A DNA stretch of 26,900 bases. Origin: Solirubrobacterales bacterium. GTDB taxonomy: Bacteria > Actinomycetota > Thermoleophilia > Solirubrobacterales > 70-9. The notes below the pieces were generated by a model. The model was not told the DNA's origin, searched no databases, and saw only the letters and a list, made by a program, of their open reading frames with translations. The DNA is taken from positions 1-26,900 of the forward strand of contig DASTYR010000240.1 of the NCBI GenBank assembly GCA_035764795.1, read 5' to 3'. Positions 1 through 26,900 of the stretch are shown here, one piece after another (the stretch's first letter is position 1; every line of letters begins with the position of its first letter). The translations under genes and the position numbers were made by a program.

Positions 1-1480
1 TCCGCTCCCCTGGGTCAACCCCGACCGGGCGGGCCCCGTCAAACGAAGCCGCCAGAGCCGGCGCCGTCTGGTGCAGCCTGTCGAGCACAGCCGGCCAGAC
101 CCGCGTTATCTCCCCCAAGTCGAGATCGCTCTGGCCCGCGGGTCCTGTCGCGGCGGCCTCGGCTGAAGCTGGGGGGTCCGGTGCGTCGTCCTTCGACGCC
201 TCTGCCGCGGGTGGCGCCGTAGGGGGGACCTCCCCCGAGGAAGCTTTAGCTACCGGAGGGGGAGGTGGGTCCCCTGCGGCGACAGGACCCGCGGGCCCGG
301 CGATCTCGTCCCTAGTGCCAAAGCTGCCTTTCTCCAGTCGCTCGAGGCGACGCAGCAGGCCCTCGGTCGACGGGTCTAGGTCCGGCCGCGCCGCTTTCAG
401 CAAAGCGATCTCGACAGCCAGTCGCGCGTCGTCGCCCTCGCGCACGGCAGTCAACGCCGCGGCCAGCTCGTCGATCGTGCGGACGAGGTTCGCCGGCCCG
501 ATCGCGTCGGCCTGGGCGCGCAGCCGCTCGGAATCGGCGGCCGTGACGACAAAGCTGCTCGGGACCTCGCCGATCGTCTGGGTTACCAGTAGGTGACGCA
601 GGTGGGCGAGCAGGTCGCGGGCAAACTGGGCGGGATCGCGGCCGGAGCGACTTAGCTCCTCGACGGCGAGGAGGACGGCCCTCGGATTTTCGGCGACGAC
701 CGCGTCCACGGCCCCGAAGAGCAGCTCGGCGTCGGCGGCGCCCAGCACCTCGAGCACCGCCTCCAGCGTCACCGTCGAGCCGCCGAAGGCGACGAGTTGA
801 TCGAGCGTGCCGAGTGCGTCGCGGAAGCTGCCCGAGGCCGCCCGGGCGATCATCGCCACGGCCCCCTCCTCGACCTCGATCCCCTCGGCGGCGGCGACCC
901 GCTGCAGGACCTCGGCTATCTGCTCCAGCGAGGGGCGCTGGAAGTCGAAGCGCTGGCAGCGGTCGGCGATCGTCGCCATCACCTTGTGCGCCTCGGTCGT
1001 GGCTAGGACGAAGACAGTGTTCGGCGGCGGCTCCTCGAGGGTCTTCAGGAAGGCGTTCCACGCCTCTTTGGTCAGCATGTGCGCCTCGTCGAGGATGTAG
1101 ACCTTCCAGCGGCCGGCGGCCGGCGCGTAGGCGACCCGCTCGCGCAGATCGCGGACGTCGTCGACCGAGCGGTTGGAGGCGGCGTCCATCTCGATCACGT
1201 CGATCGAGGTGCCGGCGGCAATCGTCACGCACGACTCGCACTCGCCGCACGGGGTGACGGTCGGCCCACCGCGCTCGCAGTTGAGCGAGCGGGCGAGGAT
1301 CTTCGCCATCGAGGTCTTGCCGGTCCCCCGCGAGCCAACGAAGAGGTAGGCATGGTGGACCTTGCCCTGCTCGACCGCGTTGCGCAGGGTGCGGACGACA
1401 TGCTGCTGGCCGACGACCTCGTCGAAGGAGCCGGGCCGGTGGCGGCGGTAGAGGGAGGTCGAGTCGCTCGCGGACGGCAC
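1..1480 (-). CDS. dnaX: DNA polymerase III subunit gamma/tau (3' end runs off the window)
   Basis: Translated by hand from GTG at 1480: MPSASDSTSLYRRHRPGSFDEVVGQQHVVRTLRNAVEQGKVHHAYLFVGSRGTGKTSMAKILARSLNC..., with Walker A, the C-x-E-C-E-S-C zinc motif and DEAHML. The segments I checked stay open, including the stretch to the window edge. The listed 312..1613 ORF is a different frame. Confidence 0.97.
   Translation of the reverse strand, partial: MPSASDSTSLYRRHRPGSFDEVVGQQHVVRTLRNAVEQGKVHHAYLFVGSRGTGKTSMAKILARSLNCERGGPTVTPCGECESCVTIAAGTSIDVIEMDAASNRSVDDVRDLRERVAYAPAAGRWKVYILDEAHMLTKEAWNAFLKTLEEPPPNTVFVLATTEAHKVMATIADRCQRFDFQRPSLEQIAEVLQRVAAAEGIEVEEGAVAMIARAASGSFRDALGTLDQLVAFGGSTVTLEAVLEVLGAADAELLFGAVDAVVAENPRAVLLAVEELSRSGRDPAQFARDLLAHLRHLLVTQTIGEVPSSFVVTAADSERLRAQADAIGPANLVRTIDELAAALTAVREGDDARLAVEIALLKAARPDLDPSTEGLLRRLERLEKGSFGTRDEIAGPAGPVAAGDPPPPPVAKASSGEVPPTAPPAAEASKDDAPDPPASAEAAATGPAGQSDLDLGEITRVWPAVLDRLHQTAPALAASFDGARPVGVDPGER
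121..151 (+). repeat. Partial inverted copy of the element A end and flank
   Basis: CGAGATCGCTCTGGCCCGCGGGTCCTGTCGC is an imperfect inverted repeat of 279-308. Positions 128-151 match the start of the 23242 copy with one mismatch. Confidence 0.85.
207..292 (-). repeat. 86-bp palindromic intragenic element A, copy 1 (in the dnaX linker)
   Basis: Its reverse complement matches 23251-23336 at 80/86 nt. Ends are GCGGGT...ACCCGC and it folds as a long hairpin. Confidence 0.95.
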
Positions 1481-1487
1481 TGCGGCC

Positions 1488-1511
1488 AGTGTATCTGCGG
1501 CCCGATACGGT
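1488..1511. promoter_or_regulatory. Back-to-back leaderless -10 elements (TACACT for dnaX, TACGGT for the membrane protein)
   Basis: Each TAnnnT hexamer lies 7 nt from a GTG start (1480 on -, 1519 on +), and neither start has an SD. Confidence 0.6.
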
Positions 1512-1518
1512 CCCGCGC

Positions 1519-3063
1519 GTGCCGAGCCGGGCCCGCAACTGGTTGACGCCCGCCGCCTGGGTCGCCGCGGTCTCGGCGGTCCTGCTGGCGATCTTCCCGT
1601 CCGGCTTCCCCAACTACGACACGATCTACAGCCTGCTTTGGGGCCGCGAACTGGCCGATGGGCTGAGCCCCGACCGCGGCGCCGCTCTACCGCCGACCCC
1701 CCACCCCCTCGCCGAACTCTTCGGCCTGGTGACGAGCCCGTTGGGCGACGGAGCAATCGACCTGACCATGGTCGTCGCCTATGTCGCCCTGGGCCTGATC
1801 GGCTACCTCGTCTACCGGCTCGGCTCGCTCTGGTTCGACCGCCCGATCGGCGCCCTCGCGGCGCTGATCCTCCTCACCCGCGCCCCCTACCTCTCCAACG
1901 GCCTGCGCGCCTACATCGACCTCCCCTACATCGCCCTGGTCCTCGCCGCCCTCGTCATAGAGACCAAACGCCCCCGAGCCGGCTGGCCCGTCCTAGCCCT
2001 ACTCGCATTGGCCGGCCTCCTCCGCCCCGAGGCCTGGCTCTTCAGCTTCGCCTACCTCGCCTATCTGGCAATCGATCCTGAGCAGCTCCGCCTCCGTATC
2101 GAGCGCTTCCGCGAGACGAAGCGGCCGGAAGAGGGGATGGGGATACCCCTCGAACGGGCGGATACTCAAAACGCCGGCCTAATTAGGCCGGCGTTTGTCC
2201 GGGCGAGGGGTATCCCCATCCCCTCCCCCCTCGTCCTTCTCGCGTTTTCAGCCCCACTTATGTGGGCCTTGTTCGACTGGATCACGGCTGGCAGCCCCAC
2301 GTATTCCTTTACCGGGACCAGGGAGACCGTCGAGACCCTGGAGCGCCAGACCGGCCCGGTCGACCTCGTCCTCTACGGCCCCCGCCGCCTCGGCGAGGTC
2401 CTGCAGTGGCCAGGCATGGTCGGCGCCGCAGCCGGTGTCGCCCTCGGCCTCGTCTTCCTGCGGCGCCGCAGCACCGTAGGCGTCGTCGCCGCGGCGCTCG
2501 CGCTCGCCGCCTTCGCGATCCTCGCCTGCGCCGGCCTAGCGATCATCCCCCGCTACACGATGCTGGCTGCGGCGATCCTCGCCGTCTTCGCGGCGCTCGC
2601 CCTGCTCGGCTGGCGACTGCTGCCGGGCGGGCACCGCTGGCACCGGCCGTGGCAGGCCGTCGCCGCAGCGGTCGCGGTCCTCTTCGTCCTCTGGGCGCCG
2701 AACCAGTACGACCTGCTGCACCGAGTCGACGTCGACCTGACCAACCAGAGCGAGATCGAGACCGACCTCGACGATCTCGCCTCCTCCGGCGCCTTCGATC
2801 CCCTTTGCCTCCCTGTCTCCGCACCCAACCACCGCGCCGTCCCCCGCCTCGCCTGGGATCTGGACATCCGCCCAAGCCGGATCGTCAGCTCGAGCGAGCA
2901 GCGCCAACCCCGCCGCGGCTACTTCCTCGATCCCTCCGGGCCGTTCGTCGTCCACAACTTCGTCCTCGACCCCAACGACCCGGCCCGGCTCGAGACCCCG
3001 GTGCCGCCCGGCTTTCGCCGCGCCGCGGCGAACGAGTCCTGGGTGCTCTACCGGCGCTGCTGA
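1519..3063 (+). CDS. Multi-pass membrane protein, GT-C fold glycosyltransferase-like
   Basis: Many TM segments, an early NYD motif in the first loop, and 'LAGLLRPEAW' and 'PRY' motifs typical of GT-C-like proteins. Start moved to GTG 1519 on the basis of the -10 position. Confidence 0.7.
   Translation: MPSRARNWLTPAAWVAAVSAVLLAIFPSGFPNYDTIYSLLWGRELADGLSPDRGAALPPTPHPLAELFGLVTSPLGDGAIDLTMVVAYVALGLIGYLVYRLGSLWFDRPIGALAALILLTRAPYLSNGLRAYIDLPYIALVLAALVIETKRPRAGWPVLALLALAGLLRPEAWLFSFAYLAYLAIDPEQLRLRIERFRETKRPEEGMGIPLERADTQNAGLIRPAFVRARGIPIPSPLVLLAFSAPLMWALFDWITAGSPTYSFTGTRETVETLERQTGPVDLVLYGPRRLGEVLQWPGMVGAAAGVALGLVFLRRRSTVGVVAAALALAAFAILACAGLAIIPRYTMLAAAILAVFAALALLGWRLLPGGHRWHRPWQAVAAAVAVLFVLWAPNQYDLLHRVDVDLTNQSEIETDLDDLASSGAFDPLCLPVSAPNHRAVPRLAWDLDIRPSRIVSSSEQRQPRRGYFLDPSGPFVVHNFVLDPNDPARLETPVPPGFRRAAANESWVLYRRC
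2131..2225. repeat. Palindromic intragenic element B, in frame in the membrane protein
   Basis: Perfect 22-bp inverted arms at 2131-2152 and 2204-2225, plus a perfect 28-bp central palindrome at 2169-2196. Confidence 0.92.
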
Positions 3064-3064
3064 G

Positions 3065-3871
3065 CTACTCGACCACGTAGCGGGTCGGCACGAAGGTCTG
3101 CGTGTCCCGCGGCGGCCGCACGTAGGCGCGCTGCTGGCGCGGCGGCAGCTCGATCTTCTCCACCGGCACCGGCTCGTAGGGGATCCGTTCGAGCAGGTGG
3201 CTGATCAGGTTGAGGCGGGCGGTGCGCTTGTCGTCGGCCTCGACGACGAACCAAGGCGAGTCCTTCGTGTCGGTGTAGGAGAACATCTCGTCCTTCGCCT
3301 CGGCGTAGTCGACCCAGTGCGCCCGCGCCTCCAAATCCATCGGGCTCAGCTTCCACTGCTTCGTCGCATCCTTGATCCGGGCCTTGAAGCGGCGCTCCTG
3401 CTCCTCGTCTGAGATCGAGAGCCAGTACTTGACCAGAATCAGGCCCGAGCGCATCAGCATCCGCTCGAAGCTGGGCGCCGAGCGCATGAACTCCTGGACC
3501 TCCTCCTCGGTGGCGAAGCCCATCACCCGCTCGACCCCGGCGCGGTTGTACCAGCTGCGGTCGAAGAGGACCATCTCGCCCGCCGCCGGCAGCTGGGCGA
3601 CGTAGCGCTGGAAGTACCACTGGCTTTTCTCCCGATCGGTCGGCGTCCCAAGGGCGACGGTCCGCACCACGCGCGGGTTCGTCTTCTCCGTGATCCTCTT
3701 GATCACGCCGCCCTTGCCGGCGGTGTCCCGACCCTCGAAGAGGACGGCGACCCGCAGCCCCGCATGGACGATCCATTCCTGCAGCTCGACCAGCTCGTCC
3801 TGCAGCCGCGAAAGCTCCTTCTCGTAGCCCTTCTTCGAGAGAACCTTGGGCGAATCGTCCGCCGTCGCCAT
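3065..3871 (-). CDS. ppk2: Polyphosphate kinase 2 (single domain)
   Basis: Walker A GRDTAGKGG, FDRSWYNR and KWKLSPMD-like lid region. Leaderless TAGGCT -10 lies 6 nt upstream. Confidence 0.95.
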   Translation of the reverse strand: MATADDSPKVLSKKGYEKELSRLQDELVELQEWIVHAGLRVAVLFEGRDTAGKGGVIKRITEKTNPRVVRTVALGTPTDREKSQWYFQRYVAQLPAAGEMVLFDRSWYNRAGVERVMGFATEEEVQEFMRSAPSFERMLMRSGLILVKYWLSISDEEQERRFKARIKDATKQWKLSPMDLEARAHWVDYAEAKDEMFSYTDTKDSPWFVVEADDKRTARLNLISHLLERIPYEPVPVEKIELPPRQQRAYVRPPRDTQTFVPTRYVVE

Positions 3872-3935
3872 CCCGTCAGCCTAGTCGCCGACGCCTGGGG
3901 GCAGGCGAGGCAGGCCGCGTGCAAGCATCAGCCGA

Positions 3936-4826
3936 GTGGCGGCGATAGAGCTACGTGGAGTCGTCAAGCGCTTCGGCCCGATCGTCGCGGTCGACGGGCT
4001 CGACCTGGAGGTGCCGGAGGGCATCTGCCTCGGGCTGCTCGGACCGAACGGGGCGGGCAAGTCGACGACGATGCGCCTGCTGACCGGGCAGGCGTTGTCC
4101 GACGCCGGCGAGCTGCGGGTGCTCGGCCACGAGCTGCCCGTTGAGGCCAAGGCGGCGCGGGCCCAGATGGGCGTCGTTCCCCAGCTCGACAACCTCGACG
4201 TCGACGTCACCGTCGAAGACAACCTCGCGGTCTTTGCTCGCCTCTACCGGGTTCCGGACGTCGGCGCCGCCGTCGATCGGGCGCTCGACCTGTCCCGCCT
4301 GCGCGAGCGACGCCGCGACGCGGTCGACGAGCTCTCCGGCGGCATGCGGCGACGCCTGCTGCTGGCGCGTGGGCTGGTCCACGAGCCGAAGCTGATCCTG
4401 CTAGACGAGCCGACCGTCGGCCTCGACCCGCAGATCCGCACCGAGCTCTGGACGCTGATCGACAACCTGCGCTCGCACGGGACGACGATCCTGATGTCGA
4501 CCCACTACATCGAGGAGGCGGAGCGCCTCGCCGACGAAGTCGCCGTGATGACTAAGGGCAAGATCATCAGCCGCGGTAAGCCGTCAGAGCTGATCACCCA
4601 GCACGCCGGCCGCGAGACCGCGGAGATCTACGCCCCACCCGAACGACTCGCCGAGGCCCGGCTCAAGGCCGAGTCGGCCGGCCTGCGAGTGCGGCCGGCC
4701 GGCCCTGCCATCGCGATCGTCGGCTCCGAGGCCGCTGACGGCGAGGCCGTGCCCGAGGACGCGGTCCGGCGCGCCGCCTCGCTCGAGGACGTGTTCGTGC
4801 TGCTGACCGGCGAGGAGGCGGAATGA
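3936..4826 (+). CDS. ABC exporter ATP-binding protein (NodI/DrrA-like)
   Basis: GPNGAGKS, LSGGMRRR, LLDEPTVGLD and THY motifs. Confidence 0.92.
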   Translation: MAAIELRGVVKRFGPIVAVDGLDLEVPEGICLGLLGPNGAGKSTTMRLLTGQALSDAGELRVLGHELPVEAKAARAQMGVVPQLDNLDVDVTVEDNLAVFARLYRVPDVGAAVDRALDLSRLRERRRDAVDELSGGMRRRLLLARGLVHEPKLILLDEPTVGLDPQIRTELWTLIDNLRSHGTTILMSTHYIEEAERLADEVAVMTKGKIISRGKPSELITQHAGRETAEIYAPPERLAEARLKAESAGLRVRPAGPAIAIVGSEAADGEAVPEDAVRRAASLEDVFVLLTGEEAE

Positions 4827-5632
4827 GCGTGGAGCGAGCAAGCGTGAGCAATGGCACCGTCCGGCTGGGGCGCCTCGAACCGGCGGCCGTCACCGGCGTG
4901 ATGAGCCGCGAGCTGGCCAACTTCCGCACCTACTGGAAGGGGACGACCTTCTCCAGCGTGCTGGAACCGATCGTCTACCTGCTCGCCTTCGGGCTCGGCC
5001 TCTCGGCGACGCTCGTCGATGAGGTCCACGGCCTTCCCTACGTCGAGTTCGTCGGCACCGGCATGGTCGCTACCGCGGTGATCTTCTCCAGCGCCCTGCC
5101 GGCGATGTTCGGCACCTTCGTCAAGCACCGTTTCCAGAACACCTACGACGCGATCCTCGCCGCACCGGTCGACGTCGAGGAGCTGGTCAGCGCCGAGATG
5201 CTCTGGATTGGCCTGCGGGCAAGCGTCTATGGCTGTGTGCCGCTGCTGGTCACGATCGCCTTCGGCCTCGATCCAGCCCCGGGGATGCTGCTGGTGCCGA
5301 TCTTCTGCTTCGTCACCGCGCTCGGTTTTGCCGGCTTCGGGGTCGCGATGGCGGCGATCGTCGCCAAGATCGACCAGTTCAACTACGTGACCGCCCTCTT
5401 CGTCACGCCGCTCTTCCTCGTCTCGGGAGCCTTCTTCCCGATCGACGAACTGCCGGAGGGAGTGCAGGTGGTCTCGCAGCTCAATCCGCTTCACCAGCTG
5501 GTCGAACTTGTCCGCGGCGGCGCCTTCGGCTTCGATCCGATCGACCTGGTCCGCTTCGGCGGCCTGGTCCTCTTCGCGCTGGTCATGTGGCGGATCGCAG
5601 TCAACCGCATGGAGGCACGGCTGATCGACTAA
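4823..5632 (+). CDS. ABC-2 type permease (NodJ-like)
   Basis: About 6 TM segments, NPL motif, ATGA overlap with the ATPase gene. Confidence 0.9.
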   Translation: MSVERASVSNGTVRLGRLEPAAVTGVMSRELANFRTYWKGTTFSSVLEPIVYLLAFGLGLSATLVDEVHGLPYVEFVGTGMVATAVIFSSALPAMFGTFVKHRFQNTYDAILAAPVDVEELVSAEMLWIGLRASVYGCVPLLVTIAFGLDPAPGMLLVPIFCFVTALGFAGFGVAMAAIVAKIDQFNYVTALFVTPLFLVSGAFFPIDELPEGVQVVSQLNPLHQLVELVRGGAFGFDPIDLVRFGGLVLFALVMWRIAVNRMEARLID

Positions 5633-5908
5633 AAGTGGACCGTGCGCCCCGCCTTCGAAGCGAGGTCACCGGGCGTGTCCGTCGCGTTTGGCTCGAGCCG
5701 GGCTCACCTGCGGCACCCGCGGCTTCCGCTTAAGGCTGCTTCCTTCCGGACCTGACCTGGTTCACGTGCCTACGTCGCGCAGGACCCAACCGTCAACGCC
5801 GCCCGCGGCGCACTGACCCCGACGGCCAGCCCCTCGGAACGGGATTCGGCCCCGCTAGAGCGGATTGCGGGTTACAGGGCACCGCTGATTCCCCGCCTAG
5901 CACGGTCC
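5632..5908 (-). ncRNA. ffs: Large (Alu-domain, Bacillus-type) signal recognition particle RNA
   Basis: Minus strand starts GGACCGTGCTAGGCGGGGAATCAGCGGTGCCCTGTAACCCGCAATCCGCT, closely resembling B. subtilis scRNA. It contains the helix-8 core GAACCAGGTCAGGTCCGGAAGGAAGCAGC, has a terminal helix GGACCGTGC/GCACGGTCC, and a TAGGAT -10 upstream. Confidence 0.95.
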
Positions 5909-5964
5909 GCTTCCCATCCTAGCCGGCGAGCGCGAGGCTGGCGAACGCGGCTGTGAGGCGGTGG

Positions 5965-5988
5965 TCATCTCCGGTAGCCGAGGCTCAT
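5965..5988 (-). CDS. Candidate micro-ORF MSLGYRR
   Basis: SD GGGAGGTG (5993-6000) then ATG AGC CTC GGC TAC CGG AGA TGA. Intergenic. Translation is unproven. Confidence 0.45.
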   Translation of the reverse strand: MSLGYRR

Positions 5989-6096
5989 CTGGCACCTCCC
6001 ATCCGGGGCTTGCCGCTCGGCAGCGACTACTTGGTTCTAGGTACCCGCTGTCGTGCCGCTCCGCGGGGCCCTGGACGGACGTAGGATCAGCGCTCC

Positions 6097-7260
6097 GTGA
6101 TCGAGGTCGACGCAGAGTCGTTCTTCGCGATCGTCGTCGTCGCCGCCTTGGCCGCGGTTGCGGTTGCTGCGCTGCCGGCCCGCTGGGCTCCGCCGGTCGT
6201 CGTCGTCGAGTTGCTGTTGGGAATCGTCGTCGGGCCCGAGCTGCTCGCTCTCGCCCAGACCGACGACTTCATCGACTTCTTCTCCAACCTCGGGCTCGGC
6301 ATGCTCTTCTTCTTCGCCGGCTACGAGATCGACTTCGAGCGGATCAAGGGAGCGCCGCTGAAGCTCGGAGCGCTCGGCTGGCTGTTCTCGATCGTGCTCG
6401 CCTACGGAATCGGCGGCGCGCTGGCTGCCGCCGGCATCGTCGTCTCCTTCCTCTACGTCGGCTCGGCGATGGCGACGACCGCGATCGGCACGCTGATCCC
6501 GATCCTGCGCGACGCCGGTGAGCTGCGAACCCGCTTCGGCACCTATCTGCTGGCGGCCGGCGGTGCCGCCGAGTTCGGCCCGATCCTGCTCGTCACGCTG
6601 GTCCTCTCGGCCCACCAGCCCCTGCACGAGGCGCTCGTCCTGATCGTCTTCGTGGCGCTGGCGCTCGCCCTGGCGCTGGCCTCCGTGCGCTGGGGATGGC
6701 GCGGCTGGCCGGCCCTAGAGCGCACCTTCGAGGCGAGCAGCCAGCTGGCGGTGAGGATCACCGTCGTCCTCGTCTTCGGCCTCGTCCTCCTGGCGGGCGA
6801 GCTCGGCCTCGACGTCCTCCTCGGCGGCTTCGTCGCCGGCATGATCGTGCGGCTGGCGCTCAAGGGCCGCGAGCTGGCTGTCTTCGAGTCGAAGCTGACC
6901 GCGATCGGCTTCGGCTTCTTCGTCCCCTTCTTCTTCGTCACCTCGGGCATCGACTTCGACCTCGGCGCGCTCGGCTCCGCCGGCGCGCTGCTGAAGCTGC
7001 TGCTCTTCCTCGTCCTCTTCCTGGTCGTGCGCGGCGCGCCGGCGCTGCTCCTATACCGCGGCGTCCTCGACGCCCGCGACCGCGCCGCCCTCGCCTTCTA
7101 CTCGGCGACCGAGCTGCCCCTCGTCGTCGCGATCGCGACGCTGGCCACCGAGGGTGGCCACATGCGCAGCTCGACCGCCGCCGGGCTGATCGGAGCGGCG
7201 ATGCTCTCGACGCTGATCTACCCCTTCGTCGCCATGGCCCTGCGGCGCGGGGCCGTATGA
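6097..7260 (+). CDS. Cation:proton antiporter (CPA2 / Na+/H+ exchanger family), no C-terminal TrkA domain
   Basis: About 12 TM segments with FFAGYEID, TTAIG and FFVPFFFV motifs. Confidence 0.88.
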   Translation: MIEVDAESFFAIVVVAALAAVAVAALPARWAPPVVVVELLLGIVVGPELLALAQTDDFIDFFSNLGLGMLFFFAGYEIDFERIKGAPLKLGALGWLFSIVLAYGIGGALAAAGIVVSFLYVGSAMATTAIGTLIPILRDAGELRTRFGTYLLAAGGAAEFGPILLVTLVLSAHQPLHEALVLIVFVALALALALASVRWGWRGWPALERTFEASSQLAVRITVVLVFGLVLLAGELGLDVLLGGFVAGMIVRLALKGRELAVFESKLTAIGFGFFVPFFFVTSGIDFDLGALGSAGALLKLLLFLVLFLVVRGAPALLLYRGVLDARDRAALAFYSATELPLVVAIATLATEGGHMRSSTAAGLIGAAMLSTLIYPFVAMALRRGAV

Positions 7261-7271
7261 TCGGCCTGCCC

Positions 7272-7343
7272 GGGCGCGTAGCTCAGTGGGAGAGCGCTCG
7301 CCTCACACGCGAGAGGTCGCTGGTTCGAACCCAGCCGCGCCCA
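7272..7343 (+). tRNA. tRNA-Val(CAC), CCA not encoded
   Basis: Acceptor stem GGGCGCG/CGCGCCC, anticodon arm CTCGC-CTCACAC-GCGAG, T-loop TTCGAAC. Confidence 0.97.
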
Positions 7344-7349
7344 TTGCGC

Positions 7350-7754
7350 CTAGCGCAGCAGTCGTATCTCGCATTCAAGCTCGGGCAGCTTCGCGGCCCG
7401 GACGTCACCGGTGAGGACCTCATCGACTTCCGGGCCGAGGTCGGCGCTGGCGAGGATCAGGGCGTCGGGCATGCGCAACCCCTGGGCGCCGGCACGGAGT
7501 CGGGCGGCGCGATCGGCCACCGCGGCGTCCACGGGCAGCAGCTCCGAGATCAGCTTTGCGAAGAATTCCTCTACATGGTCCTCGTCGTGGTGGCCCATAC
7601 GTGCGCCGGTGAGGACCTCGGCGTAGGTGACCACGGATGCGACCAGTGGCTGCCGGTGGGCGCACTCCCGAACTGCGGCTGCGGCCGCGTCGTGAAGGGC
7701 GTCGCCCCGGTCGAGGAAGCCGATTACGGCATCCGAGTCGAGGACTACCGCCAC
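7350..7754 (-). CDS. vapC: VapC-family PIN domain toxin
   Basis: VVLDSD at the N-terminus, TYAEVL, and DALILASA...LTGD acidic PIN residues. Overlaps the upstream antitoxin. Confidence 0.92.
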   Translation of the reverse strand: MAVVLDSDAVIGFLDRGDALHDAAAAAVRECAHRQPLVASVVTYAEVLTGARMGHHDEDHVEEFFAKLISELLPVDAAVADRAARLRAGAQGLRMPDALILASADLGPEVDEVLTGDVRAAKLPELECEIRLLR

Positions 7755-7993
7755 TCCTCGCGCAACCCTTCAACCCGCTCGCGCAAGGCGCCCCCCGTAT
7801 CCAGAACCCCGGAGTAGCGCTCGATCAGCTCCTCGACCCGGGTCAGAACCACGCGACCGGCTCCGTCAGCCTCGACCCGCAGAGTGTCGCCCGCCTCCAG
7901 GCCGGCGGCACGAAATGCACCGACGGGGATCGTCACCTGGTGCTTGGAGGAGACACGCGTGTGGTCCCGCGTTTTCTTTACCTTTTTGGGCAT
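7745..7993 (-). CDS. vapB: AbrB/MazE/SpoVT-family antitoxin
   Basis: RVSSKHQVTIP...GLEAGDTL swapped-hairpin motif. True start is ATG 7993 (MPKKVKK), 6 nt after a TATTCT -10. Confidence 0.88.
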   Translation of the reverse strand: MPKKVKKTRDHTRVSSKHQVTIPVGAFRAAGLEAGDTLRVEADGAGRVVLTRVEELIERYSGVLDTGGALRERVEGLREEWR

Positions 7994-8003
7994 AGGTAAA
8001 GAA
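7974..8003. promoter_or_regulatory. Probable VapBC autoregulatory operator
   Basis: Perfect 10-bp inverted repeat TTCTTTACCT-N10-AGGTAAAGAA straddling the vapB start codon. Confidence 0.65.
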
Positions 8004-8067
8004 TAGGGAAGGCGAAGGACAAGATCAGTCATGACCCTTAAAGGCACTGCCGACCGAAATTCGCCCC

Positions 8068-8415
8068 CTACCGTGCCAACTGCGGGATGTGGCGCTCGAC
8101 GTGAGCGGCGATCGTCTCGCGGACCCATTGCTGGGTTCCCGGGTCCGCCATGCGGTAGCGGCCAAGCAGCATCTTCTGGTCGCTCAGCGGCAGGCCGGCA
8201 ATCTCCCAGCTGACCGCGAGGCGCTCGAACAGCAACTCGTAGCGGCGGCGCCAGGCGTCGTCCATCGAGGTCGCCGCGCCAGCCGGCGGCTCGCCGATCT
8301 TGGCGATCGTCTTGGCGCTGAGGGACTCGCGCAGGACGAGCACGTTGCCCTCCGCGTCGACGTACTCGACCGTCGCGACCTTCTCGCGCGGATGTCGCTT
8401 CCTGCGCTTTGCCAT
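8068..8415 (-). CDS. Hypothetical protein (115 aa)
   Basis: High-GC codon pattern, fills the gap downstream of arfB, family not recognised. Confidence 0.75.
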   Translation of the reverse strand: MAKRRKRHPREKVATVEYVDAEGNVLVLRESLSAKTIAKIGEPPAGAATSMDDAWRRRYELLFERLAVSWEIAGLPLSDQKMLLGRYRMADPGTQQWVRETIAAHVERHIPQLAR

Positions 8416-8432
8416 GGCGCCGAGTCTGCCAG

Positions 8433-8846
8433 TCAGTCTTCGAACGGCGGCTTACGCCGCTCCCGCTTGCGCTCGCTCGTCCGGCGCTTCCGGTCGAGTC
8501 GCCGCTGCCGCGAGGCGCGGCTGGGCTTGGTCGCGCGGCGCGGGCGGCTGGTGCGCAGGCCGGCGGCGATCTTCTCGGTGAGGCGGCGCAGCGCCAGCTC
8601 GCGGTTGCGGGCCTGACCGCGAGCGTCCTGGGCGACGGCGACGATCGTCGCCCCCGCCCGCCGCGCCAGCCGCGCTCGCTGGTCCCCGTCGAGCGCCTGC
8701 GACGCCTCGACGTCGAAGACCGCTTCGATCCGCGAGGCCGTCACGTTGGCGTGTTGGCCACCGGGGCCAGACGAACGGCTCGCCCGCAGCTCGATCTCGC
8801 TCAGCGGGATCGCGAGCCGCTCGTCGATCCTCAGCTCATCGCTCAC
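8433..8846 (-). CDS. arfB: Alternative ribosome rescue aminoacyl-tRNA hydrolase ArfB
   Basis: RSSGPGGQHAN (GGQ), Q..NRELAL and a basic C-terminal tail. Start taken as GTG 8846. Confidence 0.94.
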   Translation of the reverse strand: MSDELRIDERLAIPLSEIELRASRSSGPGGQHANVTASRIEAVFDVEASQALDGDQRARLARRAGATIVAVAQDARGQARNRELALRRLTEKIAAGLRTSRPRRATKPSRASRQRRLDRKRRTSERKRERRKPPFED

Positions 8847-8862
8847 GCGGGAAGGGGCCAGC

Positions 8863-9141
8863 TCAGGGAAGGGAGTCGATCTTTGCCGCCAACTCGAAGT
8901 CGGCGGCGGTGACCCCACCCTCCGAATGGGTGGAGATCGAGACCGTCACCTTGTCCCAGGAGATCTCGAGGTCGGGGTGATGGCCCATCGTCTCGGCCGG
9001 CTCGACGAGGCTCTCGACGAAGCGCACCGAGCCGACGAAGTCGCCCCGTTCGAAAGTCTTGGCGATCGCATCGCCGCGCCGCTCCCAGCCCGGGTGCTCG
9101 GAGAGCCGCGCCTCGATCTCGGAATCGGTCAGGAGGGCCAT
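8863..9141 (-). CDS. phhB: Pterin-4-alpha-carbinolamine dehydratase
   Basis: HHPDLEISWDKVTVSISTHSEGGVT..D..LA signature. Start ATG 9141. Confidence 0.95.
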   Translation of the reverse strand: MALLTDSEIEARLSEHPGWERRGDAIAKTFERGDFVGSVRFVESLVEPAETMGHHPDLEISWDKVTVSISTHSEGGVTAADFELAAKIDSLP

Positions 9142-9179
9142 AGCGCGACTATGCTGCCATGGATGGCGGGCTTCGCGCA

Positions 9180-9968
9180 ATGAGCGGCGACATGCTGCCG
9201 ACCCTGTGGCAGATCGACGTCTCGCACTTCAGCGAGAAGGCACGCTGGGCGCTCGCCTGGAAGGGCGTCGAGCACAAGCGCCACTCGCCGGTGCCGGGGG
9301 CCCACATGGTCGTTGCGGCATGGCTCACGCGCGGCCGCCAGGTCACCCTCCCGGTGCTCGAGATCGACGGCCGGCGGATCGGCGACTCGACGGCGATCGT
9401 CGCCGCGCTCGAGCAGCTCTACCCCGAGCCGCCCCTCTACCCGGACGACCCTGCCGAGCGGCGTCGCGCACTCGAGCTCGAGGACTTCTTCGACGAACAG
9501 CTCGGCCCCTACGTGCGCCAGCTCGCCTGGCACGAGTTCGGCAACGACCGCGAGCGCTTCCACGAACTGATGAAGCACGCCGCCCCACCCCCGCTCTCCC
9601 GCATGCCGGGCGCCGCCGCGGCTTACGCGCGCCTCTACACCACGCTGCGCTTCCGTGCCGGCGACAAGGGCAGGGCCGAGCAGAGCCGGATCAAGGTGCT
9701 CGCGGCGCTCGACCGCCTCGAGGCGGAGCTCGGCGACCGTGAGTACCTGGTGGGCGAGCGCTTCAGCATCGCCGACCTGACCGCGGCCTCGCTCTTCTAC
9801 CCGCTGGTGCAGCCGCCGGAGGGTCCGATGCCCCCCGACCAGCCCGCCGCGGAGGGATTCGAGCGCTTCCGAGAGCCACTGCGACCGCGACGCGGTTTCC
9901 AGTGGGTAGCCGAGATGTTCCACCGCCACCGCAAGCCGGCCCGCCCAGTCGTGCCGGTGACGGCGTAG
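9180..9968 (+). CDS. Glutathione S-transferase family protein
   Basis: SHFSEKARWAL, LPVL, IGDSTAI and YLVGERFSIADLTAA motifs. Confidence 0.88.
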   Translation: MSGDMLPTLWQIDVSHFSEKARWALAWKGVEHKRHSPVPGAHMVVAAWLTRGRQVTLPVLEIDGRRIGDSTAIVAALEQLYPEPPLYPDDPAERRRALELEDFFDEQLGPYVRQLAWHEFGNDRERFHELMKHAAPPPLSRMPGAAAAYARLYTTLRFRAGDKGRAEQSRIKVLAALDRLEAELGDREYLVGERFSIADLTAASLFYPLVQPPEGPMPPDQPAAEGFERFREPLRPRRGFQWVAEMFHRHRKPARPVVPVTA

Positions 9969-9989
9969 GACGGCCTAGCCGCCCAGGGG

Positions 9990-10787
9990 TCAACCGCCTA
10001 TCGGCGCCCGTGGGTTGGCGCCGTAGAAGATCAGCGTGCCGAGCATGCCGACGATGTTGACCAAGACGATGTTCACCGCCATCGATTTCGCCGGCGCGGC
10101 GCCCACCCCGACCGGCCCACCCGACGCGGTGTAGCCGTAGTAGCAGCCGACGACCACGATGATCGTCGCCATCACCATCGCCTTGGTGAGGCTGAATAAG
10201 ACGTCGACGGAGTCCTGGAAGGTCCAGAAGATCAGCAGGTAGCCGCCGGATGAGACGTCGCCGACCTGCTCGACCACCGCCACCCAGCTGGCGAAGTAGC
10301 CGATGCCGATGCCCACCAGGTAGAGGAAGGGGATCGCGATCCAGGCACCGAGCAGGCGCGTTGCAGCGAGGAAGGTGACCGGCGGAATGCCCATCACCTC
10401 GAGCGCGTCGATCTCGTCGGAGATCCGCATCGCCCCCAGCTCGGCGACGATCCCCGTCCCGACCTTGGCCGAGAAGATGTAGCCGAAGGCGTAGGGCAGG
10501 CCCTCGCGCAGGTCGCAGTAGGCGGAAAAGAGGCCGGCGTTGCCCGGCGCCCCGATCGAGCGGCTGAAGTAGGCACCGATCAGCCCGCACTGCAACCCGA
10601 GGATGAAGACGAAGGCCCAGACGATCAGGGCCGAGCCGAGGATCAGGATCCCGGCCTGGCGCAGGCTCTCGCCGAAGAACTGGAAGCTGCGGCCGGAAAG
10701 CACGAGGCCGGCGGTGCGCGAGCCGAAGCGCGCCATCTCCCCGACCGCCTCGATCCAACCGCGCGGAACGTCGAGCCAGCCGCTCAT
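9990..10787 (-). CDS. MlaE/YrbE-family ABC permease (second of the pair)
   Basis: AKVGTGIVAELGAMRISDEIDALEVMG and GGPVGVG motifs. Confidence 0.92.
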   Translation of the reverse strand: MSGWLDVPRGWIEAVGEMARFGSRTAGLVLSGRSFQFFGESLRQAGILILGSALIVWAFVFILGLQCGLIGAYFSRSIGAPGNAGLFSAYCDLREGLPYAFGYIFSAKVGTGIVAELGAMRISDEIDALEVMGIPPVTFLAATRLLGAWIAIPFLYLVGIGIGYFASWVAVVEQVGDVSSGGYLLIFWTFQDSVDVLFSLTKAMVMATIIVVVGCYYGYTASGGPVGVGAAPAKSMAVNIVLVNIVGMLGTLIFYGANPRAPIGG

Positions 10788-10800
10788 CGTCGTCTCTCCC

Positions 10801-11607
10801 TCATCGGATCGTCTGCAGTTCGGGGTTGAAGGCGAGCAGCAGCGCCGAGAAGACGTAGAGGAAGGCGAAGGAGGCCATGAAGGCGATCACGACGGCCTGG
10901 TTGACCGCGCGGCCGACGCCGGCGGGACCGCCGGACGCCGTCATGCCCTTGTAACAGCAGACGATCGCGATAATCGCGCCGAACAGCGTGCACATCAGCA
11001 CCGAGCCCCAGAGGTCTGCGATCAGGGCGTTGGTGAAGAGCGTCGCGAAGAAGCCGCCGAGCGGTTCGCCATAGAGCAGCGAGGCGGCCATGCCGGCGGT
11101 GAGGCCGAAGACGATCGCGTAGATGTCGAGCAGACCGGTGATGACGATCAGGGCGATGAAGCGCGGCACGACCAGGTTCTTGATCGGGTCGACGCCGAGA
11201 ACCTGCAGGGCGTCGAGCTCCTCGCGGATCTTGCGGGCGCCGAGGTCCGCCGTGATCGCCGTGCCGGCAACGCCGGCGACCACTGCGGCGGTGACGATCG
11301 GGCCGATGAAGCGAACGGCGGTGACGACGAAGAAGCCGCCGAGCCGGTCAAGCGCGCCGAAGAGGTCGAGAACCCCCGCCGCCTGCAGCCCCGGCGCACC
11401 GAAGCAGAGGGCGAAGGTCGAAACCGTCATCGGGAACCAGGAGAGCTTCAGCACGAAGAGGAACTGGCCGACCAGCTCCTCGCCATAGGGATAGGGAGGG
11501 CGCGCCGCCGAGAGCAGCGTCTTCGCGGTGAGGATCATCATCTCCCCCACCTGCTCGAAGGCGGACTTGGCGGGCAGCAGCGCCCGGCTCAGGACTTGCG
11601 TCGCCAC
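10801..11607 (-). CDS. MlaE/YrbE-family ABC permease (first of the pair)
   Basis: TAITADLGARKIREELDALQVLG and GGPAGVGRAVNQAVV motifs. Start taken as GTG 11607; the ORF-track extension upstream overlaps the GntR gene. Confidence 0.9.
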   Translation of the reverse strand: MATQVLSRALLPAKSAFEQVGEMMILTAKTLLSAARPPYPYGEELVGQFLFVLKLSWFPMTVSTFALCFGAPGLQAAGVLDLFGALDRLGGFFVVTAVRFIGPIVTAAVVAGVAGTAITADLGARKIREELDALQVLGVDPIKNLVVPRFIALIVITGLLDIYAIVFGLTAGMAASLLYGEPLGGFFATLFTNALIADLWGSVLMCTLFGAIIAIVCCYKGMTASGGPAGVGRAVNQAVVIAFMASFAFLYVFSALLLAFNPELQTIR

Positions 11608-12368
11608 CAGCTCATCGCCCGCTCGAGGGGACTCGGCCCCGACGAAAGCCCGACTTCCTCGCCGTGCTCGATCTCGCCGCGGCGGCGCAGCCGGGCCCGC
11701 GCTTCGTCGCGGGCTCGCTGCTCGGCCGCCTTCTGCGCCTGCGAGAGCTGCGCGATCAGGGTGTCGCGGGTGCGCTCCAGCTCCTCGACCCCGGCGACGT
11801 GGGCGGCGGCGCGTCGCGGTGCGGTCGGCAGGTCGCCGGGCAGGTCGCGGGTATAGGCCGCCAGCTCGGCCTCGAGTCGGGCTATCTGGCGACGCAGCTC
11901 TTGGCGCACCTCGAGCGCCTCGCTCTCCTCGGCAAGGTCGGGTAGCGGTGGGGCCTCGGGCGGCGCCGGCTCCTCCAGCGCGCCGGGCATGCTGGCGCAG
12001 GCGGAGGCGACCATCGCCAGCTGGCGCGGTCCGAGGCCTGCGGCTCGCGCCCGGCGCAGCGCGTCGAGCGCGATCTCCTCCAGCTGCGGCGCCGTCTCGA
12101 CGTTCGTGGCGACGAAGGTGCCCTGGCCCTGCCGGCTCACGACCAGGCCCTCCTCCTCCAGCCCCGCATAGACGGCTCGGACGGTGTTGACGTTGACGCC
12201 TGCCCACTCGGCGAGGCGGCGGAAGCTCGGCAACCGCTCGCCCGAGCGGAGGCGACCCGTGGCAATCAGCGCCCGCAGGCGCCAGGTGAGCTGGAGGCCG
12301 ACCGGGACCTCATCGTCGGGGTCGAGCGAGAAGGGGTTGGAGAAGTCGGCGTGGACCTTCTGTGCCAT
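11589..12368 (-). CDS. GntR-family regulator with coiled-coil-like C-terminus
   Basis: GERLPSFRRLAEWAGVNVNTVRAVYAGLEEEGLV...QGQGTFV winged HTH. Confidence 0.9.
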   Translation of the reverse strand: MAQKVHADFSNPFSLDPDDEVPVGLQLTWRLRALIATGRLRSGERLPSFRRLAEWAGVNVNTVRAVYAGLEEEGLVVSRQGQGTFVATNVETAPQLEEIALDALRRARAAGLGPRQLAMVASACASMPGALEEPAPPEAPPLPDLAEESEALEVRQELRRQIARLEAELAAYTRDLPGDLPTAPRRAAAHVAGVEELERTRDTLIAQLSQAQKAAEQRARDEARARLRRRGEIEHGEEVGLSSGPSPLERAMSWWRRKS

Positions 12369-12374
12369 CAGAAG

Positions 12375-12416
12375 GCACAGTAAACGCGTCTGCTGATCTA
12401 GTCAACTAGCACAGTA
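12375..12416 (-). promoter_or_regulatory. Tandem TACTGT -10-like hexamers flanking a CTAG-N4-CTAG dyad (possible GntR operator)
   Basis: GCACAGTA direct repeat at 12375-12382 and 12409-12416; CTAGTCAACTAG at 12398-12409. Confidence 0.45.
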
Positions 12417-12428
12417 CTTGCCGCGCTT

Positions 12429-12465
12429 CCGACATTCACCCCCCTCAGGGGTGGTCAAAGTCGGC
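12429..12465 (-). repeat. Hairpin after the dehydrogenase stop codon, sharing a core with 22238-22261
   Basis: CCGAC...GTCGG outer stem with core TTGACCACCC-loop-GGGGGGTGAA. Confidence 0.5.
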
Positions 12466-13499
12466 TACGGCGTAAGGACCACCTTCAGCGCTTCGCGGTT
12501 GTCGTAGATCCGGTAGGCCTCGGCGGCCTCGTCGAGCTTCATGTGGTGGCTGACGAGCGGGGCCGGGTCGAGCTTGCCGGCCTCCATCAGCGCCAGGACC
12601 CGGTCGACATGGGCGATCACGTTGGCCAGCCCCAGCCGCAGCGTCAGCCCCTTGAGCCAGGCGAGGCCGATCGGGACCTCGCCCTTGCCGGCGTAGGCGC
12701 CGATGCCGGAGACCGTACCGGCATCGCGGGCAAGGCTTATCGCCATCGCCAGCGGCCCGGGATCGCCGACGGCGTCGACCACTACGTCGACGCCGCGGCC
12801 CTCGGTGGCGGCGCGGACCTCGCGCTTCGGGTCCGCCTGCTCGAGGTGCAGCGGCGTCGCCCCGAAGCGCGCCGCCATCTCAAGCCGCGCCTCGACCGAG
12901 TCGACCGCGAAAACCTGGGTAGCACCCGCCGCCAGCGCCGCCTGCACCGCGCAGAGGCCGACCGGCCCCAGGCCCAAGACGGCGGCGCAGTCGCCGGCGC
13001 GAAGGCCGGCGTGGGCTACGGCGTGGTAGCCAGTCCCCATCACGTCACCGGCGAAGAGCGCCACCTCGTCGCTCATGCCCTCCGGCACTCGCCGCAGCGT
13101 GAGGTTGGCTCGCGGCACCAGCAGCCGCTCGGCCTGCGCACCCTGCAGATCGCCTAGGTGCGAGCCGTGGCCGAAGGTGCGACCGCGCTGGCAGCGGTGG
13201 TAGTCGCCGCGCAGGCAACTGCCGCAGGTCGCGCAGGCCGTGTGGAAGCAGCCGAGGACGCGGTCGCCGACGGCGACGCGCTCGACATCCGTGCCGACCT
13301 CGAGCACCGTCCCGACGAACTCGTGGCCGATCGTGAAACCGGGCTCGACCGGGACCCGCCCGTGGAGGATGTGGAGATCGGAGCCGCAGATGCCGCTGGC
13401 CTCGACGCGGACGACCGCGTCGTCGGCGGCGCCGAGCTCGGGCTCCGGCTTCTCGTCGATCCGGACCTCGCCCGGTGCCTGGAAGGTGACGGCGCGCAT
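12465..13499 (-). CDS. Zn-dependent alcohol dehydrogenase (MDR family)
   Basis: GICGSDLH, GHEFVG, C-x2-C-x2-C-x7-C zinc site and GLGPVG. Confidence 0.94.
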   Translation of the reverse strand: MRAVTFQAPGEVRIDEKPEPELGAADDAVVRVEASGICGSDLHILHGRVPVEPGFTIGHEFVGTVLEVGTDVERVAVGDRVLGCFHTACATCGSCLRGDYHRCQRGRTFGHGSHLGDLQGAQAERLLVPRANLTLRRVPEGMSDEVALFAGDVMGTGYHAVAHAGLRAGDCAAVLGLGPVGLCAVQAALAAGATQVFAVDSVEARLEMAARFGATPLHLEQADPKREVRAATEGRGVDVVVDAVGDPGPLAMAISLARDAGTVSGIGAYAGKGEVPIGLAWLKGLTLRLGLANVIAHVDRVLALMEAGKLDPAPLVSHHMKLDEAAEAYRIYDNREALKVVLTP

Positions 13500-13536
13500 C
13501 GCGCGCAACGGTACCGCCCTGAGAGTCGTCGGCGCG

Positions 13537-14943
13537 CTAGCCGACGCTGACGCCGGGAACCTGGAAGCGGCCGGCTTCCACCCCGGGGCTTGCCGTCTCG
13601 GCGATCCGGGCTTCGAGCGCCAGCTCGCGCTCGAAGTCGGCCTCCTCGCCGTGGCGGAAGGAGACGTCCTCGCCCTCGAGCAGCTCGATGAAGATCTCGA
13701 CGAAGCGCGCGTCGAGCTGCTTGCCGGCCACGCGGCGCAGCTCCTGGATCGCCTCGTAGCTCGAGGTCGGCGTGCGGTAGGAGTCGCGCGCCGTCATCAC
13801 GTCGTAGGTGTCGGCGATCGAGATGATCCGGGCCAGCTCGGGAATGTCGTCACCTTCGAGGCCGCGCGGGTAGCCCTTGCCGTCGATCCGCTCGTGGTGG
13901 GCGAGGATGATGTCCGCGACCGGACCGTAACCGTCGAGGGAGGAGACGACGCGAGCGCCCTGCTGGGGGTGGCGGCGGATCAGCATCCAGTCTTCGTCGG
14001 TCAAGGGCACGTTAGCCTTCAGGATCCGGTCGGGGAGGATGAACTTGCCGATGTCGTGCAGCAGCGCGGCGATGTGCACGAGCTCCTCCTCCTGGCGCGA
14101 GAAGCCGGCGCGCTGGGCGATCGCCCGCGAGTACCGCGCCACGGCGGCGCTGTGGCGAGCCGTCATCTGGTCCCGCAGGTCGAGGGTGCGCAGCAGCGCG
14201 CTCAACATGCCGACCTGGAAGCTGGCGAGCTGCTTGCTGCGCCGCTCCAGCTCCTCGGCTCGCTGCTGAGAGACGATCAGGGCGCCAAGCAGGTACTGGA
14301 AGGTGACGAGGACGATGCCGAAAAGCGCGACCCCGGCCAGGCCGATCTCGTTGTAGATGAAGGCGACCCCAACCGCCATCAGCGCGGCGGCCATCTCGGA
14401 GGGGAGCAGCGGGAGCAGCGCGGTTCGCGCCTTCGCGACGAACGAGCTCCGCTCCAGATAGCAGGTATAGGCCGCCACCATCGTGAAGTTGATCGCCAGC
14501 GCGCCCAGGAAGACACCGAAGACCAACGGGTAGAAGGAGGGATCGGCGGCGGTTATGCCGAGGCCTTCGATCGTCTCGCGAAAAGCCCAACCGCCGACCA
14601 GGGGGAAGGTCGCGTAGGTGACGAGGTTGTTAAGCAGGTCGTGTGGCTCGTCGCGCCAGCGCACCCAGCCGACCAGGATCGAGGCGACGCCGATGATCGC
14701 CGCCGGCGTGCCGCCAAGGAAGACCATCGCCAGGACCAACGCCAGGAAGCTGCCGGAGATCTTGAGGCGCGATTCGGTTTCGATCGCCGTCAGGTCGCTG
14801 AAGATCGAGAAGCCGAGCAGGATGCCGAACAGGGCGGGATCCCAGTCGGCGGCTGGGGCACGAACCACCGCGCCCACAGCGATGACGGCCAGGAAGGCAA
14901 TCTCCAGGCCGATGATCAGCGGTGTCGGACGCTTGCCTTGCAT
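13537..14943 (-). CDS. Membrane-anchored HD-GYP phosphodiesterase
   Basis: About 7 N-terminal TM segments, LLHDIGK, HHERIDGKGYP and ADTYDVMT. Start taken as ATG 14943. Confidence 0.93.
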   Translation of the reverse strand: MQGKRPTPLIIGLEIAFLAVIAVGAVVRAPAADWDPALFGILLGFSIFSDLTAIETESRLKISGSFLALVLAMVFLGGTPAAIIGVASILVGWVRWRDEPHDLLNNLVTYATFPLVGGWAFRETIEGLGITAADPSFYPLVFGVFLGALAINFTMVAAYTCYLERSSFVAKARTALLPLLPSEMAAALMAVGVAFIYNEIGLAGVALFGIVLVTFQYLLGALIVSQQRAEELERRSKQLASFQVGMLSALLRTLDLRDQMTARHSAAVARYSRAIAQRAGFSRQEEELVHIAALLHDIGKFILPDRILKANVPLTDEDWMLIRRHPQQGARVVSSLDGYGPVADIILAHHERIDGKGYPRGLEGDDIPELARIISIADTYDVMTARDSYRTPTSSYEAIQELRRVAGKQLDARFVEIFIELLEGEDVSFRHGEEADFERELALEARIAETASPGVEAGRFQVPGVSVG

Positions 14944-15036
14944 TTTTCGTCGCCGGTCGATGACGATCGGCGTACGCAACAAGATTCATGCGAACTGCAT
15001 GGATCCCTGCGCTTGGGCAGCCACCTGCGCGCATGC

Positions 15037-15065
15037 AAAGTAATGGCTCGCTGGTGGGCGAGCAA
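15037..15065 (-). promoter_or_regulatory. Putative sigma70 promoter of the HD-GYP gene with an overlapping dyad
   Basis: TTGCTC-N17-TACTTT on the minus strand; GCTCGC-N6-GCGAGC at 15046-15063. Confidence 0.45.
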
Positions 15066-15207
15066 CAAATCCTGGTCGCCCGGCCAAAAGTGCAAAAGCC
15101 CGTGCAAGCGGCGATTTCAGGCCCAGAACGCGAAAAGACGCCCCCAGGGGACGCCCTCGCGAACAAAACGAAAGCTATAAGTAGCGCTTCGTTTTACCTT
15201 CTAAGTC

Positions 15208-15225
15208 TTAGCGACGGTAGCCCAT
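15208..15225 (-). CDS. Candidate micro-ORF MGYRR
   Basis: SD GAAGGGA (15234-15240), 8-nt spacer, then ATG GGC TAC CGT CGC TAA. Followed by hairpins. Translation is unproven. Confidence 0.45.
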   Translation of the reverse strand: MGYRR

Positions 15226-15379
15226 GCCTAAATTCCCTTCTTGTTGACTGAAGCCCTTCAGATCGCGGTGACGACCTGAAACTCGTGCGTTGCGTGAACA
15301 ACTTGTAGCACAACTTCGCGGAAACTTGTGCATCTGCAGCAAAAGTTGTGCAGAAATGAGGTAGGACGGAACGCGACTC

Positions 15380-16663
15380 GTGCGTAAATCACGCCTGATA
15401 GACCCGCTGCGACGACCGCCCTTCCGGCGTTTGGCGCTCTCCTACGCGGTAAACGAGCTCGGCGACTGGATGGGGATCGTCGCCCTCTCGGTGTTGGTCT
15501 TCGAGCAGACGGACAGCGCACTGGCGACTGCTCTGCTCTTCATTGGCACCGGGTTTCTGCCGGCGCTGCTCGCTCCGCTGCTGGTGGCGCGGGTCGAGCA
15601 ACCGCCCCCCCGCCTCGCGCTGCCGCTGATCTACTGCGGGGAGGCGGCGGCCTTCGGCGCCTTGGCCCTGCTCGCCGAGCACTTCTCGCTGACTGCAATC
15701 GTCGTCGTCGCCACGATCGACGGCGCTCTCGCCCTCGCCGGCCGCGCTCTGACCCGCGCCGTGACCGTCTCCATGCTGCAGCCGGAGGGAGAGCTGCGCG
15801 GCGGCAACGCGATCCTCAACGTCGCCTTCACCGGCGGCGCCGCCGTCGGCCCGGCGATCGCCGGGCTCGCCGTCGCCGCCTTCGGGGTCCAGACGGCACT
15901 GCTGCTCGACGCGATCTCGTTCTACGCAATCGCCTGGATCCTCTTCACAGGCGGCAAGCTCCCGCAGGCGACGCCCGAACCCGGGCGGCTGCGCGAGCGG
16001 GTCCGCGCCGGGCTCGGCTACATCCGCTTCAACCGGACGTTGCGTCGCCTGCTGGTCGCCCAGACCGGCGCCTTCGTGTTCTTCGCCGCGGTGCTGCCGA
16101 TCGAGGTCATCTACGCCAAGGAGACGCTCGACGCCGGCGACACCGGCTATGGGCTGCTGCTGGGCAGCTGGGGGGCCGGGATGCTGCTGGGCAGCCTCGT
16201 CTTCGCGGTGCTGCGGCAGGCGGCGTTGCCGATGCTGATCTTCTTCGGCACGCTTGCGGTCGGCGCCGGCTACCTGGCGATGGGCACCGCGCCGACCCTG
16301 GCCGTCGCCTGCGCGGCGGCGGTGCTCGGCGGTGCCGGCAACGGCGTGCAGTGGGTCGCGGTCATCAGCGCCGTGCAGGAGCTGACCAGCGAGCAGATGC
16401 AGGCGCGCGTGGTCAGTGTGCTCGAGTCGGCGAGCATGCTCGGGCAGGGCGGCGGGTTCGTCCTCGGCGGCGCCATAGCCAGCTTGCTGAGCCCTCGCGC
16501 GACCTTCCTGGTTGCCGGAGCGGGTGTCCTCGCAATAGTCGCAGTCGTCGCGCCGTTGCTCGGAAAGAGCTGGATTTCCAGCGATTCCGGCACGCTGGCC
16601 AGGCGTCCAGCCGACCTTGACGCCGCCGACGAGATTATGGTGGAGTTAATTCCCGGGAGGTAG
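15380..16663 (+). CDS. MFS transporter (MFS_3/Tap-like exporter)
   Basis: About 12 TM segments, LRRPPFRRLALSYAVNELGDWM N-terminus, GLGYI and GRV motifs. Confidence 0.9.
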   Translation: MRKSRLIDPLRRPPFRRLALSYAVNELGDWMGIVALSVLVFEQTDSALATALLFIGTGFLPALLAPLLVARVEQPPPRLALPLIYCGEAAAFGALALLAEHFSLTAIVVVATIDGALALAGRALTRAVTVSMLQPEGELRGGNAILNVAFTGGAAVGPAIAGLAVAAFGVQTALLLDAISFYAIAWILFTGGKLPQATPEPGRLRERVRAGLGYIRFNRTLRRLLVAQTGAFVFFAAVLPIEVIYAKETLDAGDTGYGLLLGSWGAGMLLGSLVFAVLRQAALPMLIFFGTLAVGAGYLAMGTAPTLAVACAAAVLGGAGNGVQWVAVISAVQELTSEQMQARVVSVLESASMLGQGGGFVLGGAIASLLSPRATFLVAGAGVLAIVAVVAPLLGKSWISSDSGTLARRPADLDAADEIMVELIPGR

Positions 16664-16725
16664 TCGAGTCGAGAATGCGGCGATGGCCGCCCGGGAGTCG
16701 TGTCCCAGTCCCAACGGAGGAGGTC

Positions 16726-18423
16726 GTGTTGAGGAAGGCAATGGGGATCCTTGCGGGACTGAGTGTTTCAACGGCGCTTTCCATTAGCTTGGGCGCCTGC
16801 GGGAGCGAGGACAGCAGCGATTCGGGTGGGGGTGCCAAAGGCGGCTCGATCACGATCGCCCAGGCAGCACAGCCCGACTTCCTCGACCCGGCGCTCTCGT
16901 ATTCGACGCACGGTTGGGAACCGATGTGGCAGGTCTACACGCCGCTGGTCACCTACAAACGCGAGGAGGGGGAGGCGGGAACCGAACTCATGCCCGGCCT
17001 CGCCGAGGAGCTGCCGAAGATCAGCGCCGACGGCAAGACCTATGAGCTGACTCTGCGCGACGGCCTGCGCTACTCCGACGGGACGCCGGTCAAAGCAAGC
17101 GACTTCGAGCACACGATCAAGCGGGTCCTCAACCTCGAGTCGGGTGGCTCGTTCTATTTCGAACCGATCGAGGGAGCCGGCGACTACGTCGCCGCGGGCA
17201 AACCGGAGGGCGACATCTCCGGTATCGAGACCGACGACAAAACCGGGGAGATCACGATCCGCCTGACCGCGCCGGAAGTCGCCTTCAGCAACGTCCTGGC
17301 GATGAACTTCGCGGGCATCGTGCCGAGCGACACGCCGTTCGAGAACGCGACGGGCGATCCAGCGCCGGGTGTCGGCCCCTACATGTTCACCAAATCGGTC
17401 CCCAACCGGGAATTCGTGCTCGAGAAGAACCCGCGATTCAGCGAGGGCACCATCCCCGGCGTCCCCGAGGCGAACATCGAGACGGTGACGACCAAAATCG
17501 TCCCCAACGTCACCCAGCAGACGCAGGACGTGATCGACAACGAGCTCGACTTCATGCAGGAACCGCCGGCCACCGACCTGCGAGCCGAGATCCTGGCGCG
17601 ACTGGGCCCGGAGGGAAGCGAGGAACAGCGCTTCGAAGAATTCCCGACCCTCTCCACCTACTACTTCTTCCTCAACACGCGGGTGCCGCCCTTCGACGAC
17701 CAGAAGGTGCGCGAAGCGGTCAACGTCGGTGTCGACAGGTCTGGCCTGGCGCGCATCTACGCGGGCGAAATGGCGCCCGGATGCTCGTTCCTGCCGCCCC
17801 GGATGCCCGGCTACACCGAAGAGACCGACCTGAGCGGCTGCCCGTGGGGGGACCCCAGCCAGGCGGCCGACATCGATCGCGCCAAGCAGCTGATTCGCGA
17901 GGCAGGGGCGGAGGGCGCCGAGGTCACCGTCTGGGGCGACGACGTCGAGACGACGCCGAAAGTCACTCAGGCGTACGCCGACATGCTCAATCAGATCGGT
18001 CTCGACGCGGAGCCTAAAATCATCAACGGCGGCGTCTACTTCCAGACGATCGGCAACCAGAAGACCGAAGCGCAGACCGGCTTCCTCAACTTCTTCGCCG
18101 ACTTCCCGCACCCGATCAACTTCTTTTTCGTGATGCGCGGCGACGCGATCCAGCCCACCAACAACCAGAACATGAGCAACGTCGACGACGCCCATATCGA
18201 CGATGAAGTCACGGCGCTGGGGGAAGAGACGGAGCTGGAGGCGGTCACCGACCGCTGGGAGGAGCTCAACGACTACGTCGCCGAGAAATCCTACATCGCG
18301 CCCTTCGGGCACAGGAAACTGACCACGTTCGTCTCCGACCGGATCGACTTCGAGAACTGCACCGTCGTCCATCCGATCTACTACAACGACTACTCGCAGT
18401 TCTGCCTGAAGGAAGCCGAATAG
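16726..18423 (+). CDS. Opp/Dpp-type ABC substrate-binding lipoprotein (family 5)
   Basis: SD GGAGGAGG, lipobox LGAC, PGLAEELPKISADGKTYELTLRDGLRYSDGTPVKASDF, and PFDDQKVREAVN. Confidence 0.93.
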   Translation: MLRKAMGILAGLSVSTALSISLGACGSEDSSDSGGGAKGGSITIAQAAQPDFLDPALSYSTHGWEPMWQVYTPLVTYKREEGEAGTELMPGLAEELPKISADGKTYELTLRDGLRYSDGTPVKASDFEHTIKRVLNLESGGSFYFEPIEGAGDYVAAGKPEGDISGIETDDKTGEITIRLTAPEVAFSNVLAMNFAGIVPSDTPFENATGDPAPGVGPYMFTKSVPNREFVLEKNPRFSEGTIPGVPEANIETVTTKIVPNVTQQTQDVIDNELDFMQEPPATDLRAEILARLGPEGSEEQRFEEFPTLSTYYFFLNTRVPPFDDQKVREAVNVGVDRSGLARIYAGEMAPGCSFLPPRMPGYTEETDLSGCPWGDPSQAADIDRAKQLIREAGAEGAEVTVWGDDVETTPKVTQAYADMLNQIGLDAEPKIINGGVYFQTIGNQKTEAQTGFLNFFADFPHPINFFFVMRGDAIQPTNNQNMSNVDDAHIDDEVTALGEETELEAVTDRWEELNDYVAEKSYIAPFGHRKLTTFVSDRIDFENCTVVHPIYYNDYSQFCLKEAE

Positions 18424-19415
18424 AGACCACGGCGGAGCGTCCGCCGACGGCCGCGGCGAGTGGCCCGTGGAGCCTGACCGGGCGCCGGCTGCGACGCAAC
18501 CGGCCGGCGCTCGCCTTCGGTGCCGTCTTCCTGATGCTGGGCGGCGCCTGTCTCGCCGCTCCCCTGTGGGCCAGCCAGGTCGCCCACACCACCCCTGAGG
18601 CGAACCACCTCAGCGACAAAGTCGAGATCGACGGCGAGCCGACCGAAGTCGTCGACCTGCTCGGCAAGCCGATCGGGCCGACCTGGAGCGGCCGCTTCTT
18701 CCTCGGCGCCGACAGCAACGGGCGCGACATCATGGTGCGACTCCTCTACGGCGGCCGCAACTCGCTGCTGGTCGGCATAGCCGGGGCGCTCGGCACGATC
18801 GCGCTGGGGCTGCTGCTCGGACTGCTGGCGGGCTACCACCGCGGCCGCGTCGACACCGCGATCAGCTGGGCGATGGACGTGCTCTGGGCCTTTCCGGTGA
18901 TCCTGATCGGCATCGCGCTCGGCACCGCGCTCGCCCTCGGCGGGCTCGAGCTGGGCCCGATCACGATTGAGGGCGACTCGCTCGCGATCCCGATCTTCGT
19001 GATCGCGGTGATCTACGTCCCCTACATGGCGCGGCCGATCCGCGGTCAGGTGCTGGCCCTGCGCGAGCGTGAATTCGTCGAGGCCGCACGGGCGCAGGGG
19101 ATGGGACCGGCGCGGATCATCTTCAGCGAGATCCTCCCGAACGTGGCGACGACCCTGGTCGTCTTCCTCCCCCTCCTGGTCGCCAACGCGATCCTGCTCG
19201 AGGCGGCACTGTCCTTCCTCGGTGCCGGCGTGCAGCCGCCCAACGCCTCCTGGGGGACGATGATCGCCGAAGGCTTCGACCGGATCACCTCGGCGCCCCA
19301 TCTGTCGATCGTGCCCGGCCTCATGCTGGTAGCCACGGTGCTGTCGCTGAACGTCTTCGGCGAAGGAGTGCGCGACGCCCTCGACCCCAAGGCGAAGCTG
19401 AGGCTCGAGCACTGA
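18420..19415 (+). CDS. Opp/Dpp permease (OppC/DppC-like); start uncertain, possibly ATA 18420
   Basis: FFLGADSNGRD, RNSL, EFVEAARAQG and PSWG-like motifs. The N-terminal 'RRLRRNRPALAFG' segment lies upstream of the first ATG (18534). Confidence 0.88.
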   Translation: METTAERPPTAAASGPWSLTGRRLRRNRPALAFGAVFLMLGGACLAAPLWASQVAHTTPEANHLSDKVEIDGEPTEVVDLLGKPIGPTWSGRFFLGADSNGRDIMVRLLYGGRNSLLVGIAGALGTIALGLLLGLLAGYHRGRVDTAISWAMDVLWAFPVILIGIALGTALALGGLELGPITIEGDSLAIPIFVIAVIYVPYMARPIRGQVLALREREFVEAARAQGMGPARIIFSEILPNVATTLVVFLPLLVANAILLEAALSFLGAGVQPPNASWGTMIAEGFDRITSAPHLSIVPGLMLVATVLSLNVFGEGVRDALDPKAKLRLEH

Positions 19416-20389
19416 TGCGGGGGGCATTGGCACGTTTTGCCGCCCGCCGCCTCGCCTCCATGGTGTTGGTGCTGCTCGCCGTCTCCCTGCTCGTCTTCGC
19501 GATCTTCAACGTGCTGCCGGGCGGCGACCCCGCCGTGAGGATGGCGGGGAAAATCCCCACCGAAACGCAGGTCGAGGCGATCCGCGAAGAGTGGGGCTTC
19601 GACGAACCGGTCTACGTCCAGTACGTGACGACGATGGAGAAGCTCTTCAGCGGCGACCTGGTCTCCTATTTCACGCAGCTCAACGTGACCGAGGAGATCC
19701 TCAAGGGCGCGCCGCGCACCTTCGCTCTCGCCATCGGAGCGGCGATCATCTGGATGGTCTTCGCGATCGCGCTCGGCCTCTACAGCGCTATGCGGGTCGG
19801 CACGCTGTCGGACCGACTGCTGACCGTGCTGGCGCTGATCGGGATCTCGATGCCGGTCTTCTGGCTCGGCATCCTGCTCAGCCACTACCTCGGCTACGAG
19901 GCCGGCATCTTCCCCACCGGGGAATACGTCGAGTTCCTCGACAGCCCGACCCAGTGGTTCTGGCATCTCGTCCTGCCCTGGTTCACGCTCGCGGTCCTCT
20001 TCATCGGCATCTACTCGCGCGTACTGCGCTCGAACATCCTCGAGACCATGGACGAGGACTACGTCCGCGCCGCGCGGGCTAAGGGATTGCCCGAGCGGCA
20101 GGTTCTGCTCAAGCACGTGCTGCGCAACTCGCTGATTCCGATCGTGACCCTATGGGGGCTCGACTTCGGCGCTGTGATCGGCGGGGCGGCGATTCTCACC
20201 GAGCTCGTGTTCAGCCTCCAGGGGGTCGGCCAATACACGGCCGAGGCGATCGAGCAGCTCGACGTACCAGCCGTGATGGCCGTGACGATGTACGGGGCCT
20301 TCTTCATCGTCATCTTCAACGCGCTGGTCGATATCGCCTACGCGGCGCTCGACCCCCGCATCCGGCTCGAGGGACGGCGGCAAGCGTGA
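19415..20389 (+). CDS. Opp/Dpp permease (OppB/DppB-like)
   Basis: PGGDPAVRM, SMPVFWLG, EDYVRAARAKGL and RNSLIP motifs. Confidence 0.93.
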   Translation: MRGALARFAARRLASMVLVLLAVSLLVFAIFNVLPGGDPAVRMAGKIPTETQVEAIREEWGFDEPVYVQYVTTMEKLFSGDLVSYFTQLNVTEEILKGAPRTFALAIGAAIIWMVFAIALGLYSAMRVGTLSDRLLTVLALIGISMPVFWLGILLSHYLGYEAGIFPTGEYVEFLDSPTQWFWHLVLPWFTLAVLFIGIYSRVLRSNILETMDEDYVRAARAKGLPERQVLLKHVLRNSLIPIVTLWGLDFGAVIGGAAILTELVFSLQGVGQYTAEAIEQLDVPAVMAVTMYGAFFIVIFNALVDIAYAALDPRIRLEGRRQA

Positions 20390-21405
20390 GCGGCGCGCCC
20401 CTGCTGGAGGTCCGCGAGCTGGCGGTCTCCTTCAACACCGAAGAGGGATCCGTCCGGGCGGTCGACCGGCTCGACCTCGACGTCGCGCCGGGGGAGGTGC
20501 TGGCGGTGGTGGGTGAGTCCGGCAGCGGCAAGTCGGTGACGGCGCTCACCCTGATGGGTCTCTCACGCGGACCGAACACGCGGATCTCGGGATCGGTCCG
20601 CTTCGACGGGATCGACCTGATCGCGGCACGCGACGAGGAGCTGCGGCGGATCAGAGGCGAGCGAATCGCGATGGTCTTCCAGGACCCGATGACCTCGCTG
20701 GACCCGGTCTACCGGGTCGGCGACCAGATCGTCGAGCAGATCCGCGCCCACCGCGAGACGTCCCGCGAGGAGGCGCGGAGTCGCGCGATCGAGCTGCTCG
20801 ACGCCGTCGGCATCCCGGACGCGGCGAGCCGTGCCGACGCCTACCCGCACCAGTTCTCCGGCGGAATGCGGCAGCGAGTGATGATCGCGATGGCACTCTC
20901 GCTCGACCCCTCGCTGCTGATCGCCGACGAGCCGACCACCGCGCTTGACGTGACGGTGCAGGCCCAGATCGTCGCGCTGCTGCGTGAGCTGAACCGCGCG
21001 CGTGGCCTCTCGGTCGTCCTGATCACGCATGACATCGGCCTGGTCGCGGAGGTCGCCGACCGCGTCGCGGTGATGTATGCGGGGCGGGTCGTCGAGCAGG
21101 GAACGCTCGACGAGGTCTTCTACGACCCCCAGCACCCCTACACCTGGGGGCTGCTCGGGTCGCTGACCCGGATTGACCGGCCGCGACCGGAGCGCCTGCC
21201 GCAAATTCCCGGCGCGCCGCCGTCGCTTCTCTCGCCGCCCCAGGGATGCCATTTCCGGCCCCGCTGCGCGCACGAGTTCGAGCGCTGCGCGCAGGTGCCG
21301 GACCTGGAGGCGCGGCTGGCCGAGGCACCGGGGCACCTCGACCGCTGCTGGCTCGACCCGGTCGAGAAGCGCGAGCGGCGGCCGATCGAGGTGGACGGAT
21401 CGTGA
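20386..21405 (+). CDS. Oligopeptide ABC ATP-binding protein (OppD/DppD-like)
   Basis: [38 protein letters not shown] and GC.F.PRC motifs. Confidence 0.94.
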   Translation: MSGAPLLEVRELAVSFNTEEGSVRAVDRLDLDVAPGEVLAVVGESGSGKSVTALTLMGLSRGPNTRISGSVRFDGIDLIAARDEELRRIRGERIAMVFQDPMTSLDPVYRVGDQIVEQIRAHRETSREEARSRAIELLDAVGIPDAASRADAYPHQFSGGMRQRVMIAMALSLDPSLLIADEPTTALDVTVQAQIVALLRELNRARGLSVVLITHDIGLVAEVADRVAVMYAGRVVEQGTLDEVFYDPQHPYTWGLLGSLTRIDRPRPERLPQIPGAPPSLLSPPQGCHFRPRCAHEFERCAQVPDLEARLAEAPGHLDRCWLDPVEKRERRPIEVDGS

Positions 21406-22241
21406 GCGGCGAGCCGCTCCTGGAGGTCCGCGGCCTCGCCAAGCACTTCGACCCCGGCGCGGGGCTATTCGGGCGCGGCGGGGAGCCGGTGCGGGCGGTC
21501 GACGGCGTCGACCTCCGGGTCGCCACCGGTGAGACGCTCGGCCTGGTCGGCGAGTCGGGCTCCGGCAAGTCAACCCTCTGCCGCGCCATTCTGCGGCTGG
21601 TCGAGCCGACGGCAGGCTCGGTTCGCTTCGAGGGCCAGGAGCTGACCGAGTTGAGCCAGCGCCGACTACGGCCCCTGAGGCGGCACGTGCAGATGATCTT
21701 CCAGAACCCCTCCGCTTCGCTGAATCCGCGCAAGCGCGTCGGCGACATCGTCGGCGCGCCGCTGAAGTTGCACGGACTCGCCTCCGGGGCAGAGCTGCAC
21801 CGTCGAGTAGGCGAGCTACTCGGCCGGGTCGGCCTCTCACCCGAGCACCTCGGGCGCTACCCGCACGAGTTCTCCGGCGGGCAGCGCCAGCGGATCGGCA
21901 TCGCGCGCGCGCTGGCGACCGAACCGAAGTTGATCCTCGCCGACGAGCCGGTCTCGGCGCTCGACGTCTCGATCCGGGCCCAGATCGTCAACCTCCTTCA
22001 GGACATCCAGGACGAGATGGGGATCGCCTATCTCTTCGTCGCCCACGACATCGGCATCGTCCGCCACGTCTCCGACCGGATCGCCGTCATGCACCGCGGC
22101 AGGATCGTCGAGCAGGGTCAGACCGACCAAGTCTGCGAACAGCCACGCGACCCCTACACCCAGGAGTTGCTCGCCGCGGTACCGGTTCCCGACCCGCGCG
22201 AGGCGCGGGCCCGGCGCTCGACGGGGGGTGTTGGAGGTTGA
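21402..22241 (+). CDS. Oligopeptide ABC ATP-binding protein (OppF/DppF-like)
   Basis: [20 protein letters not shown] and [11 protein letters not shown] motifs; GTGA overlap with the previous gene. Confidence 0.94.
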
Positions 22242-22275
22242 CCACCCATATCGGGGGCTAACCTCCAGCACCTCC
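22224..22275 (+). repeat. About 52-nt hairpin between the ABC ATPase stop and the ligase start
   Basis: GGGGGTGTTGGAGGTT pairs with AACCTCCAGCACCTCC (two G-U pairs); inner core shared with 12429-12465. Confidence 0.6.
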
Positions 22276-23223
22276 ATGCCCCTGCCCCTTTCGCCGCCGC
22301 TCAAGCCACAGCTGGCGCTGACCCGCAAAGCGCTGCCGCGCGGCGACGAGTGGGCCTACGAGCAGAAGCTCGACGGCTTCCGCGCCATCGTCTTCGTCGA
22401 CGGCAGCGACTCCTACATCCAGTCACGGGGCGGCAAACCGCTCTCGCGCTACTTCCCGGAGCTGAGCTTCAGTCCCGGCCGCTACGTGCTCGACGGCGAG
22501 CTGGTGATCTGCGACAACGAGGGAAACGTGGAGTTCGACGCGCTGCAGAGTCGCCTCCACCCGGCCGAGTCTCGGATCAAGCTCCTGGCCGAGCAGATTC
22601 CCGCCGGGCTGCGCGTCTTCGACCTGCTCGCCGAGGACGACGAGGCGCTGCTGGAGACGCCGTTCGGCGAGCGGCGGGCGCGCTTGGAAGGACTGGCGCC
22701 GAGCCTGGGACTCGAGCTGACCGAGCTGAGCGACGACCCGGAGCGAGCCGAGCAGTGGCTGCGGACGACCGAGGGGGCGATGGCAAAGCAGCTCGACGCC
22801 CCCTACGAGCCGGGCAAGCGACGCGGGATGGCGAAGATCAAGCGCGAGCGGACGATCGACTGCGTCGTGATGGGGTGGCGGCCCGGCAAAGAGGAGGGCA
22901 CCGTCGGTTCGTTGATCCTCGGCCTCTACGACGGCGGCGAGCTGCGATCGGTCGGCCACATCTCCGGCTTCAGGGCCCAGATGAAACGGGACCTGCGCCA
23001 GCTGCTGGCACCGCTGGAGACGGGTGAGCGGGGCAGCGCCGAGCCGAGCCGTTGGGCGGCCGAGCGCGACCTCGAGTGGGTTGCGTTGCGGCCCGAGCTG
23101 GTGATCGAGGTCGGCTATGACCACGCCGCCGCGGGGCGGATCCGGCACGGGGCGCGGTTTCACCGGTTCAGGGACGACAAGGCGCCAGGCGAGTGCCGGT
23201 TCGAGGATTTGGACGAAGGCTAG
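22276..23223 (+). CDS. ligC: ATP-dependent DNA ligase, LigC-like
   Basis: [11 protein letters not shown] (KxDG), VLDGEL, VFDLL, EGAMAK and an OB domain with '[27 protein letters not shown]'. Confidence 0.85.
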
Positions 23224-24330
23224 AAGAGGGTTGACTGAGCGCTCTGGCCAGCGGGTCCTGTCGCCGCAGGGGACCCACCGCCCCTTCCGGTAGCTAAAGC
23301 TTCCTCAGAGGCGGTTCCCCCTACGGCGCCACCCGCTGGAGAGTTGTCTTTCCGGGACAGCTTCGGTCCGGCCGCTCTTCGCCTAGATGCGCCGGAGCGG
23401 CCCCAGCCGCGGACCACTTTCGTCACCTGACCTCTCTCTTGGGCTGGCAAGTACGCTCGACCGCCTGCATAAAGCTGTTCGTAGCGGGGGATCAGGTCGG
23501 GGCGTTTGGCTTCGAGCCAGGCGAAAAAGACGTCGCGGACCTCGTCGCGGAGATGGAGGGCGACGCCGCCTAGGAAGGTTGCACCGGCCTCGCGAGCTCG
23601 GTCGACGAGGGGTTGGACCTGGTCGGGATGGTCGTTGATGCCAGGCATCAGCGGGGCAATCAGGACGCCGGAGTCGATGCCGCGGCGGCGTAGCTCGGCG
23701 ACGGCGTCGAGGCGGGCCGCGGGGCTCGGGGTGTGCGGCTCGGTCTGTCGCCAGACCTTCTCATCGAGGGTCGGGATCGAGAGGTTGACCGAGACGGGAA
23801 GTCGCTTCGCCATCCGCTCGTAGATCTCGATGTCGCGCAAGAGCAGCGGCGACTTGGTGAGGACGGAGACCGGCGTCGCCGCAGCCTCCAGCGCGGCCAG
23901 AATCTCCGGCATCATCCTGTAGCGGTTCTCGACCCACTGGTAGGGGTCGGTATTCGTCCCCAGCGCCACCAGATCCCGCTCCCAGCTCGGTCGCCCCAGC
24001 TCCACCCGCAGCAGCTCCGGCACGTTCACCTTCACCACGATCTCGCGCTCGAAGTCGCGCCCAGCGTTCAGGTCAAGGTAGGTGTGAGTGCGGCGGGCGA
24101 AGCAGTATCGGTAATCGACAGGCGTGGGTGCAACCGCGGAAGGGATTGATCGTCCAGTTGAACCCGTATCGCCCGCCGGGCACCCGATTGAGGGCCGACT
24201 TAGCCCTTATCTCGTGAAACCGGATACCGAGTGCCTCGGGCGCATCGAAAGTTCGGACAATCGCTTCCTCGGCCAGACCGAACAGCCTGCCTTCGCCCTC
24301 CTTGTCCATGCGTTGTTCGTCCCAGCGCAT
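23220..24330 (-). pseudogene. Rv2578c-family (SPL-like) radical SAM gene, frameshifted inside CxxxCxxC
   Basis: MRWDEQ...KSALNRVP...INPFRGCTHAC is in one frame and RYCFARRTHTYLD...ALGTNTDPYQ is in the +1 frame. There are 7 extra nt at 24111-24117. Confidence 0.85.
23251..23336 (+). repeat. 86-bp palindromic intragenic element A, copy 2 (radical SAM C-terminal tail)
   Basis: 80/86 identical to the reverse complement of 207-292. Confidence 0.95.
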
Positions 24331-24331
24331 A

Positions 24332-24345
24332 CGAACACATGTTCG
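24332..24345. promoter_or_regulatory. LexA (SOS) box
   Basis: CGAACACATGTTCG matches the Gram-positive/actinobacterial CGAAC-N4-GTTCG consensus. It lies 1 nt upstream of the radical SAM start codon. Confidence 0.9.
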
Positions 24346-24431
24346 CATAGAATGTATCCGTGGTCAATGCCCCGCCAAAGCCCCTCCTTCAGGTCCAGCG
24401 TCAAGCAGTGGCCTGGAGAAAGGAGGTGCCG

Positions 24432-24488
24432 ATGGCAGAGATTGCATTGATCATGCTCCTGCTCCTGCTGCTCCTTCGGGTGACGTAG
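24432..24488 (+). CDS. 18-aa hydrophobic peptide MAEIALIMLLLLLLLRVT, candidate type I toxin
   Basis: SD AAGGAGGTG, single TM-like core, anti-SD in the leader and a downstream complementary segment. Confidence 0.7.
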   Translation: MAEIALIMLLLLLLLRVT

Positions 24489-24495
24489 GCGGAGC

Positions 24496-24523
24496 GCCGG
24501 CCGGGGCTGCGACCCCGGCCGGC
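24496..24523 (+). other. 11-bp GC hairpin in the peptide 3' UTR
   Basis: GCCGGCCGGGG-CTGCGA-CCCCGGCCGGC. Confidence 0.8.
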
Positions 24524-24539
24524 TACTGACGCCGGACAC

Positions 24540-24569
24540 AGAAAAGGCCCGGCGGCCCGGGCCTTTTCT
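24540..24569. terminator. Bidirectional intrinsic terminator
   Basis: AGAAAAGGCCCGG-CGGC-CCGGGCCTTTTCT, with a T-run after the stem on both strands. Confidence 0.85.
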
Positions 24570-24592
24570 AAGGCAGAAACTGCATTGATCGC
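24540..24592 (-). ncRNA. Candidate antisense antitoxin sRNA (about 52 nt)
   Basis: TATACT -10 at 24598-24603 on the minus strand. Its 5' part (24572-24590) is complementary to 24434-24452, and it ends at the terminator. Confidence 0.6.
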
Positions 24593-24622
24593 CCGGAAGT
24601 ATAACCCGCAGCCTGCTTGCTG

Positions 24623-25084
24623 CTAGGGCAGCTTGCCGGCGATTACGTACCGCAGAACCGCCACCACCTGCTCGGCCGTGCGGGCCGTGGCCTGGGCGGC
24701 GCGGTCGACCTCCTTGAGCGCGTGGTCGAGATCGGTGTCGTGGAGGGTGACGATCGGCTTGCCGAGGGCAGCTGCGAAACCGGCGTCAAAGGCGGCGTTC
24801 CACTGGCGGTACTTGTCGCCGAAGCGGACGACGACGACGTCGGCGTCGCGGATCAGCGTCTGGGTGCGGACGGCGTTGACGCCGGCGCCCATGTGGTCGC
24901 GCCAGAACGGGCTCTCCTCGGGGCCGAGAGTCCCCACGCCGGCGTCGTCGGACGCGCCGTGGTCGGTGACCGGCGCCGTGAACTCAACCGGCAGACCGGC
25001 CTCGCGCACCCCCGCCTCGATCCGCTCGCGCCAGTCGGAATGGATCTCACCCGCCAGGTAGATGCGCCAGGTCCGCTCGCTCAT
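24623..25084 (-). CDS. ytoQ: YtoQ family protein (nucleoside deoxyribosyltransferase-like fold)
   Basis: IYLAGEIHSDWRE, DHGASDD, VVRFGDKYRQWNAAFDAG and HALKEVD motifs. Confidence 0.92.
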   Translation of the reverse strand: MSERTWRIYLAGEIHSDWRERIEAGVREAGLPVEFTAPVTDHGASDDAGVGTLGPEESPFWRDHMGAGVNAVRTQTLIRDADVVVVRFGDKYRQWNAAFDAGFAAALGKPIVTLHDTDLDHALKEVDRAAQATARTAEQVVAVLRYVIAGKLP

Positions 25085-26244
25085 GCCAGCGGCTCCCGGC
25101 TACCGCCGGCGCCCGTCTCCTCGAAGTGCTTGCTCAGCATCGTCACCTGCCCCTGGTAGTTCGACCCGAGGTCCTCGCCGTAGAGGCGCTCGGCCGGAGC
25201 GCTGGTCCGCTCCAGCGCCAGCTTGCAGACCGGCTGACGGTGCTCGACCATGAATGAGACGTCGCGGGCGCGCACCTCGAGTGCGGCGCGGCTGCCGTGA
25301 CGGGCGCCGGCCGAGTCGTAGCCGAAGCCGGGGTCGAAGAACCCGGCGTAATGAGTGCGCAGCTCACCGGCGGTCGGGTCGTAGGCCATCATCTCGGCGG
25401 CCACCTGGGGCGGGATGCAAACGCCCTCGGCCGAGAGCAGCAGGTAGAAGATCTCCGGCTCGAGCACGATCCGCCCGCCGGCCTCGGGGAAGACCGGGTC
25501 CCAGTAGTCCGTCCAGCGGTAGGCGCGGATCCGCGAGAGATCGATCGGCAAGCTGTTTTTCTTCGCCCTGTAGCCGACGATGCGATCACTCGGTCCCGAG
25601 AGGTCGACGCTGAGGAAGAGGCCGTCGGCGAGCGCCAGCTCCGACTCGCGCAGCGCGTGCGAGTCGAGATAGAGGAGCGGGAACTCGGCTTGGAGCTCGC
25701 GGATCTCCTCGTCGGAGAGGCGGACGTCGCCGCGGGCCAGCCGCAACTGGTTCAGCGAGAGACCCGTTTTGACCTGGATCGCGAAAGAGCGCGGCACGAT
25801 CTCCAGGTAGAGGCGCCCTCGGTAGCCGGGGCGGATCTCGTCGAAGCGGTGGTGGCGGTCGGTGAGGACCCTGGTGAAGACGTCGAGGCGTCCGGTCGAG
25901 CTCTTCGGGTTCGCCTTTGCCCGCACGTCCTCGGGCAACGCCAGCTCCTCGAGCAGCGGCACGAGGTAGGGCCGGTCGCGCTCCAGCACGGCCCCATCGC
26001 GAAGGTCCACTTTCTGAAAGGCGAGCCCCTCGATCTTCTCCTCGACGGTCGAGTCGACGTCGGGCAGGAAGCTGCAGCGCAGCGCCCAGGCGAAGTCGCC
26101 GAGCCGGAGGTCGATGCTGGCCGGCTGCACCGCCTCGGGCCGTATCCGGTAATCGCCGGAGCTGACCCACTCGGCCTCGATCGCCTCGCTCAGCGCTTGC
26201 GAGGGCAGCACGCCGCGGCTAGTCGCCGCCGCCACCTCGCTCAT
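25081..26244 (-). CDS. dcd: Long-form (two-domain) dCTP deaminase
   Basis: QPASIDLRLG, ANPKSSTGRLDVF, ELRTHYAGFFDPGFG and YGEDLGSNYQGQ motifs; 387 aa. Confidence 0.9.
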   Translation of the reverse strand: MSEVAAATSRGVLPSQALSEAIEAEWVSSGDYRIRPEAVQPASIDLRLGDFAWALRCSFLPDVDSTVEEKIEGLAFQKVDLRDGAVLERDRPYLVPLLEELALPEDVRAKANPKSSTGRLDVFTRVLTDRHHRFDEIRPGYRGRLYLEIVPRSFAIQVKTGLSLNQLRLARGDVRLSDEEIRELQAEFPLLYLDSHALRESELALADGLFLSVDLSGPSDRIVGYRAKKNSLPIDLSRIRAYRWTDYWDPVFPEAGGRIVLEPEIFYLLLSAEGVCIPPQVAAEMMAYDPTAGELRTHYAGFFDPGFGYDSAGARHGSRAALEVRARDVSFMVEHRQPVCKLALERTSAPAERLYGEDLGSNYQGQVTMLSKHFEETGAGGSREPLA

Positions 26245-26254
26245 CGCCGCGCCC

Positions 26255-26893
26255 TCATCCGCCGGACCCTACGCGGCGCGCCGCGGCGCTGCCAAGGTAG
26301 GGAGTCAGCGCAAACTCCGCGACTTCCGGCAAGAACTGCTCGACTTCTTCGGTTTGCCCAGCCAATACCCAGTGGCTGAGCAGCGAGGCGACGCCGCCCA
26401 CCACCGCCTCGGCGACGCCGCTCGCCGGGGGCTGGGCGCCCTGCGGGGCCGGCGCGCCATCGCGCAGGTAAGGCACGAAGCTCTGCACCGCCCCCTGGAA
26501 ACGGGTGTAGACGTCCGGTCCCGCCCGCAGCCCCTCGACCAGCAGCAGGTCGGCCCGCGAGGGCTCCCTCGCCATGTAGGCGAGCACGGAGGCGAGCGCT
26601 CCGGTTACCCCCTCAGCCCACTCCTCGGCGGCGGCGCAAGCGGCGAGCACCTCTTGGCGCAGTTGCTCGACCGCGTGGTCGTAAGCGGCGACGAAGCACT
26701 CGTCCTTGCTGGAGAAGTGGCGGTAGAAGTCGCTCTTGGAGACCTTGGCGTTGGCCGTAATCAAGGAGACGGTGGTCCCGTCGTAGCCGTGCTCGTGCAG
26801 GCATTCGGCGATCGACGCGAGCAGGCGATCGAGCTGGTTCTGGGTGACGAACTCACGAGAGAGCCCGTGGCGGCCACGCGGCAAGGATCGCAT
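26255..26893 (-). CDS. TetR/AcrR-family regulator
   Basis: LPRGRHGLSRE...RLLASIAECLHEHGYDGTTVSLITANAKVSKSDFYRHFSSKDECF HTH. Confidence 0.92.
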   Translation of the reverse strand: MRSLPRGRHGLSREFVTQNQLDRLLASIAECLHEHGYDGTTVSLITANAKVSKSDFYRHFSSKDECFVAAYDHAVEQLRQEVLAACAAAEEWAEGVTGALASVLAYMAREPSRADLLLVEGLRAGPDVYTRFQGAVQSFVPYLRDGAPAPQGAQPPASGVAEAVVGGVASLLSHWVLAGQTEEVEQFLPEVAEFALTPYLGSAAARRVGSGG

Positions 26894-26900
26894 CTAGGGC

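Follow-up and report, generated by a model that had tools for sequence, protein, structure and literature searches.

A palindromic dispersed repeat lying mostly within open reading frames of Solirubrobacterales

What kind of sequence can lie in two unrelated protein-coding genes, fold into the same long hairpin in both, and leave both reading frames open? This question is raised by the 26,900-nucleotide stretch analysed here (the window), in which the original prediction had described an 86-bp palindrome, present once in dnaX and once in a radical SAM gene, with 80/86 identical positions and open frames. Alignment and open reading frame (ORF) analysis bore out this description. The conserved core of copy A, which runs from GCGGGTGGCG to CGACAGGACCCGC, occupies 207-292 (+), and the core of copy B occupies 23251-23336 (-). 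The whole elements extend over 195-305 (+) and 23238-23348 (-), respectively, and that of copy A consists of an outer stem, a basal module and an apical hairpin. A repeat finder independently returned 195-297 and 23246-23348 as an inverted pair of 103 nt with 89% complementarity.

Two copies of one hairpin in the window

The six differences between the two cores (numbered from position 207) all spare the fold. Four of them form two compensatory pairs, 25/57 (T-A versus G-C) and 30/52 (C-G versus T-A). These are the two compensatory pairs proposed originally, where they were numbered 30/62 and 35/57, that is, shifted by +5. At position 28, C versus T lies opposite G54, and the pair survives as a wobble; the difference at position 21 concerns a bulge base. 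The first pair outside the core is C-G in copy A and A-T in copy B, so that the covariation predicted for the flank was found as well. Throughout, we call 'sense' the strand of the element that reads GCGGGTGG...GACAGGACCCGC. Folding predicted a single long hairpin for each copy, at -77 kcal/mol (z -5.35) for the sense strand of copy A and -70.7 kcal/mol (z -5.76) for that of copy B; in neither case did any of 200 shuffled sequences fold as well. The opposite strands were weaker by about 10 kcal/mol. A permissive covariance-model scan of the whole window (Rfam 15, E<=1) found no family for the element, its matches elsewhere being SRP RNA, one tRNA and weak hits attributable to chance.

Copy A lies in the linker of DnaX (DNA polymerase III tau/gamma). 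The gene (2-1483, -) leaves the window at the 5' end and is contained in an ORF of 2-1756 (-) that stays open through the copy. Copy B falls in the variable tail at the C-terminus of an Rv2578c-like radical SAM protein, encoded by an open frame at 23220-24038 (-); the N-terminal part of this protein sits in another frame, at 24073-24348. The orientations first assigned to the two copies, sense in dnaX and antisense in the radical SAM gene, have to be exchanged: the GCGGGTGG...GACAGGACCCGC strand is opposite to dnaX and sense to the radical SAM gene. Copies A and B therefore give two different peptides, AGPAGPVAAGDPPPPPVAKASSGEVPPTAPPAAEA in DnaX and SPAGGAVGGTASEEALATGRGGGSPAATGPAGQ in the radical SAM protein. 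That the inserts are translated in their hosts we infer from the open frames.

Orthologues were identified in 38/41 genus genomes for dnaX (73-90% identity) and in 30/41 for the radical SAM gene. All 29 radical SAM orthologues for which the end was compared (29/29) terminate in LF followed by a stop codon, and the window ORF regains this ending after copy B. In addition, three orthologues carry TGPAGQ footprints. Copy B thus represents a genuine insertion, in frame, into a tail that varies among orthologues. Similarly, the C-terminal domain of DnaX is back in frame downstream of its inserts. A second insert in DnaX is represented in the window by a remnant at 124-154 (-), which retains the 3' terminal arm alone. 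It was detected by blastn (query 82-111 matching window 154-124 at 90%), encodes ...ATGPAGQ, and directly precedes the conserved C-terminal domain, at what we call DnaX site 2.

A dispersed family with a conserved base and a free apex

The contig bearing the window (C240) belongs to a metagenome-assembled genome (MAG) of 1.81 Mb in 348 contigs, with 69% GC and 77% completeness, and the nearest public records to the window are uncultured soil Solirubrobacterales MAGs. The source MAG proved to hold not just the two copies but ~21-28, of which 21 were found at E<1e-4 by blastn and profile search, with weaker matches besides. Pairing of end motifs in the same MAG added elements with cores of 74, 80, 82, 94 and 129-130 nt. 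Relatives have 20-45 copies each, and the main family, to which the window copies belong, was matched in 19/24 genus genomes, with up to 20 or more hits apiece. In three genomes, two closed and one on two contigs, the terminal 12-mer GACAGGACCCGC was counted 20-30 times per genome, compared with 0-1 for a reversed control. Copies thus lie on many contigs and in complete long-read genomes, which rules out a local pair, local gene conversion or misassembly as the origin of the repeat.

The range of the repeat was examined with paired end motifs. Motifs 55-85 nt apart were present in 72/301 genomes of the order, representing 32/81 genera, with controls near zero, and in 0/165 genomes from other families of the class. 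The repeat is confined to the Solirubrobacterales. Other genera have quite different interiors, each type being present as several near-identical copies in a genome. Profiling the genus genomes by presence or absence of the main family was unsuitable, as genomes scored 'negative' have other subfamilies; G009, for instance, has one at DnaX site 2.

The hairpin forms the core of a palindromic, probably non-autonomous repeat of ~105-111 nt. In 28 main-family copies, conservation extends ~13 nt leftwards and ~12 nt rightwards from the core, the two flanks pairing with one another, and information content is zero beyond them; this limit of conservation sets the unit at ~105-111 nt. In agreement with this length, soil contigs carrying the element part from the window at ~195 and at 292-302. 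All subfamilies have in common a basal module made of an 8-bp stem (CCGCGGGT/ACCCGCGG), a 2-by-5 asymmetric internal loop with GG opposite ACAGG, and a second stem. The apical hairpin above it varies among subfamilies in sequence and length, and is always paired. Most copies possess an extra outer stem of ~12 nt. CCCGCGGG, the outermost 8-mer, reads the same as its reverse complement, and in the main family the two CCCGCGGG copies are separated by 84 nt (28 codons). GTAG precedes the G-rich stem in the main family and is absent from the other subfamilies.

The covariation seen between the two window copies holds in 98 distinct ungapped 86-nt copies. Over 32 core pairs, 96.2% of cells were paired, compared with 87.5% (maximum 88.4%) when partners were shuffled, and double changes accounted for 237 cells versus 56 +/- 6 in shuffles; these counts, like those of wobble pairs below, are of cells and not of independent events, because copies share ancestry. 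Compensatory variants, each seen in at least two copies, were found at 13/32 core pairs; pair 12/72, for example, is C-G in 48 copies, T-A in 22 and G-C in 21. When the partner column was displaced by 1-3 positions, pairing fell to 43-51%, from an observed 88% (all 43 pairs, flanks included).

Wobble pairs revealed which strand is favoured. Read on the sense strand of the element, G.T outnumbered A.C by 53:2 in copies lying sense to their host gene and by 147:6 in copies lying antisense. A.C variants are singletons, G.T variants have multiplied, and several different pairs agree on this point. Furthermore, the sense strand is the more stable in 90/90 main-family copies. As G.T is kept on the element strand even in host-antisense copies, the favoured strand is that of the element and not that of the host mRNA, which argues against a role at the mRNA level and against selection on the peptide. 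The peptides given by the two orientations and by the various subfamilies are unrelated, while the stem is kept throughout. These observations support selection on structure rather than on peptide, as had been suggested from the two window copies, with the refinement that the structure belongs to the strand of the element.

Insertion in genes and turnover at orthologous sites

Most copies in the source genome are spanned by long ORFs with coding-like flanks. One phase is used per orientation, giving PAGGAVGG...ATGPAG in one and PAGPVAAGDPPPP...PPAAEA in the other. In three genomes where copies were sampled by end motif alone, 48/58 (~83%) lay in an ORF context, compared with 92% of random 86-nt segments; there is thus little avoidance of genes. 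The unit length is divisible by three in 38/48 coding copies versus 3/10 non-coding copies (p=0.004), the latter making up the remaining ~17%. The main family adds a Pro/Gly/Ala-rich peptide of 28 codons. Both orientations are about equally frequent relative to host genes.

Host proteins were identified by Pfam, and the inserts fall between or after domains. They lie in a loop of a GT87 glycosyltransferase, between the DEAD and Helicase_C domains of an Lhr helicase, between the lipoyl and E3-binding domains of an E2 acyltransferase, in the C-terminal tails of ribosomal protein S5 and NusA, and in the N-terminal extension of ribosomal protein S9. In paralogous membrane proteins, copies were found at a homologous loop in opposite orientations.

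The history of individual sites was followed in alignments of orthologues, in which filled and empty sites come from species too diverged for clean junctions, and no single insertion or excision was seen directly. In an alignment of DnaX from 30 species, site 1 directly follows domain III and holds the main family in ~20/30 species; elsewhere it is occupied by a 75-nt subfamily in another phase or by a third subfamily, or shows a footprint or nothing. Filled copies at this site are all in one orientation. Judged from this distribution, the dnaX insertion is old. On a tree of the 30 DnaX sequences built without the linker, the state of site 1 changed at least 11 times. At site 2, before the C-terminal domain, six species have a full copy in sense orientation, opposite to that of site 1, and four species have a 140-nt subfamily; most others retain remnants of the DDPPAGG...TGPAGQ type, the window remnant being one of these.

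The GT87 loop is free of the element in ~15 species; it holds a sense copy in two, an antisense copy in six, other subfamilies in five and end remnants in two. The Lhr loop shows a similar range of states, and in one species it consists of only CCCGCGGG followed by outer-stem bases, a form that amounts to a deletion between the two terminal palindromes. The search for empty sites proposed originally was thus successful: they exist at GT87, and Lhr and DnaX site 1 are empty or reduced to a footprint in some species. The dnaX insertion itself is shared widely and is old.

Copies within a genome nevertheless look young. In the source genome, the copies in dnaX, E2, S5 and on contig C244 form a cluster (I) with 0-1 nt differences, and seven others, including copy B, form a second cluster (II) with 0-2 nt differences. 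The core of copy A is exactly that of the E2 gene (contig C55) and 1 nt from that of the S5 gene (C165), and the core of copy B is 1 nt from those on C80 and C94. In comparison, 3-7 nt differ in the orthologous copies of two other species. The six positions at which copy A differs from copy B are those that separate cluster I from cluster II. Old sites carrying young-looking copies indicate concerted evolution, which could proceed either by conversion, using the ends that copies share, or by recurrent rounds of excision and re-insertion.

Possible modes of spread and relation to known repeats

A transposase of the RAYT/TnpA(Y1) type, which the original prediction had proposed to look for, was not encountered: PF01797 had no match in 41 genus genomes (22 with a completeness of at least 90%), while control genomes were matched. 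TnpB (PF07282) was similarly found in 0/5 genomes. Three other candidates were rejected on their distribution. IS110 (PF01548) is absent from G048, which has 23 copies, and commonest in G044, which lacks the main family; reverse transcriptase (PF00078) is absent from G014 and G005 despite 20 copies in each; and DUF559 nucleases, present everywhere, never lie within ~20 kb of a copy in G014. No convincing longer element with the same ends, such as the full-length parent expected of a MITE derived from a DDE insertion sequence, was found in the source MAG, where at 77% completeness such a result leaves absence unproven. There, the convincing end pairs delimit small elements alone, with motifs 74-143 nt apart, and wider pairs depend on a 5' motif about as frequent as its control (1184 versus 1138). 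Inverted pairs 0.7-1.5 kb apart in relatives were likewise discarded as a larger element, as they enclose host genes only (nuoC/D, ftsZ-parA, an MMPL transporter, paralogous glycosyltransferases).

Elements moved as lagging-strand single-stranded DNA usually show a replication-strand bias. None was detected here, the sense strand being the leading strand in 37/70 copies. No conserved direct repeat was present outside the conserved flanks of 28 copies; because CCCGCGGG is its own reverse complement, a target duplication there would look the same as an inverted repeat. End variants such as CCAGCGGG...CCCGCTGG behave as inverted repeats. In public RNA runs, which yielded contigs of relatives only, the element was recovered in many flank contexts, from RNA and DNA libraries, and no form skipping the element was seen among these contigs.

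We consider it probable that the repeat is a non-autonomous palindromic in-frame element whose spread or copy-correction depends on its fold. It would be selfish or near-neutral DNA, persisting at places that tolerate a floppy insert. The fold would be kept because spread or copy-correction needs one particular strand as a hairpin, and this strand would probably be single-stranded DNA whose basal module is recognised by a putative protein. Likeness within genomes and changes of site state may then reflect re-insertion and excision, or gene conversion through the shared ends. A more elaborate form of this proposal, which we put forward tentatively as a possibility, is that the basal module serves as the recognition site of a putative enzyme other than Y1, TnpB or reverse transcriptase. 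Such an enzyme would act on one folded strand, inserting, excising, inverting or exchanging hairpin 'cassettes' at CCCGCGGG sites in essential genes. If true, it would represent a new kind of structure-guided mobile-element system operating inside coding sequence with the frame preserved.

It is rather unlikely, in our view, that the copies are relics of an ancient burst, made alike and swapped by ordinary recombination or conversion through their ~20-25 nt ends and removed by slippage deletions, with no dedicated enzyme. The lack of a transposase candidate among the families searched, the filling of the same sites across the genus, footprints and partial 3'-end duplications that fit slippage, and near-identical cores within one genome would all be expected of relics. 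However, interiors specific to a genus or species, multiplied in several near-identical copies at many loci in 32 genera, point to repeated local bursts; some sites in close relatives are empty without trace of the element; and conversion alone leaves unexplained why G.T variants multiplied and A.C variants remained singletons. A signal serving the host, acting in mRNA or DNA as a pause, stability, termination or recombination element and kept locus by locus, is unlikely. It could account for intact hairpins in essential genes across species, for the presence of the element in contigs of soil RNA libraries, and for the position of the dnaX copy at the boundary of domain III and linker, where E. 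coli makes its shorter gamma product. But no slippery heptamer was seen upstream on reading the dnaX sequence, both orientations are about equally common even at one site, mRNAs of host-antisense copies carry A.C mismatches, and many orthologues keep the gene without the element.

Selection of a flexible linker peptide, with DNA palindromy incidental, fits the Pro/Gly/Ala-rich composition of inserts in linkers, loops and tails, and is nonetheless very improbable: at equivalent sites the peptides read from the two orientations are unrelated, subfamilies differ in peptide and keep their nucleotide ends and pairing, ~17% of copies are outside ORFs, and stem changes are compensatory rather than synonymous. 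We give least credence to a REPIN/RAYT or IS200/IS605 derivative (PATE) moved as a folded single strand by a Y1 HUH transposase. The long hairpin with an asymmetric conserved base, the strand-specific fold and the GTAG ahead of the G-rich stem in the main family recall such elements; the defining test failed, however, with PF01797 absent from all 41 genus genomes despite matched controls and TnpB from all five examined, and the other subfamilies lack GTAG, replication-strand bias is not seen and copies are mostly intragenic.

The proposed fold-dependent element can be compared with several known repeats. Integron attC sites have short conserved terminal stems with asymmetric unpaired bases and a variable paired centre, and work as one folded strand; they are located in cassette arrays beside the integron integrase, not inside genes. 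The Solirubrobacterales element resembles them in its conserved base, its variable centre that is always paired and its one-strand fold, and differs in lying inside genes and in its end sequences. REPINs are associated with RAYT transposases (Bertels and Rainey 2011), and REPs may be tagged by GTAG/CGTC (PMC3733652). An imperfect hairpin of ~100 nt, tens of near-identical copies, conserved ends and a fold apparently relevant on one strand are features in common, whereas our element has no Y1/RAYT partner in 41 genomes, is mostly intragenic and has no GTAG/CGTC tag conserved across subfamilies. Small palindromic MITE-like repeats also include ERIC/IRU of enterobacteria and the 107-bp Correia/NEMIS (PMC2229807), with which it shares terminal inverted repeats, open frames and some gene-fused copies. 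Unlike the element described here, which is mostly coding and for which neither TA ends nor target duplication were seen, these repeats are AT-rich and mainly intergenic, with TA ends and target duplications.

The closest parallel in behaviour is with the Rickettsia palindromic elements (RPEs). These are described as lineage-specific stem-loop repeats of ~100-150 bp, many of which form in-frame fusions with conserved protein genes that are otherwise unrelated (19/44 lie in ORFs), with no transposase and no clear target duplication known (Ogata et al. 2000, as summarised in PMC10969869 and PMC2229807). Both are dispersed stem-loops of ~100-150 nt that enter unrelated genes in frame and keep the host frame. 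Hosts are different, a high-GC, free-living order of soil actinobacteria as opposed to an AT-rich, reduced, intracellular alpha-proteobacterium, and ~80% of Solirubrobacterales copies are in ORFs versus 19/44. The Solirubrobacterales element is further marked off by the compensatory upkeep of its hairpin, an order-wide basal module with a free apex, the alternation of orientations and subfamilies at one site, and near-identity within a genome. The parallel with RPEs drawn in the original prediction thus stands for behaviour, and kinship in sequence forms no part of it: the elements are of the same kind and not the same family, base composition making homology unlikely. A literature search turned up no publication describing elements of this type in Solirubrobacterales or Thermoleophilia, in line with the earlier impression that none had been described in this lineage. 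We conclude that the repeat is a new family of the RPE kind.

In-frame selfish palindromes have so far been documented mainly in Rickettsia, where they are attributable to relaxed selection in a reduced intracellular genome. The same behaviour is found here in soil bacteria that are free-living and high in GC, and its scale is larger. Such elements can regularly supply linker and loop sequence to proteins, which matters for the annotation and alignment of proteins from these MAGs. The conserved base, the free but paired apex and the strand-specific wobble constitute a natural experiment, offering a handle on the copying of RPE-like elements too. Dozens of copies are present per genome, in hosts that include DnaX, ribosomal proteins, NusA, Lhr, E2 and membrane enzymes.

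A 136-140-nt subfamily and variant copies

The ends of the hairpin element were found unchanged in a subfamily of 136-140 nt, two copies of which lie in frame in the helicase gene lhr of relatives (L234, G014:C1:980850-982950; L250, G005:C2:40800-42900). The interior of this subfamily carries a second, inverted terminal-like motif (GAACAGGACGCC vs CGACAGGACCCGC), and to judge from this sequence arrangement it looks as if one element were nested inside another. The two strands are about equally stable in this subfamily, whereas they are unequal in the main family, built on an 84-nt unit. DnaX site 2, the insertion site just before the C-terminal domain, is occupied by the 136-140-nt subfamily in 4 species.

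Partial in-frame tandem duplication of the element's 3′ end was detected at three loci in relatives (L176, L262 and L264), where GACAGGACCCGC is repeated at a spacing of 40-50 nt. Paralogous membrane glycosyltransferase-like genes, either neighbouring or dispersed, carry copies that occupy the homologous loop but are oppositely oriented, both in a relative (L282, G306:C1:697000-699550) and on contigs C80 and C114 of the window's own genome.

Abundance of the element in soil

Summed depth of contigs from soil sequencing runs X1, X5, X6 and X17 reached 130-550 over window positions 201-300, compared with ∼0-5 in the adjacent dnaX linker. This excess was present in metatranscriptome and metagenome contigs alike, and the contigs matching 201-300 had numerous flanks, unrelated to each other. 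The element family is common across soil communities generally.

Conventional mobile elements and other features of the window

In G288 and G048, reverse-transcriptase ORFs of 463 aa occur in multiple identical copies and probably represent group II introns; G044 and G014 contain multi-copy IS110-type transposases. Some genomes of the genus therefore carry active conventional mobile elements.

A second palindromic repeat, unrelated to the hairpin element, lies at 2131-2225 within a membrane-protein ORF (1489..3063, + strand). Its 27-nt arms are 93% complementary, it lacks the end motifs of the hairpin element, and elsewhere in the same genome, on different contigs, blastn identified at least 12 more copies or fragments.

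The radical SAM gene is broken up into two frames in the 24038-24348 region, an N-terminal ORF (24073..24348, − strand) and the main ORF (23220..24038, − strand); its Cys motif region reads GCTHAC, after which the frame is lost. The window also encodes a bacterial large SRP RNA (5640-5905, − strand, 160 bits) and a tRNA (7272-7343, + strand).

Follow-up and report, generated by a model that had tools for sequence, protein, structure and literature searches.

The window considered here is a 26.9-kb stretch of DNA (26,900 nucleotides) from a bacterium of the Solirubrobacterales. On its minus strand it harbors a micro-gene that encodes the pentapeptide MGYRR and that is found between the gene of a membrane-bound HD-GYP protein and a divergently oriented transporter gene of the MFS type (Table 1). 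The original prediction for this locus had described a Shine-Dalgarno (SD) sequence, the five-codon open reading frame, an AT-rich hairpin (here called H1) and a terminator-like stem containing G-U pairs, all of which are found on the minus strand where they had been placed. It had also described a small CTAAG/CTTAG dyad, which is present in the window; in relatives the dyad is not kept, and only a CUU located ~4-5 nt past the stop codon is moderately conserved.

Table 1. Features of the micro-gene and its surroundings (positions in the window)
Feature	Position	Strand	Details
Membrane HD-GYP c-di-GMP phosphodiesterase homologue (P0001)	13537..14943	minus	Pfam HD_5, 3e-37
Predicted own promoter of the HD-GYP gene	15037..15065	minus	-35 TTGCTC (15065-15060), 17-nt spacer, -10 TACTTT (15042-15037)
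Predicted intrinsic terminator	15129..15160	minus	GC hairpin GAGGGCGUCCCC/GGGGGCGUCUUU, then U-rich tail
Hairpin H1	15165..15195	minus	AT-rich here, 14 bp, AAAACGAAGC...GCTTTCGTTTT; between stop and terminator
CTAAG-A-CTTAG dyad	15211-15201	minus	
Micro-gene	15225-15208	minus	ATG GGC TAC CGT CGC TAA = MGYRR*, 18 bp
Shine-Dalgarno GAAGGGA	15240-15234	minus	ATG 8 nt downstream; information peak at -14 to -9 (113 distinct sequences)
GGGCTTC	15250..15256	minus	Part of near-invariant GGGCTTC(G/A)AC in the 5' UTR, 21-33 nt before the ATG
Candidate -10 of the micro-gene, TACAAG	15302..15307	minus	18 nt past the -35
Candidate -35 of the micro-gene, GCACAA	15331-15326	minus	Homologous to a canonical TTGCAA -35 in other genera
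Most conserved non-coding block	15309..15352	minus	Strongest DNA conservation among relatives
MFS_3/DHA3-like transporter gene, divergent	15380..16663	plus	Pfam and NCBIfam

The micro-gene and its predicted transcription unit

The micro-gene is a genuine protein-coding gene with a predicted promoter and terminator of its own. The predicted transcription unit is ~170 nt long and would comprise a sigma-A-type promoter, a 5' UTR of ~70 nt, a strong SD, the five codons, a hairpin that is usually present and would be stabilizing, and a strong intrinsic terminator, with transcription starting near position 15295. In the conserved block upstream, which contains this promoter, two direct TGCACAA(G/C)TT repeats are spaced 20 nt from each other and accompanied by TTGTGC in inverted orientation; the pattern was found at 21 of 21 loci and in at least 119 MAGs. 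Because it resides in the region common to the divergent MFS gene, the block probably doubles as an operator. The candidate -10 element aligns by position with TANNNT boxes (TAGGCT, TAAGCT and TATCCT) of other genera, in which the micro-gene is equipped with canonical -35 and -10 elements and with its own terminator. In the 5' UTR, the GGGCTTC columns are invariant in an alignment of 20 sequences and the motif is found in most of 135 homologous units (see below), while a local hairpin (P1) is frequent but yields a shuffle z near 0, i.e., selection on it is not demonstrable. A block past the terminator, TTGCAAGGTATTGGCCAGG, resembles a -24/-12 element of a sigma-54 promoter on the plus strand; this reading was rejected because Sigma54_DBD was not found in 5 genomes.

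Downstream of the stop codon, H1 is hypervariable in sequence among 118 distinct homologues, and the hairpin nevertheless persists (median dG -14, median z -2.35), with a modal start 10 nt past the stop. It is missing from lineages L144, L147, L031 and L073 and is thus considered accessory. The GC stem of the terminator comprises 9-16 bp in nearly all units (median -23.6 kcal/mol), and RNAalifold finds 11 pairs with compensatory changes at 6 of them. With the 5' arm of H1 blocked, it still folds in 118 of 119 sequences, and the terminator is therefore predicted to act constitutively, no antiterminator competing with it. As originally proposed, the GC hairpin with its G-U-closed stem folds on the minus strand only; the minimum free energy of the segment 15120-15260 is -46.8 kcal/mol on this strand and -34.8 kcal/mol on the plus strand, and the fold of the window's own sequence has a z-score of -0.97. 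A simple terminator scan of the window does not list the hairpin at 15129..15160, because the U run is partly inside the stem. An alignment made with MAFFT and RNAalifold recovers the terminator only, and conservation of the hairpins was judged by shuffle statistics for each sequence. A search of the segment 14900-15450 against Rfam 15 gave no match at the gathering score and, up to E 10, just two spurious eukaryotic or archaeal models.

Conservation of the peptide and of its neighborhood

Taken by itself, the sequence of the window is statistically unremarkable, and it is the comparative evidence that lifts the micro-ORF above chance. When loci were anchored solely on the upstream promoter block, without any peptide criterion, 135 species-level MAGs were obtained, of which 133 retain a micro-ORF at the same place. 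The two remaining loci are disrupted by 1-nt indels, in assemblies rich in frameshifts. The block itself occurs once per genome in 49 of 201 genomes of the family, with zero control matches. In all, the micro-ORF was found in ~190 species-level genomes (MAGs) of uncultured soil Solirubrobacterales. The own genome of the window holds exactly one micro-ORF of this type in the 1.81 Mb scanned; a second candidate, MSLGYRR (5965-6000), is a chance occurrence, conserved in none of 13 relatives.

The 133 peptides of the block-anchored loci follow the consensus M-G-[F/Y/W]-[R/K/H]-x over 5-7 codons, with MGFRH, MGYRH and MGFHH being the commonest. Codon 3 is TAC, TTY or TGG (and CTT in one case), never TCN, TGY or TTR; codon 4 is CGY, AAR or CAY, its third base being unconstrained. 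Substitutions within the micro-ORF are synonymous or conservative at the codon level, its length changes by in-frame indels only, and the information content (113 distinct sequences) peaks over the SD and the reading frame and falls below 0.5 bit on either side. What is selected is a peptide of the form Met-Gly-(Phe/Tyr/Trp)-(Arg/Lys/His)-x. Of 192 peptides, 93 have Phe at position 3. R, K, H, N and S all occur at positions 4-5, the tandem Arg-Arg of the window being restricted to 5 of 133 peptides in few lineages, and about half of the peptides carry Arg, Lys, Asn, Ser or Gly at position 5. In the wider set of loci, residue 2 is not invariably small (MHWKH, MNFKN, MLWKA), so that a shared N-terminal processing step is not assured. 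A metal-binding (ATCUN) role of the G-F-H peptides was rejected because Lys or Arg replaces His in whole clades.

The HD-GYP protein is composed of a multi-pass N-terminal domain of ~235 residues and an HD-GYP domain in which the catalytic motifs LLHDIGK and HHERIDGKGYP are intact, the latter conforming to HHExxDGxGYP. Its gene appears to have its own promoter, for which -35 TTGCCn and -10 TAnnTT are kept in 20 relatives at a constant distance of 17 nt with variable spacer sequence. A Pfam search with the N-terminal domain gave no match. MASE9 (PF20972) in particular was not matched by the window protein up to E 10, nor by six homologous domains up to E 1; the nearest ESM-feature clusters are those of MASE9, at a score of 0.94 that serves as a lead only. 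The domain is referred to here as "MASE9-like", although membership of MASE9 is not supported by the Pfam HMM. The transporter falls weakly into the TIGR00900 group, with 101 bits against a cut-off of 319. Its gene heads an operon whose subsequent genes encode an Opp/Dpp-type ABC importer (16675-22241), and it adjoins the micro-gene or the sensor gene at every one of the 135 block-anchored loci, as well as at 63 of 97 additional loci from two families. Two deep types of the SBP5 protein of the neighboring Opp operon occur with the same peptides and do not co-vary with them, which leaves a specific re-import step through Opp without support.

In the clade of the window, promoter, micro-ORF, hairpin, terminator and HD-GYP gene follow each other on one strand in 135 of 135 loci. 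The arrangement differs elsewhere. In genera of family f1 where the HD-GYP proteins are 55-63% identical, a micro-ORF was not found upstream of the HD-GYP gene; in 17 of 20 cases it lies just past the stop codon of this gene, in convergent orientation to it and in divergent orientation to the MFS gene. In family f3, a micro-ORF is found within 500 nt of a gene end in 23 of 40 loci, the placements being 10 upstream, 8 downstream on the same strand and 7 convergent; the same search over the whole own genome gave one match only, and ~40% of the f3 loci gave no match in the motif-filtered search. One match in family f2 (G025) has neither an HD-GYP nor an MFS gene within 1.5 kb. Tandem arrays of 4, 3 and 2 copies also occur. 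Furthermore, paralogues that combine the same N-terminal membrane domain with a GGDEF-EAL or GGDEF-HD-GYP output are preceded by a micro-ORF at a distance of 90-230 nt in 7 of 7 loci, i.e., those for which the upstream flank was available. Across genera and families the sole common element is the SD with the reading frame, at the amino-acid level, where the consensus in f1 and f3 is partly imposed by the motif filter used to find micro-ORFs outside the block-anchored set. From the gene orders it becomes apparent that a three-gene module, composed of the micro-gene, the MFS_3 gene and the gene of a membrane c-di-GMP enzyme, is kept through several rearrangements in at least two families of the Solirubrobacterales.

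Possible roles of the conserved unit

The original prediction compared the layout to a leader-peptide attenuator with tandem Arg codons, in which translation of the micro-ORF, or stalling on it, would set read-through into the HD-GYP gene. The invariant order of elements on one strand in the clade of the window agrees with such a model, as does the common start of the hairpin 10 nt past the stop codon, a position near where a terminating ribosome would end; attenuators with tiny uORFs have been described from Gram-positive bacteria. The required switch, however, is not apparent: the duplex between the 3' arm of H1 and the 5' arm of the terminator (2:3) has a median z of 0 and at best -7.6 kcal/mol, compared to the -23.6 kcal/mol of the terminator, which is retained when H1 is blocked, and several lineages lack H1 altogether. 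Furthermore, a conserved -35/17/-10 promoter that belongs to the HD-GYP gene itself lies past the terminator, and K, R and H interchange in the peptide, which implies that no specific aminoacyl-tRNA is sensed. The upstream, co-transcribed position that attenuators require is seen in the clade of the window only. In dozens of genomes the reading frame is located downstream of the gene, convergent or co-oriented and with its own terminator, which excludes a cis-acting upstream leader for those positions. With a constitutive terminator, no conserved Arg-Arg and a mobile reading frame, the attenuator model fails as originally formulated, and we consider any cis-acting leader function very unlikely. 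The second suggestion made at the time, a peptide-coding sRNA linked to c-di-GMP turnover, pointed in the right direction as far as the linkage to c-di-GMP genes is concerned. An RNA that acts by base pairing on the sensor or MFS mRNA (in cis as an antisense RNA where convergent), with a reading frame that is incidental or stabilizes the RNA, would account for the sRNA-like size and architecture with promoter, hairpins and intrinsic terminator. It would also fit the C/U-rich single-stranded stretches beside H1, the GGGCUUC(G/A)AC that is invariant in the 5' UTR within the clade of the window, and a possible 3' overlap with the HD-GYP mRNA in convergent placements. Conservation, however, is distributed differently: no conservation across genera and families is seen for the 5' UTR, H1 or the segment before the terminator, P1 gives a z near 0, a CCAGU motif before the terminator is found in just 31% of units, and the changes in the reading frame are those of a coding sequence. 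The terminators of convergent units precede the HD-GYP gene, Rfam holds no matching family, and complements of GGGCUUCGAC in the genome amount to coding-region noise only. A base-pairing role is for these reasons quite unlikely.

The peptide may instead have a role in the cytoplasm, either as the precursor of a minimal RiPP modified by an unlinked enzyme or as an intracellular modulator of the MFS protein or of the sensor on its cytoplasmic side. Precursor genes of five codons are established in the form of bytA, of the MRYYH/MRYLH type, which is known from 277 clusters, is missed by automatic annotation and can occur in tandem copies; the P450 gene bytO lies within ~500 bp of bytA, or at 1.4 kb in one clade (PMC13417212). 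The tandem micro-ORFs parallel the precursor copies of some RiPP families, the aromatic-x-His or basic triads resemble crosslink motifs, and the genomes carry 6-10 P450 genes. On the other hand, the conserved neighborhood is devoid of a P450 or other tailoring gene. As the original prediction had noted, no modifying enzyme is seen in the window: it contains no P450 gene (PF00067), and in G000 and four complete relatives the P450 genes are at least 40 kb from the micro-gene. The sole radical SAM gene of the window, 8 kb away, belongs to the Rv2578c family and does not encode a RiPP enzyme. The frequent Phe at position 3 and Arg, Lys, Asn or Gly at position 5 do not fit a Tyr/Trp-x-His/Tyr/Trp crosslink, and of the peptides only the subset MGYRH/MGWRH conforms to the biarylitide core M-x-[Y/W]-x-[H/Y/W]. 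Because the adjacent P450 is absent, the micro-gene is not a biarylitide gene, and this identity was rejected; the broader cytoplasmic role appears unlikely. Yet another possibility is a minigene directed at the ribosome, where translation of 4-6 residues would act in cis, e.g., by ejecting a tunnel-binding antibiotic at termination, co-regulated with a pump of the DHA3/Mef/Tap-like MFS group. The macrolide resistance peptides obtained by selection must have 4-6 residues and exert their effect at termination; positive charge is a trait of those against oleandomycin (PMC2928234). The confinement of the micro-ORF to 5-7 codons, the strong SD of an autonomous unit, the positive charge in the C-terminal half of the peptide and a divergent gene of the TIGR00900/DHA3-like group would match this pattern. 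Such a function, however, offers no account of why the micro-gene stays linked to c-di-GMP enzymes with one membrane domain in common, and the MFS assignment on which it builds is the weak one given above. We know of no natural chromosomal minigene for a resistance peptide, and consider this explanation highly improbable.

The linkage between micro-gene and sensor gene is independent of gene order, which suggests a peptide partner of the sensor rather than a leader-peptide attenuator. We therefore favor a reading in which a directly encoded micropeptide acts with or on the membrane sensor domain and tunes c-di-GMP turnover, plausibly after export by the MFS transporter, and assign it a probability of about 0.5. 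As a leaderless, direct product of the ribosome, the peptide would be a ligand or modulator of the membrane sensor domain; it is through this domain that it is proposed to affect c-di-GMP turnover. It would most plausibly act after export by the adjacent MFS protein, as a minimal autocrine or quorum signal, and the common operator block may co-regulate peptide and transporter. While the gene, its coding-type conservation, its predicted autonomous terminator and its linkage to the sensor family and the MFS gene are shown, we infer the start of transcription, the translation and export of the peptide, its binding to the sensor and its influence on c-di-GMP. The genes of peptide, transporter and membrane sensor are linked, as expected for an autoinducer module, in several gene orders and in two families. 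A more specific form of this proposal, to be regarded as tentative, is a leaderless (f)Met-Gly-aromatic-basic-x signal that would be exported by MFS_3 and read by the MASE9-like domain driving HD-GYP, GGDEF-HD-GYP or GGDEF-EAL outputs. An unmodified peptide of five residues would be an easy target for peptidases, which counts against the favored reading, and no earlier case of a directly encoded signal of this length is known to us.

Significance and comparison with known systems

To our knowledge, genes of 5-7 codons escape annotation, and the sole established natural class is that of the biarylitide precursors, whose hallmark is a neighboring P450. The micro-gene represents a second, unrelated family of 18-21-bp genes under clear selection at the amino-acid level, found in abundant, mostly uncultured soil Actinomycetota. 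If the peptide is indeed a ligand or modulator of the sensor, MASE-type sensors would gain their first cue and this class of orphan membrane sensor domains a first ligand; the peptide would also be the shortest directly encoded signaling peptide known, and it would provide a testable link from peptide signaling to c-di-GMP in Thermoleophilia. Irrespective of the mechanism, linkage that is independent of orientation can be used to tell micro-genes from leader peptides.

In the Agr, ComCDE and Phr/Opp systems, the signals are cut from precursors of 40-60 residues with leaders. The likeness to the micro-gene locus consists in genes for peptide, transporter and membrane sensor that are found together and, in the clade of the window, in the adjoining Opp-type importer. 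The differences are that the whole reading frame here comprises 5-7 codons, the transporter is of the MFS_3 type rather than an ABC/peptidase protein or AgrB, and the output of the sensor is c-di-GMP turnover rather than a histidine kinase or RRNPP regulator. Attenuators and the micro-gene have in common a very short reading frame, after which come a hairpin and an intrinsic terminator, the whole preceding a gene. One of them, Sinorhizobium rnTrpL/peTrpL, is reportedly a dual-function element from which the released short RNA and the peptide can act in trans. In contrast to these, the micro-gene has neither an antiterminator nor a conserved run of codons for a cognate amino acid, the downstream gene has its own promoter, and the reading frame is often downstream or convergent.

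The macrolide resistance peptides (the E-peptide and pentapeptides from libraries) are similar in that short, length-constrained reading frames have sequence-dependent activity and some products are positively charged (PMC2928234). They are laboratory-selected or cryptic in rRNA and are not linked to c-di-GMP genes, and no antibiotic context is apparent for the micro-gene. In size and appearance, the micro-gene resembles bytA of the biarylitides (MRYYH, MRYLH, MKYWH and others), also an 18-bp, five-codon gene of Actinomycetota that is invisible to annotation and may occur in tandem; in both, the third residue is aromatic and the fifth often His. Here, however, position 2 is Gly rather than Arg, Lys or Gln, about half of the peptides have Phe at position 3, and the micro-gene has its own terminator and, as constant neighbors, a membrane c-di-GMP enzyme and an MFS transporter.

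Locus anatomy and coding conservation

The gap at 15000-15400 separates two divergent genes, which encode an MFS_3 transporter and a membrane protein of the HD-GYP type (a c-di-GMP phosphodiesterase homologue), whose HD and HHERIDGKGYP motifs are intact and whose N-terminal part is a multi-pass domain of ~235 residues. The Shine-Dalgarno (SD) sequence, the MGYRR ORF, the dyad and both hairpins of the original prediction were each found, and the strand specificity of the GC hairpin also holds, i.e., it folds well on the minus strand only (15120-15260: -46.8 kcal/mol, as compared to -34.8 kcal/mol on the plus strand). The fold of the window by itself is statistically unremarkable (z-score -0.97), the GC hairpin is absent from a consensus terminator scan of the window, and an Rfam search returned no family match for the locus.

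Features of the micro-gene locus and its surroundings
Feature	Position	Strand	Remark
Opp/Dpp-type ABC importer operon	16675-22241	plus	starts 11 nt after the MFS_3 gene
MFS_3 transporter gene	15380-16663	plus	
Micro-gene promoter (putative), GCACAA / 18 nt / TACAAG	15331-15326; 15307-15302	minus	by homology with other genera
SD GAAGGGA	15240-15234	minus	
ATG GGC TAC CGT CGC TAA (MGYRR)	15225-15208	minus	
CTAAG/CTTAG dyad	15211-15201	minus	
AT-rich hairpin (H1)	15195-15165	minus	
GC hairpin with G-U pairs and U-rich tail (terminator)	15160-15129	minus	
HD-GYP promoter (predicted)	-35 15065-15060; -10 15042-15037	minus	comparison with 20 relatives
Membrane HD-GYP gene	14943-13537	minus	

A DNA search in relatives identified the best-conserved stretch of the gap as a block upstream of the micro-ORF (15309-15352) with TGCACAA(G/C)TT repeats. 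In an alignment of same-genus loci, a five-codon ORF with an SD was found at the same position in 20/20, encoding, e.g., MGYRR, MGFHH, MGFRH, MVFKR, MAWKK and MWLKR; two in-frame lengthened forms, MGYRHG and MGFHAGH, were also seen. Anchored on the block alone, a one-genome-per-species scan identified at least 119 metagenome-assembled genomes (MAGs, as are all genomes used here); those listed are labelled Solirubrobacterales, Thermoleophilia or Actinomycetota in nearly all cases, and Chloroflexota in one. The micro-ORF is present in 133 of 135 block-anchored units, and the other two carry a one-base insertion right before the stop, in assemblies where neighbouring genes are fragmented too.

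Of 120 five-codon ORFs, 104 have GGY as codon 2. At codon 3 the counts are TAC (39), TTT (33), TTC (30), TGG (17) and CTT (1), and Ser, Cys and TTR Leu codons are never seen; the fourth codon is CGY, AAR or CAY with an almost unconstrained third base (0.38 bit), and codon 5 is mostly CAC, CGN, AAY or AAR. As judged from these sequences, the codon table shows that selection on the micro-ORF acts at the amino-acid level. Information content is maximal over the ORF and its SD (-14 to -9), and falls below ~0.5 bit to either side. When the 133 block-anchored ORFs were pooled with 59 outside that set, position 2 was Gly in 85% of the 192 (and a large residue in a few variants), position 3 was Phe, Tyr or Trp in 99.5% and position 4 was Arg, Lys or His; the search for the 59 selected for these residues, and that for the 133 did not. 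The lengths were five (144), six (39) and seven codons (9).

Two local sequence features were also observed. A motif of the 5' UTR, GGGCTTC(G/A)AC (15256-15250, minus), is near-invariant in the window's clade and recurs inside the ORF as ATGGGCTTC in Phe-type peptides; a search for a pairing partner of the UTR motif found none. One locus (L146, genome G099) displays a 12-nt direct duplication, GGCACTAATTAG GCACTAATTAG, across the last codon and stop of MGFRH, which is a recent slippage that left the first ORF unharmed.

Transcription unit and promoters

Conservation of the terminator (median -23.6 kcal/mol) includes compensatory changes at 6/11 pairs. The sequence of H1, which most commonly starts 10 nt past the stop codon, is hypervariable, while the hairpin is kept (median z -2.35, 118 distinct sequences); it is missing in some lineages. 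This layout had been taken to resemble a leader-peptide attenuator of the HD-GYP gene, with tandem Arg codons. Complementarity between the H1 3' arm and the terminator 5' arm is no greater than that of shuffled arms (median z 0), and when the H1 5' arm is kept from pairing, as it would be under a ribosome, the terminator still forms in 118/119 sequences. Furthermore, a promoter predicted 3' of the terminator (-35 TTGCCn, exactly 17 variable nt, -10 TAnnTT), conserved in 20 relatives, would serve the HD-GYP gene separately. With no competing pairing, a terminator that is kept and a separate predicted promoter for HD-GYP, the attenuator is unsupported; nor do the Arg codons stand out, as Arg-Arg is a minority state among the peptides and Lys, Arg and His replace one another. 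On these sequence criteria the micro-gene is an autonomous transcription unit, not a classical attenuator. In other genera it is preceded by canonical boxes (TTGCAA, 16-18 nt, TANNNT), and by homology the boxes at the corresponding position in the window would be its promoter; the transcription start site is likewise putative.

Other elements were noted near these promoters. In one subclade (L012-L021), the block TTGCgcaaATTGCAAGGTATTGGCCAGG lies immediately upstream of the HD-GYP -35 (~15075-15100, minus). Read in reverse complement, the block looks like a sigma-54 -24/-12 element, but a search of 5 genomes yielded no sigma-54 gene; a transcription-factor site is more likely. The HD-GYP 5' UTR (14944-15036, minus; alignment of L002-L021) holds more conserved blocks, CGCAAGTTGCG and GCAGGGAA, ~70 nt 5' of the ATG, a possible second element in the regulation of this mRNA. 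Elsewhere in the window, a well-conserved TAGGAT/TACGAT -10 box (TANNNT) precedes the SRP RNA gene (5906-5935, minus; L165-L177), a handy reference for promoters in this lineage. An MSLGYRR micro-ORF upstream of that gene (5965-6000, minus) was rejected as an unconserved chance ORF: 0/13 relatives have a comparable ORF, and DNA similarity begins only ~25 nt before the SRP RNA (22 same-genus genomes).

Linkage to a membrane domain and a transporter

In 49/201 genomes of the window's family, f1 (16/58 genera), the block is present as a single copy, and full-length HD-GYP orthologues are found in 109/201. In genera with an orthologue at least 65% identical, the ORF stays on the upstream side, also at loci with a diverged block (MGYRH, MGWRH, MGFRH, MGFRHG), and the 1 kb upstream of 16 remoter orthologues (55-63% identity) yielded no ORF. 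A class-wide pattern search found MGYRN and a terminator in a genome of another family (G342), in convergent orientation to a full-length homologue with 45% identity. Downstream flanks of 20 distant f1 orthologues, i.e., the 16 and four more, revealed in 17 a micro-ORF 100-250 nt past the HD-GYP stop, convergent with HD-GYP, divergent from MFS and with its own predicted promoter and terminator (peptides include MGYRRG, MGYRKG, MGFRRG, MGWRRG and MGFRKG). In family f3, an ORF lies at most 500 nt from a gene end in 23/40 homologue loci (placements: 10 upstream and 8 downstream on the same strand, 7 convergent); ~40% of the f3 loci had no match with the filter used (ATG/GTG start, SD, M-[GASTV]-[FYW]-[RKH], 5-8 codons). 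Identical criteria gave one match in the whole own genome (1.81 Mb), the real one, which rules out chance by orders of magnitude. An MFS_3 homologue adjoins 63/97 additional loci (32/40 in f3); one match in family f2 had no partner gene nearby. Tandem arrays, in which each copy has its own SD, comprise four MGFRKG ~100 nt apart (L231, G061), three MTWRNPR at 66-nt spacing (L198, G644, family f3) and two MHWKH (L185, G656).

A search of 401 Actinomycetota for the N-terminal domain (residues 1-235) gave matches in Solirubrobacterales-class genomes alone, where the domain is also fused to GGDEF-HD-GYP (L244, L250-L253) and GGDEF-EAL (L245/L256, L246/L255). In each of the seven such paralogue loci for which the upstream flank was available, a micro-ORF with an SD lies 90-230 nt upstream; these encode MGFKTGR, MGARNH, MGYRSR (twice), MGYRGR and, from GTG starts, MSYRGR and MSYRTC. 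No Pfam HMM matches the domain; language-model (ESM) features place it nearest to MASE9 clusters (0.94), a likeness on these features that serves as a lead only. One membrane domain has been recombined with three c-di-GMP output architectures inside one order.

The substrate-binding protein of the Opp-like operon (16675-18423, plus; L022-L140) is of two deeply divergent types in syntenic genomes, ~40% or 68-85% identical to the window's protein, with flanking genes 60-75% identical, which suggests that it was replaced. Its type does not follow the micropeptide sequence.

A candidate sensor ligand and its known counterparts

The decisive finding is that the micro-gene stays linked to a single family of sensor domains and to an MFS transporter whatever its orientation, across no fewer than three gene orders and three output architectures. 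The proposed link to c-di-GMP is retained as a tie to sensor-domain genes and abandoned as attenuation of the HD-GYP gene. Selection on the amino-acid sequence, a promoter and terminator of its own, amplification in tandem and this lasting linkage point to the peptide as the product, and to its acting in concert with the membrane sensor domain and probably also with the transporter. The reading preferred here, at about even odds (~0.5), is that the micropeptide, made without a leader, would act as a ligand or modulator of the sensor and so control c-di-GMP turnover. Within this reading, the version in which the peptide would leave the cell as an exported signal is less likely than not.

A five-residue gene could also belong to a biarylitide pathway, where bytO lies within 0.5-1.4 kb of bytA (PMC13417212). 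This identity is ruled out, as there is no P450 within 40 kb of the micro-gene and positions 3 and 5 frequently hold residues that cannot be crosslinked. Laboratory-selected macrolide resistance peptides share with the micropeptide a constrained length and positive charge (PMC2928234), but that model leaves the c-di-GMP linkage unexplained. For the sensor ligand, the nearest functional analogy would be a peptide autoinducer module, from which it would differ in that there would be no precursor processing, an MFS transporter would stand in place of the ABC/AgrB exporter, and the output would be c-di-GMP.

Follow-up and report, generated by a model that had tools for sequence, protein, structure and literature searches.

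The window analysed here, a stretch of 26,900 nucleotides, holds at about 24346–24606 a small intergenic cassette that an earlier note had read, from the letters of the sequence, as a DNA-damage-induced type I toxin-antitoxin module: a LexA box, a promoter, a very short hydrophobic open reading frame (ORF) and a convergent antisense segment. This reading raises three questions, namely whether these elements form a genuine unit that selection has kept together, whether the LexA box governs that unit, and whether its peptide is a toxin. When the sequence was re-read, every element that had been named was found at the coordinates given below. Comparison with relatives leads us to favour, on balance, the view that the cassette belongs to a new, chromosomal family of type I toxin-antitoxin-like elements, combining a layout of the par/Fst or SprA1 type with a peptide of Ibs size and probable SOS control.

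Layout of the locus

The cassette occupies a gap flanked by two genes on the minus strand. On one side lies a divergent radical-SAM gene (23220–24330, ATG at 24330) that is Rv2578c-like, a likeness that holds at the level of the Pfam family; on the other lies a ytoQ-like gene (24623–25084, Pfam PF11071, E = 3.6e-63), with dcd behind it. Because both neighbours are on the minus strand, no plus-strand gene follows the small ORF. Between two divergent promoters stands a putative LexA (SOS) operator, CGAACACATGTTCG (24332–24345), which is a perfect CGAAC-N4-GTTCG palindrome. Two nucleotides past this box, on the plus strand, is a predicted -10 element, TAGAAT (24348–24353), which would serve a peptide mRNA of ~210 nt (24360–24569), the candidate toxin message; we infer its ends from the start site and the terminator.

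The leader of this predicted mRNA, ~72 nt between the -10 element and the Shine-Dalgarno (SD) sequence, contains two segments that could fold back on the coding region. Its 5′-terminal element, GUGGUCAAU (24360–24368), is predicted to pair with codons 5–8 of the ORF (24446–24454), and an anti-SD sequence, CCUCCUU (24383–24389), pairs with the SD in the single-sequence fold. The SD itself (AAGGAGGUG / AAGGAGGTG, 24420–24428) has a GGAGG core that ends 5 nt ahead of the ATG at 24432, the first of 18 codons encoding MAEIALIMLLLLLLLRVT; the ORF with its stop codon, TAG at 24486–24488, spans 24432–24488. Directly 3′ of the stop codon there is a GC-rich hairpin with an 11-bp stem and no U-tail (24496–24523, plus strand), and beyond it a bidirectional intrinsic terminator (24540–24569) composed of a symmetric A-run, a 13–14 bp stem and a T-run, which would be common to the mRNA and to a small RNA (sRNA) arriving from the other side.

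Downstream of the terminator, positions 24570–24590 repeat the opening 21 nt of the ORF. On the minus strand this copy forms the seed of a predicted antisense sRNA of ~53 nt, the antitoxin candidate, which would run over 24539–24592 and begin with an open 5′ seed and end in the terminator hairpin. The seed is complementary to the mRNA from the AUG to codon 7 (24432–24452), and a predicted -10 element for the sRNA, TATACT (24598–24603, minus strand), lies 7 nt upstream of it. Judging from this geometry, a transcript of the ytoQ-like gene would also continue across the sRNA sequence as far as the shared terminator.

A generic sigma-70 promoter scan found no full promoter, and no -35 element is visible for the plus-strand promoter. 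Since such a negative outcome is expected in high-GC actinobacteria, conserved TAnnnT hexamers were used as promoter evidence instead. An Rfam scan of 24100–24800, assessed by E-value, gave chance-level matches only, all of them far below the gathering scores; the best of them, rsmX, scored 22 bits against a gathering score of 56 and was rejected.

The radical-SAM gene is split in the window. A 7-nt near-duplication at 24105–24117 (GTATCG-GTAATCG, plus strand) interrupts it within the CxxxCxxC motif, leaving two ORFs (24073–24348 and 23220–24038), and removal of 7 nt restores C-R-Y-C-F-A-R. The split could be a recent inactivation or an assembly error; the short contigs of relatives taken from DNA sequencing runs do not extend over it.

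Distribution of the family and predicted pairing of its RNAs

The cassette was found in 12 of 162 same-genus genomes, a count that includes one frameshifted copy and one deletion remnant, with one copy per genome. A degenerate SD-plus-peptide pattern, scanned against one genome for each of 185,579 species, matched nine genomes, all of them Solirubrobacterales MAGs, and the same pattern matched 12 soil metagenome contigs. The information in this pattern is, by our own count, ~53 bits, and the cassette as a whole is far beyond what chance would produce. Searches of viral contigs with the peptide pattern and of plasmids by blastn gave no match. A covariance model of the leader and ORF (R1) returned nothing credible from 150 genomes of the order; its single match (L060, 28 bits) fell within a coding region and was rejected as a homologue. 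These comparisons indicate that the family is real, chromosomal and restricted to one genus-level lineage of Thermoleophilia.

Within that lineage the gap between the ytoQ-like and radical-SAM genes is variable. Across the loci compared (L004–L015, L024, L025, L027 and L073) it is empty (38–50 nt), or holds a SnoaL-like gene (PF12680), the cassette, or both; at L009 and L024 there is an additional short ORF region. A DNA search of 40 relatives recovered the box and the start of the radical-SAM gene in 19 of the 24 same-genus genomes, and the rest of the gap in only two of these. In a tree of the flanking proteins, which is built on a short alignment and has several weak nodes, cassette carriers are interspersed with non-carriers, a distribution that points to repeated loss or exchange. 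The V5/…REM peptide type (L025, L026) likewise occurs in distant clades of this short, in places weakly resolved tree, which hints at within-genus exchange of cassettes by recombination. Sequencing-run contigs of relatives contained the family's usual variants: 24464 C>T, which is synonymous, and 24471 C>A, which changes L to I.

Two copies are damaged. In G014 (L024/L002) a 4-nt deletion just past the start codon causes a frameshift and is accompanied by a 6-nt in-frame deletion, with the leader, terminator and antisense segment intact; either the copy is decaying or the indels are long-read errors. In G069 (L031, 1450–1650) everything between the direct repeats is gone and one hybrid repeat is left, such that the SD and the first seven codons run into the region past the second repeat, and the rest of the ORF and both hairpins are lost. 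This remnant looks like the outcome expected of recombination between the two direct repeats. By analogy, the patchiness and decay suggest a dispensable, decaying, lineage-restricted element, as chromosomal type I systems typically are (PMC5367252).

The predicted mRNA is strongly folded (minimum free energy -113 kcal/mol, z = -5.0 against shuffles), and a consensus fold of 19 homologues contains 53 pairs, nine of them with double-sided changes. Four elements persist in this fold: the stem between the 5′ end and the ORF, an overlapping stem in the leader that extends as far as the 5′ edge of the SD, the hairpin past the ORF, and the terminator. Five compensatory pairs fall in the post-ORF GC hairpin across the 19 homologues and two in the bidirectional terminator of the consensus fold, while the anti-SD/SD stem is conserved with one-sided changes and one compensatory pair. 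The seven pairs of the 5′-to-ORF stem are kept in 19 sequences, with A-to-G changes that yield G-U pairs; no double-sided change occurs in this stem, which fits the model but has no support from covariation. The mRNA is thereby predicted to lock its own ribosome-binding site. Its 5′-terminal element lies in the same sense as the sRNA seed, and the motif GAUCAAU is common to the 5′ ends of both RNAs, so that the two would compete for the same site in the ORF.

All intact homologues conserve the predicted sRNA, whose fold (-29 kcal/mol, z = -4.4 against shuffles) leaves its first 9 nt open. Every homologue carries TATACT, TATAAT, TATGAT or TATCCT, always fitting TAnnnT, 7 nt upstream of the seed on the minus strand. 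Seed and target form 19 contiguous pairs in the window, where the best site for the seed besides its own template is the start region of the ORF (-33.7 kcal/mol, against -18.8 +/- 2.6 for shuffled seeds). Counted over 19 distinct mRNA/sRNA pairs, Watson-Crick positions number 336, against 33 G-U positions and 30 mismatches; columns 12, 14 and 16 of the seed are fully compensatory and columns 12–21 are never broken, although the homologues are related to one another and such counts therefore overstate the number of independent events. Pairing is better between cognate than between non-cognate partners (mean duplex energy -28.8 against -22.1 kcal/mol; permutation p < 1e-4).

Gene conversion between the direct repeats may be part of the source of this co-variation. 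The repeat copies differ at 63 places, and 33 of these differences keep a G-U pair in the duplex of mRNA (plus strand) and sRNA (minus strand), against six of the mirror types; this directional wobble bias matches the prediction of selection for the mRNA/sRNA duplex. The earlier note had counted a lack of conservation of the ORF and antisense pair in relatives among the things that would overturn its reading. The relatives show the opposite: they retain the ORF with its SD, the two hairpins, and the antisense segment together with its promoter, and the start of the ORF and the antisense segment co-vary. As a prediction, the cassette therefore has the locally encoded RNA complementary to the toxin mRNA that defines a type I system, recognisable by a conserved -10 element, seed and terminator and by the co-variation of seed and target.

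The LexA box and probable SOS control

The box at 24332–24345 is the only LexA box of the window. Shuffled windows contained a mean of 1.56 boxes at the one-mismatch setting used, and genome-wide counts of the perfect motif were not above those of a reversed-pattern control. By count, a single perfect box is not beyond chance, and the argument for this one has to rest on its position and conservation. It is invariant in all 15 same-genus loci compared, where the adjoining sequence diverges, and it matches the M. tuberculosis LexA consensus, TCGAAC-N4-GTTCGA (PMC3381160). G100, a complete genome of the same genus, has this motif ~38 nt ahead of a gene encoding LexA_DNA_bind and Peptidase_S24 domains, which identifies the box as the SOS operator type of the lineage. 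The locus thus displays what marks a member of the LexA regulon, a conserved CGAAC-N4-GTTCG in the promoter and the same motif at lexA.

The box nevertheless has an older attachment. It stands 1 nt from the radical-SAM ATG and adjoins that ATG in every genome, including cassette-free ones with a gap of 38–50 nt; since it serves the radical-SAM gene in those genomes, it must be older than the cassette. The radical-SAM gene and its box are conserved across the genus whether or not the cassette is present, and in M. tuberculosis the Rv2578c/Rv2579 region is a LexA ChIP peak (PMC3381160).

It could consequently be argued that the peptide/antisense pair is real and not under SOS control, the box serving the radical-SAM gene only and the cassette having landed beside it. 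We consider this unlikely. In its favour, the box is invariant at the empty sites of cassette-free genomes, the fixed spacing from box to -10 element could be explained by a single ancestral insertion, and of the 20 loci whose upstream flank is complete, three have an intact cassette and no box. These three are the G061/L069 lineage and L073. In G061 the cassette sits between an alcohol dehydrogenase gene and serA, and in L073 it lies beside an IS1595-family transposase gene (2936–3982), with the ytoQ/SnoaL side kept and the radical-SAM/LexA side lost.

What tells against the insertion argument is the arrangement of the promoter. The junction between box and -10 element is kept in the other 17 of the 20 loci, and in the plus-strand promoter the box would span about -28 to -15, a position at which LexA, bound as a dimer, should keep RNA polymerase out however the arrangement arose. 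The -10 hexamer reads TA(G/C)(A/T/C)AT in all box-bearing cassette loci, and the hexamer at the same position in cassette-free genomes is not -10-like; that a -10 element stands beside the box only where the cassette is present counts in favour of the SOS-controlled type I cassette.

Taken at the level of sequence, SOS control is probable for the locus at 24332–24603 and is not a defining feature of the cassette family. The earlier claim of a LexA box at the head of the cassette holds in so far as the box is of the lineage's SOS operator type, as its occurrence at lexA in G100 indicates; it has to be narrowed in that the box belongs by ancestry to the radical-SAM gene and is missing from those three loci.

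The shared operator region also bears on the radical-SAM neighbour. Read on the minus strand, the 5′ element of the cassette at 24362–24367 is TTGACC (TTGATC in relatives) and lies 17 nt upstream of a GAACAT within the LexA box. These hexamers are a possible -35/-10 pair for a leaderless radical-SAM mRNA, in which case the cassette may supply part of its neighbour's promoter. Elsewhere in the window's own genome (L016, contig C111) and in G100 (L065), a second perfect LexA box, TACGAACATATGTTCGTATG (box at 1501), adjoins the ATG of a plus-strand ORF, which suggests that this genus habitually places the operator on the start codon of leaderless SOS genes.

The peptide, related systems and a proposed mechanism

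The peptide is 18 aa long in every one of 21 distinct DNA versions, which encode 18 distinct peptides following the pattern M-x-E-x-[AV]-L-I-M-L-L-[LF]-L-L-[IL]-L-R-[VEM]-[TMA]. Across the genus set, codons 6–16 vary synonymously only (TTG/CTG, CTC/CTT, CTG/TTG/CTA, CGG/AGA), with the exception of L/I at codon 14; one metagenome variant has an L-to-F change at codon 11. Compared pairwise, the versions give a pN/pS of 0.29 over the whole ORF and 0.17 over codons 8–18, the stretch that is free of RNA-pairing constraint. Intact copies never vary in start codon, stop codon or SD, and the AGGAGG core is likewise the same among intact homologues, although the contigs retrieved with the pattern contain that core by construction. 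The fixed length, the low pN/pS and the invariant start, stop and SD together argue for purifying selection on the peptide, and the ORF accordingly has the properties of the toxin gene of a type I system, a small (<60 aa) hydrophobic peptide gene under selection. Its hydrophobic core comprises 12 residues bounded by E3 and R16; both of these are conserved, as is the I-M pair. A core of 12 residues is short for a membrane span, and this counts against reading the peptide as a toxin.

The same features would suit a small membrane regulator, for example an SOS-induced division inhibitor, with the sRNA setting its threshold. Like the product predicted here, SidA of Caulobacter and YneA/SosA of Firmicutes are small membrane peptides made from LexA-controlled promoters, and membrane-bound SOS-induced division inhibitors of this kind are common (PMC6051672, PMC4211646, PMC6851548). 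The conserved E3, R16 and I-M pair could then reflect a specific partner rather than bulk membrane damage. We regard such a role as quite unlikely, however. SidA and YneA/SosA are core genes for which no antisense RNA or self-locking mRNA has been described, whereas the cassette is patchy, with decaying or deleted copies among its 12 occurrences in 162 genomes, which is not what a core checkpoint gene would show. A self-locking mRNA combined with an antisense RNA is the hallmark of type I toxins, and we know of no division inhibitor that is controlled in this way.

Two further readings were rejected on conservation, geometry and selection on the peptide, as was a chance ORF. That the Leu-rich ORF is the leader peptide of a transcription attenuator, or that the plus-strand RNA is non-coding, is brought to mind by a run of seven to eight Leu/Ile codons with two hairpins after it; it is very improbable given that no plus-strand gene lies downstream, that the spacer between the hairpins varies from about 0 to 40 nt with no alternative pairing conserved, that Leu codon usage is mixed, and that the non-Leu residues, length and stop codon are conserved (pN/pS 0.17). 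A RiPP precursor modified by the adjoining radical-SAM enzyme is scarcely credible despite the proximity of the two genes, for the radical-SAM gene is genus-wide irrespective of the cassette, G061 and L073 have the cassette and not that gene, a Cys/Ser/Thr-rich core is missing from the peptide, and in the window's genome the radical-SAM gene is frameshifted beside an intact cassette.

The type I cassette that we prefer shares features with several known systems. The toxins of par (Fst/RNA II, Enterococcus faecalis pAD1) and SprA1/SprA1as (Staphylococcus aureus) are about 30–33 aa long and have Firmicute hosts, whereas the window peptide has 18 aa, an actinobacterial host and a putative LexA operator at its promoter. 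The organisation is nevertheless the same: as here, their RNAs are convergent and overlap at their 3′ ends at the shared terminator only, and the inhibitory pairing takes place outside the overlap, at the initiation region, by way of repeats (summarised in the T1TAdb preprint). The cassette thus has the Fst/RNAII layout of convergent RNAs, a bidirectional terminator and direct-repeat pairing at the initiation region; homology to the Fst/RNAII family was not found, with no Rfam antitoxin match and no similarity evident.

In its proposed regulatory logic the cassette is like tisB/istR-1 and dinQ/agrB of Escherichia coli, which are LexA-controlled small hydrophobic toxin genes encoding peptides of 27–29 aa. 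Their long primary mRNA is translationally inert, and the small RNA pairs near the ribosome-loading region. TisB is an SOS-induced toxin (PMC2887945), and the sRNAs of both systems are encoded upstream and divergently (T1TAdb preprint), whereas the candidate antitoxin here is downstream and convergent. No homology to TisB/IstR-1 or DinQ/AgrB was detected, either as sequence similarity or as an Rfam match in 24100–24800.

In size and make-up the peptide resembles those of the ibs/sib loci of E. coli, which are 18–19 aa long and almost wholly hydrophobic. Ibs genes are missed by ORF callers (PMC2887945), and the window peptide would be too. The Sib RNAs are cis-antisense over the whole ORF (T1TAdb preprint), whereas the predicted sRNA uses a separate copy of the ORF's first 21 nt, and ibs/sib loci are multicopy, whereas the cassette is single-copy. 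Having no homology to known type I systems, the cassette would represent a new family within a known class. Type I families have been described almost only from Proteobacteria and Firmicutes and are phylum-restricted in surveys (PMC5367252; T1TAdb preprint). The earlier note knew of none in this lineage, and our literature search likewise found no type I system described in Actinobacteria/Actinomycetota, although absence from the literature is no proof of absence.

As candidates, the SOS-linked small peptide and antisense module of the earlier note and the type I cassette proposed here draw support from the conserved ORF, the antisense pair, the co-variation and the SOS operator type. The cassette would work as follows. 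The plus-strand promoter, with its -10 element 2 nt past the LexA operator, would drive the ~210 nt mRNA for the 18-residue hydrophobic peptide, and in the undamaged cell LexA would presumably sit on the shared operator and repress it. Any mRNA that is made would be born translationally silent, with its 5′ end on codons 5–8 and the anti-SD on the ribosome-binding site. The convergent RNA of ~53 nt would arise from its own -10 element and also, through read-through, in the 3′ tail of the neighbouring minus-strand operon. It would overlap the mRNA only at the bidirectional terminator, and its 21-nt 5′ seed would pair with the mRNA from the start codon through codon 7, which would keep ribosomes from entering and probably set off decay. 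After DNA damage, cleavage of LexA would allow the mRNA to outnumber the sRNA and the peptide to be made; with E3 and R16 flanking its core, the peptide would then insert in the membrane and arrest growth. In tisB and dinQ a processed form of the mRNA is needed for translation, and a processed, unlocked form may be required here as well.

A more far-reaching version of this proposal can be put forward tentatively, and taken whole we think it improbable. It would make the cassette an SOS-wired type I family of Actinomycetota with an 18-residue toxin, whose antitoxin is in part the 3′ tail of a nucleotide-metabolism operon (dcd-ytoQ) and whose left end (GATCAA, on the other strand TTGACC or TTGATC) provides the -35 element of the divergent repair gene under LexA control. 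A repair enzyme and a growth-arrest peptide would then be coupled through a single operator with two face-to-face promoters.

The practical value of the cassette is limited by its hosts, which are uncultured soil bacteria. It does show that such cassettes can be picked out in raw sequence and validated by co-variation alone, and this family would add a second example of an 18-residue toxin candidate, placing it beside Ibs among the shortest. A comparatively well-supported family in Thermoleophilia would extend the type I class to a new phylum, and it would show an independent origin of the par-type layout together with SOS wiring.

Follow-up and report, generated by a model that had tools for sequence, protein, structure and literature searches.

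A module of ∼255 bp in the genome of an uncultured soil bacterium probably encodes an antisense RNA that, made from its own promoter, would repress an SOS-linked toxic peptide; we describe it here as a type I toxin-antitoxin-like module. It lies at positions 24348-24603 of the window, that is, the whole stretch of high-G+C DNA that was analyzed (26,900 nucleotides), and is not annotated. The source organism belongs to Solirubrobacterales (Thermoleophilia, Actinomycetota) and is represented by a 1.8-Mb MAG in 348 contigs, which is 77% complete. A paper of 2025 limits the type I systems known to date to Proteobacteria, Firmicutes and Tenericutes (PMC12390103), and this narrow distribution is a debated question (PMC5367252). 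Our literature search for an actinobacterial type I system found none. [quoted passage not shown] A well-supported case in Thermoleophilia would extend type I systems to high-G+C Gram-positive bacteria, which lack Hfq and use -10-only promoters. The module also illustrates regulatory content in soil MAGs that is overlooked by ORF-based annotation.

As we read the module, its plus strand would give rise to an mRNA of ∼210 nt for an 18-residue hydrophobic peptide. Because the -10 box of this mRNA is only 2 nt away from a LexA operator, the mRNA should arise only after DNA damage. It would fold shut, with its 5' end on codons 5-8 and an anti-Shine-Dalgarno arm over the ribosome-binding site. A convergent small RNA of ∼55-60 nt would start at its own -10-only promoter (TATACT) and end in a terminator hairpin shared with the mRNA. 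The seed at its 5' end would base-pair with the mRNA, starting at the G of the AUG and ending with codon 7, and thereby block ribosome binding; the resulting duplex could be a substrate for RNase III, and contact might begin at the complementary terminator hairpins, as happens in par of pAD1. Only SOS-induced mRNA that outruns the small RNA would yield peptide, which would then act on the membrane. Transcription of either RNA, repression, control by LexA and toxicity of the peptide are all what we infer from the features described below.

Organization of the module

The features of the module are listed in Table 1. The convergent neighbor gene on the minus strand encodes YtoQ (PF11071, E 3.6e-63), and repair genes (radical SAM and ATP-dependent ligase) adjoin the module, which is single-copy and chromosomal.

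Table 1 Positions of the module's features in the window
Feature	Position	Strand	Sequence and remarks
LexA (SOS) box CGAAC-N4-GTTCG	24332-24345	.	Ends 2 nt upstream of the peptide -10 box
-10 box TAGAAT, peptide mRNA promoter	24348-24353	+	TANNNT conserved
Predicted mRNA 5' end (R0)	24360-24370	+	GUGGUCAAUGC; inverted repeat I5; pairs with codons 5-8
Anti-Shine-Dalgarno arm	24380-24398	+	GCCCCUCCUUCAGGUCCAG; inverted repeat I6; pairs with 24409-24429
Shine-Dalgarno region	24415-24427	+	GGAGAAAGGAGGU; nearly invariant across homologues
18-codon ORF, candidate toxin	24432-24488	+	MAEIALIMLLLLLLLRVT plus stop
Repeat copy 1 (R1), target site	24434-24452	+	GGCAGAGATTGCATTGATC; G of AUG through codon 7
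G+C-rich hairpin 3' of stop codon	24496-24523	+	Inverted repeat I3; without U tail
Candidate small RNA, ∼55-60 nt	24534-24593	-	Free 5' seed, terminator hairpin, U tail
Bidirectional intrinsic terminator	24540-24569	.	Perfect 13-bp inverted repeat, A run upstream, T run downstream
Repeat copy 2 (R2), candidate antitoxin 5' seed	24572-24590	-	GGCAGAAACTGCATTGATC; minus-strand reading GAUCAAUGCAGUUUCUGCC
-10 box TATACT, small RNA promoter	24598-24603	-	7 nt upstream of the seed

Pairing between the two repeats

The module was noticed in an initial annotation, which proposed that R2 repeats R1 and that a minus-strand RNA carrying R2 would pair with the start of the peptide gene. A repeat finder matched R1 to R2 as direct repeats of 19 nt that agree at 17/19 positions. 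They are the top 19-mer direct match within 24300-24700, and 17/19 was attained by only 1 of 300 dinucleotide-preserving shuffles of the same interval. The complementarity does fall within codons 1-7, as R1 starts with the G of the ATG and stops at the third base of codon 7. The two differences between the copies (G versus A and T versus C) become G-U and U-G pairs when R2 is read on the minus strand, just as had been stated, giving a duplex of 19/19 pairs with a predicted energy of -33.7 kcal/mol (mean of shuffled seeds, -16.1; z-score, -5.7).

Covariation of the two repeats across homologues had been named in advance as a test of the pairing, and each of the sequence-level predictions listed there was borne out. 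The set used for comparison consisted of the 20 homologues carrying both R1 and R2; both copies were kept in all 20, with changes that preserve pairing, while the flanks of the homologues have diverged to 71-82% identity. Each homologue had one repeat pair, with 16-19 of the 19 positions paired and predicted duplex energies of -27 to -42 kcal/mol. When all 20 seeds were ranked by predicted duplex energy, the cognate seed was among the five best in 18 cases. With the A of the ATG as +1, all homologues (20/20) were paired throughout positions +11 to +20. At +11, the R1/R2 combinations TT (2), GA (3), TC (7), CC (7) and GG (1) correspond to ten Watson-Crick pairs, ten wobbles and zero mismatches. 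Position +13 showed CC in 15 homologues, TT in 4 and TC in 1, and position +15 showed TT in 16 and CC in 4. These changes were placed on a tree built from the locus minus R1. The T-to-C change at +15 occurred in two separate clades, with R2 matching each time (at least three events by parsimony), and the change at +13 marked a third clade.

The direction of the remaining differences was also informative about which copy would be read on which strand. Among the 380 cells of the alignment (19 columns in 20 homologues), 323 were identical and 57 differed between R1 and R2. With R1 on the plus strand and R2 on the minus strand 352 cells could pair, compared with 328 in the opposite assignment, a gap produced by the 29 wobble-compatible cells (G/A or T/C) among the 57 that differ, against only 5 that were A/G or C/T. 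When R2 was reassigned among genomes, the observed pairing was reached in 0 of 20,000 permutations, which should not be taken as an exact probability because related genomes are not independent (both the pairing counts and the permutations were computed in Python). The bias in direction does not come from gene conversion or base composition, since the two wobble classes shift the G+C content of R2 in opposite directions. In addition, the likeness of the repeats ended sharply at +21 (A versus G in 17/20), an edge that would coincide with the expected start of the small RNA. Codons 5-7 (GCA/GTA-YTG-ATC) hardly varied even at the nucleotide level, and the third position of codon 5 was no exception, whereas codons outside 5-7 varied synonymously; this near-absence of change suggests a constraint on the RNA sequence itself. 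On this evidence, selection has likely acted on R2 for pairing, as part of a minus-strand RNA, with the beginning of the peptide mRNA, and we consider this part more likely than the full reading of the module given above.

An inert partial duplication of the 5' end of the peptide gene, whose copies are kept alike by gene conversion and do not pair as RNA, could be imagined as the origin of R2, given that R2 starts with ATG in 13/20 homologues and that the two copies recombine, as seen in a deletion in one genome (G069, described below). Since that deletion shows recombination between the repeats, gene conversion could indeed explain part of the concerted change. However, gene conversion yields identity, not a 29:5 excess of G-U-compatible differences in one assignment, and it leaves unaccounted for both the edge at +21 and the constant place of R2 between the terminator and the -10 box. 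R2 was moreover retained across 20 diverged loci, and it has neither a Shine-Dalgarno sequence nor a conserved reading frame. We regard the duplication as a very unlikely explanation compared with selection for pairing.

The candidate small RNA and its promoter

If transcribed, the small RNA should start at about 24590-24593. In its predicted fold (-29.5 kcal/mol, mainly from the hairpin; z = -4.2), the seed (∼20-30 nt) was mostly unpaired, which agrees with the earlier view of a seed at the 5' end and a shared terminator at the 3' end. The idea of a short RNA ending at this terminator was thus retained, but its length, first given as ∼52 nt, was re-estimated at ∼55-60 nt. The two RNAs had also been described as non-overlapping. 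In a strict sense they probably do overlap, since the terminator hairpin would be part of both. Rfam was searched with its gathering thresholds and with a cut-off of E ≤ 1; the only matches were chance ones below threshold (rsmX, mmgR, Thr leader and L17 leader), and no family came close to its threshold.

A TATACT box just upstream of the seed had been pointed out as a possible -10 element. It reads from 24603 to 24598 and is conserved in the homologues, as TATACT in 17, TATAAT in 2 and TATGAT in 1, with T1, A2 and T6 invariant in 20/20. The spacer between box and seed was 7 nt in 19/20 homologues, and a G was found two bases upstream of the hexamer in 18/20. On the other hand, the sequence of the spacer and the region further upstream were variable, with large indels, and no conserved -35 element was found for this promoter across the 20 homologues. 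The poor -35 noted in the initial annotation is in line with this result: a sigma-70 consensus scan found no -35/-10 pair for either promoter of the module; the scan requires a -35 element, which is missing from both. Such a pattern is as expected of a -10-only promoter, the common type in Actinobacteria.

The minus-strand box did not depend on the identity of the neighboring gene. The module of one genome (G061) is flanked by a Zn-dehydrogenase gene and serA, and that of another locus (L117) follows a SnoaL-like gene; the box accompanies the module to these non-ytoQ neighbors. At the empty sites of module-less genomes of the genus, the stop codon of the convergent gene, either ytoQ or another, comes after the LexA box, within ∼15-95 nt. 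At these sites neither TAGAAT nor AGTATAG was found, only the LexA box and then unrelated sequence. The absence of both -10 boxes from the empty sites indicates that both are part of a ∼255-bp insertion.

These observations bear directly on an alternative offered in the initial annotation, namely the ytoQ 3' UTR as the antitoxin. The seed would then be delivered only within the transcript of the convergent gene, with no promoter of its own, and TATACT would serve another purpose. A minus-strand gene always lies upstream of the small RNA gene and ends 20-60 nt before the box, so that transcripts reading through into the 3' UTR would likewise contain the seed, and the absence of a -35 element from the small RNA promoter also speaks for this alternative. 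However, T1, A2 and T6 of the box are kept in 20/20 homologues with substitutions only at tolerant positions, and the 7-nt distance to the seed is fixed, whereas the spacer sequence and the side of the upstream gene vary. Because the box travels with the module to non-ytoQ neighbors and is missing from the 3' flanks of module-less ytoQ genes, the sequences favor a separate RNA gene with its own promoter, and a seed that comes from the 3' UTR alone now appears improbable.

The peptide gene and the fold of its mRNA

The ORF begins at 24432-24434 (ATG), is preceded by a strong Shine-Dalgarno sequence and was 18 codons long in 22/22 intact homologues. A pN/pS of 0.21 over codons 8-18 indicated purifying selection. 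Codons for Leu varied freely and Arg16 was encoded by CGG, AGA or AGG. Taken together with the pN/pS value, this synonymous variation suggests that the ORF is a real coding gene. Its product is a hydrophobic, membrane-type peptide with the conserved pattern E3...LIMLLLLL(I/L)LR16, and its uninterrupted hydrophobic stretch spans only 12-13 residues. Small ORFs for hydrophobic peptides, mostly below 60 aa and kept by selection, are a general trait of type I systems, and the ORF conforms to it.

Several other identities were considered and rejected. A Leu-rich leader peptide or attenuator does not fit, as in every locus with R2 the gene that follows is convergent, and there is no downstream target gene. 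A second coding copy at R2 would have no Shine-Dalgarno sequence and no frame. Membership in the Fst/Ldr superfamily was dismissed because the peptide has no Pro or Gly in its conserved core, is 18 residues long and has an R-V-T tail.

The -10 box of the peptide promoter occurred as TAGAAT, TAGTAT, TACAAT, TAGCAT or TATTGT and was always located 6 nt ahead of an almost invariant GTGATCAAT, which begins at 24360. In the MFE fold of the window mRNA (-113 kcal/mol; z = -4.9), nt 1-11 paired with nt 85-95. The corresponding helix in the consensus fold of 18 homologues joined columns 1-7 with 92-98, so that the 5' end lies on codons 6-8; it was backed by conservation and wobble changes only, with no double compensatory changes. 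The second helix, between the anti-Shine-Dalgarno arm and the Shine-Dalgarno region (consensus columns 26-38 with 54-70), showed wobble changes and two double changes. Downstream of the stop codon, the G+C-rich hairpin had compensatory double changes in 5/11 pairs and may be either an I-shaped terminator or a 3' stabilizer. The bidirectional terminator lies between R1 and R2, common to the peptide mRNA and the small RNA; it was scored on the minus strand by a terminator scan and showed compensatory changes among homologues.

It should be noted that the 5' end of the mRNA and the seed of the small RNA have an identical sequence (GNGAUCAAUGC), which suggests that the two compete for one target. 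The sequence GCATTGATC/GATCAATGC thus occurs three times, in R0, R1 and R2, and the copies could also be viewed as DNA operators at which a regulatory protein acts on both promoters, both of which are followed by the same GNGATCAATGC at approximately +1. However, R0 takes no part in the joint changes of R1 and R2 at +13 and +15, the wobble-type asymmetry would be meaningless for a DNA site, and there is no regulator gene within the module. Operators of this kind therefore seem extremely improbable, and we continue to read R1 and R2 as RNA partners.

Relationship to the SOS response

Upstream sequence of at least 140 nt was available for 18 homologues; in 16 of them, the motif GAAC-N4-GTTC lies at -98 to -101 relative to the ATG. 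In two genomes of the genus (G154 and G100) this motif immediately precedes lexA, and in G154 it is also located upstream of a polymerase gene of the impB/mucB family (Y-family). Its occurrence at both kinds of gene indicates that the motif is the LexA box of this lineage. The box is common to the peptide gene and a divergent radical-SAM gene, and it primarily belongs to the latter because ∼50 module-less genomes keep it. Judging from this arrangement, insertion of the module seems to have brought its promoter under the existing LexA operator of the radical-SAM gene. The LexA box was missing from three loci, which suggests that SOS control is no inherent property of the module.

Distribution and decay of the module

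A DNA search identified the module in 12 of 162 genomes of the Solirubrobacterales genus to which the window belongs, the source genome included. BLAST against 400 further genomes across the order recovered it in this genus only, and none of the 92 other sampled genera contained it at the level of DNA similarity. A pattern scan of metagenome contigs revealed 12 more soil loci with the same peptide gene; a similar scan of genome contigs was loose, with only 9 of 37 matches from Solirubrobacterales. In a separate search of sequencing runs, the only matches were soil DNA runs that contained small parts of the stretch, with no RNA run among them.

R2 was found in 20 of the 21 homologues with sufficient downstream sequence. 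The single exception was a locus (L116) that has kept a diverged peptide gene and the LexA box and in which a plus-strand ORF comes after the peptide gene; no other locus had this arrangement. Two genomes carried decayed copies, and both halves of the module were lost in each. In one of them (G014), whose close intact relative is a metagenome locus (L111), deletions of 4 nt and 6 nt have frameshifted the ORF and the -10 box reads TATCCT. In the other (G069), all sequence between R1 and R2, including the ORF, is gone, evidently by recombination between the two repeats, and the remaining Shine-Dalgarno sequence and -10 box are damaged. This patchiness and decay fit a module that is dispensable, selfish or costly better than they fit a housekeeping factor. 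With only ∼255 bp and natural variants that are decayed or deleted, the module could serve as a compact test case for synthetic reconstitution.

The distribution is also relevant to the nature of the peptide. The RNA pair could be real and the peptide a non-toxic small membrane protein that is induced in the SOS response, the small RNA merely setting an expression threshold. The short hydrophobic core, of only 12-13 residues, is compatible with such a protein, as is the presence of a single chromosomal copy beside repair genes. On the other hand, the LexA box, the closed mRNA, the sequestered Shine-Dalgarno sequence and the antisense RNA at the start codon are layers that are hallmarks of type I systems (PMC7472228, PMC4147584), and the patchy occurrence (12/162) with independent events of decay and deletion fits a housekeeping role less well. 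Thus, a harmless peptide is rather unlikely, and a toxic peptide held in check by the small RNA is the reading that we prefer.

Comparison with known type I systems

IstR-1/tisB and OhsC/shoB had been proposed as precedents in the initial annotation. They share limited complementarity with the module, but both are divergent and their antitoxins bind in the 5' UTR, and par/Fst-RNA II is a closer match. The tisB/istR-1 system shares with the module, as predicted here, a LexA-repressed gene for a small hydrophobic peptide, a closed primary mRNA and a constitutively encoded small RNA with ∼20 nt of complementarity (PMC4147584). [quoted passage not shown] TisB has 29 residues compared with 18 here, and there is no sequence relationship between the two peptides. 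In the dinQ/agrB, shoB/ohsC and zorO/orzO pairs, short antitoxins of limited complementarity are likewise encoded beside the toxin gene, and dinQ is controlled by LexA, as is predicted for the module (PMC4147584). Unlike the module, these pairs are divergent, interact in a long 5' UTR and have no shared terminator. More generally, the predicted control by LexA parallels that of tisB, dinQ and symE, although the antitoxins of these genes are divergent and 5' UTR-binding (PMC4147584). With regard to size, the peptide has its counterparts elsewhere, and a different antisense arrangement goes with them. The Ibs toxins of E. coli, with 18-19 almost entirely hydrophobic residues, are in the same size class; the Sib RNAs are fully overlapping cis-antisense RNAs, with no SOS control and no sequence similarity to the module.

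By analogy of architecture, the closest precedent, ahead of IstR-1 and OhsC, is the par locus (Fst-RNA II) of pAD1. In par of Enterococcus faecalis pAD1, promoters are convergent, a bidirectional terminator is shared and complementary hairpins start the interaction; oppositely transcribed direct repeats cover the initiation site of fst, and helices hide the Shine-Dalgarno sequence and the 5' end (PMC7472228, PMC4147584). Both par and the module have convergent genes and a shared bidirectional terminator, and hence complementary 3' hairpins. In both, an oppositely read direct repeat lies over the translation-initiation site of the toxin, the Shine-Dalgarno sequence and 5' end are sequestered, and the antitoxin RNA, a predicted one in the module, is small (∼40-60 nt). 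The differences concern both the RNAs and the peptide. The module has one repeat pair, compared with DRa plus DRb in par, and no conserved U-turn loop was seen in it. Fst/Ldr toxins have ∼33 amino acids, a hydrophobic domain with a PXXXG(C) motif and a charged C-terminal tail (PMC7472228), whereas the peptide has 18 residues and neither the motif nor the charged tail. The lack of the Fst motif suggests that the module works like par without its peptide being a member of the Fst family. Finally, the host is a high-G+C actinobacterium, whereas par resides in a Firmicute, and in most copies a LexA box is located at the toxin promoter, which is not the case in par.

As a tentative view of its origin, the module could have reached a par-like design independently and then come under the control of a LexA operator, with the seed of the antitoxin copying the 5' end of the toxin mRNA. 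The small RNA might then displace the mRNA 5' end from codons 5-8, and in one step the start codon would be blocked and the mRNA 5' end exposed to decay. Apart from its origin, a well-supported case in Thermoleophilia would show that the design of par can go together with SOS control, two traits each known on its own, in Enterococcus and E. coli.

A hairpin after the peptide stop codon

Coordinates of the features are collected in the table below. The hairpin that follows the peptide gene carried compensatory changes at five pairs among homologues. The toxin mRNA may in fact end here, with the hairpin acting as an I-shaped terminator, in which case the toxin mRNA and the small RNA would have zero overlap.

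Features around the module and at another LexA-type site (positions are those of the window unless a genome is named)
Feature	Position	Strand	Remarks
ATP-dependent DNA ligase	22228-23223	+	PF01068/PF04679; convergent with radical-SAM gene
Radical-SAM gene, two ORFs	23220-24038 and 24073-24348	-	putatively LexA-controlled
G+C-rich hairpin, 11 bp	24496-24523		immediately 3' of peptide stop codon; without U tail
Two-domain dCTP deaminase-like gene	25081-26244	-	PF06559/PF22569; upstream of ytoQ
LexA-type box at alpha/beta-hydrolase / peptidase S9-like gene	G000:C129:1582-1595 (L132); also G108, G154, G100 (L130, L135, L129)

Decayed, deleted and diverged copies

A decayed module copy was observed in G014, a genome of the window's genus (L042 / L009, aligned to window positions 24430-24470), in which the ORF was broken by a 4-nt deletion 3' of the ATG and a 6-nt deletion within the Leu run, and the small-RNA -10 box read TATCCT; metagenome locus L111 was its intact close relative. 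Within another genome, G069 (minus strand of L048, approximately locus positions 1500-1640), nothing remained of the toxin ORF body or of either hairpin, and one hybrid repeat (ATGGCAGAAGTTGCATTGATCG...) was left, the outcome expected of recombination between the repeat copies at the peptide ORF start and in the small-RNA seed. The leftover Shine-Dalgarno region (GGAAAGGGGATG) was degraded, as was the small-RNA -10 box, with one base deleted.

The diverged peptide homologue MTDLALIMLLILLLLRQT (L116:1060-1600) was accompanied by both the LexA box and the -10 box, and neither the small-RNA copy of the repeat nor the bidirectional terminator was present in L116:1060-1600. A different hairpin followed the peptide gene there, and then a 77-aa plus-strand ORF that had no Pfam match. 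Three module-less loci (L057, L062 and L063) had unrelated terminator-like hairpins (for example, GCATTTGGGGGTC-CATA-GACCCCCAAATGC) approximately 30-90 nt past the LexA box and before the convergent gene. Given such hairpins in some module-less genomes, the spacer that separates the LexA box from the convergent gene is a hot spot for small insertions.

Gene neighborhood and LexA-type boxes

Genes around the module are nucleotide and repair oriented; the dCTP deaminase-like gene and ytoQ overlap by 4 nt. The PF04055 match in the radical-SAM gene was limited to its C-terminal part. The true start of this gene is likely the ATG at 24330-24328 (MRWDEQ), which adjoins the LexA box and is kept in all relatives. 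In addition, four genomes carried a conserved LexA-type box (CGAACCCATGTTCG or CGAACCTATGTTCG) upstream of the alpha/beta-hydrolase / peptidase S9-like gene, which makes this gene a candidate for an unusual member of the SOS regulon.
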